A stretch of 64,000 nucleotides of DNA, taken from Eledone cirrhosa. Lineage: Eukaryota. Location: contig OZ024763.1 of the NCBI GenBank assembly GCA_964016885.1, forward strand, positions 9,114,001 through 9,178,000, read 5' to 3'. Both the position numbers and the translations under genes were made by a program. The notes beneath the pieces are model-generated. The model worked only from the letters and a program-made list of their open reading frames with translations, made no database searches and had not been told where the DNA came from. Every line of letters begins with the position of its first letter. Within the stretch, counting starts at the first letter, position 1. Shown piece by piece: positions 1 through 64,000 of the stretch.

Positions 1-14199: not shown

Positions 14200-15010
14200 C
14201 CAAACTAGGTGGTGAGGGCCGTATAGGCTTTGTACAGAGGTGCTGTCAGTAACAGATGCGTTTAAAACTGGCTGTCCGTGACGATCTGGTTCTTATAGCA
14301 GAATCAGTAAACAAGCTAGAGAAGAAATCCTGTCTATGGAAACTAGTTGGAAGCAAGAGGACAATAAAAATATAGAAAAGAGAACATGCTCACTATGTTG
14401 AAAAGGCGTTGGGATAAATTATATAAAATATACGCAATGCACATCTGGGGTACTCAACATATGTAGTGGGATAGCAAGCAAACAGGTAGTGAAAACTACC
14501 TGTACAGAGAAATTTCACAGTAAAAGTGACAGTGATAGAAACAGTTTTCAAATGAAGGTGGGTTCTATACAAGTGGTTCGTACCTTCCGCTACATAGATG
14601 AGCAGATTAGAAAGAGAGGAGGCTACTACGAGGCCAGAGTATCTACAATAAAGATGGGTTGGAAGAAGTGAGACATGGCCAGCAATTGCAGAGAATATGC
14701 CAAGGCTGGCAAAGAAATGAAGGAAGCATGCTCCGACGACCGAGCAGAGATGAGTTGAGAGAGAAAATGGGTATGAGTTATGTGCAGGAGTGAAGAATAA
14801 GATGGTTTGCTGGGTAAACATGTGCCAAGAAATTCCAGTAGAAGGAAGACGCAGTAGAGGAAGACTAGGAAAAACATATACGGCGGTGGTGAGAGCAGAC
14901 CTCAAATCGCTAACGATCACCAACGAGGTGACCAACGACCGGTATAAGTGGAGAGGCGGTGCTCAATAGTACATGTCCCACACTTGAAAGCGAACGTATG
15001 ATCATGAAGA
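14200..15010 (+). pseudogene. Decayed RTE-clade LINE, RT C-terminal part and 3' end (paralog 19355-20103)
   Basis: Translates to ALYRGAVS / DDLVLIAES / GRRSRGR motifs shared with the RTE copies at 43200 and 45116-45550. Multiple stops and frameshifts. Confidence 0.8.
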
Positions 15011-15639
15011 TGACTGTGCAAATGTTTCATTATTTCTGCATAGAAAGTAATATACATCATCTTCAACAAACGCTATATTGTCTTTAGCTTTCAACAATAC
15101 CATTTCGCAATAAAACATGAAATAAGAACAAACTGATTCTCTAATATTTAATAATATATTGGCATCTGCTTTGCTGCTTAACTACGACTGGTGGGCCTGC
15201 ATTCTTGTCTCGTCTGTTATGCTTGCACTTTGTTGCTTTTCACAGGAACAATCAACAACTACTCTTTCTAACTCTTAAAACCTTGCTCTAGCTTCAAATG
15301 TTCACTCTCGGGGATGTCTTTCCTACGGACTGCATTCTTCACTCTTTTCGAAACATCTTTCCAGTTTCTTCACATCGGTCAAATCTTCAATCTTCAATCT
15401 GCACAATTTCCACTTCTTTTCACATCTAGGTCTTTCTATTCTATACATCAGTTAGTCTTAGTTTCAAGTTCTTATATTGTAAAATAATATCTTTCAACAT
15501 GGGAGACAATATAGCACTTGTTGCTGAAGATAGACTTATCTATATTATTCTCTCTCCAGCTACCAGTTAACATATCCATGCATAATATTTGCCTGTGTGT
15601 CGTTATGTGTGGATATTTGAGAAAAAGATGATAAAAAGA

Positions 15640-16600
15640 TATATACATGGATGAGGAGAGTGACTTGGTGGTAGAACAATATGGTAGATGAGGCAGTTAA
15701 GGCTAAGAGACAGGCATGGAAAGAATGGAAAAACAGGGCACATTACAGAGAGACCAGGAGCAAAGCTAGGCGACAAGTATACTTAGCTAGAAGGAAGGTA
15801 GAGGATAGGAATTTCAAGCATGTTTTGCAACACGAGGAAAAGAAACAGGTGTTCCAGAGAGAATTGTGATGTCATTGGACAAAAGTGTATCCAGAATGAT
15901 AAAGGTCAGCTTGCACTCACAAGTGCTGAGAAGATGCGTGGAAGAGCCAGTATGAAAGATTACTAAATGAGGAGAATGTATGGGAAAAAGATACCATACC
16001 CAAAGTGAACCCTATAGAGGGGCTAGCAGAACAAGTCAGCAGCAATGTAGTATGGCAATCATAGATATGAAGACGGGGAAGGCAACCGGTCCATCGGGTA
16101 TAGCTGCCGAGATGCTCAAGGCATCTGGGTCGGTAGATCAGACCATAAACACAAGTAATGTTAACTAGATAATACTAAACGATTCGTGCAGCAGCATCAT
16201 GGTCAACTGATACAAAGGTAAAGGTGATGCACTAGATAGAGGAAACTAGAGAGGTATAAAGCTGATGGACCACCAGATCATGAAAGTAACGTAAAGAGTT
16301 ATAGCACAGTTGATTAGTACCTAGCTAAAAGTAAGCCTCTCTACCTGGCATTTGTCGAAATGGAAAAAGCCTTCGACAGAGTCCACCATGCTATAATCTG
16401 GTGAGCTCTTAGAAAATTTGAAGTAGATGAATAGCTTATGAGGGCTGTACCAAGCCATGTATATAGAAACAGTCAGCAAAGTTAGGTTTATCAATGACTA
16501 GAGCGAGGAATTTAGCATGCAGGTCGGTGTACACCAGGGCTGTTCTTAGCCCTCTCCTTTTTATCATAGTCCTGCAGGCAATAACAGGAATTTAAAACCG
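15640..16600 (+). pseudogene. Decayed RTE-clade LINE, linker and RT N-terminal domains (paralog 20165-21140)
   Basis: VTWW..VDEAVKAKRQAWKEWK, KTGKATGPSGIAAEMLKASG, KGKGDALDRGN.RGIKLMD, LYLAFVEMEKAFDRV, VGVHQG. Disrupted reading frames. Confidence 0.88.
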
Positions 16601-16609
16601 GATATCAGA

Positions 16610-18040
16610 TTATAGTCCTATCCAAGGGAGACAGTGATGTGAATGCGGAGGAATTTCATGAGGAGATGTGTAGAGCTGTCAACACCACACAAGCTCAAAA
16701 CATCATTCTTCTGAGGGACTTCTATGCACATCTGAGTAAGGAGAGCAGAGAAGATCCGCGCTGGTAATTCCCTAACACCAACAGAAATGGAAGACTACCG
16801 ACAGACGCCATGCTGGATGCAAACTTGATGGCAACCAACCTAACGTTAAGGGAGAATCAAGAAAAGATGTGGACCAAGACCTAGATTGATTTCTTTCTGG
16901 TGAGGAAAAAGCAGCGCAATAGTGTTCTCAACACAGAACCATACAACTATTTCAGTACACTGGGACAGTGGACACATGCTTGTTATGAGTGAGGTCCGAG
17001 TGAGCTTAAGAAAGAGCAAGGCTACACCAACAGTATAATCTATGACTGGGGAACGTTCAAGGAACATAAGCTACAGAAGAGGTTCACAGGAGAAGTGAGC
17101 AACAGGTTCAGTGCTCTATGTAGAGAGTTTGACAAAGAGGTACAGGTACTTGAACAATGCAGTAGCAAGTGAGACACTGATGCTGAGGAGAAAGAAGAGG
17201 AAGCATGTCAGTTCTGCAGACCCAAAGGTGTGTGCAGCCTGCCAAGGACCAATTCTGTGCTGATCCTATGGAGAGGATGGACACAGTGGAGGTGATGAGG
17301 GAAGCACTCTGTACCGCTTACACTGACGCCAGAGAGGAGGCACTAAAGTGTTAAGAGAACGGTTGACAGTCGGATGATCAACGAGATCACATGGAGGAAG
17401 AGTCAGATCAAGGAAACAGATCCAGAGGATAGGAAAAAGGAAATGGCTGGACCATTTTAGAACACAACTATGAGATGCCCTCCACAGCCAAGAACACTGG
17501 GCAGATCAGGTGGCTGTTACAAAAACTGCATATTGAGACAGGACCCTTTGCCAGAGAGGAGCTTCAGAGAGCAAAAAAAGAAGATAATGGAGGGCAAGGC
17601 CCATGGAGAAAATCGAGTGGCTACAGGTCATGTAAGAGTTGTGATTTTCAGTTCTGGAGAAACGAGTTTCCCTGAACCAGTGGACGATCAGTAACTTCGT
17701 GCCACTGCCAAAGAAGGCAGATCTCTTTAACAGCAACAACTACAGGGAGACCTCACTTGTGGCAAAGACCCTCAACAGGGTGTGATTCTTAAGAGAATCC
17801 AGCCCTACATGGACAAAAAGCTCAAACAACCACAACAGCTTCAGAGATAAAGATCAACCAACGGTCACATCTTGATGAAGATATTTGAGCAAATTGCCTA
17901 TAATTCTGACGATCGTCACTGCCTGATCAAGATTTTTGTGGAATACAAAAGTATCACTGCTCTACACGAACACTAAAGCCAAAGTCATTACACCCGATGG
18001 TTCTTCGAACTATTGGTTGGGAGTGCTCCAAGGAGCTACA
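16610..18040 (+). pseudogene. Second, different decayed non-LTR retrotransposon (APE endonuclease + RT, RTE-like; paralog 21150-22610)
   Basis: EN-like ILLRDFYAHL and IDFFLVRK..RNSVLN. RT-like PLPKKADLFNSNNYR, YTNTKAKVITPDG, GVLQG. Confidence 0.78.
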
Positions 18041-18239
18041 CCCATTCTTCAGTGGCTAAATACAGTCAAAGAAAAATATCAAAATTGCTCTTCTTTCTCA
18101 GAGAGTTAAGTCAGCGAAGGTAACACACCACTAACAAAATCCCCTCCTACAAAAATGGTCAATAACCAATCCAGCAGATAAACGTAATTATATTAAGAAA
18201 AAAAAATTTCTTTTTAAACAAAGGACAATTAAATATTTA

Positions 18240-21200
18240 CTGTTGAATGTCTGTTTGTGGGCTTATGTAGGGTCGGGCATCTCATAAATTCAGTATTTAC
18301 GCAGAGTAATATAGATAAAAATACATCAACGACAAACACTATAGTCTCGCACTTTAAAGGATTCGCTTTTGCAATAGAACAGGGAATCAATAAACTATCT
18401 GATTCAATAATATTTTATATTATATTGGCAGCGAACTCCAACTGCTGGGCCTGCATTCTTCTGTCTCGTCTGTTATGCTTGTACTTCATTGATTTTCACT
18501 GCAACAATCACCAATTACTCTTGTTTATTCTCGGGGATGTCTTTTCTACCCACTGCATTCTTCACTACATCATGCAAATTTTCCACAGCTGCTCCACAGC
18601 GGTCAAATTTTCAATCTTAATTCGGCACAATTTCAACATCTTTTGCCTGCATCACACAGTATTCAGTCAATTAGTTTTTCTTCGTTTCCTATTCTTATAT
18701 TGCAAAAACATATCCATAAAAGTGCGAGATAATATAGCGAGTGTTCATAGATTTTGCTTATCTACATTATAATCACTCGACAGCTCCTTGGCAACATATC
18801 CATGCATGGATGTGTGTACTTATATATCGTAATTTAGATGTCTAGTCTTAAGCAGACACTTAGCACTGACCGAGACAACCAGCCTTGACAATTCAGTTTT
18901 ATCAAACAACTAAATTTCCTGCTAACAGGGGAAACAACTCTTATTTTTATTAAAAAATTCAAACAGTAATCTCCCTTTGCTAATTGAAATATTGCATATA
19001 CATTTGTAGACGTATAAACACAAAAACACTACACACATGTGTACGTGTATACATACACAGACATATGTACACATACATGACAATATACTACACCCCCACG
19101 ACTTACAGCCGGAACTTGCAACACCTACATCACAACTAAAGCGCAACTATTTCAACGCTGGCAATCTAGCTAAACTTATCACAGCTACAACTAATAGTAA
19201 AAAGAAATAAAAATTAAGCTTTTTAATCAAACGAGTCTTAGGAAATATATAAAATATAACCATCTTAGCAATTAATTTTGTTGACAGACAACTCCTTTGG
19301 TAGGGTACCATGATCTGTCATCTGGTGGTGCCTAACCAAACTAGGTGTTGGGGAATGTCTTGTGAGGGCAGTGCAGGCTTTGTACAGAGGTGCTGTCAGT
19401 AACAGATGCGTTTAAAACTAGCTGTCCATGACGATCTGGTTCTTATAGCAGAATCAGTAAAGAAGCTAAAGAAGAAATGCTGTCTATGGAAACAGTGGTT
19501 GGAAGCAAGAGGACAGAATAAAAACATAGAAAAGAGGACATGCTCCCTATGTTGAAAAGGAGTTGGGATAAATTCTATAAAATATACACAATGCACATCT
19601 GGGGTACTCAACATATGTAGTGGGATAGCAAGCAAACAGGTAGTGAAAACTACATGTACAGAGAAATTTCACAGTAGAAGTGACAGTGATAGAAACAGTT
19701 TTCAAATGAAGGTGGGTTCTATACAGATGAGCAGATTAGAAAGAGAGGAGGCTACTACGAGGCCATAATATCTACAATAAGGATGGGTTGGAAGAAGTGA
19801 GACATGGCCAGCAATTGCAGAGAATATGCCAAGGCTGGCAAAGAAATGAAGGAAGCATGCTCCGACGACCGAGCAGAGATGAGTTGAGAGAGAAAATGGG
19901 TATGAGTTATGTGCAGGAGAGAAGAATAAGATGGTTTGCTGGGTAAACATGTGCCAAGTAATTCCAGTAGAAGGAAGACTAAGAAAAACAGACGGGTGGT
20001 GAAAGCAGACCTCAAATCGCTAACGATCACCAACGAGGTGACCAACGACCGGTATAAGTGGAGAGGCGGTGCTCAATAGTACATGTCCCACACTTGAAAG
20101 CGAAACATATCCATGCATAATATTTGCATGTGTGTATATTTGAGAAAAGGATAATGATAAAAAGATATATACATGGATTAGGAGAGTCACTTGGTGGTAG
20201 AACAATATGGTAGATGAGGCAATTAAGGCTAAGAGACAGGCATGGAAAGAATGGAAAAACAGGGCACATTACATAGAGACCAGGAGCGAAGCTAGGCGAC
20301 AAGTATACTTAGCTAGAAGGGAGGTAGAGGATAGGAATTTCAAGCATCTTTTGCAACACGAGGAACAGAAACAGGTGTTCGAGATTACGAGGCAGTGTGT
20401 CAGAGAGAATTGTGATGTCATTGGACAAAAGTGTATCCAGAATGATAAAGGTCAGATTGCACTCACAATTTCTGAGGAGATGCATGGAAGAGCCAGTATG
20501 AAAGATTACTAAATGGGGAGAATGCATGGGAAAAAGATACCATACCCAAAGTGAACCCTATAGAGGGGCTAGCAGAACAAGTCAGCAGCAATATAGTATG
20601 GCAATCAAAGATATGAAGACGGGGAAGGCAACCGGTCCATCGGGTATAGTTGCCGAGATGCTCAAGGCATCTGGGTCAGTAGATCAGACCATAACCACAA
20701 GTAATGTTAACTAGATAATACTAAATGATTCGTGCAGCAGCATCATGGTCAACTGATACAAAGGTAAAGGTGATGCACTAGATAGAGGAAACTAGAGAGG
20801 TATAAAGCTGATGGACCAGATCATGAAAGTAACGTAAAGAGTTATAGCACAGTTGATTAGTACCTAGCTAAAAGTAAGCCACTCTACCTGGCATTTGTCG
20901 AAATGGAAAAAGCCTTCGACAGAGTCCACCATGCTATAATACGGTCGGCTCTTGGAAAATTAAAAGTAGATGAATGGCTTATGAGGGCTGTACAAGCCAT
21001 GTATAAAGAAACAATCAGCAAAGTTAGGGTTATCAATGATTAGAGCGAGGAATTTAGCATGCAGGTCCGTGTACACCAGGGCTGTTCTTAGCCCTCTCCT
21101 TTTTATCATAGTCCTGCAGGCAATAACAGGAATTTAAAACCGGATATCAGATTATAGTCCTACCAAGGGAGACAGTGATGTGAATGCGGAGGAATTTCAT

Positions 21201-22807
21201 GAGGAGATGTGTAGAGCTGTCAACACCACACAAGCTCAAAACATCATTCTTCTGAGGGACTTCTATGCACATCTGAGTAAGGAGAGTAGAGAAGATCCGC
21301 GCTGGTAATTCCCTAACACCAACAGAAATGGAAGACTACCGACAGACGCCATGCTGGATGCAAACTTGATGGCAACCAACCTAACGTTAAGGAAGAATCC
21401 AGAAAAGATGTGGACCAAGACCTAGATTGATTTCTTTCTGGTGAGGAAAAAGCAGCGCAATAGTGTTCTCAACACAGAACCATACAACTATTTCAGTACA
21501 CTGGGACAGTGGACACATGCTTGTTATGAGTGAGGTCCGAGTGAGCTTAAGAAAGAGCAAGGCTACACCAACAGTATAATCTATGACTGGGGAACGTTCA
21601 AGGAACATAAGCTACAGAAGAGGTTCACAGGAGAAGTGAGCAACAGGTTCAGTGCTCTATGTAGAGAGTTTGACAAAGAGGTACAGGTACTTGAACAATG
21701 CAGTAGCAAGTGAGACACTGATGCTGAGGAGAAAGAAGAGGAAGCATGTCAGTTCTGCAGACCCAAAGGTGTGTGCAGCCTGCCAAGGACCAATTCTGTG
21801 CTGATCCTATGGAGAGGATGGACACAGTGGAGGTGATGAGGGAAGCACTCTGTACCGCTTACACTGACGCCAGAGAGGAGGCACTAAAGTGTTAAGAGAA
21901 CGGTTGACAGTTGGATGATCAACGAGATCACATGGAGGAAAGGTCAGATCAAGGAAACAGATCCAGAGGATAGGAAAAAGGAAGTGGCTGGACCATTTTA
22001 GAACACAACTATGAGATGCCCTCCACAGCCAAGAACACTGGGCAGATCAGGTGGCTGTTACAAAAACTGAATATTGAGACAGGACCCTTTGCCAGAGAGC
22101 TTCAGAGAGCAAAAAAAGAAGATAAAGGAGGGCAAGGCCCATGGAGAAAATCGAGTGGCATCAGGTCATGTAGAGTTGTGATTTTCATAGCTTGCAGTTC
22201 TGTAAAAAGGGACTGGAGAAACGAGTTTCCCTGAACCAGTGGACGATCAGTAACTTCGTGCCACTGCCAAAGAAGGCAGATCTCTTTAACAGCAACAACT
22301 ACAGGGAGACCTCACTTGTGGCAAAGAACCTCAACAGGATGATTCTTAAGAGAATCCAGCCCTACATGGACAAAAAGCTCAAACAACCAGAACAGCTTCA
22401 GAGATAAAGATCAACCAACGGTCACATCCTGATGCTGAGGAAGATATTTGAGGGAGCTAAAGCAAATTGCCTATAATTCTGTCGATCGTCACTACCTGAT
22501 CAAGATCTTGTGGAATACAAAAGTATCACTGCTCTACACGAACACTAAAGCCAAAGTCATTACACCCGATGGTTCTTCGAATTATTGGTTGGAGTGCTCC
22601 AAGGAGCTACACCCATTCTTCAGTGGCTAAATACAGTCAAAGAAAAATATAATTGCTTTTCTTTCTCAGAGAGTTAAGTCAGCGAAGGTAACACACCACT
22701 AACAAAATCCCCTCTCCTACTAAAATGGTCAATGACCAATCCAGCAGATAAACAATTATATTAAGAAAAAAAATTTCTTTTTAAACAAAGGCCAATTACA
22801 TATTTAC
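18240..22807 (+). repeat. Tandem segmental duplication, copy B (lacks ~575 bp equivalent to 14995-15568)
   Basis: Collinear with copy A. The junction cacttgaaagcga|aacatatccatgcat at ~20103 joins sequences that lie ~575 bp apart in copy A. Confidence 0.92.
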
Positions 22808-23880
22808 TGTTGAAGGCCTGTTTGCGGGCTTATGTAGAGTAATATAGATATAAATACATCAACGACAAACACTATATTGTTTCGCACTTTAAAGGATTCG
22901 CTTTTGCAATAAAACAGGGAATCGACATTATCCGATTCCCTAATATTTCATATTATATTGGCATCTGCTTGGCAGCGAACTCCAACTGCTGGGCCTGCAT
23001 TCTTCTCTCTTGTCCGTTATGCTTGTACTTCATTGATTTTCACTGCAACAATCACCAACTACTCTTTCTATGTTTATTCTCGGGGATGTCTTTTCTACCC
23101 ACTGCATTCTTCACTACATCATGCCAACTTTCTACAGCTGCTTCACATCGGTCACATCTACGATCTTAATTCTGAACAATTACCATAAATATATATTTTG
23201 TCTGCATCAATCAGTTTGTCTTCGTTTCCTATTCTTATATTGCAAAAGCGTATAAAAAAAAAAATATAGCGTTTCCTCAAGATAACCGTAACTATATTAC
23301 TTTCACTCTCCAGCTTCCTGGTAACATAACCATATATTAAGTTTTAATGCATGTGCCTACTTGTATACCGTAATTTCTGTCTATATTTATGAGGAAAAAG
23401 GTTAGATATTGACAAGATGATATAAATATATATAGCTATTCAGTTTTATATATACCCCCCCCCCCCACAACCACAAACTAAAACTAAACCCAAATAATTC
23501 ATCTAGAAATTAATGAACCCCGTCGTATCTGCTTCGAAATGATATTCAAACAAATAGAAACTAAAACTTACTATATCACTAACGTGCTGCATTAAATAGA
23601 CATGAAAAAACACCCGTCTCAATTTTACGATGAAAACCGATATAATAAATTAAGCCTAAGCTTAATTAGTAAAGTAGTCTTCAGCAGAAACAGACAAGGC
23701 ATAAATTCAATGACAGTTTTATCAAACAACAAAATTTCTGGCTAAAACGGAAAATAAAATATTTTTATTAAAATATACTACAGTAATTTCCCTTTGCTAA
23801 TTAGAATGTTGCATAAACAGATTTCTACGGTGATATAAACACAAACCCGATACACACCAACTTATATATTATTATATTGT
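22807..23880 (+). repeat. Third, partial and more diverged copy of the duplication's unknown module
   Basis: 22860-23370 matches 13155-13665 and 18330-18830. 23710-23860 matches 13725-13870. Confidence 0.8.
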
Positions 23881-23934
23881 ATTTATATATTATATATATA
23901 TACATGTGTATATAGTAGACATTTATTACAAATA

Positions 23935-25194
23935 CACACATAATACAGACATACTACACACAATACACACATAATACACACATATAATACAGATAATACG
24001 CACATATAATACAGATAATACGCACAGATAATACACACATATAATACACACATATAATACAGATAATACACACATATAATACAGATAATACGCACAGATA
24101 ATACACACATATAATACACACATATAATACACAGATAATACACACATAATACACATATAATACACACATATAATACACACATATAATACACATAATACAC
24201 ACATATAATACAGATAATACGCACAGATAATACACATATAATACACACATATAATACAGATAATACACAGATAATACACACATAATACACAGATAATACA
24301 CACATAATACACACATATAATACAGATAATACACACATATAATACAGATAATACGCACAGATAATACACACATATAATACAGATAATACACAGATAATAC
24401 ACACATAATACACACATAATACACACATATAATACAGATAATACACACAGATAATACACACACATAATACACAGATAATACACACATATAATACACACAT
24501 ATAATACAGATAATACACACAGATAATACGCACAGATAATACACACATATACACACATATAATACACAGATAATACACACATAATACACACATAATACAC
24601 AGATAATACACACATATAATACACACATAATACACACATATAATACAGATAATACACACATATAATACAGATAATACGCACAGATAATACACACATAATA
24701 CAGATAATACACAGATAATACACACATAATACACACATAATACACACATATAATACACACATAATACACACATATAATACAGATAATACACACATATAAT
24801 ACAGATAATACGCACAGATAATACACACATATAATACAGATAATACACAGATAATACACAGATAATACACAGATAATACACACATAATACACACATATAA
24901 TACAGATAATACGCACAGATAATACACACATATAATACAGATAATACACATATAATACACAGATAATACACAGATAATACACACATATAATACACACATA
25001 TAATACACACATATAATACAGATAATACACACATATAATACAGATAATACGCACAGATAATACGCACAGATAATACACACATATACACACATATACACAC
25101 ATATAATACACAGATAATACACACATAATACACACATAATACACAGATAATACACACATATAATACACACATAATACACACATATAATACACAC
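23935..25194. repeat. Modular minisatellite ATAATAC+(AG|ACAC|ACAG|ACACAT|GCACAG|ACAT); continues degenerately at 25385-25540
   Basis: Constant ATAATAC core with variable short linkers. The 428-437 aa Cys/Val/Tyr ORFs are a by-product of this repeat. Confidence 0.95.
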
Positions 25195-25381
25195 AATTGT
25201 TTCTACTTTTGGCACAAGGCCAGCAATTATCCCAGTGCATTACTGGTACTTTATTTTATCAACCCCGTAAGGATGAAAGGCAAAGTTAACCTCGGCGGGA
25301 TTTGAACCCAGAATAGCAAGGGCCGTAACTCTATGCGTCAAAGCATGGCGTCCGACCCTCTACCGATACTGCCAATCCACC
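25195..25381 (-). mobile_element. tRNA-derived SINE
   Basis: Minus strand has an A-box-like TGGCAGTATCGG and a B-box GGTTCAAATCC, followed by the core GGTTAACTTTGCCTTTCATCCTTACGGGG..AAGTACCAG. Near-identical copy on + at 30803-30990. Confidence 0.9.
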
Positions 25382-25627
25382 AACACACATAATACACACA
25401 TATACACATATAATACACACATATAATACAGATAATACACAAATACACACAGATAATACGCACAAATACAGACACCTAATACAGACACATAATACACACA
25501 GAATACATACACACATAATATACACACACACATAATATATAGTAATAATAATAAATTTGAAAACTAAAATTAAAAAAGGGCTCGATATGGATAAATATAT
25601 ATCAAATATATAAGAACCGTACAGCAA

Positions 25628-25775
25628 ATATATATTAAAATAACAGATTAAAGTTTAAGCAAAGAATCGCTGCTTTCAACCTTAACGGGATCTTAAATGA
25701 ATTTCAGAAGATCCCGTTAAGGGTGAAAGCAGCGATTCTTTGCTTAAACTTTAATCGGTTATTTTAATATATATA
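25628..25775. repeat. Long inverted repeat (~65-bp arms, ~13-nt spacer), probably a Penelope-like inverted pLTR remnant
   Basis: ttaaaataacagattaaagtttaagcaaagaatcgctgctttcaaccttaacgggatctt pairs with aagatcccgttaagggtgaaagcagcgattctttgcttaaactttaatcggttattttaa with 2 mismatches. A solo arm occurs at 37780-37845. Confidence 0.85.
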
Positions 25776-26378
25776 TATAAATAAATAAATATATATATAT
25801 AAATATAAATATAAAAATTTCAGGTTATCATTTAATATAAACTGTTATAGATAAAATGAGATTTCTTAATTCAATTCCCTAATGCATATACCAGCTGACT
25901 ACTAGCATTGGAAGTTATTCAGTAGCAGTCGAAATCTCCCCCTTCCTTAATCGACACTTTATAATTAATACTACTACACCAAATAACCAGCCCTGTCCAT
26001 TGTTCAATTGGTCAAGTATAGATTAAAATAGGCACTCCCAAAAATTATTATTTAGATAAAATAAACCATTTACTCATTGTATTCTCATTAAAAACCATTT
26101 ATATACTTGTTTAGCAGTAAATTGAATTACCATCTGTCATATACTTCTCTTCCTCTATTACAACTAATATAAATACTTCAATTTTTCTGATTTTTTCCAA
26201 TTTATCCAAAATCTCTGAAGTGACAACTGATTATACATTTGCTATCGAATACTTGCTAACATTATATGATTACGCAAGCAGCGATACATAGGTATTTCGT
26301 CTGTTACAGAAACATGTCGATACCTAATAAATTCCTTTTTTTAAAAAAAAAGCACTTTCATTTTATATTCACCTTTTC

Positions 26379-26421
26379 TATATATAAATATATATATATA
26401 TATATAAATATATATATATAA

Positions 26422-26454
<33 letters not shown>

Positions 26455-26455
26455 A

Positions 26456-26488
<33 letters not shown>

Positions 26489-26552
26489 AATATATATATA
26501 TAAATATATATATATAAATATATAAATATATATATATAAATATATATATATA

Positions 26553-26648
<96 letters not shown>

Positions 26649-26765
26649 AATATATATATATAAATATATATATATAAATATATAAATATATAAATATATA
26701 AATATATATATATATATATAAATATATATATATAAATATAAATATATATATATAAATATATATAT
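26379..26765. repeat. (TA)n/TAAA low-complexity microsatellite
   Basis: Pure A/T tract seen directly. Confidence 0.97.
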
Positions 26766-26767
26766 GT

Positions 26768-27330
26768 TATTCCGGGTTGAATCGGAGGTAACCACAGTAA
26801 GTAAGGTACTCAATACATAGCAGAGTATAAGTTTTAATATAGATGAGATTCTACAGGACTAGAACTGTTTCATTCATTTGAAATCATCAGGAATCTGGGT
26901 ATCAAAAAATAAATATGGTATTTATAGGTCTCTACAAGTGGTAGGAGAGGGTGGGGAGTGGGATGGGTGCAGGTCGTTGGTTGATAGAAAAGGGAATTCA
27001 TTAAAAGCTAATTCTACAAAGCTATAGTTCATTTTTATTTTTATTTTTTAGAGTAACAAGGGCAGACAGAATTCTATAAACATGTTCCGGATGGCCTACC
27101 ATTCCTTGTCAATAAGTTTCTCTTAAGCTAACAGATGTCTATAAAATCAGTGGGGGGTCAGTCATAGTCGATAGAATTAAAGAACAGGGGAGATTCTTTA
27201 AAAGCTAAAGTCATTAAGGTTCTAAGTGACAAAGGTCTAGAGAATTCTGCAGACAGATTCAAAATACTGAGTGCATATCTTACTATTATCTTCGAACTTC
27301 TCTTAAACTAATCAACTATATGCCAAAAAT
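26768..27330 (-). mobile_element. Putative Penelope-like element remnant carrying the hammerhead; degenerate terminal copies at 33670-33775 (same orientation) and 34335-34435 (inverted)
   Basis: ttattccgggtt..cagtaagtaaggtactcaat is repeated at 33671 and reverse-complemented at 34380-34432. Hammerheads in pLTRs are established for Penelope-like elements. No RT or GIY-YIG ORF was recognised, and the right boundary is uncertain. Confidence 0.5.
26846..26896 (-). ncRNA. Type I hammerhead ribozyme motif (minimal, Penelope-pLTR type)
   Basis: Minus strand reads AGATTC-CTGATGA-tTTC aaat GAAt-GAAA-CAG ttctagtc CTG-TA-GAATCT. Stem I is a perfect 6 bp, the core is canonical, the cleavage triplet is GUA, and loop III holds palindromic CTAG. 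Confidence 0.8.
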
Positions 27331-27389
27331 CAACAGACACATTCACAAAAAAACAAAAAAACACACTCACTCACACACTTACGCGCAAC

Positions 27390-27492
27390 CATAAACACAC
27401 ACACAAACACATATACACACACATATATATAAAAATATATAAATATATATTCATGTACACACACGTACATACAGACATACATACACACATAC

Positions 27493-40069: not shown

Positions 40070-40392
40070 ACGGAAAATACAGGATAAAGAGTAAAATGTA
40101 CAGATCGTTTCAATAACTATTTCATCTCCCAGACAGATTAGAGATTTAATCTGTTTCGCCCTGAGAATTGTGTTTGTAACAGATAATCCGTAGGCGTCAT
40201 CAGCGAGAGATAAGATAAAATGTGACAAACACCTAAAACTAAAAGCTACACGAATGAATATTTCACCTCGTGCGAGCAAACGGAAAATACAGGATAGAGT
40301 AAAATGTACACATCGTTTCAATAACTATTTCATCTCCCGGACAGATTAGAGATTTAATCTGTTTCGCCCTGAGAATTGTGTTTGTAACAGAT
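40070..40392 (-). repeat. ~1.5-mer tandem repeat (period ~208-210 bp) containing one full and one half hammerhead; retrozyme/pLTR-like
   Basis: 40070-40183 is repeated almost identically at 40280-40392. Confidence 0.88.
40124..40211 (-). ncRNA. Type I hammerhead ribozyme motif, complete core
   Basis: Minus strand reads ATCTCTCG-CTGATGA-cGCCT..(loop)..GGGC-GAAA-CAGATTA aatctc TAATCTG-TC-TGGGAGAT. Stem I is 8 bp (2 GU), stem III is a perfect 7 bp and the triplet is GUC. Predicted cut between 40132 and 40131. Confidence 0.88.
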
Positions 40393-40739
40393 CAGGAGAC
40401 TGACTATTGTGCGTATATAAATTAACGCACATGGCATAAATACATACATCTAATTATATGTCAGTTAAAACCTTGCCTTTCTTTTCACATTTTACAGACA
40501 GCCACAATGCTGAATTATATGATCTTATGTCAGTGTATGGGAGAGAGAGGGGGGGGGGGGTGAGCAAGCCAGGGTTTAGTCCCACATTTAAGATCATAGG
40601 TAACATTTATCATATAAGAAGCTTCAAGAAAGTCATTGAAATGCCAGTCTCTGAAAATGTGAATATTGTCCTGTGCTACTGTTTCCTTGTGGGAATGATG
40701 GGTTTCGGGTTGGTTTGAAAAGGATTGACAACAACCACA

Positions 40740-42710
40740 CACTCACACCCACTGGTTATCGGTTTCAGGTTAGGCAAGGTGACTAATGTTGTCGTGAAGA
40801 GCAGGTGGCTGATGCAGCAATATGCTGTAGATGCCCAGGGAAAAATACAATGTTGTCACCTCAAAATGGCCGTAACAATCGAACCGTGATGTGAGCTGAA
40901 AAGTATGAGGGTTTCTATGATGCTGAGGGAGATTCAGTAAATGAAGGCCGGAGAATTGTTCTTCCACCTTCAATCTATGGTTCCCAATCGCTTCTACACT
41001 GAGTGCTTTCAGAATTCGATGACTGTGGTTCGACATGGTAAAGTCGTCTTATTTCATCACGGTAACAACTAACTCTAACTGGGATGAAATAAAAAATAAT
41101 TTGCACCCTAGTCAAGAACCTAGAGACCGTCCTGATATTTGTGCAAGATTCTTCAACATCAAGTATGACAGCCTCATGGGTGACATACTGAAAAAGAAAA
41201 TGTCCTAGGAAAAGTTGTTGCTCGTTCTGCTACAATAGAGTGGCAGAAACGAGGCCCCACTCATGCTCATATTCTGCAGATAATGGCTGAAGATAGTAAG
41301 CACAAAACTGCTGATGACATTGATCAGGTAGTGTACTGTGAGATTCCAATTCTACAGAAGATCATCCCCATCTTGCAACATTCATGGCCCATGTGGACAA
41401 GTTAATATGATGTGCTCATGAAAGGAAGGGCTAGGACAACAATAACAATGCTCAAACAGTTATCCCAAGGCAAACCGCATTTGTTGCCAAAAGTTCCTTT
41501 TCAAAGTATAGAAGAAGGGGTAGATAGCATGGTCAATTGTGAGGTTGTCTACAGTGTCAAGGCTGTTAACTAATTAAAGTACATCACAAAAGGATCAGAC
41601 AAAATCACTTTCACTATTAACGATGATCGAGGAAATTGTGTCCATGCTCGAAATGAAATTGAGACCTATATCAATGCATGGTACATCTCAGCCAGTGAAG
41701 CATTCTGGAAAGTTGCCTTGCCATTTACTTGGGGAACAAATGGTCGTGTTTGAGCAAGGGCAGGAAGAAAGTTCTTTCTAGGGGACAGCCAATGACTAAG
41801 TTCACGGAATATTTTCAACTGAATATTAGAGACCCGCTGGAACAAGATATATTGTATATTGATATTCCTAAATATTTCACTTGGACAAACAAAAAATGGC
41901 AAAGAAAAAAAGGGGACATCTGGATGGTGATCAACAATTTATGAGTGAATCTCTTGGACGCATTCTCAGAAGACATCAATCTGAATTATATTACCTCAGA
42001 ATGATCATACATCACAAGGCTGGGTAAACTTCATATAAAGATTAACTTAGTCTGTTGGTCCTCAGCTGCCACAGATCTTCTGCACCATTTAATTGCACTG
42101 CATGCCAAATGACCCTCTGCAGTTCTGGGAGAAATAGAAGAATTGTCTTGCAGAGGATATCATGCATGAACATCATGAGCAATTCATGTCCATGCAAACA
42201 AATAAATCAACTTCTGCCAACATTGAATCCTCAGCAACTGGTTCTTTTTCACAAAGTAATTACCTCTGTAAATGAAAATGAGGGCAGAATTTTCTGCTTG
42301 AATGCAAGTGCAGGTACAGGTCATAAGCATTCTAATGGATTACCTCCAATGTAAAAAAATAATTGCACTTGCCACTGCCATATCTGGAATAGCAGCCACT
42401 TTGCTTCACAAACGAAGAACTCTTCATTCCAAGTGCACGATTCCTCTCAATATGACTGCTGAATCAACTTGCTTCTTCACAAAGAGGGATGACACAGGTA
42501 AACTTATGCAGCAAGCTGACCTGTTAATCATTGATGAGAGAGGTATGGGACATAAGAATATCTTTCAATGCCTGACAGGAGTTTCAAAGATGTTCGAGAT
42601 TGCAAAAAGCCATTTAGTGGTATCTGGTGACTAAAACCAAATTCTTCCAGTTCTACGTCATGGTGATAGACCACAAATAGTTGAAACAACCTTCAAGGGC
42701 AGACATTTAT
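40740..42710 (+). pseudogene. Decayed Helitron Rep-helicase (HUH endonuclease + PIF1 helicase N-terminal half)
   Basis: FITVTTNSNWDEI..RDRPDICARFF, IEWQKRGPTHAHIL (HUH motif), HGPCG, KYITKGSD, YISASEAFW, YIDIPKYFTW, FCLNASAGTG, ATAISGIAATLL..RTLHS, LLIIDE, QILPV. Many stops and frameshifts. Confidence 0.93.
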
Positions 42711-43088
42711 CTACAAACACAATTCTCACGTATGTTGCATTATCACAAAAAAGAAAATATTAAAATATTAAATGAAAGGTGTCTGTTTGCTGGCAACTGT
42801 GTCTACAAAGAAATTCTACAGTCATGTGAAACAGCTATCACTCTTTTAGTTGAAATGCATTTCAGTTTCTTTTTAAATGATAGAAAAGGGACACTACAAA
42901 AACTTATGTCTATATATACTAGCAGAAAAACGCCCAAAGGGCAGTTCTTCAGCTAGCATATATAAATATATGTCGTCTCTCTCGGTGTATGTGTGTGTAT
43001 GTGTGCATATATATATAATGATAAAATGCGAAATACTTTCAGATGTTAAAGTCCTTTATTGATAATGCTGCGATACATATTTGTATGA

Positions 43089-43125
<37 letters not shown>

Positions 43126-43199
43126 TAACAGGGGAGAGTCATATTGTTATAAATATTGCAAGAAATAATAACAGAACACACGGTTTGGTTTGGGTTGTT

Positions 43200-43475
43200 T
43201 TTCGGTGTAGGTGTTGATGAATGGCTTGTGAGGACATTGCAAGCTTTGTACAGAGGTGCTGTCAGTAAAGTGAGGGTAGGAATGGAGTTTAGTGACAAAT
43301 TCCAGATACAAGTAGGAATACATCCTGTTTACAGAAACTTATCTATGCTGATGATAAAATCAGTAGAAGAGCTTGAGAATAAATTCTGGCTATGAAAACA
43401 GAGTTGGAATTAAGAGGACTGAGAGTGAACATAGCTAAGACAAAATTGTTGATGAGTAGAAAAGAGGACAAAACT
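43200..43475 (+). pseudogene. RTE RT fragment
   Basis: GVDEWLVRTLQALYRGAVSKVRVG..FQIQVGIH, YADD remnant, GLRVNIAKTKLL. Confidence 0.85.
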
Positions 43476-43487
43476 CAGCGGAGAAGG

Positions 43488-44310
43488 AAACTATGAATAA
43501 AATGGCAAGCTGTGTGGTTGCATTTAAGTATAATGAAAAGAAAAGTTATGGGCAAAAGAGGGCAATATCCATCGTCAGTTGTCTGCTAGGAATCATAGGC
43601 ATTTCTTCGCGTTAGAGACAAGATGCCTCAACCTAGGGCGAACAATAACTAAAATAAGTTATTGGAATAAAAAAAGGGGGAGAGAGAAAAATGGATACAC
43701 ACATGAAGGGTGAAGAAACGAAAAGAGGAAAAATCAAGTCAACAACTCATTTTGAACATAAGTTCTGGTGGGTTTAACGAGAAAAAAAAATGCATGTCTT
43801 CACTGTAGCAGTGTGAGTGAGAGAAGAGACTGCTTTAGAAGTGGCAGGTTAGCCGAGAGAAGGTGACTAGCAGAAGAGGGAGAAGGGGGAGAGAGAGCAT
43901 AGCAACAAGGGGATAGAAGAGAGATGGGTCACAACTGAGAAGAAAACTATGTGAATAAAATGGCAAGCTGTGTGGTTGCATTGAAATATAATCAAAATAA
44001 AAGTTACGGGCAAAAGAGGGCAATATCCATCGTCAGTTGTCTGCTAGGAATCATAGGCATTTCTTCGCGTTAGAGACAAGATGCCTCAACCTAGGCCGAA
44101 CAATAACTAAAATAAGTTATTGGGATAAAAAAGAGGGGAGAGAGAGAGAAAAAAATAAACAGACAAAAAGGCTGAAGCAACAAAAAGAAAGGAAAAAAAA
44201 AAAAAAAAAAAACGAGTGAACAATTGATTTCGAACACAAGTTCTGGCGGGTTTGATAAGAAAAAAAGACACATTCACTGTAGAAGTGTGAGCAAGAGAAG
44301 AGACAGTTAC
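43488..44310. repeat. Direct duplication of a ~350 bp unknown segment (offset ~460 bp)
   Basis: aaatggcaagctgtgtggttgcatt..ctaggaatcataggcatttcttcgcgttagagacaagatgcctcaacctagg occurs at ~43500 and ~43958. Confidence 0.85.
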
Positions 44311-44367
44311 GGACGAGGAAGGAAGTGAGCTAGCGGAGGAGTGAGTGAAAATAAGAGAAAGCCAGAA

Positions 44368-44406
<39 letters not shown>

Positions 44407-44461
44407 CATACAAATATATGCATATATACATACATATAAATATATACATATATACATATAT

Positions 44462-45065
44462 ATGGTGGTTGCCAACTCTTTTTCGAGTACGGCCCCTACT
44501 TTATATCCATGTAGGAGAACCCCTACCGATGGGCTGAACGAGTGTGACGTTTTAGTCCAGCCAGTGACTTGAAAACTCTGGTACAAACACTACACTTGTG
44601 ACAATTATTGACAGTGCTGGGCCAATCGTACCATGTGACGACGAGTGCAGAGAGATCTCCAGATATAAAGCAATGCCTGTGCTGTGAAGCTTTTATAGTG
44701 AGCAAAGGCACTGCACAAAGCCAGTCCCACTCTCTTAACCAAGATGATATTTACCAAAAAGCAAAACAAGTCAACATCATTGGATACCATCAGGGTTGCA
44801 GGTGTTATATCAGAGTTTTCCTTCTAGAATTCTGCCTTGACACAGGCTAAGGGGTCATCTCTCCCGGTGATTTTGGATGGCCATTGACTCTTAAGAGCTC
44901 CTTTGCCCTTTGACAGGTTTTGTTTTTAGTCCTGCAGGATGTCCAAAGTCACCCTCCTCACCAAGAAACCTTAGTGGGGTTGCCAGTTTAGTCGCCAACG
45001 ACCCGACCAGGAGACAGGTTGTACTGGGATACATGTTACCAGTAGCACCAACTGGTGACCTGACA
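44462..45065 (-). mobile_element. Internally deleted LINE (RTE-like) retaining a C-terminal C2H2 zinc finger
   Basis: The minus-strand peptide HKCSVCTRVFKSLAGLKRHTRSAH has C2H2 spacing. It is bounded by TA/CA microsatellites. The family assignment is inferred. Confidence 0.5.
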
Positions 45066-45083
45066 TAATATATATGTATGTAC

Positions 45084-45114
<31 letters not shown>

Positions 45115-45619
45115 AGTGAGATGCGCGATGCTGCATGGTAGTGAGACATGGACAGCAACTGCAGAGGGTATGCGATGGCTGGAGAGAAATGAAGCAAGCA
45201 CGCTCCGTTGGATGTGCAATGTCAATGTGCGGGAACGACCAAGCATAAACGAGTTGAGAGAGAAACTGTGTTTAAGAGGGATAAGTTGTGGTGTGCAAGA
45301 GAGGACTGAGATGGTATGGACATGTGATGCGCATGGAGGTTGAGCGCTGGGTAAAGAAGGGAGACGCAGTAGAGGAAGACCACGAAAAACATGGGTGGAG
45401 GTGGTGAGAGCCGACTTCAGATCGCTGAAACTCACCAAGGAGATGACGAAGGACCGTGACAAGTGAAGAGATGCTTTGCTCAAGAGGACCTGTCCCACCC
45501 TTTCAAGCAGGGAAAAGCGGACGTAAAATGATGAACAGACGATGATAATGATGCTCTCTATATATCTATCTCTCTATCAATCTATCCAGATATCTGTGCA
45601 TCAGTCTATCTATTTACCT

Positions 45620-45902
45620 ATAAACACCCTCCTCACTCCGTCTCAGGATCACCGAGACATCACCAACAACCAACCCACGCTGTGGGAAACAGTCCTCCCC
45701 GGGGCACACCCTGGTACTTCACACCATCTGTCTGTCTCGCTGCCTAACTACCGAGAAATCCGGCTTCTGTGCTTGCCTAATTTGTAGGTTATTAGGCAGT
45801 TGGCAGGTTTGCGGAAGTTGGTTTTGCAAATGGTTAAAACACTTGCATCACAAAATTCAAATAGCATCACTCCTTGTTTTATCTTTCTCGTCTTTACCTA
45901 GG
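45620..45902 (-). pseudogene. Inverted, diverged RTE endonuclease fragment in each array unit
   Basis: The reverse complement aligns with 45985-46410 (ctaataacctacaaat.aggcaagcac, tagttaggcagcg.gacag.cagatggtgt, ccccgggga). Confidence 0.85.
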
Positions 45903-45912
45903 CCTGCATAAG

Positions 45913-45963
45913 TTAGTGTTACGGTTAGTGTTACTGTTAGCGTTACGACTAGTTTTAGGGTTA
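45913..45963 (+). repeat. Degenerate telomere-like hexamer tract in each array unit (also 49279, 52645, 56011, 59377, 62743)
   Basis: TTAGTG TTACGG TTAGTG TTACTG TTAGCG TTACGA CTAGTT TTAGGG TTA: strict 6-nt phase, consensus TTA(G/C)NG. Confidence 0.65.
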
Positions 45964-45984
45964 ATTGAGAGCAAGAAACTGCTG

Positions 45985-48388
45985 CTAGGTAAAGACAAGA
46001 AATTCTGCATTTACAAGCAATTTTTACAAACAGCCACAATGACAGGACGGAGACATCGTTATGCTAGCAGGGGATTTCAATGGTCATGTTGGACAGCTCT
46101 ACGATGGTTACACTGAGGTACATGTTGGGCACACTTACGGCTTAAGAAATGAAGCAGTGAAACTTCTTGAATTTTGCAATGCAATTGCACTAACCATCTA
46201 CAACACTAACTTACACAAATCTGCCAACCACCTAATAACCTACAAATCAGGCAAGCACATAAGCCAGATTGACTTCTTGCTAGTTAGGCAGCGGGACAGG
46301 CAGATGGTGTCAAATGCAAAGGCATACCCCGGGGAAGAATGTACCCCACAGCATAGGTTAGTCGTTAGTGATATCTCATTAAGCAAGAGACTGAATGAGA
46401 CATACAGGAAGGTGTGGAAAAAAGAAAGGTCTGGAAGCTAAAAGAGCTCTCACTAAAATACAAATTTAGGAAAGCCCTTCAATATGTGTATGATGAAAAA
46501 GAAGACGATTTAGAGTCGTACAACATAGATGATAACTGGAATTTCTTATGCGATACCTTACTGCAGGTTACTGATGAAACTTGTGGCTGGATCAGAGTTC
46601 CAACCAGACAGAGAGTGACATGGTGGTGGGACAGCACGGTAGATCGGGCCATTGGAGACTAAAGACTAGCATGGAATGCTTGCAAAATTAGTGCGAGTAG
46701 AGAAGAATATACAGCCGCTAAGAGAGAAGCTAGACGTCAGGTGTACTTAGCATGCAAGGAGGCTGCTCGACGACGTGCGCTGTTCCGTACTGCAAGGCAG
46801 TGTGTCAGTGCAAATCGGGATTAAGTCTGTCCGCAATGATGCCGCTGTACTTTGTGTCACGAATGAGTGTTGATGAGTAGAAAAGAGGACAAAACTCTAT
46901 TCCGTCAGGGAAATGGCCATGTTCGATATGCAGAAACGGAACTGGCATAAATTATATAAAACGTACACAAAAGATCGAGTGCGATAGCAGGCACGTAGTG
47001 GGATAGCAGGCAAACTAACAGCATATTTTGATTATAATAAAACAAATAATAATAGTAATAATAATAATAATAATCGTCATTGTTCTTTTCTTCTGTGCCT
47101 TTCTTTGCCTTCTCTGTCATCTGAATAACAAAAATAAAAGAAAAAAAGAATCTTAAACATATGTTGCCTTTACAAAGTGCTGTGATCAAAGTAGCTTTTA
47201 AGCAATTTCCTAACTAACAAACAACATCAACAAAATATATACAAATATCTTTGAATGTCAAGTCCACCAAGAGAAAATAGTCATAATGTACTTACAGATA
47301 CAATGCTAGGGACTCGCATCAATGAGTTTTAGTAGAAAATGACTGACTGACTGTTGAGGGGACAGAGGTGTGTTTTCAAATATTTATCAATTCACAACAA
47401 AGCCTCACAAAGCTACATCATAATGCAAACTCACAACACCCTTCTTATGCAACCTCACCAAGCAACCCCACAACACAACCTCACGTTCACAATTCACAAC
47501 ACTCAACAAGGCATTCGTTATCTAGGGTTTACAGTAAACATAGCGAGGTAAGACACACCCAGTACACTCTGTAAAGTGGTCATTAGGTTAAGATTAAACT
47601 GAAATCATACCTCCATTGTCGTTGGCGTATATTTTCTCTAAAACTTAATTTCATTGCTTTCATTTCTCTTCTTTTTCTTCTATTCCATCTAAATATGAAA
47701 AAAAAATTATACAGGTCATTTCGTCTTATCAAGAGGTCCATTTAAAATTGAGATTAACGAATATAGGGTCCAAGAGGCGATTAAGGAATTGAAAAATGGT
47801 GAGGCTGCTGGACCATCGGAGATAGTTGCTGAGATGCTGAAGGCCTCAGGGGACGTAGGCACTAAACTGGTTGCACACATCATCAATCAGGCTATATATG
47901 GCAGTGTCATACCCAAAGACTAGTGCAAAAGTAAAGGGGACGCTCTTGAGAGGAGAAATTATAGGGATATAAAACTGATGGATCAGGTTATGAAAGTGGC
48001 AGAAAGGATATTAGCACAACTAATTAGAGAAAGGGTCAAACTAGATGAGATGCAGTTTGGTTTTGTGCCTGGGAATAGTACAACAGATGCCCTCTTCTTG
48101 ATGAGACAATTACAAGAGAGGTTCTTAGAGAAAAATAAGCCACTATACTTAGCCTTTGTTGACCTAGAGAAGGCCTTTGATAGGGTACGCCGATCTGTCA
48201 TCTTATTATTTAACCTATAAATGGGGCCCCAACAGGTACTACTACACCAGGCCAGAGCAGACCTGGGAGTTATGACAACTAAGGGGGTAACTCCATGTTC
48301 CCCACAGTTCCTCCTGAACTTGAGCCTTGCCACTGGATGTAGTTTAATGTCATACCCAGGACAAATATATACATACATATATATACAT

Positions 48389-48435
<47 letters not shown>

Positions 48436-48920
48436 TACAAATATATATATGCGTACGAAAGTGTGGTTACATGATGCCTATGCGAGATGTGCGACCCTGC
48501 ATGGTAGTGAAACATGGACAGCAACTGCAGAGGGTATGCGATGGCTGGAGAGAAATGAAGCAAGCACGCTCCGTTGGATGTGCAATGTCAATGTGCGGGA
48601 ACGACCAAGCATAAACGAGTTGAGAGAGAAACTGTGTTTAAGAGGGATAAGTTGTGGTGTGCAAGAGAGGACTGAGATGGTATGGACATGTGATGCGCAT
48701 GGAGGTTGAGCGCTGGGTAAAGAAGGGAGACGCAGTAGAGGAAGACCACGAAAAACATGGGTGGAGGTGGTGAGAGCCGACTTCAGATCGCTGAAACTCA
48801 CCAAGGAGATGACGAAGGACCGTGACAAGTGAAGAGATGCTTTGCTCAAGAGGACCTGTCCCACCCTTTCAAGCAGGGAAAAGCGGACGTAAAATGATGA
48901 ACAGACGATGATAATGATGC
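45985..48920 (+). pseudogene. Decayed RTE LINE forming most of each array unit (EN, linker, RT, 3' TGA-repeat tail), interrupted by insertions
   Basis: MLAGDFNGHVG..ITYKSG..QIDFLLVR..PQHRLVV (APE), RVTWWWD, QFGFVPG.STTDA..LAFVDLEKAFDRV (RT), LHGSETW..LRWMC, then the tail atgatgaacagacgatgataatgatg. Confidence 0.92.
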
Positions 48921-51754
48921 TCTCTATATATCTATCTCTCTATCAATCTATCCAGATATCTGTGCATCAGTCTATCTATTTACCTATAAACACCCTCCTC
49001 ACTCCGTCTCAGGATCACCGAGACATCACCAACAACCAACCCACGCTGTGGGAAACAGTCCTCCCCGGGGCACACCCTGGTACTTCACACCATCTGTCTG
49101 TCTCGCTGCCTAACTACCGAGAAATCCGGCTTCTGTGCTTGCCTAATTTGTAGGTTATTAGGCAGTTGGCAGGTTTGCGGAAGTTGGTTTTGCAAATGGT
49201 TAAAACACTTGCATCACAAAATTCAAATAGCATCACTCCTTGTTTTATCTTTCTCGTCTTTACCTAGGCCTGCATAAGTTAGTGTTACGGTTAGTGTTAC
49301 TGTTAGCGTTACGACTAGTTTTAGGGTTAATTGAGAGCAAGAAACTGCTGCTAGGTAAAGACAAGAAATTCTGCATTTACAAGCAATTTTTACAAACAGC
49401 CACAATGACAGGACGGAGACATCGTTATGCTAGCAGGGGATTTCAATGGTCATGTTGGACAGCTCTACGATGGTTACACTGAGGTACATGTTGGGCACAC
49501 TTACGGCTTAAGAAATGAAGCAGTGAAACTTCTTGAATTTTGCAATGCAATTGCACTAACCATCTACAACACTAACTTACACAAATCTGCCAACCACCTA
49601 ATAACCTACAAATCAGGCAAGCACATAAGCCAGATTGACTTCTTGCTAGTTAGGCAGCGGGACAGGCAGATGGTGTCAAATGCAAAGGCATACCCCGGGG
49701 AAGAATGTACCCCACAGCATAGGTTAGTCGTTAGTGATATCTCATTAAGCAAGAGACTGAATGAGACATACAGGAAGGTGTGGAAAAAAGAAAGGTCTGG
49801 AAGCTAAAAGAGCTCTCACTAAAATACAAATTTAGGAAAGCCCTTCAATATGTGTATGATGAAAAAGAAGACGATTTAGAGTCGTACAACATAGATGATA
49901 ACTGGAATTTCTTATGCGATACCTTACTGCAGGTTACTGATGAAACTTGTGGCTGGATCAGAGTTCCAACCAGACAGAGAGTGACATGGTGGTGGGACAG
50001 CACGGTAGATCGGGCCATTGGAGACTAAAGACTAGCATGGAATGCTTGCAAAATTAGTGCGAGTAGAGAAGAATATACAGCCGCTAAGAGAGAAGCTAGA
50101 CGTCAGGTGTACTTAGCATGCAAGGAGGCTGCTCGACGACGTGCGCTGTTCCGTACTGCAAGGCAGTGTGTCAGTGCAAATCGGGATTAAGTCTGTCCGC
50201 AATGATGCCGCTGTACTTTGTGTCACGAATGAGTGTTGATGAGTAGAAAAGAGGACAAAACTCTATTCCGTCAGGGAAATGGCCATGTTCGATATGCAGA
50301 AACGGAACTGGCATAAATTATATAAAACGTACACAAAAGATCGAGTGCGATAGCAGGCACGTAGTGGGATAGCAGGCAAACTAACAGCATATTTTGATTA
50401 TAATAAAACAAATAATAATAGTAATAATAATAATAATAATCGTCATTGTTCTTTTCTTCTGTGCCTTTCTTTGCCTTCTCTGTCATCTGAATAACAAAAA
50501 TAAAAGAAAAAAAGAATCTTAAACATATGTTGCCTTTACAAAGTGCTGTGATCAAAGTAGCTTTTAAGCAATTTCCTAACTAACAAACAACATCAACAAA
50601 ATATATACAAATATCTTTGAATGTCAAGTCCACCAAGAGAAAATAGTCATAATGTACTTACAGATACAATGCTAGGGACTCGCATCAATGAGTTTTAGTA
50701 GAAAATGACTGACTGACTGTTGAGGGGACAGAGGTGTGTTTTCAAATATTTATCAATTCACAACAAAGCCTCACAAAGCTACATCATAATGCAAACTCAC
50801 AACACCCTTCTTATGCAACCTCACCAAGCAACCCCACAACACAACCTCACGTTCACAATTCACAACACTCAACAAGGCATTCGTTATCTAGGGTTTACAG
50901 TAAACATAGCGAGGTAAGACACACCCAGTACACTCTGTAAAGTGGTCATTAGGTTAAGATTAAACTGAAATCATACCTCCATTGTCGTTGGCGTATATTT
51001 TCTCTAAAACTTAATTTCATTGCTTTCATTTCTCTTCTTTTTCTTCTATTCCATCTAAATATGAAAAAAAAATTATACAGGTCATTTCGTCTTATCAAGA
51101 GGTCCATTTAAAATTGAGATTAACGAATATAGGGTCCAAGAGGCGATTAAGGAATTGAAAAATGGTGAGGCTGCTGGACCATCGGAGATAGTTGCTGAGA
51201 TGCTGAAGGCCTCAGGGGACGTAGGCACTAAACTGGTTGCACACATCATCAATCAGGCTATATATGGCAGTGTCATACCCAAAGACTAGTGCAAAAGTAA
51301 AGGGGACGCTCTTGAGAGGAGAAATTATAGGGATATAAAACTGATGGATCAGGTTATGAAAGTGGCAGAAAGGATATTAGCACAACTAATTAGAGAAAGG
51401 GTCAAACTAGATGAGATGCAGTTTGGTTTTGTGCCTGGGAATAGTACAACAGATGCCCTCTTCTTGATGAGACAATTACAAGAGAGGTTCTTAGAGAAAA
51501 ATAAGCCACTATACTTAGCCTTTGTTGACCTAGAGAAGGCCTTTGATAGGGTACGCCGATCTGTCATCTTATTATTTAACCTATAAATGGGGCCCCAACA
51601 GGTACTACTACACCAGGCCAGAGCAGACCTGGGAGTTATGACAACTAAGGGGGTAACTCCATGTTCCCCACAGTTCCTCCTGAACTTGAGCCTTGCCACT
51701 GGATGTAGTTTAATGTCATACCCAGGACAAATATATACATACATATATATACAT

Positions 51755-51801
<47 letters not shown>

Positions 51802-54800
51802 TACAAATATATATATGCGTACGAAAGTGTGGTTACATGATGCCTATGCGAGATGTGCGACCCTGCATGGTAGTGAAACATGGACAGCAACTGCAGAGGG
51901 TATGCGATGGCTGGAGAGAAATGAAGCAAGCACGCTCCGTTGGATGTGCAATGTCAATGTGCGGGAACGACCAAGCATAAACGAGTTGAGAGAGAAACTG
52001 TGTTTAAGAGGGATAAGTTGTGGTGTGCAAGAGAGGACTGAGATGGTATGGACATGTGATGCGCATGGAGGTTGAGCGCTGGGTAAAGAAGGGAGACGCA
52101 GTAGAGGAAGACCACGAAAAACATGGGTGGAGGTGGTGAGAGCCGACTTCAGATCGCTGAAACTCACCAAGGAGATGACGAAGGACCGTGACAAGTGAAG
52201 AGATGCTTTGCTCAAGAGGACCTGTCCCACCCTTTCAAGCAGGGAAAAGCGGACGTAAAATGATGAACAGACGATGATAATGATGCTCTCTATATATCTA
52301 TCTCTCTATCAATCTATCCAGATATCTGTGCATCAGTCTATCTATTTACCTATAAACACCCTCCTCACTCCGTCTCAGGATCACCGAGACATCACCAACA
52401 ACCAACCCACGCTGTGGGAAACAGTCCTCCCCGGGGCACACCCTGGTACTTCACACCATCTGTCTGTCTCGCTGCCTAACTACCGAGAAATCCGGCTTCT
52501 GTGCTTGCCTAATTTGTAGGTTATTAGGCAGTTGGCAGGTTTGCGGAAGTTGGTTTTGCAAATGGTTAAAACACTTGCATCACAAAATTCAAATAGCATC
52601 ACTCCTTGTTTTATCTTTCTCGTCTTTACCTAGGCCTGCATAAGTTAGTGTTACGGTTAGTGTTACTGTTAGCGTTACGACTAGTTTTAGGGTTAATTGA
52701 GAGCAAGAAACTGCTGCTAGGTAAAGACAAGAAATTCTGCATTTACAAGCAATTTTTACAAACAGCCACAATGACAGGACGGAGACATCGTTATGCTAGC
52801 AGGGGATTTCAATGGTCATGTTGGACAGCTCTACGATGGTTACACTGAGGTACATGTTGGGCACACTTACGGCTTAAGAAATGAAGCAGTGAAACTTCTT
52901 GAATTTTGCAATGCAATTGCACTAACCATCTACAACACTAACTTACACAAATCTGCCAACCACCTAATAACCTACAAATCAGGCAAGCACATAAGCCAGA
53001 TTGACTTCTTGCTAGTTAGGCAGCGGGACAGGCAGATGGTGTCAAATGCAAAGGCATACCCCGGGGAAGAATGTACCCCACAGCATAGGTTAGTCGTTAG
53101 TGATATCTCATTAAGCAAGAGACTGAATGAGACATACAGGAAGGTGTGGAAAAAAGAAAGGTCTGGAAGCTAAAAGAGCTCTCACTAAAATACAAATTTA
53201 GGAAAGCCCTTCAATATGTGTATGATGAAAAAGAAGACGATTTAGAGTCGTACAACATAGATGATAACTGGAATTTCTTATGCGATACCTTACTGCAGGT
53301 TACTGATGAAACTTGTGGCTGGATCAGAGTTCCAACCAGACAGAGAGTGACATGGTGGTGGGACAGCACGGTAGATCGGGCCATTGGAGACTAAAGACTA
53401 GCATGGAATGCTTGCAAAATTAGTGCGAGTAGAGAAGAATATACAGCCGCTAAGAGAGAAGCTAGACGTCAGGTGTACTTAGCATGCAAGGAGGCTGCTC
53501 GACGACGTGCGCTGTTCCGTACTGCAAGGCAGTGTGTCAGTGCAAATCGGGATTAAGTCTGTCCGCAATGATGCCGCTGTACTTTGTGTCACGAATGAGT
53601 GTTGATGAGTAGAAAAGAGGACAAAACTCTATTCCGTCAGGGAAATGGCCATGTTCGATATGCAGAAACGGAACTGGCATAAATTATATAAAACGTACAC
53701 AAAAGATCGAGTGCGATAGCAGGCACGTAGTGGGATAGCAGGCAAACTAACAGCATATTTTGATTATAATAAAACAAATAATAATAGTAATAATAATAAT
53801 AATAATCGTCATTGTTCTTTTCTTCTGTGCCTTTCTTTGCCTTCTCTGTCATCTGAATAACAAAAATAAAAGAAAAAAAGAATCTTAAACATATGTTGCC
53901 TTTACAAAGTGCTGTGATCAAAGTAGCTTTTAAGCAATTTCCTAACTAACAAACAACATCAACAAAATATATACAAATATCTTTGAATGTCAAGTCCACC
54001 AAGAGAAAATAGTCATAATGTACTTACAGATACAATGCTAGGGACTCGCATCAATGAGTTTTAGTAGAAAATGACTGACTGACTGTTGAGGGGACAGAGG
54101 TGTGTTTTCAAATATTTATCAATTCACAACAAAGCCTCACAAAGCTACATCATAATGCAAACTCACAACACCCTTCTTATGCAACCTCACCAAGCAACCC
54201 CACAACACAACCTCACGTTCACAATTCACAACACTCAACAAGGCATTCGTTATCTAGGGTTTACAGTAAACATAGCGAGGTAAGACACACCCAGTACACT
54301 CTGTAAAGTGGTCATTAGGTTAAGATTAAACTGAAATCATACCTCCATTGTCGTTGGCGTATATTTTCTCTAAAACTTAATTTCATTGCTTTCATTTCTC
54401 TTCTTTTTCTTCTATTCCATCTAAATATGAAAAAAAAATTATACAGGTCATTTCGTCTTATCAAGAGGTCCATTTAAAATTGAGATTAACGAATATAGGG
54501 TCCAAGAGGCGATTAAGGAATTGAAAAATGGTGAGGCTGCTGGACCATCGGAGATAGTTGCTGAGATGCTGAAGGCCTCAGGGGACGTAGGCACTAAACT
54601 GGTTGCACACATCATCAATCAGGCTATATATGGCAGTGTCATACCCAAAGACTAGTGCAAAAGTAAAGGGGACGCTCTTGAGAGGAGAAATTATAGGGAT
54701 ATAAAACTGATGGATCAGGTTATGAAAGTGGCAGAAAGGATATTAGCACAACTAATTAGAGAAAGGGTCAAACTAGATGAGATGCAGTTTGGTTTTGTGC

Positions 54801-55120
54801 CTGGGAATAGTACAACAGATGCCCTCTTCTTGATGAGACAATTACAAGAGAGGTTCTTAGAGAAAAATAAGCCACTATACTTAGCCTTTGTTGACCTAGA
54901 GAAGGCCTTTGATAGGGTACGCCGATCTGTCATCTTATTATTTAACCTATAAATGGGGCCCCAACAGGTACTACTACACCAGGCCAGAGCAGACCTGGGA
55001 GTTATGACAACTAAGGGGGTAACTCCATGTTCCCCACAGTTCCTCCTGAACTTGAGCCTTGCCACTGGATGTAGTTTAATGTCATACCCAGGACAAATAT
55101 ATACATACATATATATACAT

Positions 55121-55167
<47 letters not shown>

Positions 55168-58100
55168 TACAAATATATATATGCGTACGAAAGTGTGGTT
55201 ACATGATGCCTATGCGAGATGTGCGACCCTGCATGGTAGTGAAACATGGACAGCAACTGCAGAGGGTATGCGATGGCTGGAGAGAAATGAAGCAAGCACG
55301 CTCCGTTGGATGTGCAATGTCAATGTGCGGGAACGACCAAGCATAAACGAGTTGAGAGAGAAACTGTGTTTAAGAGGGATAAGTTGTGGTGTGCAAGAGA
55401 GGACTGAGATGGTATGGACATGTGATGCGCATGGAGGTTGAGCGCTGGGTAAAGAAGGGAGACGCAGTAGAGGAAGACCACGAAAAACATGGGTGGAGGT
55501 GGTGAGAGCCGACTTCAGATCGCTGAAACTCACCAAGGAGATGACGAAGGACCGTGACAAGTGAAGAGATGCTTTGCTCAAGAGGACCTGTCCCACCCTT
55601 TCAAGCAGGGAAAAGCGGACGTAAAATGATGAACAGACGATGATAATGATGCTCTCTATATATCTATCTCTCTATCAATCTATCCAGATATCTGTGCATC
55701 AGTCTATCTATTTACCTATAAACACCCTCCTCACTCCGTCTCAGGATCACCGAGACATCACCAACAACCAACCCACGCTGTGGGAAACAGTCCTCCCCGG
55801 GGCACACCCTGGTACTTCACACCATCTGTCTGTCTCGCTGCCTAACTACCGAGAAATCCGGCTTCTGTGCTTGCCTAATTTGTAGGTTATTAGGCAGTTG
55901 GCAGGTTTGCGGAAGTTGGTTTTGCAAATGGTTAAAACACTTGCATCACAAAATTCAAATAGCATCACTCCTTGTTTTATCTTTCTCGTCTTTACCTAGG
56001 CCTGCATAAGTTAGTGTTACGGTTAGTGTTACTGTTAGCGTTACGACTAGTTTTAGGGTTAATTGAGAGCAAGAAACTGCTGCTAGGTAAAGACAAGAAA
56101 TTCTGCATTTACAAGCAATTTTTACAAACAGCCACAATGACAGGACGGAGACATCGTTATGCTAGCAGGGGATTTCAATGGTCATGTTGGACAGCTCTAC
56201 GATGGTTACACTGAGGTACATGTTGGGCACACTTACGGCTTAAGAAATGAAGCAGTGAAACTTCTTGAATTTTGCAATGCAATTGCACTAACCATCTACA
56301 ACACTAACTTACACAAATCTGCCAACCACCTAATAACCTACAAATCAGGCAAGCACATAAGCCAGATTGACTTCTTGCTAGTTAGGCAGCGGGACAGGCA
56401 GATGGTGTCAAATGCAAAGGCATACCCCGGGGAAGAATGTACCCCACAGCATAGGTTAGTCGTTAGTGATATCTCATTAAGCAAGAGACTGAATGAGACA
56501 TACAGGAAGGTGTGGAAAAAAGAAAGGTCTGGAAGCTAAAAGAGCTCTCACTAAAATACAAATTTAGGAAAGCCCTTCAATATGTGTATGATGAAAAAGA
56601 AGACGATTTAGAGTCGTACAACATAGATGATAACTGGAATTTCTTATGCGATACCTTACTGCAGGTTACTGATGAAACTTGTGGCTGGATCAGAGTTCCA
56701 ACCAGACAGAGAGTGACATGGTGGTGGGACAGCACGGTAGATCGGGCCATTGGAGACTAAAGACTAGCATGGAATGCTTGCAAAATTAGTGCGAGTAGAG
56801 AAGAATATACAGCCGCTAAGAGAGAAGCTAGACGTCAGGTGTACTTAGCATGCAAGGAGGCTGCTCGACGACGTGCGCTGTTCCGTACTGCAAGGCAGTG
56901 TGTCAGTGCAAATCGGGATTAAGTCTGTCCGCAATGATGCCGCTGTACTTTGTGTCACGAATGAGTGTTGATGAGTAGAAAAGAGGACAAAACTCTATTC
57001 CGTCAGGGAAATGGCCATGTTCGATATGCAGAAACGGAACTGGCATAAATTATATAAAACGTACACAAAAGATCGAGTGCGATAGCAGGCACGTAGTGGG
57101 ATAGCAGGCAAACTAACAGCATATTTTGATTATAATAAAACAAATAATAATAGTAATAATAATAATAATAATCGTCATTGTTCTTTTCTTCTGTGCCTTT
57201 CTTTGCCTTCTCTGTCATCTGAATAACAAAAATAAAAGAAAAAAAGAATCTTAAACATATGTTGCCTTTACAAAGTGCTGTGATCAAAGTAGCTTTTAAG
57301 CAATTTCCTAACTAACAAACAACATCAACAAAATATATACAAATATCTTTGAATGTCAAGTCCACCAAGAGAAAATAGTCATAATGTACTTACAGATACA
57401 ATGCTAGGGACTCGCATCAATGAGTTTTAGTAGAAAATGACTGACTGACTGTTGAGGGGACAGAGGTGTGTTTTCAAATATTTATCAATTCACAACAAAG
57501 CCTCACAAAGCTACATCATAATGCAAACTCACAACACCCTTCTTATGCAACCTCACCAAGCAACCCCACAACACAACCTCACGTTCACAATTCACAACAC
57601 TCAACAAGGCATTCGTTATCTAGGGTTTACAGTAAACATAGCGAGGTAAGACACACCCAGTACACTCTGTAAAGTGGTCATTAGGTTAAGATTAAACTGA
57701 AATCATACCTCCATTGTCGTTGGCGTATATTTTCTCTAAAACTTAATTTCATTGCTTTCATTTCTCTTCTTTTTCTTCTATTCCATCTAAATATGAAAAA
57801 AAAATTATACAGGTCATTTCGTCTTATCAAGAGGTCCATTTAAAATTGAGATTAACGAATATAGGGTCCAAGAGGCGATTAAGGAATTGAAAAATGGTGA
57901 GGCTGCTGGACCATCGGAGATAGTTGCTGAGATGCTGAAGGCCTCAGGGGACGTAGGCACTAAACTGGTTGCACACATCATCAATCAGGCTATATATGGC
58001 AGTGTCATACCCAAAGACTAGTGCAAAAGTAAAGGGGACGCTCTTGAGAGGAGAAATTATAGGGATATAAAACTGATGGATCAGGTTATGAAAGTGGCAG

Positions 58101-58486
58101 AAAGGATATTAGCACAACTAATTAGAGAAAGGGTCAAACTAGATGAGATGCAGTTTGGTTTTGTGCCTGGGAATAGTACAACAGATGCCCTCTTCTTGAT
58201 GAGACAATTACAAGAGAGGTTCTTAGAGAAAAATAAGCCACTATACTTAGCCTTTGTTGACCTAGAGAAGGCCTTTGATAGGGTACGCCGATCTGTCATC
58301 TTATTATTTAACCTATAAATGGGGCCCCAACAGGTACTACTACACCAGGCCAGAGCAGACCTGGGAGTTATGACAACTAAGGGGGTAACTCCATGTTCCC
58401 CACAGTTCCTCCTGAACTTGAGCCTTGCCACTGGATGTAGTTTAATGTCATACCCAGGACAAATATATACATACATATATATACAT

Positions 58487-58533
<47 letters not shown>

Positions 58534-61500
58534 TACAAATATATATATGCGTACGAAAGTGTGGTTACATGATGCCTATGCGAGATGTGCGACCCTGCAT
58601 GGTAGTGAAACATGGACAGCAACTGCAGAGGGTATGCGATGGCTGGAGAGAAATGAAGCAAGCACGCTCCGTTGGATGTGCAATGTCAATGTGCGGGAAC
58701 GACCAAGCATAAACGAGTTGAGAGAGAAACTGTGTTTAAGAGGGATAAGTTGTGGTGTGCAAGAGAGGACTGAGATGGTATGGACATGTGATGCGCATGG
58801 AGGTTGAGCGCTGGGTAAAGAAGGGAGACGCAGTAGAGGAAGACCACGAAAAACATGGGTGGAGGTGGTGAGAGCCGACTTCAGATCGCTGAAACTCACC
58901 AAGGAGATGACGAAGGACCGTGACAAGTGAAGAGATGCTTTGCTCAAGAGGACCTGTCCCACCCTTTCAAGCAGGGAAAAGCGGACGTAAAATGATGAAC
59001 AGACGATGATAATGATGCTCTCTATATATCTATCTCTCTATCAATCTATCCAGATATCTGTGCATCAGTCTATCTATTTACCTATAAACACCCTCCTCAC
59101 TCCGTCTCAGGATCACCGAGACATCACCAACAACCAACCCACGCTGTGGGAAACAGTCCTCCCCGGGGCACACCCTGGTACTTCACACCATCTGTCTGTC
59201 TCGCTGCCTAACTACCGAGAAATCCGGCTTCTGTGCTTGCCTAATTTGTAGGTTATTAGGCAGTTGGCAGGTTTGCGGAAGTTGGTTTTGCAAATGGTTA
59301 AAACACTTGCATCACAAAATTCAAATAGCATCACTCCTTGTTTTATCTTTCTCGTCTTTACCTAGGCCTGCATAAGTTAGTGTTACGGTTAGTGTTACTG
59401 TTAGCGTTACGACTAGTTTTAGGGTTAATTGAGAGCAAGAAACTGCTGCTAGGTAAAGACAAGAAATTCTGCATTTACAAGCAATTTTTACAAACAGCCA
59501 CAATGACAGGACGGAGACATCGTTATGCTAGCAGGGGATTTCAATGGTCATGTTGGACAGCTCTACGATGGTTACACTGAGGTACATGTTGGGCACACTT
59601 ACGGCTTAAGAAATGAAGCAGTGAAACTTCTTGAATTTTGCAATGCAATTGCACTAACCATCTACAACACTAACTTACACAAATCTGCCAACCACCTAAT
59701 AACCTACAAATCAGGCAAGCACATAAGCCAGATTGACTTCTTGCTAGTTAGGCAGCGGGACAGGCAGATGGTGTCAAATGCAAAGGCATACCCCGGGGAA
59801 GAATGTACCCCACAGCATAGGTTAGTCGTTAGTGATATCTCATTAAGCAAGAGACTGAATGAGACATACAGGAAGGTGTGGAAAAAAGAAAGGTCTGGAA
59901 GCTAAAAGAGCTCTCACTAAAATACAAATTTAGGAAAGCCCTTCAATATGTGTATGATGAAAAAGAAGACGATTTAGAGTCGTACAACATAGATGATAAC
60001 TGGAATTTCTTATGCGATACCTTACTGCAGGTTACTGATGAAACTTGTGGCTGGATCAGAGTTCCAACCAGACAGAGAGTGACATGGTGGTGGGACAGCA
60101 CGGTAGATCGGGCCATTGGAGACTAAAGACTAGCATGGAATGCTTGCAAAATTAGTGCGAGTAGAGAAGAATATACAGCCGCTAAGAGAGAAGCTAGACG
60201 TCAGGTGTACTTAGCATGCAAGGAGGCTGCTCGACGACGTGCGCTGTTCCGTACTGCAAGGCAGTGTGTCAGTGCAAATCGGGATTAAGTCTGTCCGCAA
60301 TGATGCCGCTGTACTTTGTGTCACGAATGAGTGTTGATGAGTAGAAAAGAGGACAAAACTCTATTCCGTCAGGGAAATGGCCATGTTCGATATGCAGAAA
60401 CGGAACTGGCATAAATTATATAAAACGTACACAAAAGATCGAGTGCGATAGCAGGCACGTAGTGGGATAGCAGGCAAACTAACAGCATATTTTGATTATA
60501 ATAAAACAAATAATAATAGTAATAATAATAATAATAATCGTCATTGTTCTTTTCTTCTGTGCCTTTCTTTGCCTTCTCTGTCATCTGAATAACAAAAATA
60601 AAAGAAAAAAAGAATCTTAAACATATGTTGCCTTTACAAAGTGCTGTGATCAAAGTAGCTTTTAAGCAATTTCCTAACTAACAAACAACATCAACAAAAT
60701 ATATACAAATATCTTTGAATGTCAAGTCCACCAAGAGAAAATAGTCATAATGTACTTACAGATACAATGCTAGGGACTCGCATCAATGAGTTTTAGTAGA
60801 AAATGACTGACTGACTGTTGAGGGGACAGAGGTGTGTTTTCAAATATTTATCAATTCACAACAAAGCCTCACAAAGCTACATCATAATGCAAACTCACAA
60901 CACCCTTCTTATGCAACCTCACCAAGCAACCCCACAACACAACCTCACGTTCACAATTCACAACACTCAACAAGGCATTCGTTATCTAGGGTTTACAGTA
61001 AACATAGCGAGGTAAGACACACCCAGTACACTCTGTAAAGTGGTCATTAGGTTAAGATTAAACTGAAATCATACCTCCATTGTCGTTGGCGTATATTTTC
61101 TCTAAAACTTAATTTCATTGCTTTCATTTCTCTTCTTTTTCTTCTATTCCATCTAAATATGAAAAAAAAATTATACAGGTCATTTCGTCTTATCAAGAGG
61201 TCCATTTAAAATTGAGATTAACGAATATAGGGTCCAAGAGGCGATTAAGGAATTGAAAAATGGTGAGGCTGCTGGACCATCGGAGATAGTTGCTGAGATG
61301 CTGAAGGCCTCAGGGGACGTAGGCACTAAACTGGTTGCACACATCATCAATCAGGCTATATATGGCAGTGTCATACCCAAAGACTAGTGCAAAAGTAAAG
61401 GGGACGCTCTTGAGAGGAGAAATTATAGGGATATAAAACTGATGGATCAGGTTATGAAAGTGGCAGAAAGGATATTAGCACAACTAATTAGAGAAAGGGT

Positions 61501-61852
61501 CAAACTAGATGAGATGCAGTTTGGTTTTGTGCCTGGGAATAGTACAACAGATGCCCTCTTCTTGATGAGACAATTACAAGAGAGGTTCTTAGAGAAAAAT
61601 AAGCCACTATACTTAGCCTTTGTTGACCTAGAGAAGGCCTTTGATAGGGTACGCCGATCTGTCATCTTATTATTTAACCTATAAATGGGGCCCCAACAGG
61701 TACTACTACACCAGGCCAGAGCAGACCTGGGAGTTATGACAACTAAGGGGGTAACTCCATGTTCCCCACAGTTCCTCCTGAACTTGAGCCTTGCCACTGG
61801 ATGTAGTTTAATGTCATACCCAGGACAAATATATACATACATATATATACAT

Positions 61853-61899
<47 letters not shown>

Positions 61900-64000
61900 T
61901 ACAAATATATATATGCGTACGAAAGTGTGGTTACATGATGCCTATGCGAGATGTGCGACCCTGCATGGTAGTGAAACATGGACAGCAACTGCAGAGGGTA
62001 TGCGATGGCTGGAGAGAAATGAAGCAAGCACGCTCCGTTGGATGTGCAATGTCAATGTGCGGGAACGACCAAGCATAAACGAGTTGAGAGAGAAACTGTG
62101 TTTAAGAGGGATAAGTTGTGGTGTGCAAGAGAGGACTGAGATGGTATGGACATGTGATGCGCATGGAGGTTGAGCGCTGGGTAAAGAAGGGAGACGCAGT
62201 AGAGGAAGACCACGAAAAACATGGGTGGAGGTGGTGAGAGCCGACTTCAGATCGCTGAAACTCACCAAGGAGATGACGAAGGACCGTGACAAGTGAAGAG
62301 ATGCTTTGCTCAAGAGGACCTGTCCCACCCTTTCAAGCAGGGAAAAGCGGACGTAAAATGATGAACAGACGATGATAATGATGCTCTCTATATATCTATC
62401 TCTCTATCAATCTATCCAGATATCTGTGCATCAGTCTATCTATTTACCTATAAACACCCTCCTCACTCCGTCTCAGGATCACCGAGACATCACCAACAAC
62501 CAACCCACGCTGTGGGAAACAGTCCTCCCCGGGGCACACCCTGGTACTTCACACCATCTGTCTGTCTCGCTGCCTAACTACCGAGAAATCCGGCTTCTGT
62601 GCTTGCCTAATTTGTAGGTTATTAGGCAGTTGGCAGGTTTGCGGAAGTTGGTTTTGCAAATGGTTAAAACACTTGCATCACAAAATTCAAATAGCATCAC
62701 TCCTTGTTTTATCTTTCTCGTCTTTACCTAGGCCTGCATAAGTTAGTGTTACGGTTAGTGTTACTGTTAGCGTTACGACTAGTTTTAGGGTTAATTGAGA
62801 GCAAGAAACTGCTGCTAGGTAAAGACAAGAAATTCTGCATTTACAAGCAATTTTTACAAACAGCCACAATGACAGGACGGAGACATCGTTATGCTAGCAG
62901 GGGATTTCAATGGTCATGTTGGACAGCTCTACGATGGTTACACTGAGGTACATGTTGGGCACACTTACGGCTTAAGAAATGAAGCAGTGAAACTTCTTGA
63001 ATTTTGCAATGCAATTGCACTAACCATCTACAACACTAACTTACACAAATCTGCCAACCACCTAATAACCTACAAATCAGGCAAGCACATAAGCCAGATT
63101 GACTTCTTGCTAGTTAGGCAGCGGGACAGGCAGATGGTGTCAAATGCAAAGGCATACCCCGGGGAAGAATGTACCCCACAGCATAGGTTAGTCGTTAGTG
63201 ATATCTCATTAAGCAAGAGACTGAATGAGACATACAGGAAGGTGTGGAAAAAAGAAAGGTCTGGAAGCTAAAAGAGCTCTCACTAAAATACAAATTTAGG
63301 AAAGCCCTTCAATATGTGTATGATGAAAAAGAAGACGATTTAGAGTCGTACAACATAGATGATAACTGGAATTTCTTATGCGATACCTTACTGCAGGTTA
63401 CTGATGAAACTTGTGGCTGGATCAGAGTTCCAACCAGACAGAGAGTGACATGGTGGTGGGACAGCACGGTAGATCGGGCCATTGGAGACTAAAGACTAGC
63501 ATGGAATGCTTGCAAAATTAGTGCGAGTAGAGAAGAATATACAGCCGCTAAGAGAGAAGCTAGACGTCAGGTGTACTTAGCATGCAAGGAGGCTGCTCGA
63601 CGACGTGCGCTGTTCCGTACTGCAAGGCAGTGTGTCAGTGCAAATCGGGATTAAGTCTGTCCGCAATGATGCCGCTGTACTTTGTGTCACGAATGAGTGT
63701 TGATGAGTAGAAAAGAGGACAAAACTCTATTCCGTCAGGGAAATGGCCATGTTCGATATGCAGAAACGGAACTGGCATAAATTATATAAAACGTACACAA
63801 AAGATCGAGTGCGATAGCAGGCACGTAGTGGGATAGCAGGCAAACTAACAGCATATTTTGATTATAATAAAACAAATAATAATAGTAATAATAATAATAA
63901 TAATCGTCATTGTTCTTTTCTTCTGTGCCTTTCTTTGCCTTCTCTGTCATCTGAATAACAAAAATAAAAGAAAAAAAGAATCTTAAACATATGTTGCCTT

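Follow-up and report, generated by a model that had tools for sequence, protein, structure and literature searches.

At positions 40070 to 40392 of a 64,000-nt stretch of Eledone cirrhosa DNA (the window hereafter; contig OZ024763.1), the minus strand carries a hammerhead ribozyme motif and, 208 nt upstream of its predicted cut, a second candidate cleavage site. The initial annotation took this arrangement for a retrozyme-like unit giving rise to a 208-nt circular RNA. The locus raises the question of whether 208 nt is the unit of a mobile ribozyme family and, if not, how the spacing arose. Comparison with the 3.0-Gb source assembly indicated that the window copy is a deleted, 5′-truncated 1.5-mer of a family with units of about 450–480 nt, that the family probably spreads via Penelope-like enzymes acting in trans, and that this copy is probably a passenger of a duplicated block.

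Hammerhead motif of the window

A complete type I hammerhead motif was identified on the minus strand at 40124–40211 by sequence, fold and descriptor, in agreement with the initial annotation. The CUGAnGA and GAAA boxes, the nUH triplet and three stems are all present, and stem I is open. The 5′ strand of stem I (40211–40204) is followed by CUGAUGA (40203–40197), the 5′ strand of stem II (40195–40192), a long loop, and the 3′ strand of stem II with GAAA (40161–40154). GUC ends at 40132 and the 3′ strand of stem I occupies 40131–40124, which places the predicted cut at 40132/40131. Stem I comprises 8 bp, stem II 4 bp, and stem III eight pairs when A15.1–U16.1 is counted. The 88-nt motif folded into three stems with z = −3.1, and none of 200 shuffled sequences folded equally well. 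Our hammerhead descriptor gave a single match in positions 10001–64000 of the window and no match in 100 shuffles. Rfam did not detect the motif: nothing in the window reached the gathering score, and none of the hammerhead families was matched in 39500–41000 at E values of up to 10.

The earlier description of the motif was incomplete in one respect, as it missed an extra base between A9 and G10.1 (40196, minus strand). This base is C in the window and U, A or 2–3 nt in most relatives. C10 was predicted to pair with G12 at P = 0.96 in the isolated motif, at P = 0.89–0.96 in the calculations that included the full transcript, and at P = 0.85–0.96 when nascent RNA was counted as well, and such pairing is predicted to weaken the hammerhead. 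The harm of C10 is extrapolated from the (+) hammerhead of Chrysanthemum chlorotic mottle viroid, which likewise carries a single additional nucleotide at this position; A10 is reported as its natural state, with C10 strongly harmful and U10 three to four times faster (PMC3705267).

Predicted second cleavage site and deletion

Sequence inspection confirmed the two GUC sites 208 nt apart and the duplicated 3′ half. The latter belongs to a 5′-truncated upstream unit on the minus strand (40275–40392, starting at 40392/40393; 62 bits to the family model), which contains the stem II loop, GAAA, stem III, GUC and about 65 nt beyond. Its GUC ends at 40340, the predicted cut falls at 40340/40339, and the predicted cut-to-cut fragment spans 40132–40339 (minus strand). 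Because the upstream unit lacks a CUGAUGA of its own, its site could be cut only via a permuted (type II) fold. The window copy is therefore not a pair of consecutive complete hammerhead units, consisting of one motif and a 3′ half.

The 208-nt spacing most likely goes back to a single deletion event. The downstream partial unit (40041–40274, minus strand) ends about 60 nt short of the usual 3′ end of the family, at an (AT)n run (40029–40040) of the kind that the family usually targets, and it meets the upstream unit at a junction (40274/40275, minus strand) where the family unit has lost about 256–259 bp. Two undeleted 1.5-mers, L066 and L077, are laid out like the window copy: each starts within the stem II loop, runs through one full unit and reaches the 3′ end, and the spacing is 461 nt in L066 and 471 nt in L077. 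The 256–259 bp that the window copy lacks relative to these loci include both 3′-end signals and the greater part of the conserved fold. The predicted fragment is a deleted form of a monomer of about 465 nt, and the proposal of a 208-nt monomer is not supported as the family unit. The accompanying proposal that the copy is a 5′-truncated 1.5-mer from a family of non-coding, tandem hammerhead repeats of the non-LTR retrozyme kind is borne out by hundreds of relatives that include true multimers. The junction itself was seen in three sequencing runs of unrecorded type from one study, possibly from the assembly's own sample, and was spanned by an identical contig in run X3.

Duplicated subtelomeric block

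The 323-bp feature had 25 full-length matches in the genome, at 95–100% identity. The whole 3.3-kb flank was common to 21 of these places, including that of the window, and the other four shared at least one flank. Most block copies were 95–100% identical across 3.3 kb, with the element and its flanks equally similar. When one mismatch was allowed, the deletion junction was found at exactly 25 places, all of them copies of one block. Therefore, the 208-nt layout arose once and multiplied together with its neighbourhood, never having moved by itself. When 20 block copies were sampled 28–38 kb downstream, more than 300 telomere repeats turned up in 11 of them, 10 with the expected orientation; in the window, the array occupies positions 1–9997, 30 kb from the element. 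The window copy is likely a passenger of this duplicated, largely subtelomeric block.

The telomere array of the window (contig near 9.11–9.12 Mb) is internal to its scaffold, as are those of several other array-bearing block copies, which lie near N gaps and represent either scaffolding joins or interstitial telomeres. The block as a whole is a pile of decayed mobile elements. Decayed Helitron pieces lie at 40700–42750 (plus strand) and 35530–36135 (minus strand), with matches to Helitron_like_N, PIF1 and Pif1_2B_dom, and a tandem array with a period of 3366 bp extends over about 44300–64000, one of its units having a weak endonuclease/RT match. A tRNA search of the window gave no hit. Another hammerhead-like motif at 37423–37504 (minus strand) scored 22 bits against the family model, but its minimum-energy fold is not a hammerhead; the repeat that bears it is dispersed and was also found in L027, L181, L223 and L118.

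C10 is present in 14 of the 25 block copies. A single origin of C10 was not supported by the block tree, from which L024 was left out owing to its different 5′ flank: the carriers did not form one clade, as L013 and L015 stood apart from the other 12. Since the site is also a CpG, C10 may be the inserted state and not a later change. By motif, both GUC sites are intact in 24 of the 25 copies; L020 has GCC at the upstream site, and L015, although counted among the 24, has an altered core.

Probable retrozyme family in the genome

The core pattern had 761 exact matches in the genome and a 19-mer of the ribozyme had 417, while the reversed control gave none in either case. The flanks of the matches were unrelated, indicating a dispersed family. 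For detailed analysis, 115 dispersed loci were collected, comprising 34 best BLAST hits, 23 loci from among the first exact matches on contig C1, and 58 loci from among the first 100 core matches on C1, some of which were chosen for paired hits. Block copies and loci that overlapped one another were removed from the set, as were two loci of nearly the same sequence (L185 and L186). The sample is not random because it is made up of best and first matches, some picked as pairs, and the exact-pattern and BLAST searches may have missed diverged relatives.

Same-strand tandems were observed in 17 of the 115 loci, a count that supersedes stricter earlier tandem-motif counts, by which some loci were missed. 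The spacing was 424–487 nt in 14 of them and 556–664 nt in three, and no dispersed locus of the 115 showed a 208-nt spacing. Together with the 761 core matches, these tandems provide the genomic copies and multimers that the initial annotation had called for. In L173 (3370–6020), approximately 5.6 units of 472 nt are accompanied by an inverted copy, with (TA)n on both sides; the longest ATG-initiated ORF of this array encodes 55 aa and its G + C content is 0.35. Three hammerheads in tandem were found in L179. Most family copies are monomers or shorter.

Subfamilies are 70–75% alike over the whole unit, and several of them close on themselves as ORF-less units of 450–480 nt. Nine whole units drawn from the subfamilies had a branched fold in common; of its 108 pairs, 8 showed double changes, in an alignment in which one row was offset by 18 nt. 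Among relatives, 93–94% of the cells of the hammerhead stems were paired, compared to 23–48% when the alignment was slid. Loop III and N7 varied and the stems held in rows that had been chosen for an intact core, and 22 of 58 aligned hammerheads failed a simple core test. The stem covariation proposed as a check was not above that of shuffled controls, of which 85 and 218 of 500 reached the score in the two comparisons; the hammerhead structure therefore rests on motif identity together with one-sided changes. A pairing between loops I and II (five pairs, 90% of cells paired) showed no double change and hence is not claimed.

One to three extra bases precede G10.1 in all 115 dispersed cores: U in 43, A in 36, AAU in 15, AA and UA in eight each, C and AAA in two each, and AU in one. 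More than one extra base is present in 34 cores. In contrast to the viroid hammerhead, U, A and inserts of 2–3 nt are natural subfamily states here, with C found mostly among the block copies. The subfamilies with two or three extra bases (L144, L146, L153, L163 and others) also have a changed N7.

A SINE-like element, presumably tRNA-derived given its resemblance, lies antisense right after the terminal hairpin of the unit in at least 15 of the 115 loci (L070, L072, L076, L144, L158, L162, L169, L224, L252, L259 and others). Truncations and duplication lengths differ among these insertions, and the position is likely a hot spot of independent insertions.

Tandem type I units that are non-coding, low in G + C and a few hundred base pairs long are the features of a retrozyme family. 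At the sequence level, the repeats make up a new non-LTR retrozyme family, and circular RNAs are predicted from it. Our literature search yielded no paper on the family or on cephalopod retrozymes; supplementary species lists may include it. A metagenome scan produced 53 pattern matches, none similar to the unit and with a median G + C content of 0.56, which were taken as chance.

Structure of the insertions

An inverted piece was present in 66 of the 115 loci, and the copies are 5′-truncated and end at (TA)n. Element edges touched a microsatellite in 176 of 292 cases, compared to 1001 of 5750 control windows. The microsatellite end fell at one of two fixed points in 77 of the 115 loci, either behind an AC-rich hairpin that lies approximately 150 nt beyond the cut (55 ends) or approximately 75 nt farther on, behind an additional tail (49 ends). 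Where the tail end was followed in 47 motifs, it continued into the next unit in 31, into (TA)n in 13 and into other sequence in three. The strand after the cut was joined to its own stem III strand in 81 of 83 cases, and no copy among the dispersed loci examined ended at the cut site. Therefore, the template of reverse transcription spanned the cut, as either a circle or an uncut multimer would.

Truncation, tandem and inverted pieces, a tail and a microsatellite target are hallmarks of Penelope-type insertion, and the family displays them all. Penelope-like elements are described as being truncated, as occurring in partial tandems and with inverted 5′ copies, and as having tails and a preference for microsatellites (PMC8557442). 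For Poseidon, the purified protein is reported to nick AT-rich DNA and to begin reverse transcription at two internal positions of an AC-rich stem-loop 3′ of the hammerhead, which define the tail; insertion in vitro did not need ribozyme cleavage (PMC11167929). The two 3′ ends of the family match these two internal starts (PMC11167929).

Family size, unit length, the absence of ORFs, and the tandem and inverted structure can be read from the sequence by itself, as can the two (TA)n 3′ ends, the deletion and the 25 block copies. As a mechanism, we propose that tandem transcripts would self-cleave at GUC and that a Penelope-like GIY-YIG/RT protein would nick (TA)n. Reverse transcription would begin at an internal point of the RNA, about 150 or 225 nt beyond the cut site, and would copy back across the cut on a circle or an uncut multimer. 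In the window copy, about 257 bp would have been lost after insertion, or else skipped by the reverse transcriptase; this copy would then have gained a neighbouring Penelope 3′ end and been multiplied through exchange between chromosome ends.

Relation to Penelope-like elements

The initial annotation had noted that no Penelope ORF adjoins the element. The absence of an ORF was upheld, as a Penelope protein search of the 64-kb window gave no match, but 12 bp downstream, on the same strand, is the 3′ end of a separate Penelope-like family that does have ORFs (39652–40028, 376 bp, minus strand). This segment is 83–92% identical to the 3′ UTRs behind GIY-YIG ORFs in L120, L124, L125, L128, L133 and L135, and it contains a minimal hammerhead at about 39851–39812 whose stem III is short and palindromic. 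One block copy (L023) is an empty site without 39652–40028; the Penelope-like 3′ end was therefore inserted later, into the (TA)n run.

The genome contains 10,597 GIY-YIG candidates and several RT/GIY-YIG families, and one of these might be the parent of the hammerhead units. The family would then be the pseudo-LTR (3′ end) of an as yet unfound autonomous Penelope-like element, and its arrays would be partial tandems or local duplications. We consider this unlikely, although the insertion hallmarks are all of Penelope type (PMC8557442), and an extra base before G10.1 is described as a conserved trait of Penelope hammerheads (PMC4209133). Variants in the L173 array also alternate with a period of two, which suggests local duplication of a dimer and thus points to partial local duplication of the array. 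The unit was found at none of 50 GIY-YIG loci searched by BLAST and at none of 61 Penelope loci searched with the covariance model, a comparison that covers 61 loci against the 10,597 candidates; a 34-nt AT-rich match at GIY-YIG loci was dismissed.

Against a pseudo-LTR origin stands the fact that several subfamilies close on themselves as ORF-less units, and that the tail end runs into a next unit more than twice as often as into (TA)n. Stem III of the family is 8 bp long, whereas animal Penelope hammerheads have a short palindromic one (PMC4209133). Homologs that are always tied to a Penelope RT/GIY-YIG ORF would have marked an ordinary pseudo-LTR; at the tandem loci examined, no RT/GIY-YIG ORF lies between units.

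Joins of the unit to a Penelope element without a spacer were found in two of the 115 loci and involve two different families. In L148 (about 700–1420), the unit abuts, head to head, a Penelope-like element whose linker has a zinc finger of the Neptune type, and in L189 (1560–2910), it sits within a 3′ UTR that belongs to a Poseidon-like element; the labels were assigned from linker motifs (PMC8557442) and not from a tree. The L189 join was unique among the 40 best matches of its Penelope stretch and therefore is not the structure of that family. Both joins could be co-insertions or the result of later deletions. The other Penelope-adjacent cases were rejected, most of them being due to a SINE in the flank of library entry L140, and the rest being separated by a microsatellite, tail to tail (L159 and L183), or located in flank beyond the element end (L161 and L178).

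Possible activity of the 208-nt form

Spread of the family in trans, with the window copy as a deleted offshoot, is the preferred reading. The initial proposal of a small circular RNA from the window copy itself was also considered. In its explicit form, a read-through transcript would be cut at 40340/40339 by a type II fold and then at 40132/40131 by the type I hammerhead, and the 208-nt piece would circularise. Natural type II hammerheads have reportedly been described. In nascent RNA ending at 40190–40170, three stems were predicted around the upstream site at P 0.88–0.99, so the two-cut idea stays possible on folding grounds; the single core strand required for this fold lies 130 nt downstream of the upstream half. 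The 208-mer, folded as a linear or a circular molecule, was predicted to hold its ends in a hammerhead, and the block copies, nearly all with both GUC sites intact by motif, offer 25 near-identical templates in the genome.

Several observations weigh against this scheme. Apart from the C10–G12 pairing, the active fold had a weight of only 0.025 at the downstream site and 0.001 at the upstream site in the full transcript. In block copies with U10, the downstream active fold reached only 0.02–0.11, and the calculation is therefore no proof of a large effect of C10. The deletion took away both 3′-end signals and the greater part of the conserved fold, an independent insertion carrying the junction was never seen, and no promoter is known for such a mini-retrozyme. 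The earlier description of the ends as ligation-competent is true of the predicted fold, but the animal retrozymes tested self-ligate poorly, at 1–3%, compared to 30–80% with RtcB ligase (PMC7229834). The two-cut scheme is unlikely, slightly more so than a pseudo-LTR origin, and the window copy is probably not a working circular RNA.

Highly implausible is the idea that the block copy is kept as a host ribozyme cutting telomere-directed subtelomeric transcripts: the element does lie on the telomere-pointing strand of the block at 25 places, with a telomere array so oriented 28–38 kb downstream in 10 of the 20 sampled copies, but the equal similarity of element and flanks reveals no special conservation, 30 kb separate the element from the telomere, the rest of the block consists of decayed mobile elements, and one copy lacks the upstream GUC and another has an altered core.

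Comparison with known retrozymes and Penelope-like elements

The family resembles the non-LTR retrozymes of coral, mussel and axolotl in being non-coding and low in G + C (35% here), with one type I hammerhead per unit (PMC7229834), in ranging from monomers to multimers, and in co-occurring with Penelope-like elements (PMC7229834; 10.64898/2026.07.22.740005). Its units of 450–480 nt are longer than the 170–400-nt RNAs reported for animal retrozymes (PMC7229834); a vertebrate survey preprint gives consensus lengths of 51–972 bp (10.64898/2026.07.22.740005). It further differs from the described animal retrozymes in the one to three extra bases between A9 and G10.1, the 8-bp stem III and the size of its largest array, about 5.6 units (PMC7229834). 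Animal retrozymes yield circular RNA (PMC7229834), whereas the present family is known from DNA. With one full hammerhead, the window copy falls short of the two hammerheads on which the preprint bases its activity criterion; one of nine dimers tested there was cleaved (10.64898/2026.07.22.740005).

With Penelope pseudo-LTRs, the family shares 5′ truncation, partial tandems, inverted 5′ pieces, an optional tail, microsatellite targets and an extra base before G10.1 (PMC4209133; PMC8557442; PMC11167929). As in Poseidon of the anole, the 3′ end of the inserted DNA lies downstream of the ribozyme cut (PMC11167929). In contrast to the pseudo-LTRs, the unit has no RT/GIY-YIG ORF within it or attached to it, its tail measures about 75 nt compared to 30–40 in the described pseudo-LTRs, and its stem III is long where theirs is short and palindromic (PMC4209133).

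Implications

The non-LTR retrozymes of animals and a connection between them and Penelope have already been published, and the vertebrate preprint derives retrozymes from Penelope ends on the basis of co-occurrence and phylogeny (10.64898/2026.07.22.740005). The present case adds a well-resolved family, comprising young as well as old subfamilies, in which the insertions directly bear Penelope signatures, namely two 3′ ends with a tail, inverted ends, TA targets and two possible co-insertions. It is, in addition, a source of natural hammerheads in which the core is enlarged by one to three bases. Since these signatures are present within the family, it is ready for an in vitro test of trans-mobilisation and of the circularity of the template. 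More tentatively, and with a chance well short of even, more than one Penelope clade may copy a circular RNA of 450–480 nt from two internal starts and sometimes insert it together with RNA of their own, as in L148 and L189; cores with two or three extra bases may be active, and the 208-nt form at 25 chromosome-end sites may represent a minimal circle produced by a switch from the type II to the type I fold. If true, this would provide direct genomic evidence of a partnership that has so far been argued from co-occurrence and phylogeny.
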